Source: Eledone cirrhosa
Lineage: Eukaryota
Reading direction: 5' to 3'
Assembly (NCBI GenBank): GCA_964016885.1
Contig: OZ024755.1
Span: forward strand, 29,202,001-29,266,000
DNA length: 64,000 bases
Numbering within the stretch: position 1 is the stretch's first letter; each line of letters starts with the position of its first letter. This document shows positions 1 through 64,000 of the stretch, piece by piece. The notes beneath the pieces were generated by a model, which saw only the letters and a program-made list of their open reading frames with translations, was not told the DNA's origin and ran no database searches. Both the position numbers and the translations under genes were made by a program.

Positions 1-355
1 TCAAAATCCTTGTTTGTAAATAATATTATTCTTTTTTTTTCCCCATTTCAATAACATGTTCAACATCACCTTATTTTCTCTTCTACATCTTGTACCAATA
101 CAAATTCGCCTTTTTTTCTCTCCCACTCACATAATTTGATAATGCATAAAATGCTGAAACCGGTAATTGATAATTATTAAATAAATAAATTAATAAATAA
201 ATAAATCAATGCTATTGTTAATTAATAAATAAATTATCTAATACCTTAACACTTCACACAAAGTAAAATATTTTGTTTTAAACATTTTCTAACCTAGAAA
301 AAAGAGAAAGAAATATGGAAAAACATATTTTTCATCCTAGTAATCGATTTTTTCT

Positions 356-434
<79 letters not shown>

Positions 435-634
435 TAAAAAGTTAGGACCCTGACGGCTAAGCTCCGGCCGTTTTGACAGCTAGATTCGAACTCTTTTCCT
501 ATTACCTTCTCTACTACTCTAAGTACCGAGTACTCTGGTGCGTGCGTTATGGTCCACCTGGTATCTTACCACATCTTCTTTGTTATATATATATATGTAT
601 ACAGGTACATTATACGTGTTATATTGGATTACGT

Positions 635-667
<33 letters not shown>

Positions 668-1216
668 TGGTTGATGTTGCTGTTGCTTCCGTTATTATTA
701 TCCGTATTAAACTGTGTGATAATCTATTGTCAGTAAATCTACTCTAACAACACGGAATTGCTGCCAATATTTCATTTTCAATGTATAATAATCATCTAGT
801 ATAGTTGCAAAATCTTTTGTATAAACGTTAATCTTTCTCAGTAGACAGACACTATGTTGGCTAGATGTCATCGTAGTCATATCTTCATAAAATTACATTA
901 CACGTAATTTCTACTGTCAATGACATAAACATTTCAAGTACGCAAGTAAGGACAGACTTCATAATGCTTTCTGTCAAGAAAACTATCTTATCTACCAATC
1001 CTATTAGCACTAAATCATTTTCAAGTGGTTTTGCAGTTAGCCAAGTAATATTTATACATCTTCCCTTCTGAAATTGAAAATAATTCAGTTCGTTTTAAAA
1101 CTGGTGGTTTTAATGTATTTTTTTTTTCGAGACATACATATCAAATGATGAATTAACTAAATTAGTTTTCACATTTTATTGGAATCATTAATCAGTAATT
1201 AATATGATTTGGTTTG

Positions 1217-1308
<92 letters not shown>

Positions 1309-1518
1309 ATATGTGTGTAATCCTTGGTACAGTTAAGTATATTAAGACAGGGGGGGGGGAGAAAAAATGGCTTCACTTGTGCTTTCAACAAATTTATTTT
1401 CTTTACAAAATCCCAAAAGAATTTTTTTCCGGATCAGAAAAAAATTTTTTTTTGATTTTGTGAAGAAAATAAATTTGTTGAAAGCACAAGTGAAGCCATT
1501 TTTTTCTTCCCCCCTGTC

Positions 1519-1562
<44 letters not shown>

Positions 1563-1607
1563 CATTATACATTATACATTATATATATAATATATATATA
1601 AATACAT

Positions 1608-1681
<74 letters not shown>

Positions 1682-1880
1682 TATAAATACATTATACATT
1701 AAATATGTATATATATAATATATATATAAATACATTATACATTAAATATATATATATATAATATATATATAAATACATTATACTCTTTTCCTCTTTTACC
1801 TGTTGCAGCCATTGTTGATTAGGAGACACAAATTTAAATTTTTAAAACCAATGCAATGCGTATGCAGAGTTTTAAATTGC

Positions 1881-1957
<77 letters not shown>

Positions 1958-2008
1958 GGTTTCTACAGGACAAGAACTGTTTCATTCGGGAGAAATCATC
2001 AGGAAGCC
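1958..2008 (-). ncRNA. Minimal type-I hammerhead ribozyme (slightly degenerate)
   Basis: Minus strand GGCTTC-CTGATGA-TTTC tccc GAAT-GAAA-CAG ttcttgtc CTG-TA-GAAACC: core intact, stem III ACAG/CTGT, GUA site, one mismatch each in stems I and II; 3' end abuts (TA)n. Confidence 0.65.
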
Positions 2009-2821
2009 GACTATCCAAGTAGTATGGTGGTATTTATACCTTTTCTGGTGGTAGTAGAGGATGGTGTTTGGGATGGGTAAGGTTTTTATATGAAATCGTG
2101 TGTTGAAACAAATATTGTTATATTTAGGGAGGGTCATATTGTTATAATATTGCCAGACATAATAATAAAACACCCTCACTGTTTGGTTTGTATTGGTTTT
2201 CGCTTCTGTATATTTTATATCTCCATAGTTAATTTAGCTGGCAATCAATGTTTATCATTGATTGCAACAACACTGCTCGCCATTTTTCATTCATATATGC
2301 TTTCCCCTTCGCTAAGACCTGTCTTTTCCTCTTCCCTTACTGCTATCCTCTTTCTCTCTACCTCTTCTATCCTTCTCGCTCTTACTTTCACTCACCCCCT
2401 CTGCTAGTCACCCTCTCTCGGCTAGCCTCTTCCTCACACTTTCACTCACTCACCCTCTCTCTCACTTCCTCCATCGTCCCACACCGTGTGAGATTCTTTC
2501 CTCGCTCACATCCGCTCGGCCAAGATGTGTATTTTGCCTTCTCGTCAATATTCGCAACTTCTTATGTTCAAAATGAATTATTGACTTGATTTTCGCATTT
2601 TTCCTCTCTTTACGTTACCTCGCCATTCGTGTTTGTTTACCTGTCTCTCTTTCTCCACCCAACTCTTTTTATCGCAATAACTTAATTTAGTTATTTTATC
2701 GCCCTAGCTGGAGGTATATGGTCTGTAATGCGAAGAAATACCTATGATGGCTAGTAGACCACTGATGATGGATAGTCCTGGCTTCTATTTCTTCATTTCA
2801 TAAAACTACTTCGCTTTTACT

Positions 2822-2878
<57 letters not shown>

Positions 2879-3080
2879 TAGAAGGGATATTTAATTTGTT
2901 GGAAATACAACAAATATAAATGTTTATAACTGATTTAGAGCACTTGACAGAGTTCTGGAGTAAATATTCAATGATATTAAATAAATGGAAACTATATTTA
3001 TAAAACCATATTTATTCTATTATATATATATAATAAAATAAATATGGTTTTATAAATATAGTTTCCATTTATTTAATATC

Positions 3081-3129
<49 letters not shown>

Positions 3130-3208
3130 ATCAAGTATCAAATTTGTAGAATTTTTTTTTTCTACAAGTTTCTACAAATTTCATACTTGACGGCCTGTAT
3201 ATGTGTGT

Positions 3209-3313
<105 letters not shown>

Positions 3314-3821
3314 GAGGAGGAGAAGAAGAAGGTATAGGGGAAACTAGACAGTGGAAATGGAGATATGTTTTAAATGCATTTTGAATTAGTATTTATTTAC
3401 TGTAAACATGAAAATCAATCCACGTAAGGCGTGTGATAATGGAGTCATGCCTCTACAAATAAATCAACGTTTTGTTTTGTTTTACGGGATAATGTGTTTT
3501 AGAATGCCAGCAGTCCATATTTATCTCAATTGCTTAATGTTGTGGTTTTCCATAAACTGTTTAGAAACACGTCCCCGCAGATATGTTGATAATCTATCAA
3601 ACGTAAGTTTCCCACAATCATGCAAGCATGAACTCGGTTCTGTAGCCAAAGTAATTACAGAGTTGCCGCCCATTTTGAGCGTTTCTTATATAATTATTGA
3701 TACATTGAGGTGGAGTTGTCCGCTGCTAGATAAATGTCATGACCACCGTTACAACAAAGCTACACTGCTTTTGCTTTTGCCGATGGTTACCCAAAGATCA
3801 GTTCAGAACGAAAAGACCTAT

Positions 3822-4040
3822 AATGGTGTCTTATATAGGCACAAGGCCAGCAATTTTGGGGGAGGGGGAAGGTCGATTAAATCGACCCCAATACGTGACT
3901 GGTACTTTATTTTATCGACCCCGTAAGGATGAAAGGCATAGTTAACCTCGGCGACTTGAACTCAGAACATAAAAGGCCGTAACTCTATGCTGCAAAGCAT
4001 GGCGTCCGACCCTCTACCAATACTGCCAATCCACCGCCCT
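3822..4040 (-). mobile_element. tRNA-derived SINE family 1 (long-tail form)
   Basis: Consensus A box TGGCAGTATCGG, B box GAGTTCAAATCC, body CTTTCATCCTTACGGGGTCGATAAAATAAAGTACCAGT. Confidence 0.85.
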
Positions 4041-4400
4041 AATGAAAGGAATTCCTGCTGTGTTCATTGTCGCATATGGGTATTTAGGACTACATCATTC
4101 AATGTGCTTTTTCCTTTTTTAACAAGGTAAATTTTGATATAAATAGCTGGTAGCAGATTCTTGTTGAAGACTTTACCTGAGAGGAGATGATCGATCGATT
4201 TTTCTTCTATGTTCCCGGGTTTCAAGAAATTCTGTAATATGCCTTCTCTTCAACTACCTGATACAAATTTAAGTTGTGATGTGTGTAGATTGTCAAAGAT
4301 CATTGTCATTTAGTCAAATGAAATACAATGCAGAATGGTAACTTGATTCCGCTAGATACAGTTAAGTATATGATTCTCTTTCTATCAAACACACTCTCTC

Positions 4401-4447
<47 letters not shown>

Positions 4448-4456
4448 CTATCTCCC

Positions 4457-4488
<32 letters not shown>

Positions 4489-4910
4489 ATCTCAATTTCT
4501 CGTTCTTTCTCTTTTCATTTGCTCCTTCCTCTACGATAGATAACACGGAAATCAGGAAATTATATGAGTAGTGGTTATTGCATTTTACCATTAAAGCCTT
4601 ACTTCTAAATAATATAATGGATGGGATCCGCGAAGAGGTTTCAATCAATGGGCTAATCCATCCTGATTTCAACGCGACCGGATATCTTAGAATATTTCAA
4701 TGTATGGTGACATATGGTGAGATATAAATTGTTATTTAGAGACTCTTGTTAGCTAAAGTGAGACGATATTGTATATACACACCACAATGTCTGTTTTGTT
4801 ATATGTTGAAGTTTTCTAGGGTTGGAAAATTAACTGAAGTTTGTATTAGGGTAGTTGAGATCAATAATTAAAACACAGAATAGAAATATTAAACTACTTC
4901 GCTTTTACTT

Positions 4911-4972
<62 letters not shown>

Positions 4973-5186
4973 GGAGGTGAGTTTTATTGTAGTACAATAA
5001 AGCAATGCAGATATCGGATAAGAAGCACTCTACAGTTTGTAGGACTGGAGTATACATAATATATAAGATCAAAAGATGGTTAAAGGAGTTCCATGTATTT
5101 TATTATGCGCATTTCAAAAACAACATATGTTGATTTAAAACTGCACTATCCACAAGTGTTTTTTAGCCTTCATATCATGTCCTCCT

Positions 5187-5255
5187 GTTTTATCTGATGA
5201 AAACACAAATACTATTGCATGATGATGTTTGTTTTTGAAATGCGCATAATAAAAT
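5187..5255 (+). ncRNA. Minimal type-I hammerhead ribozyme
   Basis: GTTTTAT-CTGATGA-(imperfect stem II)-GAAA-TGCGCA-TA-ATAAAAT; palindromic stem III, AUA site; same family at 35401 and 60283. Confidence 0.8.
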
Positions 5256-5630
5256 ACATGGAACTCCTTTAACCATCTTTTGATCTTATATATTATATAT
5301 ATATATATAAGTAGAAGGGATATTTAATTTGTTGGAAATACAACAAATATAAATGTTTATAACTGATTTAGAGCACTTGACGGAGTTCTGGAGTAAATAT
5401 TCAATAATATTAAATAAATGGAAACTATATTTATAAAACTAGATTTATTCTATTATATATATTTCTATTATATATATATAATAGAATAAATATGGTTTTA
5501 TAAATATAGTTTCCATTTATTTAATATCATTGTGTATATATATATATATATGGTCATCAAGTATCAAATTTGTAGAAATTTGTTTTTTTTCTACAAGTTT
5601 CTACAAATTTCATACTTGACGACCTGTATA

Positions 5631-5680
<50 letters not shown>

Positions 5681-5696
5681 GATAATTAATGGTATA

Positions 5697-5860
5697 ATAA
5701 TCGTTTCTACTTTTGGCACAAGGCCAACTATCACCCCACTGCATTACTGGTATTTTATTTTATCGACTCCGTAAGGATGAAAGGCAAACTTAACCTTGGC
5801 TAGATTTGAGCTCATATCGTAAAGGGCCGTAACTATATGCTGCAAAGTATGGCGTCCGAT
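5697..5860 (-). mobile_element. SINE family 1
   Basis: Matches consensus body and tail. Confidence 0.8.
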
Positions 5861-6179
5861 TTCGTTTGGAGTGGGCTAAATTGTTTACACCTGCCCGTAA
5901 TCCCGAACTTACCCCTAATAACTAAATGTGTACGCTCTGAATCACAGACTGGCGCTTCGGAAGTGCAAGTCCCGTGAATTAGTTGAGTGAGTGGGGAAGT
6001 TCAACGTACTAGCACAAAATCAGTTTGTCTAGTTCGACATCACTTGCGACAAACCACAACAGAATCAGAAACCCTCCAACTCAATGTTACTTTTGTAAAT
6101 CATAAGAAATGTGAAACCAGTAAACTAAATAAACAAATTTTCTTAAAAGACTCCAGTTGCATTTTCAATTTCTTTTCCT

Positions 6180-6285
<106 letters not shown>

Positions 6286-6325
6286 GAAATCAAAGAACGC
6301 TTACATACTCAAACAGTTTTTATTT

Positions 6326-6370
6326 GCTGACAATGTTTCATCCATACCGTTGTGCAGGATTCATCAGAGC
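6326..6370 (-). ncRNA. Minimal type-I hammerhead ribozyme
   Basis: Minus strand GCT-CTGATGA-ATCC..GGAT-GAAAC att GTC-AGC followed by AATAAA; GUC site; stem I only 3 bp. Confidence 0.7.
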
Positions 6371-6624
6371 TTAATACGACACCGTAAATGTGTATATGCA
6401 CATACGCTCCGTGCTCTATGTATATATATAGTTAAAAGAATAGAGGTGTAACACACAAGTTATTATATATTGGTAAACGGAATAGAAAATGCTGACAAAT
6501 TGTTCACAGTTGAAAAATGGTTTAATTAGGAATAAAAGAGTATTAGTAATTGTATGGGTTAATATTCAGTTGTGGTTTTAAGTTTTTAAGTTTTTACCGG
6601 TTGCGCATTTCTAAATGGGTAGTT

Positions 6625-6669
6625 AGCCTTGATAAGCTTCAACCAAAGCGAAACAAGGCCTTGTCGGCT
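6625..6669 (+). ncRNA. Hammerhead ribozyme, U3-A8 core variant, copy 1
   Basis: AGCC-TTGATAA-GCTT caacca AAGC-GAA-ACAAGGCCTTGT-C-GGCT; all three stems pair, stem III is a perfect 12-nt palindrome. Confidence 0.75.
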
Positions 6670-6945
6670 TATCTCGCCTGTTTGCTGAGATCAAAGTAAG
6701 TGAATTTGTCACTACTTTAAAACAATAGCTTACGGTCTTCAAAATGCTTTTAATTAAGCATAAAGTGCATTGCAAAATACATTATATATACATCCATATA
6801 TATATATATTGCTATTTCAGAGCTCCAATTCTAATTTTTAATTTCTGCCTGACCAACAACCGCTCTGCATAATCAGCTCCTGATTATTTACTACATTTCT
6901 ATAAGAATATAACATCAGTGATCTCGGTAGACAGGAGGGGTAGTT

Positions 6946-6990
6946 AGCCTTGATAAGCTTCAACCAAAGCGAAACAAGGCCTTGTCGGCT
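6946..6990 (+). ncRNA. Hammerhead ribozyme, U3-A8 core variant, copy 2
   Basis: Identical core to 6625; stem I extendable by TGATCTCGGTAGACAGG / CCTGTTTGCTGAGATCA (with G-U pairs). Confidence 0.78.
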
Positions 6991-7127
6991 TATCTCCCCT
7001 GTTTGCTGAGATCAAAGTAAGTGAATTTGTCACTACTTTAAAACAATAGCTTACGGTCTTCAAAATGCTTTTAATTAAGCATAAGTGTATTGCAAAATAC
7101 ATTATATATACATATATATATATATAT

Positions 7128-7325
7128 ACAAGTGGAAGCTTAGTAAAATCGAAGCTTTGGCTGTGGGCAAGCAAAGTCGACCTACAATATGAATGAGTTA
7201 GCAAAGCACTCAATAAGGGTAGTTCCTTAGAATAATAACATACGTTTAAATAGCTTGACAAATTGAACATTGTGGTAGGCAAAACCTAACACACAATACC
7301 AAAGTAACGAAAAAAAACTAACAGG
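7128..7325. repeat. Interspersed repeat terminating in (TA)n (second copy 43405-43600)
   Basis: CAAGTGGA.G.TTAGTAAAATCGAAGC... near-identical at both loci, same end abutting (TA)n. Confidence 0.8.
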
Positions 7326-7370
<45 letters not shown>

Positions 7371-7752
7371 CGAAGGAAATGTGGTAATGAACCAGGTAGA
7401 CCATAACGCACCAAAGTACTCAATACTTAGGGTAGTAGAGTGGGTAATAGGAACGAGTAGGACCCCGACGGCTGAGAATATATATTATTATATATATATT
7501 CTATTTTTCTCTGGAAGAGATCTGCTATAATCAGATCTGGAGAAGGATGGGCTCCGCCAGGTTTAAAATACCCAAGAAATACCGTTTGTCAATACGGCGT
7601 CCCTACGGATCTATCAGGAGTTACGGGACCATACCATCTTCTATTATGAGAGAATGAGTCTCTCTATCAACATGTTTAAATATTCCTCCTTTCAATTATT
7701 CTAAGCAGTACGATAATGTTGGTTATATTCATATTTACCAATATAACCAATG

Positions 7753-9569
7753 CCGTGATTTCCCCCAATATAAGCCATGCCCCGAAAACAAGCCGTAGCA
7801 AAAATGAACGGCAAAAAAAAGAAATGGCCGGCTATGAAAATTATAGAAGAGGATTGTCTCTTAATGTAAAACTAATTGATAAGCGGGTGGTATAAGAAGT
7901 TTGTGGAATGCGCGGAAGTGAAAATATCGATAATGAAATTAACGAAAGGAAAGAGGGAAGTGCGTGCAATCAATATTGTTTATGCAAGTGCGGGTACAAA
8001 CCAGAAGTAATGGCTTATCAGTAACTTCGGGGGAGAAGATCATTTTCAGCCCTAGACAAGATGAAAGGAAGGAAGAGTTATACAGTCGAGTACAAGAAAG
8101 GAATTGTGGAGGAATCACTGGGCAAGAATCTTACTATTTTCTGCAAAGAAAAGAATCTAGATCTCCGAATGGTTCAAAGATGGAGAATGGACTACAATAA
8201 ACTCAGACAGGACATAGGGAAACGTAAGCGTGGATCTGGTCGACAACCGATATTTCTTGAGCTGGAAGACGCCATCTGTGAATGGATTGCTGAAATAAGA
8301 GCCAGAGCTTTGGTTGTTCACAGGGCTGATATTCATTTGCCCTTACAAATGCACTAGAGTTTGGTATAGTTCCAGAAGAATTCAAAGAATCCAAACACTG
8401 ACTGAATAATTTCCTTCAGCGATACGAATTTTCTCTGAGAAGATCGACAACACTGTTCAAACTGGACGACACTGAGATTATTAAACGTGCACTCGCATTT
8501 AAGTCTTTTGTTGATGGAATAGACTTTTCTAACTACCGTCTCTCCAACATGATTGCTATGGATGAAACAGCAGTGTTCATGGGTCAAAGCTCTCAATCTA
8601 CAATTGATCAAAAGGGTGCGTCGTCAATTTACATTCCATCCACTGGTTACGAAAGTGCACGAGTTACGTGTATCTTGGCAATTCGTCTCGACGGAAGCAA
8701 AGCCCCACTTCTTATCATCACTAAAGGCTAGAAAGATACAATTGAACGCGTTTCAGGTATCTGTGTTTTGGAAACTGAAAAGGCGTGGTGCACACAGGCA
8801 GTTTTAAGGAAGTGGGTCGATTTCATGCTGCCATTGGTTTTGCGTGGAACCCAAAGAGGTCTCATAGTCTGGTATTCAGCCAGCACGCACCGCGCCAAAG
8901 ATATAAAGAACTTTCTTGGAGAAAGAAGAATCGATCAAATCATGATTCCCCCAGGAACGACCGCCTATCTCCAGACTCTTGACATCGCACTGAATAAACC
9001 ATTCAAGAACCATCTGCGCATGGAAATAAATGACTACATCGAAAACAGAATGGCGAGAAATGAGCAGGAAATTTCGTAAAGCCCAGCCTTCAAGAGATCG
9101 TGACTTGGGTGGGATATTCATGGAACAAAATCAGATAGCTGTGTCATGAATGCACTACGAACAGACTATCTTGATAAGAACTCTCCATTCAATTCGACCT
9201 CTATCGTTCAACATGAAAGACTAGGGACGAAAATTCTGCAGGCAATTGAGTCACAGGAAAATTCCACATGAATCATTGTATCCACTGATTTGTAAAACAT
9301 GACATTCCAGAGCAGGATGACATGATTATTGTCGAATAAATTAGTGGATAATTTCGCTCATGATTTTTTGAATTAAAGGGTGTGTTAATTTTTAATAAAT
9401 TTAATCTTTCAAATAAACGTTGCGCGTAAATGCCGATCATTTAGCGAATTTTTAATTTTCGGTTTCGTAATCTCGTTTTTACTCCCCCGAAAATAAGCCG
9501 TAGTGGTACATTTCGGTACATTTCAGTAAAAATTAATATAAGCCATGGCTTATAATCATGGAAACACGG
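7753..9569 (+). mobile_element. Pogo/Tigger-type (DDE_1) DNA transposon, near full length, defective
   Basis: Imperfect TIRs CCGTGATTTCC...TATAAGCC / GGCTTATA...GGAAACACGG followed by TA; internal transposase remnants. Confidence 0.88.
8061..9339 (+). pseudogene. Pogo-family transposase pseudogene (BrkDBD-like + CENP-B-type HTH + DDE_1)
   Basis: RKSYTVEYKK, GSGRQPIFLELEDAICEWI, IAMDET, SASTH, IPPGTTAYLQTLDIALNKPFK spread over frameshifted/stop-interrupted ORFs. Confidence 0.88.
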
Positions 9570-10027
9570 TATTAGTTATCGCTTTAGGAAATATTTAATT
9601 CGAATGCTATTGCATGGGAAATAACTCTTTAAAATACTAGGAGTTATTGCTGCTACAAATAGATATTTTTTGTCTTATTTTTAGTTTCTCTCCTTTTTAC
9701 TTTTCGTTTTCCACAGCATTGAACGCGTATAAACTTACAACAACATCATGAGTTAAGAAGGGAATCGCGTTACAGCCGATTGAACTGCTAGAAATAATAG
9801 ATAATTTTACATCAAATCACATCCTGAGGCCACAAGAAAGGAATGATAATTCGGTATTTTATATAATGACTTGATTGTTATGAGCGAAATCATTCGTTCT
9901 TAGTTCTGCTCCAATATATATGACAATATATGTCACAAGAAGACAGGATGGTCACAGTTGGCATATTTTTATCATATCTGCACAGTATATGCTGGATTGT
10001 ATTCACTGTTGCATAAAAAGAAATAGA

Positions 10028-10446
10028 ATAATGGTTTCTACTATAGACACAAAGCCAGCAATTTTTTGGGGTGGGTGGGTGGGAGGGGAAAGTAGATTAG
10101 ATCGACCCCAGTGCGTGAGTGGTACTTTATTTTATCGACCCCCGGAATTTGAACTCCGATCATAAAGAGCCGTAACTCTGTGTTACAAAAGCATGTCGTC
10201 CGACCCTCTACCGATACTGCCAATCTACCGTTACAGAATGAAAGCACAAACAAATATAATTGTTTCTACTTTAGGCACAAGGCCAGCAATTACCCAGTGC
10301 GTTACTGGTACTTTATTTTATCGACCCCGTAAGGATGAAAGGCAAAGTCAACTTTGGCGGGATTTGAACTCAGATCGTAAAGGGTCGTAACTATGCTGGA
10401 AAGCATGGCGTCCGACCCCTCTACCGATACTGCCAATCCACCGCCT
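10028..10446 (-). mobile_element. Two SINE family 1 copies
   Basis: Second copy flanked by TSD AAAGCACAAACAAATATAAT. Confidence 0.85.
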
Positions 10447-10630
10447 CAAAGCACAAACAAATATAATATAAAGGAAAGGGAAAGGAAAAACAAGGAAAAA
10501 AAGAAAGAAAAACAGCACACACACACATCTGGGACCACATACAACAAAAGGCAGGCGAAAGGGGTGGACTACGGAACCGCTATCAAAGGAAAAGATAACA
10601 GTATCGCGATGAACACTGGGAAACCTCTCT

Positions 10631-11965
10631 AATAATTTTTGAGGCCAGCCAACACGCTCGCAGCGTTACCGCGGGTGATGGCGAGGCTGATGTGCTGGAA
10701 AAACCAAGCGCCCTCACGAGCATCACCAGTTACCTCTGTTAAGCGAGCTGCTAGTGAAGATAGGAGTCTCGCAGTTCGATTCACCCCCCCCCCCCCCCCA
10801 AACGCCTCGAACGCCACAGACTGGAATATGCAGTTGGCTGACAGATCACCCCTGTTGAGGTAATGACATTCTGTCGTCATTACTACAACAGAGGTCCGAC
10901 GAGCTTTTTATGCCAGAGTCGGGCCACGTGCTTTTTAGCCATGGCACCTCCACGACCACTTTGCAGTGACAAGGTGTGGGGCCATAGTGTCTATATGCTT
11001 CAGCTTGTACCCATGGGAGGTCGGGTACTCTGTATTACTGCGTGACGCCAGAGGTCACGGTCGTGTGTCATCGCCTTGAGAGGTGTAATTGGGTAAGGTC
11101 GGCTTTTATCCCCTCAACCCATGTCTTCTTGGGTCTCCCCACTCCGCGGTTTCCATCGACTTCTAGTGCTCTGCACCTTTTTATGCAGCTGTCATCCTTC
11201 ATACGCATCACATGTCCATACCAACGCAACCGCCTCTCCTGCACACAGCATTTGATTCCTCTTATGCTCAGTCTCTCTCTCAATTCATTTATGCTTTGCC
11301 GTTCGCGCATATTACTATTACACATCCATCGGAGCATGCAGGCTTCGTTTCTTTCTAATCTACGTAAGTCTTCCACCTTCAGCGCCCAGGTCTCACTACC
11401 ATGTAACATTGCTGTTCGGATACACGCATCATACAGTCTGCCTTTCATTTTGAGGGAAAAGCCTTTTGCAGCTAGCAGTGGCAGTAATTCCCTGAACTTC
11501 TTCCATCCCGTTCTTACCCTAGTTATTGTACTTTCTGAACACCCACCTCCACTGCTAATTCGGTCACCTAGGTAGCAGAAGCTGTCTACTGTTTCTACAG
11601 AGCCCTCCCAGAGATTGGTGGTACTTGTTTCCTGTGGCTGTTTGCTGCTTGCTGTCCCAGCACAGCTGCTACATGTGAAGCCTACATTCTTAATTAAGCT
11701 TCCTGAGATCCCGCTACATCTCTTGTGTACCCATTGTTTGCATTTGGGGCAGAGAATGGAGTTCCTATCTACTCCTTTCCTACATACTGAGCAAGGCCAT
11801 TTCCCTGAGGGGATCTGGGTTCTGTTTTCTCGTCTACTTACAAGGACCTTAGTCTTTGTCATGTTGACTTTGAGACCCTTTCTTTCTAGTCCCTGCTTCC
11901 AAGTTTGAATTTCTTGTCTAGTTCTACCATAGATTCAGCTATAAGTGCGAGGTCATCTGCATACT
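10631..11965 (-). mobile_element. 5'-truncated RTE-clade LINE (RT C-terminus plus probable 3' UTR)
   Basis: YADDL at ~11950-11965; ORF 11068-11862 with KTKVL, FCYLGD, LHGSETW, RRLRWYGHVMR, GRPKKTW; boundary at 10631 approximate. Confidence 0.88.
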
Positions 11966-12280
11966 CCCAGCCTAATAAGGAAATTTTAAGATTTTTTTTT
12001 TTATGCCTCTCTCTGTTACACACATTACGGCCTCACCTCATACCAGATAATACATCCGATACAGTCGTTTTCTCTTTTATCTGACTTCTCTTAACTATTC
12101 TCCCGAGCGAAGCCGGGTACCTCAACTAGTATTTAATAAAGTATTACCTTTGCAGCTTTGTGTTATTGTGGTTTAATATATTTCATTACCTATGTGATTA
12201 GGGGAAATCACTTACCCAAGGAATCATCACATCATCATCATCATCATCATCATCAATCTTCCTTCCCCTACAGTCTACGC

Positions 12281-12482
12281 TAGGCATGTCAAACATGCGG
12301 CCCTTTACAAGCCAATCTGCTGCCCGCACAAATGTTTTTACAGCGCGAGCATGTTTTATCTTTGTAATATAAAATTTAAAAAAATGTGTTGTAATGTGCG
12401 CAATTAGTTGTTTTGTGTGGGCCTTAGACAACGTATATGTGACCCATATGGTCCTCGAGTGACCGTTAGTTTGATATGACTG
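12281..12482. mobile_element. hAT (Charlie-like) MITE
   Basis: TIRs TAGGCATGTCAAAC / GTTTGATATGACTG, internal TGCGGCCC motif. Confidence 0.65.
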
Positions 12483-12519
12483 CCCTAAATGACCCGCTTT
12501 AGCTCGGGGAAAAGGAAAT

Positions 12520-14524
12520 AAATCACACGGAGCCAGGTTGGACGAGTACTGAGATTTTACCAGCGATGTTTTTCTCTGTCAGGAGCCACCTAATACTCAG
12601 GGCGTTGTGAGCCGATACGTTGTTGTGGTGAAGCAACCACGAGTTGTCCTCCAAGAATTCTCGACTCTTTTGGGGGTCTGAACAAAGCAAAGGCCACAGT
12701 ATCTCTTTGTTGACATTCTGGTTGATCGCCTGGCCCTGTGGCAAGCACTCTATATGGACGATGTCTCTCACATTGAAGAACGCGAGAGCAACATGAGTTT
12801 GTCCTTGGGCTTCGAGTGACCTGCTTTTTGGGGCCACGGCTGCGCCGGACTCATCCATTGGAGGCTCTAGCGCTTGATCTCCTGATCGTACTCGGAAACC
12901 TATGACTCATAACTGGTGACGACTCTCCCCAGTAAGTCTGGTTCGGTTTCAAGATGCTGGAAGATGTCCTGTCACACCTGCACGCACCACTCCTTCTAGT
13001 CATCATTCAGCAGCTTTGGTCCCATCTTCGCGCAGATCTTCTGAATGCCCAAATTTTCGGTGATAATCTTCCAGACGCAGTCACGGTTGTTCATGCCCAG
13101 CTAACTTGAGATCAGTCAAACAGTTAGCCAATGGTCACCTCACATCCCCTACCTCCCGCACTCAACGTTGGCGTCAGTCCTGTTCGTTGAAGGCCTTCCG
13201 CTCCTGGGGTTGTCTTCCACGTCCTCCCACCACTCTTTGAACCTTTTGTGCCACTCGAAAACCCGTGAGTGCGATATTTTCTCTTCTCCGTTCACTTGCT
13301 ACATTATTCTGACCGCTTCAGGCAGAGTTTTTCCCAGCCAGACCAAAAGCTTCAGGCTGACCGCTTCAGGCAGAGTTTTTCCCAGCCAGACCAAAAGCTT
13401 CAGGCTGACCGCTTCAGGCAGAGTTTTTCCCAGCCAGACCAAAAGCTTCAGGCTGACCGCTTCAGGCAGAGTTTTTCCCAGCCAGACCAAAAGCTTCAGG
13501 CTGACCGCTTCAGGCAGAGTTTTTCCCAGCCAGACCAAAAGCTTCAGGCTGACCGCTTCAGGCAGAGTTTTTCCCACCCAGACCAAAAGCTTCAGGCTGA
13601 CCGCTTCAGGCAGAGTTTTTCCCAGCCAGACCAAAAGCTTCAGGCTGACCGCTTCAGGCAGAGTTTTTCCCAGCCAGACCAAAAGCTTCAGGCTGACCGC
13701 TTCAGGCAGAGTTTTTCCCACCCAGACCAAAAGCTTCAGGCTGACCGCTTCAGGCAGAGTTTTTCCCAGCCAGACCAAAAGCTTCAGGCTGACCGCTTCA
13801 GGCAGAGTTTTTCCCAGCCAGACCAAAAGCTTCAGGCTGACCGCTTCAGGCAGAGTTTTTCCCACCCAGACCAAAAGCTTCAGGCTGACCGCTTCAGGCA
13901 GAGTTTTTCCCAGCCAGACCAAAAGCTTCAGGCTGACCGCTTCAGGCAGAGTTTTTCCCAGCCAGACCAAAAGCTTCAGGCTGACCGCTTCAGGCAGAGT
14001 TTTTCCCACCCAGACCAAAAGCTTCAGGCTGACCGCTTCAGGCAGAGTTTTTCCCAGCCAGACCAAAAGCTTCAGGCTGACCGCTTCAGGCAGAGTTTTT
14101 CCCACCCAGACCAAAAGCTTCAGGCTGACCGCTTCAGGCAGAGTTTTTCCCAGCCAGACCAAAAGCTTCAGGCTGACCGCTTCAGGCAGAGTTTTTCCCA
14201 GCCAGACCAAAAGCTTCAGGCTGACCGCTTCAGGCAGAGTTTTTCCCAGCCAGACCAAAAGCTTCAGGCTGACCGCTTCAGGCAGAGTTTTTCCCACCCA
14301 GACCAAAAGCTTCAGGTTAGTTTGTGGCTCTGTGTCCATCAATCGGCGGCCTAAACTTGAAGAGCTATTAACAAAAGCACGTGAAAAACATACAAAGGTC
14401 GGAGAGAGCTGAAATCGCAGCTATATACTCCCTGCATATTACATCAGGCAGTGACACAACGCTAATCCCTACACCACTCATAGCTCACGCACCACACCAT
14501 GTTATGTTTCTGAGATACCTTGTA
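12520..14524 (-). mobile_element. Decayed mariner transposon
   Basis: Minus strand MDTEPQTNLKLLVWLGKT, RVFEWHKRFK, degenerate VTSYES*VSEYDQEIKR (ITGDESW motif), WLLHHNNVSAH; TIR-like TACAAGGTATCTCAGAAACATAAC at 14501-14524. Confidence 0.85.
13309..14316. repeat. 48-bp tandem array, 21 copies
   Basis: Unit CTGACCGCTTCAGGCAGAGTTTTTCCCA(G/C)CCAGACCAAAAGCTTCAGG with one variable position. Confidence 0.97.
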
Positions 14525-15314
14525 TGTATATGAGGCTTCTTCTAAGTTGTCACTTGCACGGAGACTTTCTCCAGCCGCAACCTGGTGCAGCTTGTGACTA
14601 CCCCAGGTTCTGATGCACTTCGGGCTGAGGAGGGCAAACTCTCCCAGTACCGGTCTTTCTCCGACAGGTTTGCGGTCGTGCCCTTGGCAGTGGAGACTTC
14701 TGATGTCCTAGGCCCTAGGGCGACCTCCCTATTTGCCACCTGGAACCCCATTTGCTCGCAATAAGGAGAGATGGGGAGGGCGAGAGAGATGGAGGCGATG
14801 ACAGTGGGAGTTAGGCTCTTCTACGTTCGGACATACTGTACCTGTCATGTAGGATCATGTGATAATTTCATTTTACCTACTTGTATATCCAGAAAATATC
14901 CGCTGCTGTCAGTCATTGCCTCTAGTTTACATCCCTCCTTCGCCATCCCCATCTGAACACATGACCAATTCTTTAACATAATTGAGAATATTCCTAAAAA
15001 TAATGTTGTTCTGTGAAAAGACACAACTATACCAGCCCAGTTCTGGGGTCGATTCTTCCTTTATAGAAAAGAATATCGGCTGTGTTCAGACCTGGAGAGG
15101 GTTTGGCTCCGCCAGGTTTAGAAGTTCCCTAGACACGCCGTTTGACTGGGTCTCTACGACTCCATAAGGAGTTATGGAATCTTTACCCTTTTACAAGGAT
15201 CAAAGACAAGATTGACCTCGATGTGATTTGAAACCAGAACGTAAATGACATTAACGAAATACTGCAATGCAATTCATCTGAATCTCTACCGATTTTATAA
15301 GTTAGTACCCTTAA

Positions 15315-15515
15315 CCCTTCAGCATTTACTATTGTATTTTCACGGTAAACACTTTATTTCACATAATTATCACATTATCGAATCTGCAAGATTTTGATAT
15401 TATTTATTTTGAGAACATTGACTTAACATAAGTATGAGCAGCCGGTTATGACCGGTTTGAGTAGAAAGAGGTGAGAGAATTCTGGCCAGTAATGGCCAGT
15501 GTAAATGCTAAAGGG
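15315..15515. mobile_element. piggyBac-like MITE
   Basis: TIRs CCCTTCAGCATTTAC / GTAAATGCTAAAGGG with TTAA on the left and T-TTAA on the right. Confidence 0.65.
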
Positions 15516-16014
15516 TTTAAATACATTCATTTTCAAAAACATTTTATAAGGAAGAAAAAACAGGTAAAGTAATTTGTTGATTTCCAGGGAAATAACTCTA
15601 AATTTGTCGAGTTATTTCCCGTATACGCTTTGTTTTCTAAGATCGTCGTTTTCGGAATGTTTGCTAGACAATATAACTATGATCATTTTCTTTACTCTTT
15701 TTCAGTGACAGCAAGTGCGTTATGTCTACGAAGAATATGACAAATACATTAACATGCTAACTATATTAACTATAGCAGCATGTCTTCTAACATAGAAACA
15801 AAACTACCGATGATGCTGTTAACCGTTGTTTATATTTAATTCTTGTTTACAGTGCCTAAGGCTTTAACGATATTATAATGAGTTAAGGTAGAGCTTCTCG
15901 GGTTGAGCGCTACCGCCCCTCAGCGGGGGCTTGAGAAGGTCCAGGTGGTGCTGCGACCTAAGGACTCGGTAGAGATGATCTAATAGTATATTAAATATCA
16001 AATGATATATATAT

Positions 16015-16233
16015 GTATCGACAGTCGATCGACATTTTCGTCAAATTGGACCGAAGAAACAATGTTTCCATTGTTCTTTCCAATTGCTAATACTATCTAT
16101 CAGTAGCAACTCCAGGTAGAAGGAGCAACGTGAAATAAAGTGTCTTGCCCAAGGACATAACGCATTGCCCAGTCCTGGAATTGAACTCACAACCTCACGA
16201 TTGCGAATTCAATTCTCTAACTCAACCACGCGC

Positions 16234-16235
<2 letters not shown>
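16015..16235 (-). mobile_element. tRNA-derived SINE, family B
   Basis: Reverse complement of the 49807 copy; TCCTTGGGCAAGACACT core. Confidence 0.8.
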
Positions 16236-16284
<49 letters not shown>

Positions 16285-16777
16285 CATTCACAGACGGTAG
16301 TATTTGAATAATATATTATGGTCAACTTTTTCCCAACGACACCCACTTCTAGGACTTGTCACTAATTTAGTTCTCAACCAAATTTGATCAGATTTTTTGC
16401 ACTAGAATGGCCTCATTCCAGGCTACATTTTGGTGTAAGGAATTTGAAATGTGGGTCAGTAGAAAAAAAAAGTTCCGCTAAAGTATGTGTGGTCAAGTAG
16501 TGGTGGATAAGGCCCCTCATCGACTTTGACTCATCATAACCTTTTAAATGTCCTATCTCAGTAGATAGAACTCGATAAGCTGAATCGAAATTTGTCAATA
16601 TTGAAAAGATTGGTGCCATAGAAATCGAGTTGTGTGACTTTAAGTGACGAAATTAGATGAAGAGTAACGCTAAGGGACATAAATTTAGTATAAATTCATC
16701 GTAGATGTACTAAGTAGTTTCCCTTAATTATAGTTATTCACAAAAGGCTTGATGGAATTTTTGGAGATCCCCCCAAA

Positions 16778-17765
16778 ATGGCATATCCTTTTGGAAAAAT
16801 GATTCTTCTTTTGTTTGGTGATTTGATGCCATCTGTAAATGAAAAACCAGTATTTTCTAGAATTTCATCATATTATGCCAAAAGAACAGAAATTGGCATT
16901 AGTGGGCATTCGTTGTGGAAATACTTTCAATATGATGAGCTAACCATTAATATGAAACAAAAAGAAGACAAAGACAACTATGTTGATATTTTGGGAAGAA
17001 TTAGGATTGGTTCCCCATCAGACTCTGATATAAGCATTCTTCAAAAAAGATGCCTATTTCCTAATAGAAAAGAATCTGTTGAAGAAATTGCTAAAAAAAT
17101 TGATTGAATTGTATTCTATTCCTGAATTAAAATTTGTATGCATTTTACTTTTGAATGAAGCTGTTGATGAGTTGAATAATGAAATGATTTTAAAAAATGC
17201 AACATGAATGCAGTGAAACTTGCTGCAAAAGATTCTGGTATGAGACAAGTAAATGGAAGAAAAAAAGAAAAATGTTGAAAAAGGCAAAAACAAGAAAACT
17301 TCTGATACTGCTGGACTAGAAACTTTGCTAAATGTTGGAATTGGAGCAAGAGTGATGTTGACACGAAACATTGATGTAGATCAAGGCTTTATGCAATGGT
17401 GTTATTGGACAGTTATTGAATTAATTGGGAATGGAAGCAATGTTGACAAAATGTTGGTGTCTTTTGATACCAAAAAGGACAAACCCAGTTCCATTGGAAG
17501 AGTTCAAGCAGACTATGAAATTTCTCCTGGTGTTTTTGTCACCAGAACACAATTTCCATTGTCTCTTGCTTACTCTATAACAATTCACAAGTCACAAGGA
17601 ATTTCTGTGGATGGAATAATTGCTGATTTAGGAAATCAGATATTTTCTGATGGTCAAGCTTATGTGGTTCTTTCAAGAGCCAGAAAACTTTGCAATGTGT
17701 ATCTCTGTGACTTTGATCCAAGATCATTGATCGTGGTTGACAAATCTGCATGGGAAGAATTTACG
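16778..17765 (+). pseudogene. Helitron-type PIF1-family helicase fragment
   Basis: PFG..ILLLFGDL, LTINMKQ, ILGRIRIG, VGIGARVMLTRNID, RTQFPLSLAYSITIHKSQG, FSDGQAYVVLSR; frameshifted, intronless, 3' end interrupted by a SINE. Confidence 0.85.
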
Positions 17766-17784
17766 ATCTGCCTTCAAGTTCCGC

Positions 17785-18424
17785 CGAGGTTAACTTTGCC
17801 TTTCATCCTTACGGGGGGGGGGGGATAAAATAAAGTACCAGTAATGCACTGGGATAATTGCTGGCCTTGTGCCAAAAAAGTAGAAACAATTATTATTAGT
17901 GTGGATTAGCAGTATCAGTAGCGGGTCGGACGCCATGTTTTGCAGCATAGAGTTACGGCCCTTTACGGTCTGTGTTCAAATCCCGCCGCGGTTAACTTTG
18001 CTTTTTCATCCTTACGAGGTCTATAAAATATAGTACCAGTAATGCACTGGGATGATTGCTGGCTTTGTGCCAAAATTAGAAACAATTATTATTAGTGTTA
18101 CTATTATTACGACGCTATCAATTATATAACATTCCGTTAGCTTTGCATTTCAGTGCACTCCATATTTAGCATCAACAATCAATATGAATGATGCAGTAAA
18201 ATGTTTGACTCTTTACTCAATATTATTCTACATAGAGCGGTGAATTGGCAGTATCGGTAGAGGGTCGGACGCCTTGCTTTGACGCATAGAGTTACGGCCC
18301 TTGCCATTCTGAGTTCAAATCCCGCCGAGGTTAACTATGCCTTTCATCCTTACGGGGTCGATAAAATGAAGTACCAATAATGTACTGGGTGATTGCTGGC
18401 CTTGTGCCAATAGTAGAAACAATT
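17785..18424 (+). mobile_element. Three SINE family 1 copies
   Basis: 17785-17890, 17899-18088, 18237-18424; last has TSD ATTATTCTACATAGA. Confidence 0.88.
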
Positions 18425-19744
18425 ATTCTACATAGAATGTTCAAATTATATTTCTCTGGAACAGATTGAAAAGTGAAACTCGTAGGATGTAACAAATGAC
18501 AAGACTTGTAAATTTCTATTATATTGTTTTTTTGTTAAATCCCTCGAGGATATTTGCCTGCATAGTAGAATTATCTTGAAGGGAAAGTAATGACATGAAT
18601 ATTTGTTTGGATTCTATAGTCTTCAATAATCTACATACATTGTCTAAGTAATGTTACCGTGTGTGTATATGATATACTTGAAAAATTAGTTGAATTAGAT
18701 TCCGTGCATGTTAATATATATAGCAGAATTTTATCCTAATTTGGCATAAGTTTGGGAATAGAAAAACCTCGGAAATTAAGATAACATCACTGCATATATA
18801 TATAAGGAAATTTACATATAGACGTTTTCTTTATAAGGATGTCAAAAGGTTTTCTTTCTTCTAACGTCATAATGTTAGTTTATTTATATATTATTAGAAT
18901 ATTAAGCATGTAATTTCATATTTGACAAGGAATATTTTCTCATGCGTCATGCATATGACAAGAGGAGATTTCACAGTAAGCTAATTCCACGAATAAATTT
19001 TGAATGCTCACTGAAATAAAGAACTATTATCGAGGGAAATAATGCCCTTGATGGTCACCGAAATATTTGGCAGTCTTTCAAATGTTTTGCTATGAAGCTG
19101 ATCTTTGGTTACTGTTTTGTATATTTTTCTTTCTATTGTTGAAGTGTAGAGACTGGCTTAAAATGACAATAATGTTGATAATTAATGAAGCATTAGTTAC
19201 ATGAGAGAAAATAGAATTGAAAGATTATATGAGGGATGTTATTCGATGTTTATGTTATTCAGTGACGGCCTTCAGCCGCCGAATTTCTGATCATTCCTTT
19301 GATATGAATGGAAGCAATATGTCTGTGTTTCATTGAAATGCGCATAGCTTTTCTTTAAAACAAAGTACGTTGACTACAGATATATTGTTACTGTTTAGAG
19401 ACGTATAAAAATCTGAATATATGAAAATCTCTTTCAATGAGTTAAAATATGTGAACAAATACAATAAAAAAAATGTCCATCGGTCTCTATAAGATGTTAT
19501 ACAAAATGAATATTTGATCATGGAATGTGTTATTCAGATAGTGGAAATATTAAGAAAAAGAATGAATTATGGAACTGTTAGATTAACATACGGTTAAGCG
19601 TTTAAAATATCCACTCCCCTTAATAATTTAATGCTGTGATCCAACATTAACACATCATTATCAAACATTCTATCATAACGAAAACATTAAACTACACTCA
19701 GACACAACCACTACAGAATCATCAGTATTATAATATTGCTAGGG

Positions 19745-20044
19745 CGAGGTTAACTTTGCCTTTCATCCTTACGGGGTCGATAAAATAAAGTACCAGTAAT
19801 GCACTGGGTAATTGCTGGCCTTGTGCCTAAAGTAGAAACAATTATAATATTGCTAGGGCAGTGAATTGGCAGTATCAGTAGAGGGTTGGACGCCATGCTT
19901 TCTCGCATAGTTACGTCTCTTTACGGTTTGAGTTCAAATCCAGTTGAGGTTAACTTTGCCTTTCATCCTTACGGGGTCGATAAAATAAAGTACCAATAAT
20001 GCACTGGATAATTGCTGGCCTTGTGCCAAAAGTAGAAACAATTA
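19745..20044 (+). mobile_element. Tandem SINE family 1 pair
   Basis: ATTATAATATTGCTA occurs before, between and after the two copies. Confidence 0.88.
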
Positions 20045-20102
20045 TAATATTGCTACTATTATCAGCGATCAGCCATTGCTATATCTTTCACTAACTATGC
20101 AT

Positions 20103-20983
20103 ATACACGAGTGTCGACTGAGATGTTCATAGGCTGACAATGACGGATTGATGCTAGACCTGTGAAATCTTGCATGCGTTAATTTTAACAACTCGTCTTG
20201 TTTCTTTCCAGGGAAAATCTTGAAAAATAAACGTCATTTGGTCATTCCATGAGAGTATCTTAGTCAACCTATGAAGGAGTGATGCTAGAGCTGTGGAATC
20301 TGGCATGCATTAATTTCAAATCTTCTTAATTGCATTGCTTCTTTCCTGGGTCTATGCTGAAAATTAAATGGCATTTGTTGGTTCCATGAGAGTATCTTGG
20401 TCAGCCTATGAAGGAGTGATGCTAGTACTGTGAAATCTTGCATACATTAATTTCAACTTCTTATTAATAACTGCATTGTTTCGTTCCAGGGACCATGTTG
20501 AAAAATAAACCTCATTTGATCGTTCCATGAGAGTATCTTGGTGATTTTATGAAGGGCTGTGAAATCTTGCATGCATTTATTTCAACTCTTCTTATTAATA
20601 ACTGCATTATTTCTTTCCAGGGACTATGTTGAAAAATAAACCTCATTTGGTCATTCCATGAGTGTATCTTGGTCAGCCTATGAAGGAGTGATGCTAGAGG
20701 TGTGAAATATTGCATACATTAATTTCAACTCTTCTTATTAATAACTGTTTTATTTCTTTCCAGGGACTATGTTGAAAAATAAACATCATTTGTTCATTCC
20801 ATGAGAGTATCTTGGTCAGCCTATGAAGGAGTGATGCTAGAGGTGTGAAATATTGCATACATTAATTTCAACTCTTCTTATTAATAACTGTTTTATTTCT
20901 TTCCAGGGACTATGTTGAAAAATAAACATCATTTGTTCATTCCATGAGAGTATCTTGGACAGGCTATGAATTTTAGCCTCGTA
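20103..20983. mobile_element. Tc1/mariner-like MITE containing ~6 tandem copies of a 130-143-bp unit
   Basis: Ends TACACGAG...TTCATAGGCTGAC and G.CAG.CTATGAA...CTCGTA are inverted; unit GATGCTAG..TGTGAAATCTTGCAT..TTCCATGAGAGTATCTTGGTCAGCCTATGAAGGAGT. Confidence 0.65.
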
Positions 20984-21289
20984 CTTAAAATATTTTGAAG
21001 TTGAATGAATTGTTGAGAATTAAATAATGTTACGATAGTTATTGCACAACGATACGGTTGTCTATAGTTGCCTACCACAAGCGATGATGATGTTTGTCTA
21101 GCGCATTATCAAATCTAATATTCATATTAATGTATGATATTAACAATATCCGGAGTAGACACTGGCTTATATTTAATTAGTGATTCTCTCTAAGTTATTA
21201 CTTAGGAAAGTGTTTTGAAGTATATGAGTCACTTCACTGATGGTGTCCATAATAAGTTTGAACCAATCCTCGCTTCTACTTCATGAACT

Positions 21290-21535
21290 AATTACCCCAG
21301 TGCATTACTGGTACTTTATTTATCGACCGCCGTAAGGATGAAAAGCAAAGTTAACCTCGGCGGGATTTGAACTCAGAACGTAAAGGGCCGTGACTCTAAG
21401 CCACAAAACATTTCGTCCGACGCTCTGCCGATACTGCCAATCCGCTGCCCTTAATAATAGCTGTTTCTACTTTTGGCACAAGGCCAGTAATTACCCCAGT
21501 GCATTACTGGTACTTTATTTCATCGACCCTGATAG
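21290..21535 (-). mobile_element. SINE family 1 copies
   Basis: One near-full and one 5'-truncated copy. Confidence 0.8.
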
Positions 21536-22171
21536 AATGAAATGGTATTCTCGATGTGCTGAAATAGGTCACGGTATTGCAAAAGCGAGTCTGGTCAAAT
21601 CGGGTACCACGAGAAACACAAAGCTCCCTCTGCATGTTACCTGAGTTCTTACAGGCCCTGTTATATGGATGGGGGACACGGACAGCTTACAGGCATCACA
21701 CCAGGCTGTTGGATAACCAGAACTACGTGATTGCATCTACAGTCATAGAACATGCACACTTGATAACAAATGCCTCTCTGAGGTGCTTGTGAACTTGGCT
21801 ATTATTTCCAGCAAAGCCAGTGGCTATGCATAAGATCGTTTTATCATTGCCTTGTCTTATTCTATTGTTCACCATTTCAATATGATCTTTTTGTTTCGGT
21901 GGGCTATTTAAAACATTAGAATACATTCGGTGATACAACAATACACCTAACTAACAATAGAAGGAAGTGACACGTGAAGCTAGTTAGTTAGTTACCTGTA
22001 AGAAAACATATATAATTTCATTTGACTAAATGTATTAGTTTCCACGTATTATCGGAAAGAAAATCTTGATTTCTACATTCTCATAGGCGTCGAACGAATA
22101 TAGCGAAACACCTTAACAAAAACTAATGGCAATGGTTAGTTTGGCGTCCCCCCTTTCTATCTCTATCTATC

Positions 22172-22203
<32 letters not shown>

Positions 22204-22267
22204 AATGAATGAATGATTTCTGTTTTTTGTTTTTAAAATCCAAATTCAATAAACAGACCATGATTTT

Positions 22268-22325
22268 TTCATTCTGATGATTGAAAGCAAATTTTTTTGC
22301 TTTTAAGAAACCACTGGTAAATGGA
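22268..22325 (+). ncRNA. Minimal type-I hammerhead ribozyme (fully paired)
   Basis: TTCATT-CTGATGA-TTGAAAGCAAA tttt TTTGCTTTTAA-GAAA-CC act GG-TA-AATGGA; GUA site; ~20 bp upstream of (TA)n. Confidence 0.85.
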
Positions 22326-22344
22326 ATAATTGCCTTATGTTGTT

Positions 22345-22421
<77 letters not shown>

Positions 22422-22425
22422 GAAT

Positions 22426-22457
<32 letters not shown>

Positions 22458-22495
22458 GATAGATATAGATATAGATATATAGATATATATATATA

Positions 22496-22688
22496 GGAAC
22501 AAGTAAGATCCCGATGGCTGAGCTCAAGCCGTTTCGACGGCTAATTCTGGAATCCCAGAATTAGCCGTCGAAACGGCTTGAGCTCAGCCATCGGGGTCTT
22601 ACTTGTTCCTATTACCCACTCTACTACCCTAAGTATTGGGTGCTTTGGTGCGTTATGGTCCACCTGGTTCCTTACCACATATCCTTCG

Positions 22689-22690
<2 letters not shown>
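22496..22690 (+). mobile_element. Fold-back PLE-pLTR-like element (family A) in (TA)n
   Basis: Inverted arms centred at ~22553 plus tail CCTATTACCCACTCTACTACCCTAAG...CCTTCGTT(TA)n; relatives at ~433-585, 7369-7477, 22730-22866, 25315-25455, 26736-26890, 32152-32282, 34270-34452, 34482-34640, 48254-48670, 60437-60573. Confidence 0.75.
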
Positions 22691-22732
<42 letters not shown>

Positions 22733-22870
22733 AAGGAAATGTAGTTGGGAACCAGGAGGACCACAAAGCACCAGAGTACTCGATACTCTAGGTAATAGAG
22801 TGAGTCCAGAAATAGCCGTCGAAACGGCTTGAGCTCTGCCGTCGGGGTCCTGCACCTCTTTTCCTATATT

Positions 22871-23025
22871 GGACCGGGCGATGCGTTATGTCCTTGAGCA
22901 AGACACTTTCTTTCACGTAGCTCCCTCTACATGGGGTTGCTACCAATAGATAGTACTACCAACTGGAAAGACCAACGGAAACATTGTGTCCCCGGTCCGA
23001 TTTGACGATAGTCGATCGATTTTTT
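22871..23025 (+). mobile_element. 5'-truncated SINE family B
   Basis: GATGCGTTATGTCCTTGAGCAAGACACT...TTTGACGATAGTCGATC then (TA)n. Confidence 0.75.
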
Positions 23026-23027
23026 TC

Positions 23028-23086
<59 letters not shown>

Positions 23087-23366
23087 GAGAAATAAAATTA
23101 TAATTTCCTATATGAATATATATATGTACATATATATATATATATATATATGTGTGTTCCTCGTCTGAGTATACTGTTCTCATAACAGCAACAAACACAT
23201 GAATTACATCGTGATTCCATGGGAGAAACGTGCAAATAATTATAATTGTTTCTATTTTGGGCACAAGGCAAGCAATAACTCCAGTGCATTACTGGTACTT
23301 TATTTTATCGGCCCCGTAAGGGTGAAAGGCAAAGTTAACATCGGCGGGATCATCTTTATTAACGTT

Positions 23367-23416
<50 letters not shown>

Positions 23417-23429
23417 TAAAGTTAATCCT

Positions 23430-23870
23430 TCATCAGTGATCTTCCATCATTGGTATTTCATCGCTTTAAAGACCATATACCGCCGGTTGGTGCGAGCAAC
23501 GGCTAAAAAATGTCGTTGGAACACGTATATAAAGGGGACACGAGAGTGTAAACAAACAAAGATGGTGAAGCAACGAAAAGTGAAGAAGAACGAGTCAAGT
23601 CCCAAATTTCCATGAATATATGTTCGGTGAAATCGTGAACGAGAGAGAATAAAGACCATCAAACTTGGTTGATAAAGTTTTCGTGAAATAGTCTTTTCAA
23701 GACTATACAGAGCATTTGAAGTTGTCCTAAATTGAAGGTTGAGTACTTTAGACTTTGTTTTATCATGAGTTAAGGCTCGATTGATTTTTCCCTGGATTTC
23801 TCTAAATTCTGTTGGGTGAATATCCTGATTTATTTTGAATTGAGCCTGAATTATTTTTCCCATATCTTAT
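23430..23870 (-). mobile_element. Possible Penelope-like element 3' end (GIY-YIG C-terminus-like remnant, UTR, truncated hammerhead 5' half)
   Basis: KVLN...LYSLEKTISRKLYQPSL resembles the I/L..LE..I..L.P.LN end of PLE endonucleases; CTGATGA at 23430-23436(-) next to (TA)n. Confidence 0.4.
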
Positions 23871-23956
23871 GTTAACTATCTTCCCATTTTGACGCTATAG
23901 TCACATATATGTTATGGAATACTGTTAGCTTCTCGCTACAACATTTTCTATACTTT

Positions 23957-24102
<146 letters not shown>

Positions 24103-24138
24103 TTCCGAAGGAAAAGCAAAGGAAAAAAATATTCGATC

Positions 24139-24322
24139 GATTGGCAGTATCGGTAAAGGGTCGGACGCCATGCTTTGACGCATAGAGTTACGGCCCTTTA
24201 TGGTCTGACCTCAAATGCCGCCGAGGTTAACTTTGCCTTTCATCCTTACGTGGTCGATAAAATAAAGTACCAGTAATACACGGGGATAATTGCTGGCCTT
24301 GTGCCAAAAGTAGAAACAATTA
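24139..24322 (+). mobile_element. SINE family 1
   Basis: Consensus match; further fragments at 23243(-), 26259(+), 27320(+), 27985(+). Confidence 0.85.
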
Positions 24323-25642
24323 TATTATCGTCTGTGAACCAGAAACTTTTGGTAATGGAGTAGTTATATTTTGCGTTGTTCACTTTCTAATTAAATATAT
24401 ACAGACACATATATACATTCATACATACATATACACATGGTGGCTGCCAACTCGTTTTCGAGTACGGTCACTACTTTATATCCATGTAGGAGAACCCCTA
24501 CCGATGCGCTGAACGAGTGAGACTTTTTAGTCCAGCCAACGACTTGAAAGATCTGGTACAAACACTACACTTGTGACAATTATTGACACATAGTGCTGGG
24601 CCCATAGTACCATGTGACGACAAGTGCAGAGAGATCACCAGATATAAAGCAATGCCTGTGCCGTGAAGGTTTTATAGTGAGCAAAGGCACTGCACAAAAC
24701 CAGTCCCACTCTCTTAACCAAGATGATATTTACCAAAAAGAAGAACAAGTCAACATCATTGGATACCATCAGAGTTGCAAGTGTTATATCAGAGTTTTCC
24801 TTCTCCTAGAATTCTACCTTGTCAAAGGCTAAAGGGTCATCTCTCCCGGTGATTTTGGATTGCCATAGACTCTTAAGAAGTCATTTGCCCTTTGACAGGT
24901 TTTGTTTTAGTCCTGCAGGATATCCAAAGTCACCCTCCTCACCAAGAAACCTTGGTAGGGTTGCCAGTTTAGTCGCCAACGACCCGACCATGAGACAGGT
25001 TGTACTGGGATACATTTTACCAGTAGCACCAACTGGTGATCTGACATAACATACATACATACATACATACATACATGCATACATATATACATATATATAA
25101 TATTAATAAAAGGAAAATATCTTTATGAAACCATATTTAGTTTATTATACGTATTTCAAGGGTAATAATTAGTATCCTTGATATTTTTCATTTAATAATA
25201 TTATTGATATCAATGTTACTCCAGATAAAAAACTGTTGAGTGCTTCTAATCTGTTGTAAAATTAGGTTTGTTGAATAATCAACAAACCGTATAACTCATT
25301 GTTTATATATACATATAACGAAGGAAGTGTGGTAAGGAACCAGGTGGACCATAATGCACCAGAGTACTCAATACATTTGGTAACAGAGTGGGTAATAGGA
25401 AAATGTTCAAGACCCCGACAGCAGAGCTCAAGCCGTTTCGACGGCTATTTCTGGAATAAATTAGAATTTTAGCGTGGTAGTAAATAGCCGAAAATTTAAA
25501 GGGCAAATTCCTTATATGGGTGTGCGATAATGATGCATTTCTGAAGATAATAGGAATACACGCCGATATAAGGAATTACCCCTTGAAAAGTTCGGCTATT
25601 TACTACCACGTTAAAAATCTAATTTTTGTGGATGAATATATA

Positions 25643-25685
<43 letters not shown>

Positions 25686-26670
25686 CCTTATATATATGCA
25701 TCCAGATACACATTGTCACGCAGACTTGTTAATGACTTATCTCTTAAAAAAACTCAGCTCAAATCCCAGAACATACGTTTTTGGTTGTTTTTTTTTTCCC
25801 TAAAATCATTCGCCAAATCATGAAAATCGTGCTGTTATTTCTGTATGTTAATAAAGTGAAATAAAATAGAAAAGAAGTTTAATCAGAATGTTAATTCTAA
25901 CTTGAAATTACATGTAACTTAATTTTTGCGTTCTAATTTGCACATAAATTATTTTTTACCTATCTCTAAAATTGTATCATTATACATTTCCAAGAAACTT
26001 AGATCGAGGCATTTAACTATAATAGATTCCACATGTAGATAGATTTCTACGCAGTTATATGAGAACGGTGGGGTGTATTGCATATTGGTGCTGTTCTTTG
26101 GTGAAGTATTGGTGTATTCGTGCTGACATTGCTGTTTTTACTCCAGTTCTACCTTAAATGAGTGGACCATGAATAAAATCATTCTAGCCAAGTCCATGCC
26201 GTATCTAAATCTTATTAAGTCCTGTTGGTCTTTTACTATGTTATTCAGTGTTGTACAAAATAATGTACCAGTAATGTACTGCGTGATTGCTGGTCTTGTG
26301 CCAAAAGTAGAAACAACTATGTTATTCAGTGTTGTCTTAGATTTCATCGTACAATTTTAATATTTAGTTTAATATAATCTCGCATGAAATAAAGAAATAC
26401 CATCGTTACTCGCAAGTTTCACTTTATTTTTCCCACTTGTGACACGGAGTTATCTAACTCGGTACAAAATTAATATCAAACCTTTTGTCATTTTAAACCA
26501 CCGTGTTTTTTATTCTTTTGTTACACAGATAATTACAGCTTTCGTTCATTTAAATTCGATGTCGGAAGACCTGACAAAACCATGGCACTTTCCTTATTCA
26601 CGTTTCTAGCATATAAGATAATCTGTAAGAGAAGGAAATACACATAGAAACGTATGCGAATCTGTATGTA

Positions 26671-26735
<65 letters not shown>

Positions 26736-26741
<6 letters not shown>

Positions 26742-26890
26742 GAGTCAGGTCCCCGACAGTTGAGCTCCGGCCGTTTCGACAGCTAGACCCGGAATTCGGA
26801 TCTAGCTGTTGAAACGGCCGGAGCTCAACCGTTGGGGTCCTGACTCTTTTCCTATTACCCACTCTACTACCCCAAGTATCGAGTACTCTG
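26736..26890 (+). mobile_element. Fold-back element, family A
   Basis: GGAAAAGAGTCAGG...GAATTC...CCTGACTCTTTTCC palindrome next to (TA)n(GA)n. Confidence 0.75.
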
Positions 26891-28884
26891 TTCTTGTGTT
26901 AAACATTTCTGTTTTTGTTCTAACATATGGTATTTCCCTAGTGTACCTATTCTTTATTGCCCAGTTCCATTTTATTGAGCCAATTGTATTTGACGGTTGA
27001 TTCGTTTTAATATCGGAGTTATGTATATATTTTCGGTTCGACTTTCAATTTCCATATATCTGGATTAGTCTGTAGTAATCCTATTTTCTTTATTTCCAGA
27101 GATCAATTTACAAATGAAGAACAGCTTTCAAAACTACCGCATGCCGTACGATATATTTTCTAAGATGTCATGGATACTTTTTGTTATAAACATTTCCTGT
27201 CTGGAATAAAACTGCGTTTTGTCTAACATTTACATTCGGTTTCCAATATGCTGGTCTCATTCGTTTGAGGATTAGAGAATATTCTCTCAACCATACAACT
27301 CACATATTAATATTTGGGCTAGGGCGGTAGAGAGTCAGACACCATGCTTTGCAGCATAGAGTTACGGTCCTTTACGGTCTGAGTTCAAATCTCGCCAAGG
27401 GTAACTCTGCCTTTTATCCTTACGGGGTCGATAAAATAAAACATCAGTAACGTACTGGGGTCGATTTAATCGCCTTCCCCGCAAAAAATGAATTACTGGC
27501 CTTGTGCCTATACTAGAAATCATACTAATATTTGGGTTTAATGATAATTTGTGAAACAATTAATGGTAATTATACACAGTGTCATGGCGTATTTATGTTT
27601 TTAATTAATCAGAAGAAATATCTAAGAATGTGTACCTCTATATTTATGCTACGTTATGAGTTTTACATAAAATATTGCATTTTCAATGCATGTTTCATTG
27701 TTCATTACGTTTGAATAAGTAACCCATTGTTGTTTGGGTATTTTAAATATAAATCCGGTTTCATATAATGCATTATTGTCAAGACTGTGTGATACATTGA
27801 ATGTTGGTTTACATGGGGATGTATCAAATGTTACTCTAAGTGTACTGTAAACTAGATTCTCGAAATACATTTTGAAGGCCAGTATAACGATTGTGAACAT
27901 AGATTACTCATCAAGCTTCCTGTATTATTGATATCTATCGACCTTTAAATTAACTGAACCGGGAAATGTGTGTTAAGTCTCTGTTTTGCCTTTCATCCTT
28001 ACGGGGTCGATGAAAAAAAGTACCAGTAATGTAATGCTGGCATTGTGCTAAAAGTAGAAACAATTATTTTATTCTGTAACCCCATGTACACATTCAAGAT
28101 CAGGTATGTCATATAGTAGAATTATTGTAATAAAGAGAGCAGGCAGCATTACATTAGTAACCTATATACGCTTGCATGTTTAATCAACGTCAAATAAACT
28201 GGCAGATGGAATAGAAATGGAAAAGTTTCTAATTCTAATTATTTGACCCAGCTCAATCATCTAATAATTCGAAATTCCCAATTATTTGCCTAGATAATTC
28301 GCTCTAGTTGATAAGAGATTATATGTAGGAATTTCAAGACAATGACATATTAGTTAATTCTAGAGTGAAATTATCTCTATTGATGTATGTCCTTTTTGCA
28401 GAGTTAACGATTCAAATACGAGAAACGTGTTTATTCAATGAATCTCTGTTAGACGGTACGTCATGCACATATGTCTTGCTTAAAATTGTCAAAAAAATGT
28501 TTGCCATAATGCCGCAAATGCGTGGAGGATTTACGTAAGAATCTTAGGACCAGAATATTGTCGAATCATTGCTTCTGCTTCGAAGAATCTTATTCCAGTG
28601 GATGAACAACTACATGATTTTACTTAGATATTTTGATGATATTCTCGAAAGTTAACAAACAGTTATATTTATTCCTATAAACAATAATAATAACTTTTTT
28701 TCGAAAATATACCTTGATTAAGAAATACAAGTCTTCTCTTCTGGTACATGTGTCATGGTTTATGTTTATAAATATTTCATCCGGAACTACAATTACACCG
28801 TGCTTCGAAGTTACAGTATATTTAATCAGGGATTTTCATGAGAATTTTATTTAGGATTATTAATTAGGGAAAACATATTAAACA

Positions 28885-29430
28885 TAATTGTTTCTACTTC
28901 AGGCACAAGGCCAGCAATTACTCAGTGCATTACTGGTACTTTATTTTATCGACCCCGTAAGGATGAAAGGCAAAGTCAACCTCGGCGGGATTTGAACTCA
29001 TATCGTAAAGGGACATAACTATGCTGGAAAGCATGGCGTCCGATATATTAAACATAATTGTTTCTACTTTAGGCACAAGGCCAGCAAGTATCCAGTGCAT
29101 TACTGGTACTTTATTTTATCGACCCCGTAAGGATGAAAGGCAAAGTCAACCTCCTCGGAGGGATTTGAACTCAGATCGTAAAGGGACGTAACTATGCTGG
29201 AAAGCATGGCGTCTGACCCTCTAGCGATACTGCCAATCCACCTAAACATAATTGTTTCTACTTTTGACACAAGGCCAGCAATTACCCAGTACATTACTGG
29301 TACTTTATTTTATCGACCCCGTAAGGATGAAAGGCAAAGTTAACCTTGGAGGGATTTGAACCCAGTCCGTAAAGGGACGTAACTCTATGCTAGAAAGCAT
29401 GGCGTCCGAACCTCTACTGATACTGCCAAT
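28885..29430 (-). mobile_element. Three tandem SINE family 1 copies
   Basis: Each preceded by TAAACATAATTG. Confidence 0.88.
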
Positions 29431-31854
29431 AATACTGTGATATATGATCCATGAGTTTCATCTAACTTTCATATAATGGAAACATAACACTCCAATAAGC
29501 TGCTCTTTCTTGCTGTAATGAAGCTGTCAGTTACTATACGTAGGCATTAAAGTTTAGATAGATAGGTGAATTTGGTACGTTTTGGCCTAAGCTATTAGTA
29601 TATTTGCTAGAATGTTTGTGGCAGCGCTGATACTAATTTGTCAGCACATTTATATTTAACATTTAATATTTAAAATGACAGATCTGCAATCCCCGAGATT
29701 AATGATGTATTTGCATTGTGATGTGTGCTTACCTGTTATTGTTCTGTGGTTGATGATGGTTCAGAATTTCTTGGCTTTCAGTTTTAATACCTATACCAAA
29801 AATATTATAAAACACTATTCCAGAAAATCAATTAGAACAATCTCTCTAATCTCGTCAGCTCGAGCCTCTTATATATGTTTGTTTGTGCTGTTGAATTGTA
29901 CACGAATTAAGTTCAAGATATTATTCAACACAGACATATTCAAAGAGTCAAATTTACCTGAAAATAACGATACTTCATACCTTGCTTCAGGTGTTTGTTC
30001 GACGTTACTTTCATTGTTTCGGAAAACATTTTAAAAGCAGTCATACCCATCCACAAGTGCTTCAGTAGTATTACCCCTTGCTGACCTGTGTATGTTTGAT
30101 AGATACTTCACAGTTGGCGCCTTTCTTTGTTCTTCAAAACTTAATTAGATTTTCCAATCTGCTAATTGATGCAGAGAAAAAGGTTCATAACATTTGTATG
30201 AAGCAAAATTAACTGACAACTTCATGAAAGCAAGTGATAGTAGCCCATTCAACTCGATTCATTCGGACCTGGTGGCTGCGTCAGTTGTCCGTAAGGCCTG
30301 ACTTTCATCGTCTTTTCGTTGTTTAGCTACATATATAATTGCCTGCGCAGTAGACGAGGGTTAGCAGCATAAACGATGAAACAGACACGTACTTCTTATC
30401 CTTAAGTCTATGATACTAACTATAGTGACGTGTTGAAAAGAGTTGTGAAGCATTCTACAGCGTGAGCAAAGTAAAACCGTACAACTACGAACAAGCTCTG
30501 CGCTCTCACATAATGCCAAGATGACTCAACAATGGGTGAGTCTCAATCTCCTCGATCAGCACACACGAAACAAATGATTTTGTAGCTTTGAATGCATTGG
30601 GCTATTACGTATGGTGTAGTAAAAAATAACGTCAATCAACGCCGCCATAACGCTATAAAATCTCTGAAGGTCTGAGATTTTGTAAAAAGAACTTTTGTTA
30701 AAACGTTTTGTTAAAAAAACGTGTATCATATTTACTGTCAAAACACCTCATGCCTCAAACAAGTTATCCCAATACATTCAGCCCTTCTGACACTGAGCCC
30801 ACCATTGGCAGCATGCGTATCACTTTGGGACCTTAGGGTACATTGAGTTTCAAAGCGTGCCCATTTGTATAAGAGTGACACAAGGGGAGTGGCCTCCTCT
30901 GCTCTACTTTAAGCCCGGTCATGGTTATATTATTTTCCACAATATTTTACAGCGTGCATTTTCTTTAAGAGTTACGTTTCCTTAATTGGAACAATTATTA
31001 GGAGATATCAATCTAATTTTTCTTCCTTTTTCTATTAAATTGATTTTACTGAGATTTAAATAAAACACTTTATTAAATTCAGTGATTAATTCTCAGTCTA
31101 TTAAATGATATTTGGTTTGACGCCGTGAAAGAACTCTACACATCTTAGGTTCATGCACTACGCGTTAATCGCTGTAGTACATTAGAATTATGTATAACAA
31201 CACTATTTCGTATAATCCATATTATTGAGCGATACCATCAGTTATTAAATATCTATAATATTAAACATGTTTTAAACAATTGGAAAATATAAGATATCTG
31301 TATTCGTTATAATATACATAAAGGATCAGGCATGAATTTTCTTTTTGAATTATTATCTAGGTATCGGATTGGAATGGTATAGAATGACAAAGATGACATG
31401 TTTGATAGAGTTATTGCCTTGATTTAGATCTCGATGTATTATTTGATTTAGAATATAGAATAAATCTCATTTACGCTGCATATGAAACTAATAATAAATA
31501 TACGATATATGATTCAATATATGAACAGAATAGAGTATATTATTGCAGTTGGTTATCATTACCGGTAGCATCCTGCTTTATCTTTATTGCAGTGACTACA
31601 TAAGTTCAATGTATTTATTATGAATTGAAATATTTAGAGGCTAATACTAACTCACCTTCGCTGCGTTTATGAATGCAAAATCAAAATATATTGATTAATA
31701 TTATCCTAGATGGGTGAATTGAAAACTTAATATTACTGAGTAAAATAGATTCCAAAATGATTTACAATAAAGATTTCATCTATATATATTTTATTTACAT
31801 TTCGATTTTCTGAGAATTTAACTCCAGTAATATACAGAATTTAACTCCAACATA

Positions 31855-31948
31855 TACAGCGTGTGTGTCCCCAAAATGTATATACACTTCAACAGCATTC
31901 TAATAAATATTGCCTGTACAGGTACTAATTTTTAGGGGACAGCCAGTA
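31855..31948. mobile_element. Small Tc1/mariner-like MITE remnant
   Basis: TACAG..TGTCCCCAAAA / TTTTAGGGGACAG.CAGTA inverted ends. Confidence 0.45.
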
Positions 31949-32151
31949 TATATTTTGACGGAGTTAGCTACATCTTAAGTGTGGTATCGTATAGCTTGAA
32001 TTCAATTTCATCTAATATTTTTAGTTTAAGCATCTGTCTTTAATTTACATATGAGTTTTGATTTCTACATTTGCAACGTGTTGTAGAAGGCGGCGAATTG
32101 GCAGAGTCGTAAAGACGTCGGATAGAGTGCTTTACAACAGAGTCATATCTA

Positions 32152-32282
32152 TAGGAAAATAGTCAGGACCCCGACGGCTGAGGTCCCGCCATTTCGACAG
32201 CTAGATCCGAACGGTTCTAGAATTCGGATCTACCTGTCGAAACGGCCGGAGCTCAGCCGTCGGGGTCCTGACTCTTTTCCTA
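32152..32282. mobile_element. Fold-back element, family A
   Basis: ~55-bp inverted arms around TTCTAGAA, right end in (TA)n. Confidence 0.75.
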
Positions 32283-32304
32283 TATATATATATATTATAT
32301 ATCT

Positions 32305-32570
32305 AAGGCGGGTAAAATTCCCGAGATCCATGGACGAGTTCTCTCCAGCGGTCTCTGTCCTTCATTATCGCTGCCATGTCCTGCGTCTCCAACAGACCAG
32401 TGTCTGTCCCTAGGGCATCAACGTACGTTAACCTTGGTCTTCCATCTTCTAGTGTGTCCATGTAGGGGCTCCCAAAGGAGCACTGAGTGCAATTTCAACT
32501 CTGGATGTCGGTGAGCATGTCCAGCTAACCTCAGTCTCCTCTGTGTCACTTTTGAGCTGACTTTTGGGAT
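32305..32570 (-). mobile_element. RTE-clade LINE 3' fragment
   Basis: RRLRLAGHAHRH, LLWEP, then frameshifted TYVDAL..DTG..MKDRDRW. Confidence 0.75.
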
Positions 32571-32648
32571 ATATATATTATATATATATATATTACATAT
32601 ATAGTGACGAAACATAAGTCAATTGCATGAACTCATAATCCTTTATTT

Positions 32649-32704
32649 ACTGCTATATATATTTCGATGATAGCCATTGAATGGATATGACCTCATCAGG
32701 AAGT
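32649..32704 (-). ncRNA. Hammerhead ribozyme, inverted copy of 32782
   Basis: Reverse complement of the 32782-32837 motif with one substitution each in stems I and II. Confidence 0.7.
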
Positions 32705-32781
32705 TAGTCAGTTCTTAGATATGCCAGCTCTGTGTGTATGGTGTTGATGGTATCAGAGCCTTGGGATATAAGAACTGACTA

Positions 32782-32837
32782 ACTGCCTGATGAGGTCATA
32801 GCCATTCAATGGCTATCATCGAAATATATATAGCAGT
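32782..32837 (+). ncRNA. Minimal type-I hammerhead ribozyme
   Basis: ACTGC-CTGATGA-GGTC ATAGCCATT c AATGGCTAT CATC-GAAA-TATATA-TA-GCAGT; palindromic stem III, AUA site. Confidence 0.85.
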
Positions 32838-34269
32838 AAATATATTCAGATATTGATACATATTGATGAATTCAGATATTGATACATTTTGTTTGAAATA
32901 TATTCGTTTTCATTGGTACACGCTCAGAAAATTTCAAAGAGTTAAAAGGAAGATTAGAATTAAATTAGAAGAATTCATTGCTTTAAATAGGTATCAAGAC
33001 ATTCAATCACGCAGAGTAAGAAGGTGCATTTGTAATAAAATCAATTAGTTTCAAATTTTGAAAGGAGTCTACATGAATCGACTTGGCAAGAAATTAATTT
33101 ACCAAACTGAAAGAGAGATTACATTGATTCATTTGGGATTTGTACTAAGAACATAAAAATCTGTAACTAAATACCGTCAAGCATTTTATTAGATCCCCCC
33201 CACGACCCTACCAATCCACCATCCCTGTTTTCACTAATATGAGGAATACAATATCTACATGGGTTTCAATGGAACGACCTTTATGCCTTTATGTTTATTG
33301 GAAATACATAATATTCACAATATCCATTCCGAACTTTTAAGATTTCAGTCTTCAGACTAGAAATAATTATAATCCTATGCAATTCTTGTTAAACGCTTCA
33401 GTTTAATTACTTCTACAAGAACTTAATTAACACTATTTATGTCCCTAATTTAATTCTAATAATGTTCTGTCGATATTAGTTATTATAATTACTATGGGCA
33501 TTATTTATTAAGCTGTGCACATTAATTAAATCCTGATCACAAACATTTGGTGTATTACAAAGACCAGCGAAATCTAACTATCAGGTTAAATATTGTCATT
33601 CCCATTATACGACTATAAAATAAATGATATACGAGAATTTATTGCCAAATGTATTATAGCCTGGCATGACAACATTCCTTTATACATTTACAGTCTTTTG
33701 ATGAAAACAATTAACGATATTTATGCAGTTATATATTGTTTTCTTTGTGTGTATATACTCGACACTGTCATGAACCAGATTGCTATAAAACGTAGTTAAT
33801 CGGCCCAATAACTAAGTATGAAACATATATCTATTGATCCGGTTATGCCATACCCATGTGTGGTTGGGGAGGATAGCACGCTTTCTATTATACAACATAT
33901 GCATGTAGTGCAATAGTGTTGCCTGTCATATTAAATGATCTTCAATTTCCGGTTTGTTTCTACACATCTATAGATGCTGATGTTTATGCAGCATAGCTGA
34001 ATGGTGAAGACGTTCAGTTGGCATTCATTACGACATATATTTGATCCTATTATACAATTGCCGTTTATTTTAAGCTCCGGTCAAGCCAAGCCGTGTAAGT
34101 GAAATTATTTAAACAGAAAATGTTTGAAAGCCCTTTGGAAGAATGGTATCTCTAATTCAACGGTAATCCTTGTAGCCCAGTATGTGAGACCGGCAGTAGA
34201 ATACTCAGCCCCTTCCGTTGTACATTTAAGTAGGTCTCGAATTTTTCATATATATATATATATATATAT

Positions 34270-34452
34270 AACAAAGGAATTGTGGTAAGGAACCAGATGG
34301 ACTCAATATTTAGGGTAGTAGAGAGGGAAATGGGAAAAGTATGACCCCGACGGCAGAGCTGAAGCTGTTTCGACGGCTATTTGTGGACTCAAATAGTCCA
34401 GAAGTAGCCGTCGAAACGGCTTGAGCTCTGCTGTCGGGGTCATACTTTTTCT

Positions 34453-34483
<31 letters not shown>

Positions 34484-34640
34484 AATTCGGGACCCAGACG
34501 GCTGCGGCCCTGCCGTTTCAACAGCGAGATCCGTTGAAACGACAGGAGCCCAGCCGTCTGAGTCCCGAATTTTTCATATTATATTATCCATTCTGCTACC
34601 CCAAGTATCGAGTACTTAGGTGAGTAATGGTCTATTCTGA
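34270..34640. mobile_element. Two adjacent fold-back elements, family A (second is a divergent subfamily)
   Basis: Palindromes at 34330-34452 and 34482-34575 separated by (TA)n. Confidence 0.7.
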
Positions 34641-34885
34641 TATATATATATATATATAAATATATTCTACAAGTATCTCCCAGTCCAGGATTGAACCCCA
34701 GACCTGGATTGAACCTCCAAGCCGCCGAAACTGATATATATATATATATATATAATAGTAGAAGGCTGGAGTGTTATATCCATAGTAACAGAGCCCTCAG
34801 TTCATGGGACGAGTTTGGTTTAAGTAGTTCCACAACAGTTGATTCATCATATCGAGAACAAATGTTTCACCGTATACGGATTTAG

Positions 34886-34928
34886 ACCGAGCTGAGGATC
34901 CGAACAAGGTGAAACATTTGTTCTCGGT
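34886..34928 (+). ncRNA. Minimal type-I hammerhead ribozyme
   Basis: ACCGAG-CTGAGGA-TCC gaacaa GGT-GAAAC attt GTT-CTCGGT; GUU site; inside a fold-back element (~34825-34955). Confidence 0.7.
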
Positions 34929-34952
34929 TTGGTGAACTAACTGTTGTGGAAC

Positions 34953-35016
<64 letters not shown>

Positions 35017-35056
35017 ATGAAATATAAGAATCAAAGAACTGTTCAAAACATTTTTA

Positions 35057-35103
35057 TGCTTACAACTGTTTCCTCCAAACCGAGGTTTGGATTCTTCGGA
35101 GCA
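35057..35103 (-). ncRNA. Degenerate hammerhead ribozyme
   Basis: Minus strand TGCT-CCGAAGA-ATCCAAACC tc GGTTTGGAG-GAAAC agtt GTA-AGCA; U4C core change, probably inactive; 3' tail resembles the 6326 element. Confidence 0.6.
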
Positions 35104-35294
35104 ATTTATTAATGAATGAACACTTATATGACCTCCTTTTCACCCAAGAGACATACAGATACATATGCAAATATTGTGGGTCAACATTCATTACAGCATT
35201 TAGAGTGGCAGTACACACTTAGAGATTACATTCATATATATGTATATATATGTATATATATGTATATATATGTATATATATATATATATGTATT

Positions 35295-35328
<34 letters not shown>

Positions 35329-35400
35329 TATATATATACATATGTTGATTTAAAACTTCACTATTCACAAGTGTTTTTTAAGCTTCATATCATATATCCC

Positions 35401-35471
35401 TATTTTATCTGATGAGAACGCAGATATCATCCCATGATGATATTTGTTTTTGAAATGCTCATAATAAAATA
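35401..35471 (+). ncRNA. Minimal type-I hammerhead ribozyme (5187 family)
   Basis: TATTTTAT-CTGATGA-GAACGCAGATATCATC ccat GATGATATTTGTTTTT-GAAA-TGCTCA-TA-ATAAAATA, between two (TA)-rich tracts. Confidence 0.82.
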
Positions 35472-36530
35472 CTTGGAACTCTTTTAACTCTTTAATATAT
35501 ATATATATTATCGTTAATCTAATAAGACTTTGTGTAATCGTACAACTATGTTTGTCAGAATAACTACGCAAACCAATATACGTATATATATATATAACCT
35601 TTTAGGTCACTCATCAACCCCAACAATAGTAAACTAATACTCCAAACCGAACCCAGAGTCTGTACAGGAATACAATTACTCAGCTGGTAGACACTGTAAT
35701 ATAACGACGACGAAAAGCAGACATCCCAACAGATAACTCATGTCTTATCAATAAAACCTGAAACGCCCAACCATATCGATTACCCAGTGGATACGGAGAT
35801 TATAACAAAAAATATATCAAATTACATATGTCAGTCCGTCCCATAAGTAGTTTCCGACATTTGGGTAATAAAACAAGCCATAAAATTTTATTAAACATTG
35901 ACCTTGTATACGATTTCTATCATTATCTATGACTTCTCTCCATCGACATATCAGTTCTTTAATTCCGTTGGTAGAACACCATTTTGATTTTGATGTGAAG
36001 AAGGAAGAGAGGTCAGTTTCGATCTCTTAGGGTCTTTTGAGTACAAGTCCGTCAGCGTTTCCCAACGTGGGCGCTGTTGTTTGGGGCCGTTGAAAGTTTT
36101 TATTTTTCTTTCAAATTTTCGAAAATTAAAAAAAAAAATGTTTCCACCTGGCGACAAATTCCTGGCACCACGTGTAACTGGTGTCGCTAAAGTGAACCCG
36201 GCAAAACAAAAAAAACTAAACTAAACAAAAACAAAACAAAAAAAAACAGATGAATGGTGACGCGACTAAAAGAATAATAATATACAAAAAAAAACAATGA
36301 ATAAAAGCGAAAAGCTGAATGTGTATATTTGTGGGCAAATATATAAAGAATGGTGGCCAGAATTTAGGATGAACCCGGCCTATGGGAGTGTCTGATAGGT
36401 ATGTGTTTGTATCGCGTGTATGTGAGTGTGTTGACGTTTTGAATTCATTCGTGCGATTAACCTTAAATTGACCATTGGTGATTAAAGGCCCAACCAACTT
36501 GCTTGATTGATTACTTTACTTACTTACAAT

Positions 36531-36621
36531 CTAGCGAGACAGGTTCGAACCATCAACCTAATGATGACAACCTCGTATAACAAACTACAATCCCCTGCTC
36601 TATCAACTGAGCTATCGGTTG
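36531..36621 (-). pseudogene. Intron-containing tRNA-Tyr(GTA) pseudogene
   Basis: Minus strand ..CGATAGCTCAGTTGATAGAGCAGGGGATTGTAG-[19 nt]-ATCATTAGGTTGATGGTTCGAACCTGTCTCG; follows the eukaryotic tRNA-Tyr layout but acceptor, T and anticodon stems are mispaired. Confidence 0.7.
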
Positions 36622-37267
36622 ACTCGCTGCTTACCACCGTATTTAACATATATGAATTAGGAAAGCCTGAATGAAATTGGATTTCATTAGTTCAGAATAT
36701 ATTTATTAAGAATATATTGCAGCCATCATGGCTAACATGTATATTTTTTTTACACAGAGATTATAGAAATTCATTATTCAATAGGGCTTTCTCTTTTAAA
36801 GGTGCAGGTAGTAATTTATACGGTGATTTATGAGATATTTCTAGGAGAGTATTCGCCGTTGACTTATGAAGTCATAGTATAAGCTTAAAGTTGGTTAAAG
36901 CATTGGAGAAAGATTCTGTATGTATTACTATACTCAAAATATAAAACTAAAATAATTATACAAAAGAATGAACTCTAAAGATGATGAACACAACCACAAC
37001 GATATGGTCCGAACTTGGAAGTGCCAAACTCTCACTGTTATCGCATCCATCTCTCTCGTCCTCCACCAGAAGGAGGAAGGGCAAAGTTAACCTCGGTGGG
37101 ATTTGAACTCAGAACGTAGAGGACCATAAGGCTATGCTGCAAAGCATGGCCTCTAACGCACTACGTTTTTAAATTAGGCAACAGGCCAGCAATTGGAAGG
37201 AAATGGGAAGTCAGTTATAACAAATACAGTACTCGAACGATAATTCATATTATTAATTACTAAATAG

Positions 37268-37454
37268 GGAGGTGGATTGGCAGTATCGGTAGAGGGTCGG
37301 ACGCCATGCTTTCCAGCATAGTTACGTCCCTTTACGATCTGAGTTCAAATCCCGCTGAGGTTGACTTTGCCTTTCATCCTTCCGGGGTCGATAAAATAAA
37401 GTACCAGTAATGCACTGGGTAATTGCTGGCCTTGCGCCTAAAGTAGAAACAATT
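37268..37454 (+). mobile_element. SINE family 1
   Basis: Full length, TSD ATTAATTACTAAATA. Confidence 0.9.
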
Positions 37455-38082
37455 AATTACTAAATACCAGAAGATTGAAAGACGAATTTCACTGTGATGG
37501 GATTCGAACTCAGGATTTAAAACGGAAAAATGGCGCAAAGTGTTTCGTCCTAAGCTTAAAATGTCTGCCAATCTACCACCGTAATCTAAACATTTTATGG
37601 TTACATAATACTTATAAGATATTATAAACGTAACTACATTATCTTCTTAATAAGATATATATTAAATATATATATATAACTGTATCTATGATAACAGCAC
37701 ACAAAGACACTAAGATACAGACAAAATGTGACAGTTAATTATGCTAGATATATATATATCAAATCTTTGTAGAGAAGGTGGTCTCATAATCTAAAGAGTC
37801 GAATTATGTATCTCAGTTGACATCATTTAATAAATATACGATACGTTTACGATATTCCAATTTTGCTTCATCCGTGTTATTACCAATATTTATCGTCACA
37901 CATATATCATTTTTATCTACAAGATTTATTACTCTTTTGCCTGTTCCAGCCATCCGGCTGAGGCCATGCTGGGGCACCACCCCAGTACATGAATAATATT
38001 TTATTTTTGTATGTTGTATTTCATACAACTTTCTCTTATATAACCGATGACAATATTATGCTATTAAGTAAATAAAGTTGTT

Positions 38083-38444
38083 TCCCAGTATTCGCGGGGG
38101 CTTACGTTCTCAGAGCACCCTAGAAGAGTGAACAACCACGTATATTGGACGTTGTCTATAAAAATGCCTATAAACGTCAAAATATAACGTAACATATAAT
38201 AATAATAAAAGGCGGGGGGGGGCGTCCAATAGGCCAGCAAATACAGAATATTGTTATTAATAATTTAGCATTAGAAATATATATATTGCGACGAAAAATC
38301 CATGAAATATAATCGCGGAAGATATTTACGATTCCGCGAATATGTGGTCGTTTCTACGAACAATTATTAGTAAGGTTCTAAAGAAAATTCCGCAAATAAG
38401 CGGGATCGCTAATGACGGGAGCGCGAATATCGGGGGTACAGTGT
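38083..38444. mobile_element. Tigger-like MITE
   Basis: CCC.GTATTCGCG / CGCGAATATCGGGGGTACAGTGTA inverted ends, internal CGCGAA/CGCAAAT motifs. Confidence 0.55.
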
Positions 38445-39255
38445 ATTTTGAAAATTGTCCCTTGTACCCTGATTATGTATGTTTTCTTGCTTTGTTAAAC
38501 TTAAATGCATTAATACATCTGGATAGTTGTCATGATGTTCTTTATATACATATTAATAAACTTCACAGGCTCTATTCGTGATTCAGTCATATTCCCATGC
38601 ACTTGTACACAATCAACAGCTACGCACATGCACCGTCTGCATATGAGGACACAATGAAACCTTTTGTATATATCTATATGAAAGAGAGGAGTAGACAATG
38701 ACAGGTCATATGAGACCTAGCGATGATTTAAACTATATTATATACTAGCTGAGGTACCTGGGTTCGTCCGAGAGAACAGTTAAGAGAAGACGGATGAAAG
38801 AGAAAACGACTGTATTGGATCTGTTGTCTGGTATGAGGTAAGATCATAATGTGTGTATGTGTGTGAGAGAGAGACATAAAAAAACAATCATGAAACTTCC
38901 TTATTAGGCTGGGGAGTAAACTGCCGATTAAATGCTGGCATTGGCCTTGGATTTTAAATGTTATGAAATAACCATAGTCAGTATGATCTGTTTCAGCTCC
39001 AAAGGACGTCATCTGAAACACAACAATATACCGCATAACATTGCTTCTGAAGTGTTTAGCTTCGTTAGTACGGACTGTAAGTAGTATGTGGATAAAAGCT
39101 GGAGGGTTGATTAAATTAAAATAGTATCAATTCTTCTCTGTTCTGTAAAATCAAAGACTGTAAAACTAATTTATAAACGCTAACGCAATATTGCTAAACC
39201 TTCAACTGATATACATTGATCTATACTTTAAGCCGATTCTAGACTTTTGTGGGAC

Positions 39256-39309
<54 letters not shown>

Positions 39310-40724
39310 CTCTCCACCCCTCCCTGAATATATAGCACTTTAATTGTATATCTCTCTGTATAACGGTCTATCTCTCTGTATAACGGTCTATCTCTCTTTC
39401 TTTCGGCTTCTCCCTCCGTGTCTCTCTCTCAATACTCATCTTTTTCCCTTTCTTTGATGGTTCTAAACCCCACTTTCTGGCTAAAATGTCTTTAGTAAAA
39501 TAAAAAAAATACGCTGAACGCTTCTATTTCTAATGTCAAACTCTCTCGCTGTTTCAAAAACATACTTACCTATACGATATATACTGTAATTATTTTACGT
39601 TTATTTTTCACTTAGTAAGATTATTTTCCACAGTTTATACATTTTCATGTTATTTTAAGAACCAGCTTTATTAGAACCCACGTTTCCATGAGAAATAGAA
39701 ACAATGATCCAAACTATGTTCCCAGTTTGTTTATAACAAATGGCAAACATAAATATTGATCGCATTTTAATATGTTGTAAGAATATATTCCATGCATACA
39801 CCTTTTCTGACTATAATTATCAAATAAATCATTAAAGAATAGTAAAACTTTATATGTCAGCATTATTTTGTCACACCAAATAAATCATCCCCAAATTTGC
39901 ATTTAGACGGTTTTATTTACCTACCAATGTGTAAAGCAAACATTAATTTCTGAAGCTTCTAATTGCAGCCTGAAACTACAACAGATGTGTCCCATCTACT
40001 GACTGTATGAATACAGATTCATGGATTCCAAAACGAAAATACAAATAAATAAAATCTGATTAAATATAAACTATAAAAATCTATAAATGAAAGCGAAACA
40101 ATACGCGATAATTTCACTAATGTTATTCTAGATCGGTGCCCGTAGTTGCTATCGCTTAATTATCAAGATCCTATCGAGTGCTTTATAGATGTTTCTACAA
40201 TGAATCTTGTCATCAGTAGTGATTCAGAGCAGAGGATATATGTAACCATACACCACGCTGATTTTACGCACTGCATGGTTTATCTTGTATGATTAGTTAA
40301 TTTCTAGTGGGAGTTTTGAAAGCAATAAGTTATCATCAGTGACATTCGTAATATCTTAAACCCATCGACACTGTATTTGCTAAAATGACCAAATTAATTC
40401 GATAACAACGAGTGAAGCCGAACAATGAATCAATAAGCGGAAACAAAAAGAAGTGAGACAAAAATAAACAGTATCGAAAAAATGTCAAAAGTGGAACTTC
40501 GTAAATCATTCTCACAACATTGTTTCATATTCATTGTATTTAGAATGATTTTTACTCTACTTTCGTTTAATTTCCAGCAATTTTATTGACAGGCGTAACA
40601 AAGTTTTGCTCATATGAAAATGTTATATATATATACGTATATATATGAACACAATATACAGTCCGGTGATTATATGTGTGTGTGTGTGTGTGTGTGTACA
40701 TATATATATAATAAAGAGTTACGT

Positions 40725-41122
40725 CATAGAGTTACGTCCCTTTACGTTCTGAGTTCAAATCCCACGGAGGTTAGCTTTGCTTTTCATCTTTACGGGGATG
40801 GATAAAATAAAGTACCAGTGATGCACTGGGTCTATTTAATCGACTTCCTATCCCCCTTCAAATGCTTGCCTTGTGCCAAAAGCAGGACCAATAATAATTA
40901 TTATTATTTATTACTTTTATTATTATGATATGATAGGGTGGTGAATTGACAGTATCGGTCGAGGGTCAGACGCCATGCTTTCTAGCATAGTTATGACCCT
41001 TTATGATCTGAGTTCAAATAACCGAGGTTAACTTTGCCTTTCATCCTTACGGGATCGATAAAATAAAGTACCAGTAATGCACTGGGGTAATTGCTGGCCT
41101 TGTGCCAAAAGTGGAAATAATT
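40725..41122 (+). mobile_element. Two SINE family 1 copies
   Basis: Long-tail truncated copy followed by a full short-tail copy. Confidence 0.85.
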
Positions 41123-42096
41123 ATTATGATAATATGAAGTCCAAGTAATGTATTACGAAATTAATTTCCATTCTAGTATGTAAAAAGACTACATTCCTTA
41201 CAAATATATTTGTATTTTTTTCTTCATAACATCAAATACCGAATGTTGCAAATTCAATGCTTCTCTCTTAAATATAGAAACATCATAGAATACCCAAACT
41301 GTTCGGAGCCATTTTACTCCATTACAGTCATGTACAATATACGACAGTATTCATAGTAAATATATTATCTTGTGGTGATTTAAAATAACATGATGTTTAT
41401 CACTTGTTTGTTTATCACCCGAAGCTAAAGAGAGATATTGGAGTAGTAACAAAACCTCAAAGAATTGAATGCACTATATCTAGTGGAAAACAGTTTCATA
41501 TTCTATACAGTCTAACTTATAAAGTTTTGAGATTCTTTTAGATATTTGGTATAATGATATACTCAAGACTATCTTACCCCGCCGCTTCTGCCCTGGACAA
41601 CAAATATATCATCAACAATAACAGCAATAATAACTACAAGAGCAGTAGCAAAGCCTGCATTTCTCTGTACAATTAATTTCTTAGAAAATAACTGAGATTG
41701 TGTGGCATTCAAAATCAACGTGTGAGAAAGACGAATGGGCTCCAGTGGATTTGATTAATCTGTGAAAATATTTAGTGGAAATAATAATCGGTCCAGCAAA
41801 AACCTTATTTACTACATGTTCTCTTCTTTTAGCAGCATAAACGCTGTGGTGTTAATAACACGAGATGATTTTCAAAGCTAAGTACATGTCCGTGTTATGT
41901 TTGTATGTACAAAATATTGGTTCTTGGTTAAAGAACACATGAAAATATGCCAGTTCTTCACAGATATGAATGTATGATGACATTTTCCACTTATACAATA
42001 CATCACATGCCTGAGTCCATACACGGACAAACAACAATTCACAAGATTAGTTTAGTTTCAGCCGAATATCTAAGCAGTCATTCCAGTTAGTCATAT

Positions 42097-42142
<46 letters not shown>

Positions 42143-42279
42143 AACCTTTAGTGAATAACGTTCCAATTTCCTCTCTTTGGGATAAAATTTCATATTACAG
42201 TCCAGTTTGCATTGTTTAGACTTCTATCTCTTTCAACGTTATATATTATATACAATGCTTCAAGCAAACTATAAAATCT

Positions 42280-42815
<536 letters not shown>

Positions 42816-43092
42816 TATATAACTTATAATAAATTGGAGTGAAAGCAACTGGTATTGTTATGCTTTGGGAGGGTCATGTTGCCAATAAGATACTTATTGG
42901 CAACATGACCCTCCCAAAGCATAACAATATCGGTTTCAACACACGTTTTCAGATAAAGAATCTTGCTAAACAAATTCAGAAACGATATATATATATTAAG
43001 GTACGTTTAGAACTTTCAACGTATAATAGCTAAAATTTACAGACATATCTTAATATGTCGAATATTTTCTCCAGTGTTGTATCGATTCTGTA

Positions 43093-43184
43093 ACATATCT
43101 GAGGAGCTTCTGATTCTAGAAGCAAGTTCAATCATTAATCGATGGTTTCCCGAGCTGATCAACAGTGAAACATATGTAATATGT
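43093..43184 (+). ncRNA. Hammerhead ribozyme with enlarged stem II region
   Basis: ACATAT-CTGAGGA-(61 nt, GCT...AGT)-GAAA-CATATG-TA-ATATGT; palindromic stem III, GUA site. Confidence 0.65.
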
Positions 43185-43331
43185 AATTAAATATATGATT
43201 TAATATGTAATTAAATATATGATACATATATTAATATATATCTTAAAATAACAGGTTAAAGTTTAAGCAAAGAAGCTGCTTTCACCTTTATCGAGCCCTC
43301 TTTGGATTTTAGTCTTCATATTTATTATTAT

Positions 43332-43402
<71 letters not shown>

Positions 43403-46094
43403 TACAAGTGGAGGTTTAGTAAAATCGAAGCATTAGCTGTGGGCAAACAAAGTCGACCTACAATAGGAATGAGTTAGTAAAGTACTCAATAAGGGTATGT
43501 CCTTAGAGTAATAACATACGTGTAAATAGCTTGACAAATTGAACATTGCGGTAGGCAAAACCTAACCACACAATACCAAAGTAACGAAAAAACTAAAAGA
43601 AAAACGAGATGTCCTACACGACTGCTATATAAACAGTATAAGTTTCTGTGGCTATGAAGAGCAAAGTTTTTAACTCAACACATTGCACCACGGCAGAGTG
43701 TTTTCTCATATAACTTTGGGCTGAGCGATGTTATCTGAGTATACGGCTGTATACTGTCAAATGATTTATATTTTCATGTGTGAAAACTTAATCCCTGCCC
43801 CGATTTTATATCAGTGTTTGATCATTTGGTGCCTTGCTGTTCCCTATTATCGCAAACATTTGAACAAAGGATAAATCTTGAAAGAAGAGTTATTCCTCCC
43901 TTTCTCATATCATTTTTGTTGAACTTGCAAATATGACATGGGTACAACAATTCTTCCATAGATTAAGTAATTAAGCACATTAAATTAAAAGATCTTTATC
44001 TTTCTTCTCGTGTTACTTTGGATTTACGTTTTCTGAAACCAAGGCAATATATGATTTAAGAGTTTCAAAACATTATATTGTACCAATTGGATTTTGATTT
44101 GTAAAGATAGGATTAAATGTAAATACGCACATTTATGCTTTATTGAAATAAATCCTATATCATAAAATGAAGCATGTTGTCATACTGTCTGCCTATACAA
44201 AGTGAATGAGGATTATAACATAAAAAGAGGGTATTGGTGATATTTACTGATTACATGGCAATTGAAAAGTCACACTAAACCGCATATAATTTGAGGTGGT
44301 TTCCCAGGCGCCAGCATGAAATGAAATATATTTTTAAAAAAGGCAGATTATACATTTGAACAAGATAAGCAGACTCCACTACACAATCCTCTATCTGGAC
44401 GTCTGTTGATTCAAATAAAACATTAGGGAAATCGCAAAATTCCGTATAGAAATCAATGACTATTTTTTTTTATTTAAATATTTTGTTTTTCTTGCGTCTA
44501 TTATTGACATTTCGATAATTTCAAAATGGATTTTTACATAATTCAAATTTCAATATTGGTTTGATGTTGTCTAGGATTCCTTTCCGGTAATATGAAAACT
44601 ATTAAAATCGTTACTAACTCCCCAATGATTCCTATCGCTTGAATCCCATATCAATATAAATATTAATACGGTATATTTAAATATTTATTAAAATTAATTT
44701 TAAATATCTTAATTATGTTTCGGATCTATTAGCATCTTAATGATTGTCATTGATTGCCATTCCTGGGTTTCGGTTCATCAATAAATGGACAGAAATGGGT
44801 TTTTATTGTTGTTTTTCTATATGAATATTATACAAACAATTTGCTATTTATACCCACATCAACACTAATCAAGCAATCCGGTATTAACTCTCAGTTTCAG
44901 CAATTCTCTAAGTGCAGTGTAAACCACAATATGTAACTTTTGTTTCCTTTTGGTGCGACAACTAAAAGCTCTGGATAATATTGGATCGTCAAGCATGAAA
45001 TTTGTAGAGATTTCTTCTTTTTCTACATTTTCCTACAAATTTCATACTTTATGACCCCATATTATGGTTCTAGAAAATAACTGTTTTCTTCGACAGGTAA
45101 ATAATTTCCCTTCACAGACATTCGAAATGACACACTCTTTGTTTACAACTGGATTCATACAGACCAGAATCTGAATAAATTTGATTTGACAGTGATTAAT
45201 TTATTGAAACACAAGACTGAAAGCATTGTCGAAAACTAAGAGTTTTTAATTCAGGAAATAAAAGAAAGTAATAAATACAAGAACCAATTACGTCCGGTGT
45301 TCCTCCTATACTGCTACCCACTGGTTTTCATCCGGTACAGAAATTAAACAGTGAGTTACAAATGAGGAAATATATATATATGCTGTCGTGCTACAGTTTA
45401 AACGGTTGATGACTTATATATGCTCAATAATTAGTGCATTGCAGTACGTTTGCCAATGCTCTGAGCTTTGGGGGTAAACTTTGCCTTCTCCGTGTGAGAT
45501 TGATAAAGAAGTTACCAGTCTAAGATGTTAGATTGGCGAAATATTTTGAGTGTCCTGTGGTATAATTTACTTTGAGCTCGGACGGCAATGTTTCAGATGA
45601 TACAGTCGACGTTCCCCTAGAAAAAAAAAACATTACTCAAGCTTGTGCATTAGGGTGGGTCTTTCCAGATACAGATTCATAGTAGCACGTTACACCCGGA
45701 ATCACCAAGCTTAGCTAGAGGCAAAAGCATGGATACACATTACCATAGAAGGCTGTGGCATTCGCCGTTTACATTCCGTTGTCCATCCTGGCTCACTTTC
45801 TTCACAGTTCTTCATCAACCATTAATATATTCACCAGAAAATTACCCTGGACGATATGTTTATACTCAGAGAAACATTGGTATCCTTGTGTCTATGCGAG
45901 AAACAAATATTTATTTAGCTCGAAATATGCAGAACAACGTCGAAGCCTTACGTCTATAACTATTGTGCTTTATTCAATGTGTTATTTATGAGATATAAAT
46001 ATTGAACCTCAATCCTGTTACACGACCAACTGTAAGTAGCATTCATATATCTTTCAAATCATAGTCCATCTTCTTAACATTTACTCTCCGAATA

Positions 46095-46280
46095 TAATTG
46101 TTTCTACTTTAGGCACAAGGCCAGCAATTACCCAGTACATTACTGGTACTTTATTTTATCGACCCCGTAAGGATGAAAGACAAAATTAACCTCGGCGGGA
46201 TTTGAATTCAGACTGTAAAGGGACGTAACTATGCTAGAAAGCATGGCGTCCAATTCTCTACCGATACTGCCAATTCACAA
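46095..46280 (-). mobile_element. SINE family 1
   Basis: Full length, flanks share CCGAATATAAT. Confidence 0.88.
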
Positions 46281-46405
46281 TGCCGAATATAATTCACTCT
46301 CCGAATATAATACAGTATATACATGGCTGCAACATCTTTCAGTATATATTTGATCTATCAGTACTGACCGTTAGCTAAATAATTATACAAACCATCGCTC
46401 TAGAC

Positions 46406-46695
46406 CAGTCATGGGCAACCTGCGGCCCGAGAACCTTTCTGAATGGTTCACCTAAGTCACCCAAGTTAAATATTTCTGATTTTTTTTACCCCAACTTTTC
46501 AGTCGTAATTTATCTTTCAACCATTTTTACGATCGACGAAAAGAACGTGTACGAATTCTGAAGGAACAAATCAAAACAACCTGAGTTACGCGCTTTTTTT
46601 TAATGTGAGCACGAAAGGAAATTAGCGCTTGCGGCCCGCCTGATGATGAGTCATATCTCATGCGGCCCGCTTCTCGAAAAGGTTGCCCATGCCTG
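46406..46695. mobile_element. hAT (Charlie-like) MITE
   Basis: TIRs CAGTCATGGGCAACCT / AGGTTGCCCATGCCTG, three TGCGGCCCG motifs, TCTAGA target on the left. Confidence 0.8.
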
Positions 46696-46876
46696 CTAGT
46701 TATGAACATACTATTTCTCTGGGTTTTAAAAATTAAATAAGGGATCATATCCATTTAAAAACAATCAATTTGAATAAAGTATTTTAGTTAGAAATGCTGT
46801 ATTATTGATGAACAAACTAATAGATCGTGACGTATTTTTTAGTTGAAGACATCCCACTTCATTATATTGGTAATAC

Positions 46877-47063
46877 GGTGGATTGGCAGTATCGGTAGAG
46901 GGTCGGACGCCATGCTTTGACGCATAGAGTTACGGCCCTTGCCATTCTGAGTTCAAATCCTGCCGAGGTTAAATTTGCCTTTCATCCTTACGAGGTTGAT
47001 AAAATAAAGTACCAGTAATACACTGGGTAATTGCTGGCCTTGTGCCAAAAGTAGAAACAATTA
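46877..47063 (+). mobile_element. SINE family 1
   Basis: Full length, TSD ATTATATTGGTAATAC. Confidence 0.9.
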
Positions 47064-48119
47064 TATTGGTAATACAGATGATTAGGAAATTAATGGCTCA
47101 CACACCTTTTCTTTTTTCCTATAAATCTTGCTCCTCCCAAGTCGAAAGAGACTATAATTCCATTGCAATTTAAAATAACAAAAACCCGTTTAATTTATTG
47201 TTCCCAGGTGTAAATTAAACATTCGAGATGACAACTAAAACAATGAATGTGAAACAAAAAATTAGTCAAAGAGTACAATTGATCCGCATTATTGGTCACA
47301 TAAAAAGCATAAATATGCGTTTCTTCTTTCTTTAAAAATAATTCTCCTGAGATATTCACAGATTTGCACTGCCAGAATCAACTCGGAAAATGTTTCCGAA
47401 AAGCAAATATCAAAAAATGAATTATTAGAAATATCAAATCCAACAACTTCTCAAGCATAAAATAGAGTATGGCTTATGAGTGATGAGGTTATTTACGATA
47501 TACGCCAATTAGATATCATTAACAGCATTGGCGTCAAATTGAAAAAAAAAAAAAAAATCCTATATTCTCAGTTAAATCGTTCAGAGTTCGTATTCTCCTA
47601 CTGACGTTTCACTCTCTCCAGAAAGACATGTTCGACATGGCATCAAATAATTGGTTTCAAAATAGAAAGGTTATGGCTTTATTGATATGACAGCTTATAA
47701 ACACTGGCTTCGTGGATATATGATATTAAAAAAATGCAACAGTGGTGAATCAGTCGCTTCTTTTTACCAATTCCGAGTGAATGTATACAGGACAATATCC
47801 AACATTTCCTTTCTTATTTTAAAAGCGTAGAGCACTCTATAAGAAATTATTGTAAAAATGTGGCTATTTGGAGGATCTTTTGTTTGCTACCCGTGAAAAG
47901 TTTTGATTTTGGTTTACCTTCTGGGGTCTATAGGTGTGGGTTGGGATCAATCGTGACGTGTATTCATTTAATGAAATAAATATGAAAAATGTTTATTTCG
48001 TCGGATTAAAGAAAAACTTTAAATACATTCATGTGCTTTTGCACATTTATTTTACCCAATATTCTTTAATTTATATGGAACTTTAGACCCACTTCAACTA
48101 CCAACACACATAGCCTCCC

Positions 48120-48155
<36 letters not shown>

Positions 48156-48199
48156 ATAATATATATATATATATATATATGATGTTAAATATATATATG

Positions 48200-48253
<54 letters not shown>

Positions 48254-48255
<2 letters not shown>

Positions 48256-48353
48256 AACCAGTAAGACCCCGACAGCTGAACTCAAGCCGTTTCGACGGCT
48301 AATTCTGGACTAAAATTCTCTTACCACTCAGCCACGCGCCTTCATATATATAG

Positions 48354-48439
<86 letters not shown>

Positions 48440-48669
48440 TAACAGATAAGAGTTTAAGCAAAGAATCGCTGCTTTCACCCTTAACGGGATTATTATTATT
48501 GTTGTTACTATATATATATACTATATATATTTAGTCCAGAATTAGCCGTCGAAACGGCTGGAGCTCAGCTGTCGGGGTCTTACTGGTTCCTATTACCCAC
48601 TCTACTACCTCAAGTATTGAGTACTTTGGTGCGTTATGGTCCACCTGGTTCCTTACCACATTTCCTTCG

Positions 48670-48670
<1 letters not shown>
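48254..48670 (+). mobile_element. Fold-back element, family A, with ~200-bp captured insert at its centre
   Basis: Arms ...CTGGACTAAA and TTTAGTCCAG... separated by an inverted copy of 49630-49832. Confidence 0.75.
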
Positions 48671-48728
<58 letters not shown>

Positions 48729-49063
48729 TTTATATATATATATATGATATCATATATATGTATATATGATATTATATATATATATATATGATATAATATA
48801 TATATATATATATGATATAATATATATATATATATGATATAATATATATATATATATGATATAATATATATATATATATATGATATAATATATATATATA
48901 TATGATATAATATATATATATATATGATATAATATATATATATATATGATATAATATATATATATATATGATATAATATATATATATATATGATATAATA
49001 TATATATATATATGATATAATATATATACATGATATAATATATATATATATATATATGATATA

Positions 49064-49095
<32 letters not shown>

Positions 49096-49105
49096 TATAT
49101 ATATG

Positions 49106-49151
<46 letters not shown>

Positions 49152-49176
49152 ATATATATGATATTATATATATATG

Positions 49177-49223
<47 letters not shown>

Positions 49224-49400
49224 AGCATATATATATATATATGATATAATATATATATATATGTATAATATATATATATGATATTAAATATATATAATAT
49301 AATATATATATGATATTATATATATATATATATATATATATGATATTAAATGTATATAATATATATATATATATATATATGATATATGATATATGATATA

Positions 49401-49437
<37 letters not shown>

Positions 49438-49603
49438 ATTATATATATATATATATGATATTATATATATATATATATGATATAATATATATATATATGA
49501 TATAATATATATATATATGATATAATATATATATATATATATATATATGCTATTATATATATATATATGTATATGCTATTATATATATATATATATGTAT
49601 ATG

Positions 49604-49640
<37 letters not shown>
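48671..49640. repeat. Long interrupted (TA)n tract with TGATATAA periodicity
   Basis: ~970 bp, roughly 22-26-bp secondary period. Confidence 0.95.
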
Positions 49641-49642
<2 letters not shown>

Positions 49643-49708
49643 ACAACAATAATAATAATCCCGTTAAGGGTGAAAGCAGCGATTCTTTGCTTAAACTCTT
49701 ATCTGTTA

Positions 49709-49794
<86 letters not shown>

Positions 49795-49806
49795 ATATAT
49801 ATATGA

Positions 49807-50021
49807 AGGCGCGTGGCTGAGTGGTAAGAGAATTGGAATCGCAATCGTGAGGTTGTGAGTTCGATTCCCGGACAGGTGATGCGTTATGTCCTTGAGCAAG
49901 ATACTTTATTTCACGTTGCTCCTTCAACCTGGAGCTGCGCCCGATAGATAGTATTAGCAATTAGAAAGACCAACAGAAACATTGTTTCCTCGGTCTGATT
50001 TGACGAAAGTCGATCCACTGA

Positions 50022-50025
<4 letters not shown>
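49807..50025 (+). mobile_element. tRNA-derived SINE, family B (full length)
   Basis: A box TGGCTGAGTGG, B box GAGTTCGATTCC, core TCCTTGAGCAAGATACT, tail ending in (TA)n. Confidence 0.85.
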
Positions 50026-50057
<32 letters not shown>

Positions 50058-50099
50058 ATATACATTTTATATATAATATAATATATATATATATATAAT

Positions 50100-50275
50100 A
50101 TAATTTATTCTACTTTTGGCAGAGCAATTACAACAGTACATTACTGGTACTTTATTTTATCGACCCCGTAAGGATGAAAGGCAAAGTTAACCTCGACAGG
50201 ATTTGAACTCAGAATGGAAAGGACCGTATGGGTCAAAGCATGGCGTCCGACCCTCTACCGATACTGCCAATCCAC
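50100..50275 (-). mobile_element. SINE family 1
   Basis: Consensus match inside a TA-rich tract. Confidence 0.8.
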
Positions 50276-50279
50276 GGAT

Positions 50280-51605
<1,326 letters not shown>

Positions 51606-53686
51606 GTCTTTTATTTTATTCACTCTTGTGTCGCCATTTATGTAATCGGCAAACTTGTGTGTTTATCTTTATGTTTTAATCGTCTCCTTTAAATTTACAC
51701 TGATTTTGTTTTCTCTTTGAAGACAACAGTAAATCTGTTGACGCGTAGTAAAATAGTTCATTAATTCTGTTTTACTATTGTAAACTTCAATATATTATTG
51801 CAACAAATATAGTTAATTTTGCTAACACATAAAATGCAAATAAACTTAAAGAGAAATTCTCATACAATTTTTTTCTCTAATCATATCAAAATATGTTTTT
51901 GTCTTTTCAATTGAAGCTGGATGTTAATTAAAGTTTGATAACAAAATATAATTATTAAAGTATATTTGAGAATTTAAAAGATAAAAATAAGATGTTCTGT
52001 AACAGCGGTAATATGGAACTTAATGCAAAGTTATATAATATATCCAGTACAATTGAATTGGTGTAGACCCCCGTCGGTTTCGAGGATATATGTTAGAGTA
52101 ATTCAATTAAAGGAACAGTCTGTACAAGATATTAACATGTAAGTGGTACAGTACAAAGACTTGTACTCTTAAGGTTATTCTCAGATAGATTTAGCGTAAG
52201 CACGTACTGTCTATTCGACTGTCTTTCAAACAATTTCCATTCATTCAATTTCACTTTGTAGATATGCCCAATGCTGAAACACCCCTACACGGCATTGGAC
52301 TTGGCAGAGTTTAATGAGAAAGGACAGCAATGTGTTCAGCTATGGCGGAACCACATCTAACCAAGTTTTGTAGCCGACATTCTTGTAGAAACGATAGGAA
52401 AGAAGTTGAACTTTGCAGATGTAGGTAGAAACTAGAATATGTTAAAAGTCACCTTCCGAAGATGCCATGCAGTGGGAATTAACCCACTGCATAAGGACTT
52501 CGGAGAGTCATCATGTTGCTTCCAGTTTAGAGATTGAGAAACATTACGCATTTATATATCAGAAAAAACATATGCGATGTAGGGTAGGTCTCAACATATG
52601 AATACATGCTCTTCAAAACAGTGTTACAAATAGGTGAATTTTCAGATTATATAGCTGTGAGTTATTGTCGATAGTACAAGAATATGGCGATAAAGAAAAC
52701 AAGCAACATGCAGGAGATGCATTTTGTTGGTTTGAAATCGTTGCGAAACGACCGGAAACAATCTCCGCCATATTTCAGAATCAATTGTTTAATGCTATTC
52801 TGCTTTTCTGATATTTTCTAGCAGGTATTGATAATATCATGGCTAATCTATTAGATGTGACATTACCGGTCTGTTGGAAAGTTTTTACAGTTGGTCGAGT
52901 TTGTCATTAGATGTTTTTTTTTCTTACTAGTATACACTCACTGTGTATTGTAATTAGGATCGTAATATTTCAACTGGTTCATTAGACGTGGAGGCTTGCA
53001 GAGAATGATGTCTAAAATGAATACGATTTAACGGAAGATTTTATCTCTAAAAGGAAAGAGGAAACGTGAAAGAGACGAAATTTGGAACGAGATAAATACA
53101 ATGTCAGGCAAATTATAAATTTGTTGATCGTATGTTAGATTCTCTGTAAACTTTTCTATACTAAAACACAATCTATTTATTTTTTATTTAATATCTCGTT
53201 GGGCATTAATTGGCAGAAGCTCACACTTCTGATCTTACTAAATATCTTAAAAATTGATGTATGTATGTACAACCGTAAGGAGGTAGATTTCTCTGGGCTT
53301 TGAAAAATAGTTCATTAGAAATTGATTGTATATCAGAATAACTGTTTAATTACGGATACGGTTGAATTTGTCCGTGAATTTACAACCGAAAGTCAATGAT
53401 TGAAATGCTCGAAAATGATAAAGCTTCGATACGGTAATTATTGCCTGATTGTTTTTTTTTATGCTTCGAACTGACAATGGATAATAAGTATCAAGAGAAT
53501 TTACACAAATTGTTTCGGTTCCTATGCGTCCATTCATGCGCTGAGTTCGATTTTATTTCTACATTCGAGTTTACACATTAATTATAAATAATTGATATAA
53601 TCTGTGTTACCACCAATCAAACCTTTGGGAATTATGACTGTAGCAGAAAGCTCTGCCTAAATGCTACATTCAATCCGAAATACATT

Positions 53687-54415
53687 TGTCCCTACTATTA
53701 AGTGGTATCACGTATCTCACGTTGTTCCTACTATTGGTGGCATCATATATCTCATGTTATCTCTACTATTGGTGGCATTACATATCTCATGTTGTCTCTA
53801 CTATTGGTGGCATCATATATCTCATGTTGTCTCCACTATTAAGATATCACATATCTCACGTTGTCCCTACTATTGGTGGCATCACATATCTCACGTTATT
53901 CCTACTATTGGTGGCATCATATATCTCATGTTGTCTCTACTATTAAGATATCACATATCTCACGTTGTCCCTACTATTGGTGGAATCACATTTCTCACGC
54001 TGTCCCTACTATTGGTGGCATCACATATCTCACGTTGTTCCTACTATTGGTGGCATCACATATCTCATGTTGTCTCTACTATTGGTGGCATCACATATCT
54101 CACGTTGTCTCTACTATTAAGATATCACATATCTCACGTTGTCCCTACTATTGGTGGAATCACATTTCTCACGCTGTCCCTACTATTGGTGGTATCACAT
54201 ATCTCACGTTGTTCCTACTATTGGTGGCATCACATATCTCATGTTGTCTCTACTATTGGTGGCATCACATATCTCACGTTGTCTCTACTATTAAGATATC
54301 ACATATCTCACGTTGTCTCTACTATTGGTGGCATCACATATCTCACGTTGTCTCTACTATTAAGATATCACATATCTCACGTTGTCTCTACTATTGGTGG
54401 CATCACATATCTCAT
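53687..54415. repeat. 34/35-bp minisatellite, about 21 units
   Basis: Unit ATCACATATCTCACGTTGTCTCTACTATT(GGTGGC|AAGAT). Confidence 0.95.
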
Positions 54416-54620
54416 TGCGCCATGGAAGTCTGTCTGGGGTGGAACTGCAGCGCCGGCTGTGGCTGTAGAGCCCGATCCTTGAACGGCAGGCCCTGCATGT
54501 GAAAACGATGTCGTCCACGGTTGCTGACTGCCCTCTCTGACATCTGCGTGCTCTTCTTTCGTCCCGTTTGCACACGTCTTTATAGCGGAGTATGGACCTT
54601 CCTGTGGTAAGCTCGCAACA
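54416..54620 (-). mobile_element. RTE (BovB-like) LINE C-terminal fragment
   Basis: GRSILRYKDVCKRD and FTCRACRSRIGLYSHSRRC (C2H2-like tail of RTE ORFs), internally deleted. Confidence 0.75.
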
Positions 54621-54623
54621 CAA

Positions 54624-54676
<53 letters not shown>

Positions 54677-55494
54677 TGTGCGTGTGTGTGTGGTGTGTGT
54701 GTGTGTGTGTGTGTGTGTGTTTATATAGAGTACGGAACATGTAATGATATCACAAAGAGTGTTTCCCCATATGCGAGGAGTGTAGCAACATGCGGTATCA
54801 TAGTTCATAACTCGTCATATGTTTATTAATTCGTTTATTAATACATTGTCTATTTAAAGATTTTAACATATCAAGTAGAATTTCCTCCTCCACTGGGGCA
54901 TTGATACATTTGAGTAGCATAATTGCCCTGGTGTCCTCAGACAACCAGAGATTAGGTTTTGACCCCCTCCAAAAAATGTTATGCATATCAATAATGCTGT
55001 AATGACTATATTAAAGATATCATCTGACCACCCGATGAGGATGAAACTATTTATAAACTTGTTCATTATAGTAAACGACAACGGTGGATGTTTTGCCAGA
55101 ATACTTTATTTGATGATCTAAAGTCTGATTGGAACGTAACATCAAATTCCTCCCACGTCCAATATTGGATGTTCTCACTGAATTATTTGAACAACATCAT
55201 TAAACGTCTCATTAAACCAGGAGGGAGTGTGCAGCCTACTACTCGGCGCCACAATAACCCACTTATCCCTGTACCATTTAACAGCTGAAGTTGAAACTAC
55301 CATGTTAAATACTTTCCATTCTATTTTAAATACTTACAACTGAACCAAGAACGAATCCTTTATGGAATATCTCGGAGAAAAACCGTCTAAATATTATTGA
55401 AATTATTTTTCTAAATATCCCTTTGATACATTAACGACTAGACCTTACTTGGGTCTAAATGTTTAGAACAACCAAGAAAGGTCTGTTCGTTAAC

Positions 55495-55710
55495 GTTGAG
55501 TTACCTTAGTGTGGAACGGCTATCCAGCAATATCAGTGGTTCGAACGACGAAATTGTTTTTTAAACTACAGAAAATTCACAATATTTATCACAATAGTTT
55601 GTCTAATCATTAGACTGCGTAATCATATACGCACTCATAATGCTAATAAAACGAAGGTCATTTGTTCACTGATATTGCTGGATAGCCGTTCCACACTAAG
55701 CTAATTCAAC
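55495..55710. mobile_element. MITE with long TIRs
   Basis: Perfect 34-bp inverted repeat 55505-55538 / 55667-55700, extendable imperfectly by ~10 bp. Confidence 0.8.
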
Positions 55711-56734
55711 CATTTAAATTTCTAATTAAACTCTGTAATTATTATCATAACTGTCAGAGAAAATGTTTTTTACAATAACAACTATGTTTAACAAGGACAT
55801 TTTCGATCTTTATAGGGATGGTAATAATTCAGGATAATGGAACGGAGTTAATGGCTTTTAAGCACCAAGATAAAGGTGAATGATTATTTCTCTAGGATTC
55901 CTTTTTTGTTAGATTTGCCCTCCCAGCAACACTAATTGCAATTAAAATTATAACCAATGCCCACGCAGATTTCAAATCGCACGTAATTCGTTCATGTATT
56001 GACAAGAAGAATAATCTGTCATTTGTATCATGGTAATTCCTGTATTTTTATGCCAAAGTGTCCCTTGTTTTAATCAGAATTTTCACTGATAAAAGTGAAC
56101 ATTGGAATTGCAAAATTTCTAAAGAGATTTTGAAAAATATCTTTTTAACCTCTGAGTTCGAATCAAACCAATTCATCAATAATTTTCGAGTACATGAAAG
56201 ACGTACTAGTCAAAAGCTATGGTTGTTTTTTTGTTATTGATTATACAATACCATTAAAGTATATTGTCTTCAAAGCATTTTATGTGAGCGTTGGAAATTG
56301 TCAAATTGTTAGGCCAGCAGACATAATAACTCTCATTTTGTTACATTTCTGTAAGTCCCAAACTCCAACTCCACCGAGTTTTACCCAAGATTTCCTCCAT
56401 CCGAGTTGTGTAAAATAAGTATTAAATCACATAATAAAACTGTTGCCAATAAATACGCATCAGCTTTACACAAATTTGTTATTTAAAGTCCTTTCTTGAA
56501 CAACATTTTAATTTGCAGGCTCCTTTTCTATACACATGCTACTCAGAGTCACAATTAATTAATTAAGACTTATCTCAAACATTGTGACAAATTTTAATAT
56601 AAATGGTATTACATTTTGGCGACACTACTTTCTGACAGAAAAGCATTCTACATATCCATTCCATTATGTAAAATTTATTAGTAGATATGTGATGAATTCC
56701 TCTCGAAATGTGTGGTTATAAGATTATTGTAAAC

Positions 56735-56876
56735 ACATAGAGTTACGTCCCTTTACGGTCTGACTTTAAATCCCGCCGAGGTTAACTTTGCCTGTCATCC
56801 TTACGGGGTCGATAAAATAAAGTAGCAGTAATGCACTGGGATAATTGCTGGCCTTGTGCCAAAAGTAGAAACAATT
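56735..56876 (+). mobile_element. 5'-truncated SINE family 1
   Basis: TSD ATTATTGTAAA. Confidence 0.85.
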
Positions 56877-57718
56877 ATTGTAAAAACAGTATTCATATGT
56901 TTAATGTCTTCTAAGTAGGAATCAAAATAGTATTTACTAATATGTTCTTGCAATTGAACGTTGACTAAATCATGTCACATATTGGAACTTGAATTTTATT
57001 TTCAAAAATCTAAATCTGTGAGCCACATAAAACGTATTGCTTAGATATAAATTTGACACACATATATATAACCAAACTATGTTAATAATCAATATGATAC
57101 TTCTGTTATGTACATACCATGGGATAAACATTTCAAGCTATTTCCAGCTAATTTTTCCAGTTGCACCTCTTGTAACGAAGCGATAACTTTATAAGTTTGT
57201 AATCCCAGATATCTCACTATCTACAACATCCTTATTCTTGGGAAATTCGACGAAAGCACTGTTGTGTCGCTCCAAAAAACGTACAGCATCTTGCTTGGGA
57301 CGGTTCTATCCGCATCATCATCTGCTAATAATATGCATCTGCCACGTGTTCTGGCTATTGCTGCTATTCAGTCTCAGGTCAGATATGAAGCAGTTTATTA
57401 TAACCAGAATATGTTGCTTGAAACAAAAGAGATGTAATTATTTTGCAAGCTTGAAGATATGACAAAAGCAAGTATATCGTTTCAATTGATTATATCGATT
57501 TTATTTCATAGTATAAATATTTTTGTCTTCTTTTCCTTTTTAGAGATAGCTTCATGTTATTTCAAGAACGGAATTTACAAGGTTGTTGGACTGAGACACC
57601 ATCCTTCGTGTGTATGTATGTCTTCCAACTTTTTTTATATGTAGATTCATGTCAGAATTTTGTATTTCCGAGTGCATCAAAGTGATATCACCAACACACT
57701 ATATTATCTATAAATATA

Positions 57719-58725
57719 AGGCGGTGGATTGGCAGTATCGGTAGAGAGTCGGACGCCATGCTTTCCAGTATAGTTACGTCCCTTTACGATCTGAGTTCAA
57801 ATCCCGCCGAGGTTGACTTTGCCTTTCATCCTTACAGGGTCGATAAAATAAAGTACCAGTAATGAACTGGGTAATTGCTGGCCTTGTGCCTAAAGTAGAC
57901 ACATATATTATCTATAAATATATAACTGTTCTTCCTATAAGTATCTTATGTATTTCACGTGCTTTTCGCTAATGCATGATTTAATGCATGTGGTATGAGA
58001 TATTGAAAAATATTGAAAGGGCAGCAGAACCCTAACGTAATATGCAGTGAACTAGCCTCAAGTATTTTCCATCAGTGATACAATTGATATTGATAAGTAC
58101 CACGACGATCCTGTCGGTTCTCTGAATGAAATGATAACACTTAATAGTTGTTTCTACTTTTGGCACAAGGCCAGCAATTATCTCAGTGTATTACTGGTAC
58201 TTTATTTTATCGACCCCGTAAGGATGAAAGGCAAAGTTAACCTCGGCGGGATTTGAACTCAGACCATAAAGGGCCGTAACTATGCTGAAAAGCATGGCGT
58301 CCGACCCTCTACCGATACTGCCAATTCACACTTAATAGTGCCGACTAAGTAGAATATTATTCGGTTAGAAATTATAATGATTTATAGTATAGGCACAAGG
58401 CCAGTAATTTGGGGGAGGGGAAAATCGATTAAACGGACCTCAGTACGTTACCGGTGTTTTAATTTATCGACCCCGTAAGGATGCAACGCAAAAATTAACC
58501 CCGGCGAGGTTTTGAACTCAGACCGTAAAGGGCAGTAACTTTATGCTACAAAGCATGGTGACCTACTGCCAATCCACCGCCCTGATTAGAAAGTATAATT
58601 GTTTCTACTTTAGGCACAAGGTCAGCAATTACCCAGTGCATTACTGGTACTTTATCTTATCGACCCCGTAAGGATGAAAGGCAAAGTCAACCTCGGCGGT
58701 ATTTGAACTCAGATTTGAACTCAGA
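57719..58725. mobile_element. Cluster of four SINE family 1 copies
   Basis: 57719-57903(+, TSD TATATTATCTATAAATATA), 58143-58330(-), 58385-58582(-), 58595-58725(-). Confidence 0.88.
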
Positions 58726-59732
58726 TTAGAAAGTATAATAAAAGCAAAATACATGTTGATGTCACAAGAAGGTTTAAATAATGGATTTCTCCGGAACTGC
58801 ATTAGAGATATTTATATCATCATGTTACATAGTTAAGTCTCAAGAGTATTTGTATTTTACACGTAGAACGCCTGCTTTCAATTCTTATCACGTCTGACTA
58901 TAGAATCCCCCTCTGCATATGATACAAACTGCCGCATCTTGTTGAACAGAATCCTTATCAACATACTACATAATCTGTTAAATTTTAACAAGCAGTATTT
59001 TCATGAAAACATATTATTTAACATCATACTTGAAATTGGCCATGACAACTACTCAAATACATAATTAATGCACATCACACGAATACCATTGTATACATTC
59101 CTGTCTATACAAACGTAGATTTTCTTTTCTCTTCACGGATCATTCTCCTTTCGTTATCACCTAGATCCCACACTGACTACCGCTCCCAGTTCATTAGATC
59201 TAGATCTAGATCTCAAACTTATATAATTCCTTTTCCAATCTCATGTTTCAAGTAGATATTCAACTAGCATGGTTGGAAGTAATGCGAAACATCAGTTTAA
59301 GCGCCTTTTAAAACGTCAGTTAAAATAGCTCAATAGCTACTAACTTGATGAATGTATAACAATGTAACAATCCTCTCTCTAGAATGACACCAGGTCCACG
59401 AGTATATATTAAATATTACTTGTATACACATTTACTAATTCTGATTCTGATAAGGATTTTTACTTTTGCAATGCCTGAAAATCTCTTAATCTGTCATGTT
59501 ACCTCTGCAGCAACTGTAGGCTACAACTGATGAAATCAGATCTTTGAAATAGATATGTTGCTTACAATCAAACTCGAACAAAACGACATTTTGGTATGAT
59601 ATTACTGAAGTAACACAATACACGTTGTGCAAATATCTCCGAATATCATCCGATTTTCTACACTTCAAAAAGTTAATTAACAATCTAGTAACAACTATTT
59701 TATGAGATAGATACGTAATAAAAAAGTTACTA

Positions 59733-59769
<37 letters not shown>

Positions 59770-60178
59770 GTGGCTATTTACATAGGTGTGTGAATGTGGA
59801 TGACCATAGCAGATCATGGTTATAAAATGAGCCACTTAGACGAGAATAAATCAATTATTAAATAGTGGTGATGACAATAAACAGTTATAGAACTGTAAAA
59901 TAAAGCAGTGTATTTAATTGCGTTCTCTACGTACGACAGAGGGACACATTGGCAAGCGAAAAGCACACACAATATTCCACATAAATTGTGTAAACAAGAA
60001 GATGTTATTACATTGTTTAACATCAAGTGGGAGACACAAATATTTAAACAAAGAGACAGATACACATAATTACACATTTACATACACAATCACAGTTGAA
60101 GACATGTACACAGGAGTATATAGATTTGCAAAAGCTGTTAAGCGCCTAAAATTAGAAAAGACACTTGCATTCATGTAG

Positions 60179-60250
<72 letters not shown>

Positions 60251-60282
60251 GAAGATCAAAAGATGGTTAAAAGAGTTCCAAG

Positions 60283-60353
60283 TATTTTATTATGCGCATT
60301 TCAAAAACAAATATCATCATGGGATGATATCTGCGTTCTCATCAGATAAAATA
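60283..60353 (-). ncRNA. Minimal type-I hammerhead ribozyme (5187 family, best-preserved copy)
   Basis: Minus strand TATTTTAT-CTGATGA-stem II-GAAA-TGCGCA-TA-ATAAAATA. Confidence 0.85.
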
Positions 60354-60572
60354 GGGAGACATGATATGAAGCTTAAAAAACACTTGTGAATAGTGAAGTT
60401 TTAAATCAACATGTTTATTTAAAACTTCACTATTCTGGTCCAGAAATACCCGTCGAAACGGCTTGAGCTCTGGCCTCGGGTCAAATTTTTTCCTATTTCC
60501 CAGTCTACTACCCTAGGGATCGAGTACTCTGGTGCGTTATGGTCAATCTGGTTTCTTACCACAATTCCTTTG

Positions 60573-60640
<68 letters not shown>

Positions 60641-60799
60641 GTATATATTTATATATTGCTTCACGACATCTACATACGGATTACATTGACTTCTTCACAC
60701 GGTTTAGACCTTATCATTGATTGGTAGTTTTATCTGTATATATATATATATATATATATAAAGTACTAATAATAAATGTGAAGACTAAAATCCAAAGAT

Positions 60800-60850
60800 A
60801 GTTTCAGAAGTTCCCGTTAAGGGTGAAAGCAGCGAATCTTTGCTTAAACT
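60800..60850 (+). ncRNA. Degenerate hammerhead ribozyme
   Basis: AGTTT-CAGAAGT-TCCC gttaa GGGT-GAAA-GCA..TGC-TT-AAACT; stems pair but the core differs from CTGAAGA at 2 positions; 3' parts also at 43245(-), 48433(-), 49660(+). Confidence 0.45.
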
Positions 60851-60920
60851 TTAATCTGTTATTTTAATAAATATATATATATATTACTTCAAAATATTAA
60901 TAAATTCATGTGATCAAATA

Positions 60921-60986
60921 TATTTTATTATATATATTTCAGAGGTACTGAGCTATTTCCTCAGTACGTCCTCATCAGATAAAATA
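60921..60986 (-). ncRNA. Minimal type-I hammerhead ribozyme
   Basis: Minus strand TATTTTAT-CTGATGA-GGAc GTACTGAG gaaatag CTCAGTAC cTCT-GAAA-TATATA-TA-ATAAAATA. Confidence 0.85.
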
Positions 60987-61049
60987 AATTGATGTCTGAC
61001 ATACCTCAAATGTGCTGATGGTTCAATTCCAGTTTTGTTAAAGAGTTGG

Positions 61050-61086
<37 letters not shown>

Positions 61087-61214
61087 AAAGTTCTATTTAA
61101 AGTTGTTGGGATACAACAAGTAAATATTTTTATAACTGATATAAAGCACTCGACAAGTTTTTGGAGTAGATATACGATATTAATAAATGGAAACTATATT
61201 TATAAAACCATATT

Positions 61215-61279
61215 TATTTCATTATAAATATTTCAGGGATACCATATTAAATTATGGTATGCCTTCATCAGACAAAATA
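61215..61279 (-). ncRNA. Minimal type-I hammerhead ribozyme
   Basis: Minus strand TATTTTGT-CTGATGA-AGGc ATACCATA..TATGGTAT cCCT-GAAA-TATTTA-TA-ATGAAATA; same family as 63651. Confidence 0.8.
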
Positions 61280-61923
61280 CAATATATAACAGTTTTACAA
61301 ATAGCTTTGACGTACCCTTTTAAAATACGATATATATATAACCAAATCACATTGAAGAAGACCAGTCGATAATCTGCATCCTCACTATATTTACATTCTT
61401 CGATCACGCCGTGCCTCGCAGAGAATACTAATTGTTTATGTCTGTGTGGAATTATCTTCAAAATATTGAAAACTAAACATACTTTGTATCACGTCATATG
61501 TCTAATAAAGCTGCATGTAAACATGCCTTTTTCTAATTTCGATCAGATTTGCCACGTTAAGAGATTCTTGATCTCAATATTTTATATCACTAATTGTATT
61601 AGTTAATTACATCTTAAGACACATTTTATTAAATTTCATCCCATGTTAAAATAAATTCTGTAGCACACTTCAACTTACTTGACGTATTATAATGGTATCA
61701 TATACAATTTCTAGTGTTTGGAAGATTAATAACGCCGGAAATTTTCATATCAGTAATCTATATACAATACTCTGGCGAAAACAGCTCTACTTATGTGTAG
61801 TGAAGAAACTATCCTTGATATCAATAATTAGTGGTGACCTGTCTCGTCAATAAGGGATCTAATTAATTTTTTTAAATGCCCTGAGTTAAGCGATCTAAAA
61901 GCTGTCATTATAAATATAGAAAA

Positions 61924-62523
61924 CGGTGGATTGGCAGTATCGGTAGAGGGTCGGACGCCATGCTTTCCAGCATAGTTACGTCCCTTTACGATCTGAGTTC
62001 AAATCCCGCCGAGGTTGACTTTGTCTTTCATCCTTACGGGGTCGATAAAATAAAGTACCAGTAATGCACTGAATAATTGCTGGCCTTGTGCCTAAAGTAG
62101 AAACAATTATTATATAGAAAACGATGGATTGGCAATATCAGTAGATGGTCGGACGCCATGCTTTGCAGCGTAGAGTTACGCCCCTTTATGATCTGAGTTC
62201 AAATCCCGCAGAGGTTAACTTTGCCTTTCATCCTTACGGAGTCGATAAAATAAAGTACCAGTCACGCACTGGGGTCGATTTAATCGACTTTCCCCTCCGC
62301 CAAAATTGCTGGCGTTGTGTCTATATAAGAAACCATTTAGATTGGCAGTATTGCTAGAGGGTCGGACGCCATGCTTTGCAGCATAGAGTTACGACCGTTT
62401 ATCATCTGAGTTCAAATCCCGCCGAGGTTAACTTTGCCTTTCAACCTTACGAGGTCGATAAAATAATGTACCCGTAATGCACTGGTTTAATTGCTGGCCT
62501 TGTGCCAAAAGTAGAAACAATTA
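61924..62523 (+). mobile_element. Three tandem SINE family 1 copies
   Basis: ATATAGAAAACG repeated at 61914, 62112 and 62526. Confidence 0.88.
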
Positions 62524-63249
62524 TTATATAGAAAACGGGGACATTCTTTTGTTTCATAAATGTACTTGGATCGAGATTAAGTCATAGATTTTGTTTTCAA
62601 CTTGCTGTTGTAGAAGTGTAACAGAAACGTGTTTGATTGTTAACGATATTTTGATTGCTGATTATAGTATTTATACTTCTAAAACAGCTTTAAATATGTG
62701 ATAAATGATTTTAAAAGGAATTGTTGCCTCTTGAAAGTAGGAATACTGGAGTGATTTCCAAGTGAGATTAATAAAAACAATTATTTTCTTTCATAGAAAA
62801 TATAGGATCAAACCATTGAGACATGATTTATAAACACAAGAATGTGAGGAGGTCTTGTACCATAAATTATAAAACTACATCATCGAATCACCAAGTCTAA
62901 ACTTATCTACTGTAAAATTATTGTTATGTTTTTCCTCGTACAAACAAGAACCTATCTCATTTTCAAATGTCAGGTTTTGATAAACCTTCTAATTTTTCTA
63001 CCCATAAGTATATTATATGCAGTCTTCGGGATAATGTTTTAGCTGAGTGAACAACATAGTAACAGTAGAGTGGTGGTGGTAGTGGTGGTGGTGGTGGTGG
63101 TGGTGGTAGTAGTAGTAGTGGTGGTTTAACTCTTTTGATACCAAACTGTCTGAAACTACTCCAGATTCTGTAAAACAAAAATGTTTATTTTATGGCGCAT
63201 ATATTTATGTAAAGAAAAACAAAAGAAAACTATCATAATATTGTTATGT

Positions 63250-63422
63250 TCTATCGGTAGGGGGTCGGACGCCATGCTTTCCAGCATAGTTACGTCCCTT
63301 TACGATCTGAGTTCAAATCCTGCCGAGGTTGACTTTGCCTTTCATCCTTACGAGGTCGATAAAATAAAGTACCAGTAATGCACTGGGTATTTGCTGGCCT
63401 TGTGCCTAAAGTAGAAACAGTT
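63250..63422 (+). mobile_element. SINE family 1
   Basis: TSD TTATGTTCTA. Confidence 0.85.
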
Positions 63423-63650
63423 ATGTTCTAAACACCAGCTTAATAATATGTAGGGGATTAAATCAATCCCATCACTGCACCAGGGCTTGATGTACACAAC
63501 CACAAGGATATGGTGTGAACGTGGAAGAGCCGAACTCCCTCTAGCAACGCCTCTACAAGGTAGTAACCACACTATCCGGGAGCTTCCAACCGACATGGTT
63601 GCATTCTTTAAGGGTATGTCAATATTTGTTTATAAAACTGATCTATATTA

Positions 63651-63716
63651 TATTTTATCTGATGAAAGCGCACAATAGTTGGCTTTGGTGGCCCTTGAAA
63701 TATGTATAATGAAATA
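63651..63716 (+). ncRNA. Minimal type-I hammerhead ribozyme
   Basis: TATTTTAT-CTGATGA-AAG..CTT-GAAA-TATGTA-TA-ATGAAATA; stem II imperfect; tail shared with 2971/5400/25100/61185 copies. Confidence 0.72.
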
Positions 63717-63747
63717 AATATGGTTTTATAAATATAGTTTCCATGTG

Positions 63748-63833
<86 letters not shown>

Positions 63834-63860
63834 TATATATATATATATATGCATATATAT

Positions 63861-63947
63861 ATAAGAGGGCGAGGATCTTTCTTTATTAAACAATCAAATA
63901 TGCATATATATAGGAGGGCGAGGATCTTTCTTTATTAAACAATCAAA
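63861..63947. repeat. Two-copy tandem duplication (~51-bp period)
   Basis: GAGGGCGAGGATCTTTCTTTATTAAACAATCAAA twice. Confidence 0.85.
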
Positions 63948-64000
63948 GTGCCAAGTTTAACAGCTAATTTAATTGTTAGATATTGCATCTTTGTTATTTC

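Follow-up and report, generated by a model that had tools for sequence, protein, structure and literature searches.

Two type I hammerhead motifs lie 321 bp apart on the forward strand of the window, the 64-kb stretch of DNA analysed here as a whole, with cores at 6629 and 6950 (sequence reading and descriptor scan). Motif 1 (6625..6669, +) has U3 at 6629, A8 at 6634, and a predicted cut after 6665, and motif 2 (6946..6990, +) has U3 at 6950, A8 at 6955, and a predicted cut after 6986; Rfam in E-value mode also retrieves both. Motif 1 is composed of helix I (6625-6628/6666-6669; sequence and descriptor scan), the core TTGATAA (6629-6635), helix II (6636-6639/6646-6649) with a 6-nt loop, GAAA (6650-6653), a 12-nt palindromic helix III segment (6653..6664), for which folding predicts 6974-6985 as the partner, and U16.1-C17 (6664-6665). 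In motif 2, the corresponding elements are helix I (6946-6949 with 6987-6990), the core TTGATAA (6950-6956), a helix II of 4 bp with a 6-nt loop (6957-6970), GAAA (6971-6974), the 12-nt palindrome (6974-6985), and C17 at 6986. Both motifs carry U3-A8 in place of C3-G8, and the remaining core bases are canonical, which bears out the original prediction of two TTGATAA copies 321 bp apart with every other core base kept; the perfect palindrome it described for helix III is likewise present in both copies.

The architecture is that of a type I hammerhead, having three helices around the core and an open helix I (descriptor scan, alignment, and Rfam alignment) together with a Watson-Crick 3-8 pair, UGA, GAAA, and an NUH cut site, and self-cleavage after H17 is predicted for both motifs. 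By folding and alignment, the complete second hammerhead with its extended helix I spans 6920..7013 (+), where 6920-6937 pairs with 6996-7013 in a 16-bp distal stem with several G.U pairs and an internal loop near the core. This internal loop and the 6-nt loop II match Hammerhead_HH9 in part in the Rfam alignment and are candidate loop I-loop II elements. The claim that all stems are intact is correct as far as the core helices go; the long helix I, however, has no upstream arm in copy 1 of the kind seen at 6920-6937.

The two predicted cuts delimit a 321-nt unit (6666..6986, +) of 35% GC, the longest ATG ORF of which is 42 aa. The locus consists of 1.6 such units arranged head to tail, truncated at the 5' side and ending at a TA run. 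Copy 1 is the 5'-truncated 0.6 unit (6617..6808, +), which starts abruptly at 6617, comprises the hammerhead and the 3' part of the unit, and ends in an internal TA-rich run (6783..6808, +) that forms the head-to-tail junction, the same joint being found in sequencing runs X1 and X14. The part of the unit that occurs only once in the window follows (6809..6937, +) and includes the 5' arm of the extended helix I (6920-6937), while a hairpin predicted by folding stands after helix I (7014..7039, +; also 6693-6718) and the terminal TA run occupies 7103..7128 (+), into which the 3' end of the element probably merges at ~7113. Identity between 6617-6808 and 6938-7128 is 97.4% over 192 nt, and none of the five differences falls in the motif core, one of them standing opposite an unpaired helix I base in the alignment. 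Before the TA run, the copies differ at three sites, one of which is a family polymorphism (an extra A), a pattern that copying one fresh circle in a single round would not create and for which a mixed multimer template or subsequent mutation accounts better. On its 5' side, the array continues 49 nt beyond the first cut site, so the template crossed the cut junction, either as a circle or as an uncut multimer. At base 6894, this copy departs from practically every family contig in X1 and X4, and this private change suggests that the insertion is not brand new. No target-site duplication is evident at the insertion, and the 321-nt unit is absent from the Tandem Repeats Finder output. Folded as a circle, the unit has a minimum free energy (MFE) of -75.9 kcal/mol (z -4.2), and 0 of 150 shuffles were as stable. 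Beyond the terminal TA run lies an unrelated repeat, which recurs at 43379-43592 behind a TA run; this repeat family (7129-7315) abutting (TA)n is possibly a retroelement end without a hammerhead, and the same may be said of another repeat abutting (TA)n at 7369-7476 (also near 48564, 22583, 60490, 496, 25304, 34248, and 26824).

The motif is far above chance expectation. A relaxed descriptor yields 0.13 chance U3-A8 matches per window (60 block-shuffled windows), and a strict descriptor, with all three helices of at least 4 bp, gave no U3-A8 match in 60 block-shuffled windows. The segment 6925-7015 folds with a z of -3.67, with 0 of 200 shuffles equally good; for copy 1 by itself, the fold is no better than that of its shuffles (z -0.49). 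At the gathering score, Rfam returned no match anywhere in the 64-kb window. In E-value mode, the two copies provide the two best E-values, both to Hammerhead_HH9 (E 0.008 and 0.023), with scores of 21.6 and 20.2 bits against a cut-off of 52. Their scores thus place them below the gathering threshold for the Rfam hammerhead families (CL00010), so standard scans miss both copies, as had been anticipated for consensus searches faced with this variant.

The wider family was surveyed in four of 21 listed sequencing runs, which were compared with 6809-7112 at 80% likeness, with differences listed from 3% of depth; contigs lose rare variants and variants near contig ends. The public run X1 contains 1182 family contigs of 80-100% identity, distributed as 227 at 99% or above, 300 at 95-99%, 452 at 90-95%, and 203 below 90%. 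The 321-nt unit is therefore multicopy and diverged, these figures being contig counts and not genomic copy number. The head-to-tail joint 7112->6809 is present in X1 and X14. One X4 contig is ~82% identical, with 24 differences over 135 nt. Words of the unit were found in 14 rows from 11 studies, which does not in itself amount to a spread across species, as X4 (two contigs) and X14 (one contig) stand at a depth of 2-4 and could be trace DNA. Run X15, consisting of raw reads of which about 1 in 100 was read, gave 0 matching reads, and exact-pattern scans of metagenome contigs gave 0 matches.

Thirty variable positions were listed in X1 and the two X4 contigs, and none of them is position 3, position 8, or another conserved core base; the chance of 0/30 among 13 core bases is ~0.27 by hand, which is statistically weak alone. 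No C3 or G8 variant above 3% of depth was seen in X1 or in either X4 contig, a divergent loose end in the survey retains TTGATAA, and no C3-G8 family member was seen in the runs compared, nor was any within-family 3-8 covariation observed. As no change at position 3 or 8 exceeds 3% in the 1182 X1 contigs, U3-A8 is fixed and not a product of decay, and, judging from these sequences, it is older than the spread of the family. The independent C3U and G8A changes expected of neutral decay were thus found nowhere above 3% in X1 or the two X4 contigs when the family was checked for TTGATAA. In helix II, T6959A and A6968T (15 and 16 X1 contigs, and together on one X4 contig) keep the pair, as read from the contigs a compensatory swap. 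At paired positions of helix I, 6-7 of 8 transitions keep pairing, depending on the register, a wobble pattern that is not significant (P 0.24; ~0.07 by hand for 7/8 in the other register). Helix III varies at its centre alone (6979-6980), through deletion, insertion, C>T, and C>A, and this centre is varied in a large share of copies; the polymorphism indicates that a perfect palindrome is not required. A three-contig loose end implies a putative compensatory 6977/6982 swap with an 11-nt palindrome.

Predicted folding favours a dimer. The unconstrained MFE structure of the tandem segment 6617-7013 (-108.2 kcal/mol) pairs the two palindromes over 12 bp and contains a complete hammerhead at the 6665 site, made from the copy 2 core and the long helix I. 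The full double hammerhead in the same segment lies at -107.9 kcal/mol, within 0.3 of the MFE, with a share of 0.11 (0.009 with more flank), and monomer folds in the tandem transcript are 9.5-17 kcal/mol worse. The dimer fold beats the monomer fold in 9/9 modelled variants, its share ranging from 0.001 to 0.33, and it drops to P 0.001 with family-major helix I bases. The active fold lies 4.8 kcal/mol above the MFE in isolated copy 2 (share about 1e-4) and 4.9 kcal/mol above it in the circle (share 4e-5), the core being buried by pairing between 6947-6952 and 6975-6980. This predicted inhibitory helix of the monomer (6947..6980, +) has a pair probability of 0.95 and buries U3, U4, and G5. The gap between the active monomer fold and the MFE is 1.3-9.4 kcal/mol across all modelled variants, and the helix III covariant, with a gap of 1.3 kcal/mol, largely lifts the block. 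The idea of U3 alone as the origin of this off-switch is supported in part: when a C3-G8 core is modelled, the share of the active monomer rises only 13- to 20-fold, to a value still at most 0.001, so U3 contributes to the block without accounting for it entirely. Loop-loop contacts and Mg2+, both of which favour the active monomer, are not part of these nearest-neighbour energies. On such energies, double-hammerhead cleavage is predicted in multimers and predicted to be off in the monomer and the circle, in line with the proposal that a palindromic stem III favours cleavage in the dimer. At the locus, the 6665 cut is predicted to be favoured over the 6986 cut, which is less likely because it relies on the truncated copy 1; release of a whole unit from the locus would require the 6986 cut.

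Seven further minimal type I hammerheads, all with canonical C3-G8, were found in the window at 5194(+), 22274(+), 32787(+), 35409(+), 60345(-), 61271(-), and 63659(+). They mostly lie 70-190 nt upstream of (TA)n runs, with a (TA)7+ run at most 200 nt downstream in 6/7, compared with 19.7% of random positions (binomial 3e-4), and five of them fall in two related families. Inverted hammerhead-bearing segments adjoin a direct copy at 5051-5301 (73-nt arms, 99%) and at about 32645-32843. Inverted 5' segments are described as a hallmark of Penelope-like elements (PLEs), whose ends target TA (PMC8557442). The pattern of hammerheads, TA runs, and inverted segments matches PLE ends, suggesting that PLE-type elements are present in the genome, and the seven motifs are likely truncated Penelope-like pseudo-LTR ends of at least two related families. 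By alignment, the 321-nt unit and the local PLE-type ends share no sequence beyond TA runs. The window also harbours a very abundant SINE-like repeat of ~165 nt (5693-5860 and more than 25 other places; ~85% identity between copies), a 48-nt unit repeated 21 times with 98% identity and open in three frames (13309-14316), and tandem arrays at 20201-20970, 53686-54414, and 61914-62537 with periods of 143, 35, and 213 nt. Transposon remnants are located at 8732-9076(+), with DDE_1 (E 1e-9); at 16718-17825(+), with Pif1/UvrD helicase fragments; and at 11071-11934(-), with a PHD-bearing LINE-like 3' ORF that we take to be RTE-like. The repeat landscape gives a tentative cephalopod-like impression.

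The observed motif, tandem unit, many diverged copies, fixation of U3-A8, and compensatory change in helix II are best explained by the insertion of 1.6 copies of a 321-nt tandem unit that is non-coding, multicopy, and likely a non-LTR retrozyme, with family-wide U3-A8 and predicted double-hammerhead cleavage (probability about 0.6); that the unit is a retrozyme of some cleavage mode is held with considerably greater assurance. Non-LTR retrozymes are described as tandem repeats of 170-400 nt (about 300 bp) with less than 45% GC and type I hammerheads, expressed as circles (PMC7229834). The tandem unit here, at 321 nt, falls within about 170-400 nt, with a type I hammerhead in each copy and its joint in other runs, and it is non-coding, with 35% GC (<45%) and a longest ATG ORF of 42 aa. 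Its family is multicopy (1182 X1 contigs), and its monomer is highly self-paired (circle z -4.2). Every sequence-level retrozyme feature examined is thus present, and the unit has likely spread through small circular RNAs, with mobilisation by Penelope-like elements also likely. Of the two origins first suggested for the tandem, a retrozyme fits better and a tandem pLTR less well.

For such a retrozyme, the two 12-nt palindromes of a multimeric transcript would pair with each other and give the active fold, whereas in the monomer or circle the palindrome segment would pair back onto the core and block it, so that the circle would be protected from re-cutting. Double cleavage would free a 321-nt RNA, as in known retrozymes; a host RtcB-type ligase may close it, and a Penelope-like reverse transcriptase/endonuclease may copy the circle for more than one round into TA-rich targets (PMC7229834). 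Such copying would produce a 3' end in a TA run and a truncated 5' copy. A bolder form of the reading, in which an animal retrozyme lineage that is actively spreading is wholly U3-A8, is missed by C3-G8 descriptors and Rfam, and has a segment that switches between neighbour-copy pairing (on) and own-core pairing via U3 (circle off), is advanced only tentatively.

Other explanations share part of this evidence. A satellite-like repeat amplified as DNA, with U3-A8 fixed by a founder copy and a ribozyme that is weak or dead, is improbable in view of the compensatory helix II change and the pairing-preserving changes in diverged copies, the G.U-rich 16-bp stem, the circle z of -4.2, and a pair of core changes that complement each other exactly while the rest of the core is unaltered. 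In its favour, the core-conservation statistics are weak, fixation alone cannot show activity, and tolerance of hammerhead 3-8 exchanges is reportedly context dependent, going by the title of Przybilski and Hammann 2007. The partial tandem and the TA target are PLE-like (PMC8557442), and U3-A8 is documented in PLE hammerheads, with about 1300 in Schistosoma mansoni (PMC4209133), which could point to an autonomous Penelope-like element represented here by truncated pseudo-LTR ends, its ORF having been lost from the insertion; retrozymes may indeed derive from pLTRs (10.64898/2026.07.22.740005). There is little to recommend this origin, however, as two further runs contain the 321-nt head-to-tail joint, the motif is of the canonical type, unlike the seven minimal motifs of the window, and Pfam gave no RT or GIY-YIG match in 147/172 window ORFs of 62 aa or more. 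An autonomous Penelope-like element was rejected for the same Pfam result and for the lack of an ORF between the repeats, and a PLE minimal hammerhead, with a long helix II, an extra base after A9, and little helix III as described in PMC4209133, was rejected because the motif is canonical-type instead.

A closer rival is the same retrozyme with a ribozyme that, like those of coral and mussel, is efficient in monomeric form, the palindrome then forming a 4-bp helix III with a tetraloop. It would have to be reconciled with an active monomer fold 1.3-9.4 kcal/mol above the MFE in all modelled variants and with G6978 and C6981, which pair only in the dimer if the centre is 1-2 nt and have no listed variants, and we consider it unlikely, even though helix III exceeds the 1-2 bp that characterise dimer-dependent motifs (PMC4209133) and loop bases vary within the family. 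The canonical-type loop II and the helix I internal loop align to HH9 and could offer tertiary stabilisation outside the energy model, and invertebrate retrozyme monomers cleave at 0.1-0.8/min (PMC7229834).

Under the preferred reading of a U3-A8 retrozyme cleaved as a double hammerhead, the hammerhead, dimer cleavage, and U3-A8 are each already known, and the novelty would reside in a U3-A8 core shared by the whole family and in the predicted switch between on and off pairings. Several natural U3-A8 hammerheads are described as active in vitro (PMC3088659), and the published cases (PMC3088659; PMC4209133) agree with the view of U3-A8 as a tolerated natural covariant. Dimer cleavage via a palindromic helix III has been reviewed (PMC6765202), and a 2026 preprint derives non-LTR retrozymes from PLE ends (10.64898/2026.07.22.740005). 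In the open full-text literature, outside which supplements and subscription papers lie, no retrozyme was found to be described in which U3-A8 is fixed and the motif is canonical-type. According to PMC7229834, the hammerhead remains accessible in the majority of animal retrozyme circles, so that their block must be other than self-pairing. The present family is predicted to be a compact example in which blocking by self-pairing goes together with activation in the dimer, and, if true, a purely RNA-encoded switch would explain why animal retrozyme circles are not cut again by their own ribozymes. The finding shows that U3-A8 can be the core of an entire multicopy retrozyme-like family, so hammerhead censuses restricted to C3-G8 or to Rfam thresholds count too few of these elements. 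The nature of hammerheads or retrozymes is unchanged by the finding.

Among known systems, Hammerhead_HH9 (RF02275, clan CL00010), a dispersed amniote family, resembles the motif in its type I topology and in the alignment of helix II and the core, but the copies score 20-22 bits against its cut-off of 52. The minimal hammerheads of PLE pseudo-LTRs, including the U3-A8 family of Schistosoma mansoni, are similar in U3-A8, a palindromic helix III region, a tandem layout, and predicted dimer activity (PMC4209133). The present motif differs from them, as described there, in a 4-bp helix II without an extra base after A9, a helix III of at least 4 bp, and a long helix I with an internal loop, and in its 321-bp spacing and absence of an ORF; the Schistosoma U3-A8 variants are, moreover, mostly single motifs (PMC4209133). 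The metazoan non-LTR retrozymes of coral, mussel, and axolotl (PMC7229834) share with the unit a short non-coding multicopy tandem of ~300 bp with less than 45% GC, one type I hammerhead per unit, and a self-paired predicted circle, and the axolotl hammerheads cleave best as dimers (PMC7229834), the mode predicted here. The unit is set apart from them by its U3-A8 core, by a 12-nt palindromic helix III where theirs is described as 1-2 bp, by the TA run inside it, and by the predicted self-pairing block of the circle, which PMC7229834 describes among animals only for some mussel circles. With the natural U3-A8 hammerheads (PMC3088659), it has the same core covariation in common, here fixed across a multicopy tandem family.

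What the first reader, a model, noticed from the sequence alone, without database searches (positions are those of the whole stretch)
22496..22690. Family A: half-ribozyme palindromes folding back at predicted stem II
Seen: about 11 copies. The forward arm reads hairpin-GTC-GAA-ACGGCT tgagctc AGCCGT-C-GGGGTC, which is a hammerhead 3' half (stem II, GAAA, 6-bp stem III, GUC, stem I'). No copy keeps CTGANGA; an inverted copy of the downstream sequence takes its place, centred on the hairpin loop. Copy-specific variants are mirrored in both arms (GCCATC/GATGGC here, GCTGTC/GACAGC at 48254, GCTCAA/TTGAGC at 26736). Inference: nascent cDNA snaps back at stem II and self-primes, producing the inverted end and removing the catalytic core. 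This would be a concrete mechanism for inverted pLTRs.
Basis: partly seen in the sequence, partly recalled or inferred. Interest (0 to 1): 0.8.

Follow-up and report, generated by a model that had tools for sequence, protein, structure and literature searches.

The report
Head-to-head Penelope-type mini-insertions in TA repeats
This very common short repeat sits mostly in TA microsatellites as two mirror-image copies plus a one-sided tail, a layout already known from Penelope-like jumping genes, and it likely forms when two separately made DNA copies are joined head to head rather than when one copy folds back at a ribozyme stem.

Summary
The palindrome at 22496-22690 is real: 59 bp around a 4-nt loop, a 77-nt tail on one side, (TA)n on both sides. 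The window holds 11 elements, but only 5 have two full arms. No arm has CTGANGA upstream, and no uninverted parent was seen in the window or in the rows shown from four public runs (24 of 685 loose-end rows shown). The text at the centre differs in every copy, and single or lopsided copies stop at the same boundary without a loop. An inverted truncated copy plus a one-sided tail in (TA)n is the published anatomy of Penelope-like insertions, and self-priming was proposed for it in 2013. Three lopsided copies, a copy with no tail at either end, a fixed tail-less end and a 220-nt copy of flanking DNA at one centre fit two independently primed cDNAs joined head to head (about 0.55) better than snap-back (about 0.25). 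The hammerhead 3' half is plausible but unproven, and no autonomous partner was found. Modest interest: an ordinary kind of element, but a large natural test set for how inverted pLTRs form.

The parts
22493..22550 (-). c3 inverted arm without tail; ends at the fixed TAGGAA/(TA)n junction
   Evidence: same end in 141+26 contigs of X1 and 2920+1419 reads of X21
22551..22554 (.). c3 centre (AATC); differs in every copy
22555..22612 (+). c3 direct arm; GAAA at 22570-22573, putative stem III 22573-22591 (broken here by a CpG change), putative cleavage C at 22592, GGGGTC 22593-22598
22613..22689 (+). c3 one-sided 77-nt tail, ending at (TA)n
433..584 (+). c1: full tail-less arm joined by 4-nt microhomology (ACTC) to an arm cut about 10 nt before its tail
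7369..7476 (-). c2: tail plus short piece of one arm, AT-rich letters beyond
22729..22867 (-). c4: full tail-less arm joined to a tail cut within itself
25317..25456 (-). c5: tail plus one full arm; another palindromic repeat (25458-25625) abuts the centre; reference for the read survey
26735..26890 (+). c6: two full arms, tail cut at its 3' end
32151..32283 (.). c7: two full arms, no tail at either end
34270..34455 (-). c8: two full arms, tail with internal deletion
34478..34640 (+). c12: divergent copy; tail-bearing arm cut just 5' of GAAAC, joined by CCG microhomology
48251..48671 (+). c9: two full arms and tail, with a 220-nt insert (48314-48533) at the centre
49616..49834 (-). donor of the c9 insert: flanking DNA about 1 kb away, 94.5% identical over 220 nt, inverted
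60430..60574 (+). c11: full arm and tail, 9-nt mirror, fused by microhomology to a hammerhead-bearing element of another family

Best explanation
These elements are likely non-autonomous Penelope-like insertions, each likely made from two separately target-primed DNA copies of one short RNA unit that would be joined head to head at their unfinished ends. SHOWN: (TA)n targets, two fixed 3' ends 77 nt apart, one shared 5' boundary 15-21 nt before GAAAC, variable centres with microhomology or filler, and lopsided copies. INFERRED: a PLE protein nicks both strands of (TA)n. One reverse transcription starts at the tail end and the other at the tail-less site. Each runs to the 5' boundary (an RNA end or a hard stop) or aborts earlier. 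The two free 3' ends are joined by microhomology-type repair and each serves as template for the other's second strand. The CTGANGA box is absent because the template ends before it, not because a fold-back removes it. Whether GAAAC...GTC is a hammerhead remnant is about 0.55.
For: Both ends behave as start sites. The tail-less end is fixed across the genome (loose ends (TA)n+TAGGAA in 141+26 contigs of X1, 163+26 of X2, 10 of X4 and 2920+1419 reads of X21), and c7 has it at both ends. In 3 of 11 window elements the tail-bearing arm is short while the tail-less arm is full, with 2-4 nt microhomology. The same class shows in the runs: 6 of 13 listed strand-switch joints link a point in or next to the tail to 25455 (9 contigs in X1, 174 reads in X21). 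Centres differ in all six copies. c9 holds a 220-nt inverted copy of nearby DNA between two full-length arms, as expected if two free ends were bridged by repair. A neighbouring hammerhead-bearing family shows a full copy joined to an inverted copy of its 3' part only (5059-5293), which snap-back cannot give. A purified PLE cuts and extends both target strands, starts at two RNA sites that bracket the tail, and is predicted to be a dimer (PMC11167929).
Against: No autonomous partner: no RT or GIY-YIG Pfam match among 117 open frames scanned (112 of the 266 listed, plus 5), and no 11-nt family motif in the one supplement searched. The tail is 77 nt against 30-40 nt in print. Lopsided copies and the c9 insert could arise after insertion by deletion or break repair at an unstable palindrome. 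The reverse class (full tail arm, short tail-less arm) was not clearly seen in the window. Breakpoints at 25374 and 25402-3 coincide with places where the reference copy diverges, so they are approximate. Short junction palindromes in neighbouring elements (5117-5128, 60388-60435) show that some fold-back may occur. What fixes the 5' boundary is unexplained.
Confidence: 0.55

Rival explanations
1. Snap-back self-priming: one cDNA reaches the RNA 5' end or a hairpin, folds on itself and copies itself back to the TAGGAA site. This is the reader's model; the version tied to a natural stem II is the weaker form of it.
For: Centres cluster within a few bases. Arms share subfamily variants in 6 of 6 copies and private variants in 3 of 6. 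Short mirrors sit at the 5' ends of c11 and of a neighbouring family. PMC3846280 reads junction palindromes as self-priming.
Against: No conserved loop, and c11 has a 1-nt loop. c1, c4 and c12 lack the arm that would be the template. The copy-back would have to stop at exactly one of three TAT sites, 77 nt short of the target. No CTGANGA parent was seen. In other families the centres are not at stem II.
Confidence: 0.25
2. An inherited palindromic unit (MITE, foldback or Helentron/DINE-like DNA element, or a palindromic master RNA) moves whole, and its centre decays afterwards.
For: c7 looks like a MITE between TA dinucleotides. Both ends of the unit carry a short TTCCT-like motif. A helicase remnant lies at 16718-17828 (weak UvrD_C_2 match below cut-off).
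Against: At most one end has the 77-nt tail. Centres differ within subfamilies. There are no left- or right-specific inherited variants. Targets are (TA)n, not TT, and the 12-15-bp subTIR plus 3' stem-loop layout of PMC4067079 is not seen.
Confidence: 0.12
3. The arm is the 3' part of a tRNA-derived SINE, and the hammerhead-like motif is chance.
For: One subfamily begins with a B-box-like GTTCGAATC and reaches GGGGTC at about the same distance as the window's main SINE. The descriptor has 6 unrelated hits elsewhere in the window. Stem III competes with an upstream hairpin (pairing probability 0.01-0.63 in 4 arms).
Against: A SINE profile hits no family arm and the family profile hits no SINE. 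Pairwise scores are reached by 15-391 of 500 shuffles in 9 arms.
Confidence: 0.08

Closest known systems
Complex insertions of endonuclease-bearing Penelope-like elements (PMC8557442 Fig. 2 text; Pen2a/Pen2/Pen3a of Adineta vaga, PMC3846280)
   Same: Inverted 5'-truncated copy adjoining a direct copy head to head, tail on one end only, palindrome or microhomology at the junction, (TA)n preference.
   Different: No ORF; unit of about 135 nt; tail 77 nt, not 30-40; all full arms stop at one boundary; no whole hammerhead; partner unknown.
Poseidon PLE of Anolis (PAc) in vitro, PMC11167929
   Same: Two RT start sites that bracket the tail, both target strands cut and extended, AT-rich targets. This matches the two fixed 3' ends seen here.
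   Different: PAc is autonomous with a whole hammerhead and a shorter tail. In the passages read, the paper does not link its result to inverted copies ('inverted' occurs once, for a blocking dT).
Type I hammerheads of metazoan PLEs and non-LTR retrozymes (PMC4209133; bioRxiv 10.64898/2026.07.22.740005)
   Same: C-GAAA, a stem closed by A-U and C-G, GUC and a downstream strand, about 20 and 97 nt from the two 3' ends.
   Different: No CUGANGA box and no stem I 5' strand. Stem III has 5-6 bp, where metazoan PLE motifs have a minimal or short palindromic one. No tandem arrays.
DINE-1/HINE non-autonomous Helentrons (PMC4067079)
   Same: Short, non-coding, very abundant, inverted repeats placed asymmetrically.
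   Different: 60-bp arms, not 12-15-bp subTIRs; (TA)n, not TT, targets; variable centres and truncations.

Membership tests
Penelope-like element (non-autonomous derivative) | Inverted 5'-truncated copy adjacent to the direct copy | tested here: met
   8 of 11 window elements have two head-to-head pieces; strand-switch joints in four runs
Penelope-like element (non-autonomous derivative) | Optional tail at one end (two 3' ends) | tested here: met
   Two fixed ends; length 77 nt, outside the published 30-40 nt
Penelope-like element (non-autonomous derivative) | Insertion into AT-rich or (TA)n targets | tested here: met
   8 of 9 complete or near-complete tail ends and most tail-less ends abut (TA)n or TA-rich tracts; c6 is cut at its tail end and abuts (GA)n at the other
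Penelope-like element (non-autonomous derivative) | Shared termini with an autonomous RT + GIY-YIG element | not testable with these tools
   No genome held; no PLE frame among 117 scanned; motif absent from one published supplement
Penelope-like element (non-autonomous derivative) | Target-site duplication | tested here: inconclusive
   Not discernible inside (TA)n
Type I hammerhead ribozyme | CUGANGA box 5' of stem II | tested here: not met
   0 of 16 arms; loose-end consensus beyond the boundary begins CTCAAAT or CTGAAAT at agreement 0.4, not the complement of the box (661 rows not shown)
Type I hammerhead ribozyme | GAAA, stem III and NUH | tested here: met
   10 of 16 arms pass a relaxed descriptor; 3-54 of 5000 shuffles pass a stricter one; no compensatory change seen
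Type I hammerhead ribozyme | Natural stem II and stem I | tested here: not met
   Stem II exists only as the mirror; no stem I 5' strand; no Rfam hammerhead match on any copy
Type I hammerhead ribozyme | Self-cleavage | not testable with these tools
   Needs an in vitro assay of a parent RNA
MITE / TIR DNA transposon | Inverted repeats at both termini of every copy | tested here: not met
   Only c7 of 11; others carry a one-sided tail or lopsided arms
Helentron/HINE | 12-15-bp subTIRs, 3' stem-loop, TT target | tested here: not met
   Targets are (TA)n; arms 60 bp
tRNA-derived SINE of this window | Sequence homology to the SINE body | tested here: not met
   Reciprocal profile searches give no cross-hit; shuffles not exceeded

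The most novel reading that the evidence does not exclude
Inverted pLTRs of Penelope-like elements are made by twin target-primed reverse transcription: one protein dimer primes both target strands from the two RNA start sites, and host end-joining fuses the two cDNAs head to head. This family has fixed boundaries, a very long tail and probably about 10^5 copies. It records the step directly, including aborted arms and captured flanking DNA, and it spreads without a working ribozyme core.
Probability: 0.45. Interest if true: 0.55.

Novelty: new member of a known kind. Interest (0 to 1): 0.3.

Why it matters
How PLEs form their tandem and inverted structures is named as unsolved in PMC8557442. 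The one explanation found in print is self-priming (PMC3846280). The in vitro result of PMC11167929 suggests a two-ended alternative that I did not find stated in 8 literature searches (open-licence papers only). A family with one copy per 6 kb and fixed boundaries lets the two models be separated by counting junction classes in one assembled genome. It also warns that such elements are easily filed as MITEs or microRNA hairpins. The element itself is ordinary.

Tried and rejected
Whole genome: none held, so no genome-wide census. Rfam: no hammerhead match on family copies; only hairpin-type microRNA matches below gathering score. Pattern scans: 0 matches in metagenome contigs and in prokaryote genomes. 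A loose-end consensus of 5 contigs in X4 (agreement 0.48) reads TCATCAT a few bases beyond the boundary, close to the complement of a CTGATGA box; it is too mixed to use and could not be opened further. SINE origin: rejected by reciprocal profiles and shuffles. A stem II formed inside the arm itself (TGA-G...C-GAAA), an HDV-like ribozyme at the 5' boundary and a type II permutation were checked by eye and gave no conserved pairing. Coding: no frame is open in all 6 copies translated, so no protein search was made with it. Published Naiad, Chlamys and Hydra consensus file: no 11-nt family motif; 8-nt motifs hit only contexts that look unrelated (line breaks can hide matches). Host: a protein search with the window's LINE fragment gave mostly unnamed hits at 40-55% identity, so the host group is not established; a cephalopod is my guess from recalled repeat likeness. 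Amplification or assembly artefact: rejected because the same ends and joints appear in raw reads of another study. Arm-to-tail depth ratio was not used, because summed contig depth is not copy number. Earlier scan notes for this genome: none. The supplement of PMC13282606 was listed but not read, and bioRxiv supplements are closed; either may hold a library entry for this family.

Full report
Setting. The window is AT-rich, microsatellite-rich DNA that looks like a repeat-laden animal genome, with LINE, DDE transposase and helicase remnants. No whole genome is held, so outside evidence comes from one read survey and from papers. The host group is not established.

Observation. At 22493-22612 the DNA is a 59-bp palindrome with a 4-nt loop, followed by a 77-nt tail and flanked by (TA)n. 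BLAST, motif and profile searches give 11 elements. I call the arm X and the tail T. Five elements have two full arms (c3, c6, c7, c8, c9), and c7 has no tail at either end. In three (c1, c4, c12) the tail-less arm is full and the tail-bearing arm is cut short, with 2-4 nt of microhomology at the joint. Three (c2, c5, c11) have one arm or a 9-nt mirror. All full arms stop 15-21 nt before GAAAC, whether or not a mirror follows. The letters at the centre differ in all six copies that show one, also within each of the three subfamilies.

Read survey. Laid on c5, run X1 gave 14,494 contigs, X2 15,903, X4 346, and X21 22,027 raw reads (X1 and X2 are one sample, so at most 3 samples and 2 studies). 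The family is therefore very abundant. One element per 5.8 kb in this window would mean on the order of 10^5 copies in a gigabase genome; this is an extrapolation. Loose ends show two fixed 3' ends against (TA)n. Of 22 joints, 15 are shown, and 13 of those switch strand. Four join 25451-25455 to 25455 (50 contigs in X1, 61 reads in X21). Six join a point in or beside the tail to 25455 (9 contigs in X1, 174 reads in X21), which is the c1/c4 class. Three have other partners. Beyond the boundary the loose-end consensus starts CTCAAAT or CTGAAAT at agreement 0.4. The complement of a CTGATGA box is not the main form, but 661 rows were not shown, so a rare parent is not excluded.

Mirrored variants. 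In a 46-column block the two arms differ at 1, 5, 4, 5 and 2 sites in c3, c6, c7, c8 and c9, and at 6 of 37 in c12. The nearest arm of another copy differs at 3, 4, 4, 3, 3 and 7. Private mirrored changes occur in c3 (1, CpG), c6 (1) and c12 (3). GCTGTC is not copy-specific. Subfamily variants are always mirrored and no variant marks left against right arms. Both arms therefore derive from one template arm, but this does not choose between snap-back and twin priming.

Is it half a hammerhead? The common form reads C-GAAA, a 5-6-bp stem closed by A-U and C-G, then GUC. Ten of 16 arms pass a relaxed descriptor, and c3 itself fails. Shuffles pass a stricter one in 3-54 of 5000, and it has 6 unrelated hits elsewhere in the window, so with some 20 repeat families to choose from chance is not negligible. 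The stem is conserved while its loop varies, but no compensatory change was seen, and an upstream hairpin competes for the same bases. CUGANGA and the 5' strand of stem I are absent, and Rfam finds nothing here. Metazoan PLE hammerheads have minimal or short palindromic stems III (PMC4209133, parts 1-2 of 4 read), as do the whole hammerheads of other families in this window. I put a hammerhead origin at about 0.55 and do not file it as a hammerhead.

Internal comparison. Other families here have whole type I motifs and the same head-to-head habit. At 32644-32842 both arms keep the core and the centre lies upstream of it. At 2971-3082 and 5402-5532 the centre is at the palindromic stem III or cleavage site of a family whose uninverted copies lie at 61271 and 63659. 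At 5059-5293 a full copy with its core is joined to an inverted copy of only its 3' part, which stops inside stem II. Centres are thus not tied to stem II, and the last case needs two independent primings. Short mirrors at some 5' ends (5117-5128, 60388-60435) leave room for limited fold-back.

Mechanism. In vitro, a Poseidon PLE cuts and extends both target strands, starts at two RNA sites that bracket the tail, and is predicted to be a dimer (PMC11167929, parts 1-2 of 4 and passages read). Applied here, by inference: one cDNA starts at the tail end and one at the tail-less site, each runs to a shared boundary or aborts, and the free ends are joined by microhomology-type repair. This accounts for the fixed tail-less end, the tail-less c7, the lopsided copies, the variable centres, and c9, whose centre holds a 220-nt inverted copy of DNA about 1 kb away (94.5%). 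Against it: lopsided copies and that insert could be later damage at a palindrome, the reverse lopsided class was not clearly seen, no partner ORF was found, and the cause of the 5' boundary is unknown. I give 0.55 to this, 0.25 to snap-back, 0.12 to an inherited palindromic unit and 0.08 to a SINE origin.

What is known. The inverted 5'-truncated copy, the one-sided 30-40-bp tail and the (TA)n bias are described for PLEs (PMC8557442, passages and one supplement searched). Junction palindromes read as self-priming are in PMC3846280 (passages). Non-autonomous PLE derivatives are described in bioRxiv 10.64898/2026.07.22.740005 (part 1 of 5). Helentron features are from PMC4067079 (passages). PMC13282606 (part 1 of 3) shows PLEs active in one cephalopod but was not tied to this family. 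Three earlier scan reports on other genomes reached a similar reading; they are unchecked notes, not support.

Verdict. A real, abundant, PLE-type non-autonomous element with known anatomy. The useful residue is a testable two-ended model and a large natural data set. Interest 0.3.

Noticed in passing
window 5194+, 35409+, 60345-, 32787+, 32699-, 63659+, 61271-, 60978-: Eight whole type I hammerhead motifs in at least three repeat families, with long stem II and short palindromic stem III. None reached Rfam thresholds.
   Followed up: partly
window 32644-32842: Head-to-head element with a whole hammerhead on each strand and an unmirrored spacer of about 50 nt.
   Followed up: partly
window 2971-3082 and 5402-5532: Palindromes centred on the stem III or cleavage site of the family at 61271/63659; the core is lost. 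Each is followed by a second small palindrome (3131-3190, 5552-5624), so the block looks duplicated.
   Followed up: partly
window 1343-1521, 25458-25625, 34825-34954, 42847-42935: Further long palindromic elements without an evident ribozyme motif; 42847-42935 is near-perfect with a 3-nt loop.
   Followed up: no
window 60250-60574: Fusion of a hammerhead-bearing element of another family with copy c11 through CTATTC microhomology; either a two-template insertion or a later deletion.
   Followed up: partly
window 22631-22788: The tails of c3 and c4 face each other across (TA)20 and score as microRNA-like hairpins below Rfam gathering thresholds; an artefact of two insertions in one microsatellite.
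   Followed up: yes
window 37268-37455 and about 35 more places: Abundant tRNA-type SINE of about 185 nt, often in tandem; a second SINE family at 16025-16230, 22875-23030 and 49800-50020.
   Followed up: partly
window 11068-11934 (-): 288-aa C-terminal piece of an AP-endonuclease/RT LINE with a PHD-like finger (best hits about 50% identical).
   Followed up: partly
window 13165-14472: Near-perfect tandem array of a 48-nt unit, open in three frames.
   Followed up: no
window 8025-9076 and 16718-17828: Remnants of a DDE_1 transposase and of a helicase with a weak UvrD_C_2 match.
   Followed up: no

Follow-up and report, generated by a model that had tools for sequence, protein, structure and literature searches.

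The loop of one hairpin repeat in the 64-kb window (the whole stretch of DNA that was analysed) is, as read from the assembled sequence, very probably a real feature that was templated by the DNA next to it. Positions 48314-48520 match 49628-49834 in reverse complement along 207 bp with no gap, and lie between the two arms of a palindrome of family A, a repeat with putative Penelope-like anatomy. The original prediction had placed this inverted match at 48316-48517 and 49630-49832, exactly between the arms of such a palindrome; both the match, which proved slightly wider, and its position between arms at 48254-48314 and 48530-48590 were borne out. The locus is a new instance of a known junction accident, the templated inverted insertion at a retroelement junction, and its value lies in the clue that it offers to how a poorly understood step, integration, proceeds in this class of elements.

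Structure of the hairpin and origin of its loop

The locus is composed of the following features:

48124..48253: left part of the (TA)n target tract that the element interrupts (TRF), with the TGATATAA-type interruption found in the right tract, in the same orientation
48254..48314, minus strand: short inverted arm of family A, without tail, with TA at its outer end and 59/61 positions identical to the right arm
48314..48345, minus strand: captured insert, part 1, the first bases of a SINE-like element with a short TA lead-in, identical to the reverse complement of 49803-49834
48346..48433: captured insert, part 2, compound (CA)10(TA)30 microsatellite, of the same total length as (CA)16(TA)22 in the source
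48434..48508, plus strand: captured insert, part 3, a 3' fragment from a repeat family that bears a hammerhead, lacking ~30 bp through a local deletion and identical to the reverse complement of 49640-49714
48506..48530: right junction, 13-nt unit repeated 1.9 times (TRF), a stutter of the C/(TA)n border of the source
48530..48593, plus strand: main arm of family A, in which GAAA, a possible stem III and GTC resemble one half (3') of a hammerhead core (alignment of 16 arms)
48594..48670, plus strand: one-sided tail of family A, ~77 nt, ending at TA (present in 10 copies within the window)
48671..49639: right part of the split (TA)n tract, 969 bp, with 48 G/C bases and no stretch of more than 12 nt without TATA
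49628..49834, plus strand: source, comprising the end of the TA tract, a hammerhead-family tail fragment (minus), (TA)22(TG)16 and the start of a SINE-like element
49808..50020, plus strand: SINE-like element B, 86% to 16022-16234, its head partly copied into the insert

Insert and source differ at ten positions, every one of them within the microsatellite portion (eight T/C differences at the CA/TA border and two just ahead of the CA run), and their unique bases are identical at 107 of 107 positions, of which 32 bp belong to the SINE-like head and 75 bp to the hammerhead-family tail. Furthermore, they have in common a deletion of ~30 bp that is missing from the two other copies of this tail in the window (at 60865 and 43245); these copies are 94% and 86% identical, and the best other SINE-B copy is 87% identical. 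Between the two microsatellites (48346-48433 and 49715-49802), the CA/TA border has moved by 8 units at equal total length, a shift that could stem from conversion between the inverted copies or from polishing. The hammerhead-family copy near 60.9 kb contains a CTGAnGA...GAAA core upstream. The label SINE-B was given by the earlier reader from sequence alone, and ARAGORN identified no tRNA genes in the SINE-like head.

Within the 64 kb, the mosaic of head, microsatellite and deleted tail occurs at two places only, the insert and the source, in agreement with the earlier claim that the source is locus-specific. The other exact inverted 30-mers 0.3-1.6 kb apart all belong to copies of a dispersed and abundant repeat located at 56.7-58.6 kb. 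Capture of the 200-bp mosaic in trans, as a dispersed unit derived from an RNA or a distant locus with a nearby second copy by chance, is highly improbable: host DNA between the pLTRs of Adineta elements is described as captured in trans (PMC3846280), but here the mosaic is confined to these two places and the insert includes the border of the source with the same TA tract.

This tract is shared by both sides of the element. Of the 24 occurrences of TGATATAA in the window, 20 fall in the two flanking TA tracts, and a 16-mer form of the interruption is present 19 times, always in one orientation, twice to the left of the element and 17 times to its right; it is found nowhere else in the window on either strand, though 3226 of the 4072 TA-run bases lie elsewhere. 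The interruptions reported earlier as common to both flanks are thus local and, as they share one orientation, indicate a single tract that was split by the element with nothing between inverted; that the DNA separating insert from source underwent a net inversion was accordingly rejected. Between the end of the element and the source lies one TA tract and nothing else, making the source the first non-TA DNA beyond it. The original prediction of a source 1.1 kb downstream exaggerates the jump, since the intervening DNA is a single tract. Moreover, the right tract has multiplied its own interruptions, one of which is present in 17 copies; this suggests that the tract has grown since, and it may have been less long when the capture took place. 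A 12-mer within it (49285-49296), which is also present at 48186, equals the inner end of the right arm plus the first TA units of the spacer; it is a possible first priming site, or its presence may be due to chance.

Taken together, the identity of the unique bases, the shared deletion, the recurrence of the same mosaic and the single split TA tract give good support to a template switch to the flank that copied local DNA. The original prediction had proposed such a switch during integration, of which the local copying stands and the timing is likely.

The two arms end at the same base, with the symmetry running three bases further (TAT) at the outer end, and both are among the longest 5' extents of their subfamily. 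Being intact to the same base, they indicate that the apex lost nothing. At the left junction, insert part 1 and the short arm overlap by 1 nt (48314), and two unique sequences are joined there. The right junction offers TA homology for priming and shows the 13-nt stutter, which is the only (TA)4[CG](TA)4 among the 196 TA runs of the window and suggests that copying began there.

These junctions also bear on the possibility of an assembly, polishing or library chimera, in which an inverted local piece or another haplotype was joined via TA repeats. Such an artefact is improbable, even though the right junction passes through TA and the differences are confined to microsatellites of equal total length, as cross-mapped polishing could give. 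The left junction unites unique sequences with an overlap of a single base, two switches would need to have hit the apex of the hairpin exactly, with arms that share subfamily variants, both a stutter and ten base differences are present, and the window contains no N. In three sequencing runs of one sample, 0.65-0.70 of the sampled words of 46700-50400 were present, a share that is not junction-specific; 17 runs with word shares of 0.15-0.20 for this interval were left out. Reads of four of the 23 listed runs were compared with the right junction and the element, a comparison that covers the sequence outside the repeat-bearing part in which the junction lies; the zero depth within that part therefore speaks neither for nor against the junction.

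Family A and its Penelope-like anatomy

The window contains ~11 loci of family A (10 with the tail and one without it), among them six two-armed hairpins as well as single-armed copies. The outer end of the arm is fixed and usually adjoins TA: among the ends listed, this applies to four of five left ends, the fifth being located in a GA run, and to all seven right ends, one of which has just two TA units. The tail (~77 nt) is optional and occurs on one side only; it is missing from the short arms and from 32154-32280, a symmetric hairpin. The inner ends of the arm subfamily are clustered within ~6 nt, which suggests that the template was short and its 5' end nearly invariant. For eight of 12 arms, the sole nearest neighbour is their own partner, with a tie in one further case and a different arm in the remaining three. 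Apices differ between copies, and the loops of the other family A hairpins are 4-11 nt long.

Family A is abundant, with more than 4000 contigs or reads matched per run. In two RAD runs, 678 and 640 reads enter TA right after 48593 and most reads continue into the tail, indicating that both ends of family A are in use genome-wide. Longer family A copies were absent from two metagenome pattern scans. One hairpin (22732-22867), which has one arm mostly deleted, lies back to back with the hairpin copy 22496-22689 across a TA run and is followed by a 5'-truncated SINE-B. The copy at 48530-48670 forms an open reading frame of 47 codons from end to end; the single match of this 47-aa frame among 1.84 billion proteins, a bacterial-type repeat protein that scored by summed repeats, was rejected as spurious.

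Family A does not fit a MITE of the Tc1/mariner type, in which TIRs define both ends and the interior is constant: one repeat usually lies ~77 nt inside the end, apices vary and single-armed copies occur. Helitron 3' ends comprise a small hairpin followed by CTAA, and the reverse strand of family A likewise shows a small hairpin and then CTAA. Together with the ends GGAA...TTCC beside TA and the symmetric, tailless hairpin at 32154-32280, this similarity would accord with a DNA-based element, either MITE-like with long TIRs or Helitron-like, in which the insert represents filler from abortive gap repair that followed excision or insertion. We consider this quite improbable, as the tail is optional and one-sided, single-armed copies and variable apices are found, and several other hairpin families in the window contain full CTGAnGA...GAAA cores. 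Penelope anatomy also offers the better fit (PMC3846280, PMC8557442).

Family A resembles a non-autonomous Penelope derivative and is, by its anatomy, a candidate member of this group. EN+ Penelope-like insertions are described as having an inverted pLTR, an optional tail and an AT/TA target bias (PMC3846280, PMC8557442). Family A shares with them the head-to-head inverted, 5'-truncated copy at its 5' end (six hairpins) and the bias for TA targets (PMC3846280, PMC8557442). It also has an optional tail on one side, which at ~77 nt is twice the published length (30-40 bp), and a putative half of a core in place of the hammerhead motifs of EN+ elements; no ORF was linked to family A within the sequences searched. 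Host DNA is sometimes found between the pLTRs of EN+ elements, as it is between the arms here; in contrast to this locus, however, the published captures considered here are not described as having an inverted origin from the flank of the insertion site (PMC3846280). Penelope-like families are reported to be active in an octopus genome, and hammerhead retrozymes to be related to pLTRs (PMC13282606; 10.64898/2026.07.22.740005).

No RT or GIY-YIG domain was identified by Pfam in 81 of the 89 non-repetitive frames of at least 75 aa in the window; a non-autonomous element need not encode one. On its sense strand, GAAA, a possible stem and GTC follow each other in an arrangement that resembles the 3' half of a hammerhead. 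In an alignment of this half-core across 16 arms, AAA and its pairing T are invariant (16/16) and 79% of the stem cells are paired. None of the six pairs of the putative stem III exhibits a compensatory change, and its score is no better than that of shuffled sequences. The CTGAnGA half of the core is missing from family A, and Rfam yielded no matches in the window.

Proposed course of the insertion

We hypothesize that the loop probably originated during insertion, when the 3' end of the new DNA folded back on the resected flank, copied 207 bp of it in inverted orientation and was then joined. A Penelope-type endonuclease/RT acting in trans would have cut both strands within the TA tract, and the right-hand end would have primed cDNA synthesis from the tail (bottom strand, 48670 to 48530). 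Resection of 5' ends, with the top strand of the right flank resected or melted, would have bared up to ~1.2 kb of the same strand, or a shorter span if the TA tract has grown since insertion. As (TA)n is self-complementary, priming would be possible anywhere in the tract; annealing of the cDNA end near the far edge and a start there would have resulted in the short TA spacer. Synthesis would then have started, slipped back once to generate the 13-nt stutter and copied through to 49834, in the style of SD-MMEJ or polymerase theta, before the copied end (~200 nt) was joined to the short arm at the 1-nt overlap.

The strand geometry fits such a fold-back of the cDNA. Read from the right flank, the bottom strand consists of the tail and arm cDNA, TA with the stutter, the top-strand sequence of 49628-49834, the sense arm and TA, and the insert thus has the orientation of a same-strand fold-back product of the tail-side flank. 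Points against this course are the 1-nt overlap on the left, its reliance on a single event and the shift of the microsatellite border, which the model leaves unexplained. The negative result for RT and GIY-YIG domains in the frames scanned, the spurious match of the 47-aa frame and the missing compensatory changes in the hammerhead stem likewise count against it.

The short arm could have originated when the left end primed synthesis at the element's other start site (twin priming), or alternatively by a second snap-back onto the cDNA itself, which would yield the same junctions. Twin priming is somewhat favoured, because PMC11167929 describes a PLE protein that cuts both strands and extends them from two start sites, and because two different families are arranged head-to-head at 60248-60573. 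Extended to the genome as a whole, the suggestion that its hairpins were built by twin priming, with both ends of a (TA)n break extended by a Penelope-type RT and then end-joined, is tentative and rather doubtful. Under twin priming, an apex would be a repair junction able to trap local DNA or to join two families and, if this is true, thousands of apices would constitute a fossil record of Penelope-like element integration.

Alternatively, a plain hairpin may have been inserted first and the apex of its near-perfect palindrome cut later, with the repair copying neighbouring DNA by the same snap-back chemistry. Divergence leans to such a later capture, as the arms differ at 2/61 positions versus 0/107 unique bases between insert and source, which is not significant (Fisher p=0.13; 2/61 versus 2/204 in an alternative count, p=0.23). 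Each arm contains one base that departs from the majority. In the right arm this is 48560, where the RAD reads disagree with the arm in 2083/2085 and 2495/2499 minus mates and in 186/254 and 188/261 plus mates, and the other variant, in the left arm, falls below listing at 5% in the RAD reads. The instability of family A apices, evident from loops of 4-11 nt elsewhere and from one hairpin without most of an arm, would also accord with later repair. However, neither arm is short of a base at the apex, the age difference lacks significance, and gene conversion between nearby inverted copies could keep insert and source alike. Later repair is unlikely, and capture during insertion by a folded-back cDNA end remains the reading that we prefer.

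If captured during insertion, an apex that contains the flanking DNA of its own site implies that joining of the arms took place on the chromosome, where an end had been resected. The formation of Penelope-like head-to-head inverted structures is named as unresolved in PMC8557442; self-priming of RNA on an antisense template has been proposed (PMC3846280), and cutting and extension of both strands has been demonstrated in vitro for a PLE protein (PMC11167929). Given the abundance of family A, the question of how the arms are joined is testable genome-wide.

Comparison with known junction accidents and with other loci

Insertions made by SD-MMEJ or polymerase theta feature inverted copies of the flank, iterative starts and joins of 1-3 nt, and are usually shorter and nearer to the break than the insert described here. 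The present locus resembles them in its inverted flank copy, repeated start and 1-nt join, with the enzyme in this case being putative.

Among retroelements, R2 insertions are described as having snap-back junctions, in which the end of the cDNA has copied either the cDNA or target DNA close by (PMC11371274). As at the 5' junctions of R2 PRINT, the 3' end of a cDNA would here have primed DNA-templated synthesis before the junction closed; in contrast to that engineered system in human rDNA, the present case is natural, apparently germline and involves a Penelope-like element, and a second arm of the element brackets the copy, unlike in R2 snap-back junctions (PMC11371274). Somatic L1 insertions include fold-back inverted duplications of ~52-220 bp, with three cases and one more with twin priming (~0.4% of insertions; PMC10191854). 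Resection and self-annealing of L1-induced ends are reported to explain inversions and inverted duplications, including an inversion of 917 bp and one event on the primary RT end (10.1101/2024.12.14.628481). The locus shares with these L1 events a rare inverted copy of the target site (52-220 bp in L1 and 207 bp here; PMC10191854). Most L1 duplications directly adjoin the insertion and affect its upstream (reciprocal) end (PMC10191854; 10.1101/2024.12.14.628481), whereas the copy described here derives from the tail-side flank across a TA tract of ~1 kb. For Penelope-like elements, two RT start sites of a PLE protein that cuts and extends both strands delimit the tail (PMC11167929), and Adineta Penelope elements are reported to capture host DNA between their pLTRs, with self-priming and jumps between templates proposed by the authors (PMC3846280). 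In the main texts of the open-access literature searched, neither a Penelope-like hairpin whose apex was templated locally nor twin priming by a Penelope element was found to be described.

Among the 17 hairpins of the window, the one at 48254 is the only hairpin with a loop copied from nearby DNA. The best exact matches of the other 16 loops are at most 16 nt long and none lies within 2 kb. The expectation that inserts matching the flank would be a general pattern of family A palindromes thus failed within the window, copying of the flank was rejected as a general property of its hairpin loops, and the locally copied loop is best regarded as an occasional accident and no family trait.

At 60248-60573, a full-hammerhead family (minus) lies head-to-head with family A (plus), both 3' ends facing out into TA tracts, and the join is a 24-bp zero-loop fold-back (60388-60435). 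Twin priming that involved two RNAs would be expected to give such a product, at which this single case hints; successive insertion of the two families could account for it as well. At 25318-25625, a single-armed copy of family A adjoins an arm that belongs to a different hammerhead-bearing hairpin; the two overlap by a few bases and no TA separates them, which may reflect a template jump between families. Further hairpin repeats of several families were identified at 1344-1520, 2973-3080, 5063-5289, 5402-5532, 5552-5624, 25458-25625, 32644-32842, 34825-34954, 42847-42935 and 55495-55710, some of which hold CTGAnGA...GAAA cores that Rfam leaves uncalled.

The window as a whole is AT-rich, repeat-dense and eukaryote-like, and its repeats presumably resemble those of octopus genomes. 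Coding remnants found in it are of the transposon type only (Pfam DDE_1, weak helicase matches and a PHD finger). They are decayed and located at 8732-9076, 11071-11934 and 17253-17825, comprising a DDE_1 transposase, a PHD-bearing frame, which we take to resemble the end of a LINE ORF, and a Pif1/UvrD-like helicase fragment that scores below the Pfam cut-off. In addition, tandem arrays with units of ~96 bp (~99% identical) and ~35 bp are present at 13309-14316 and 53667-54415.
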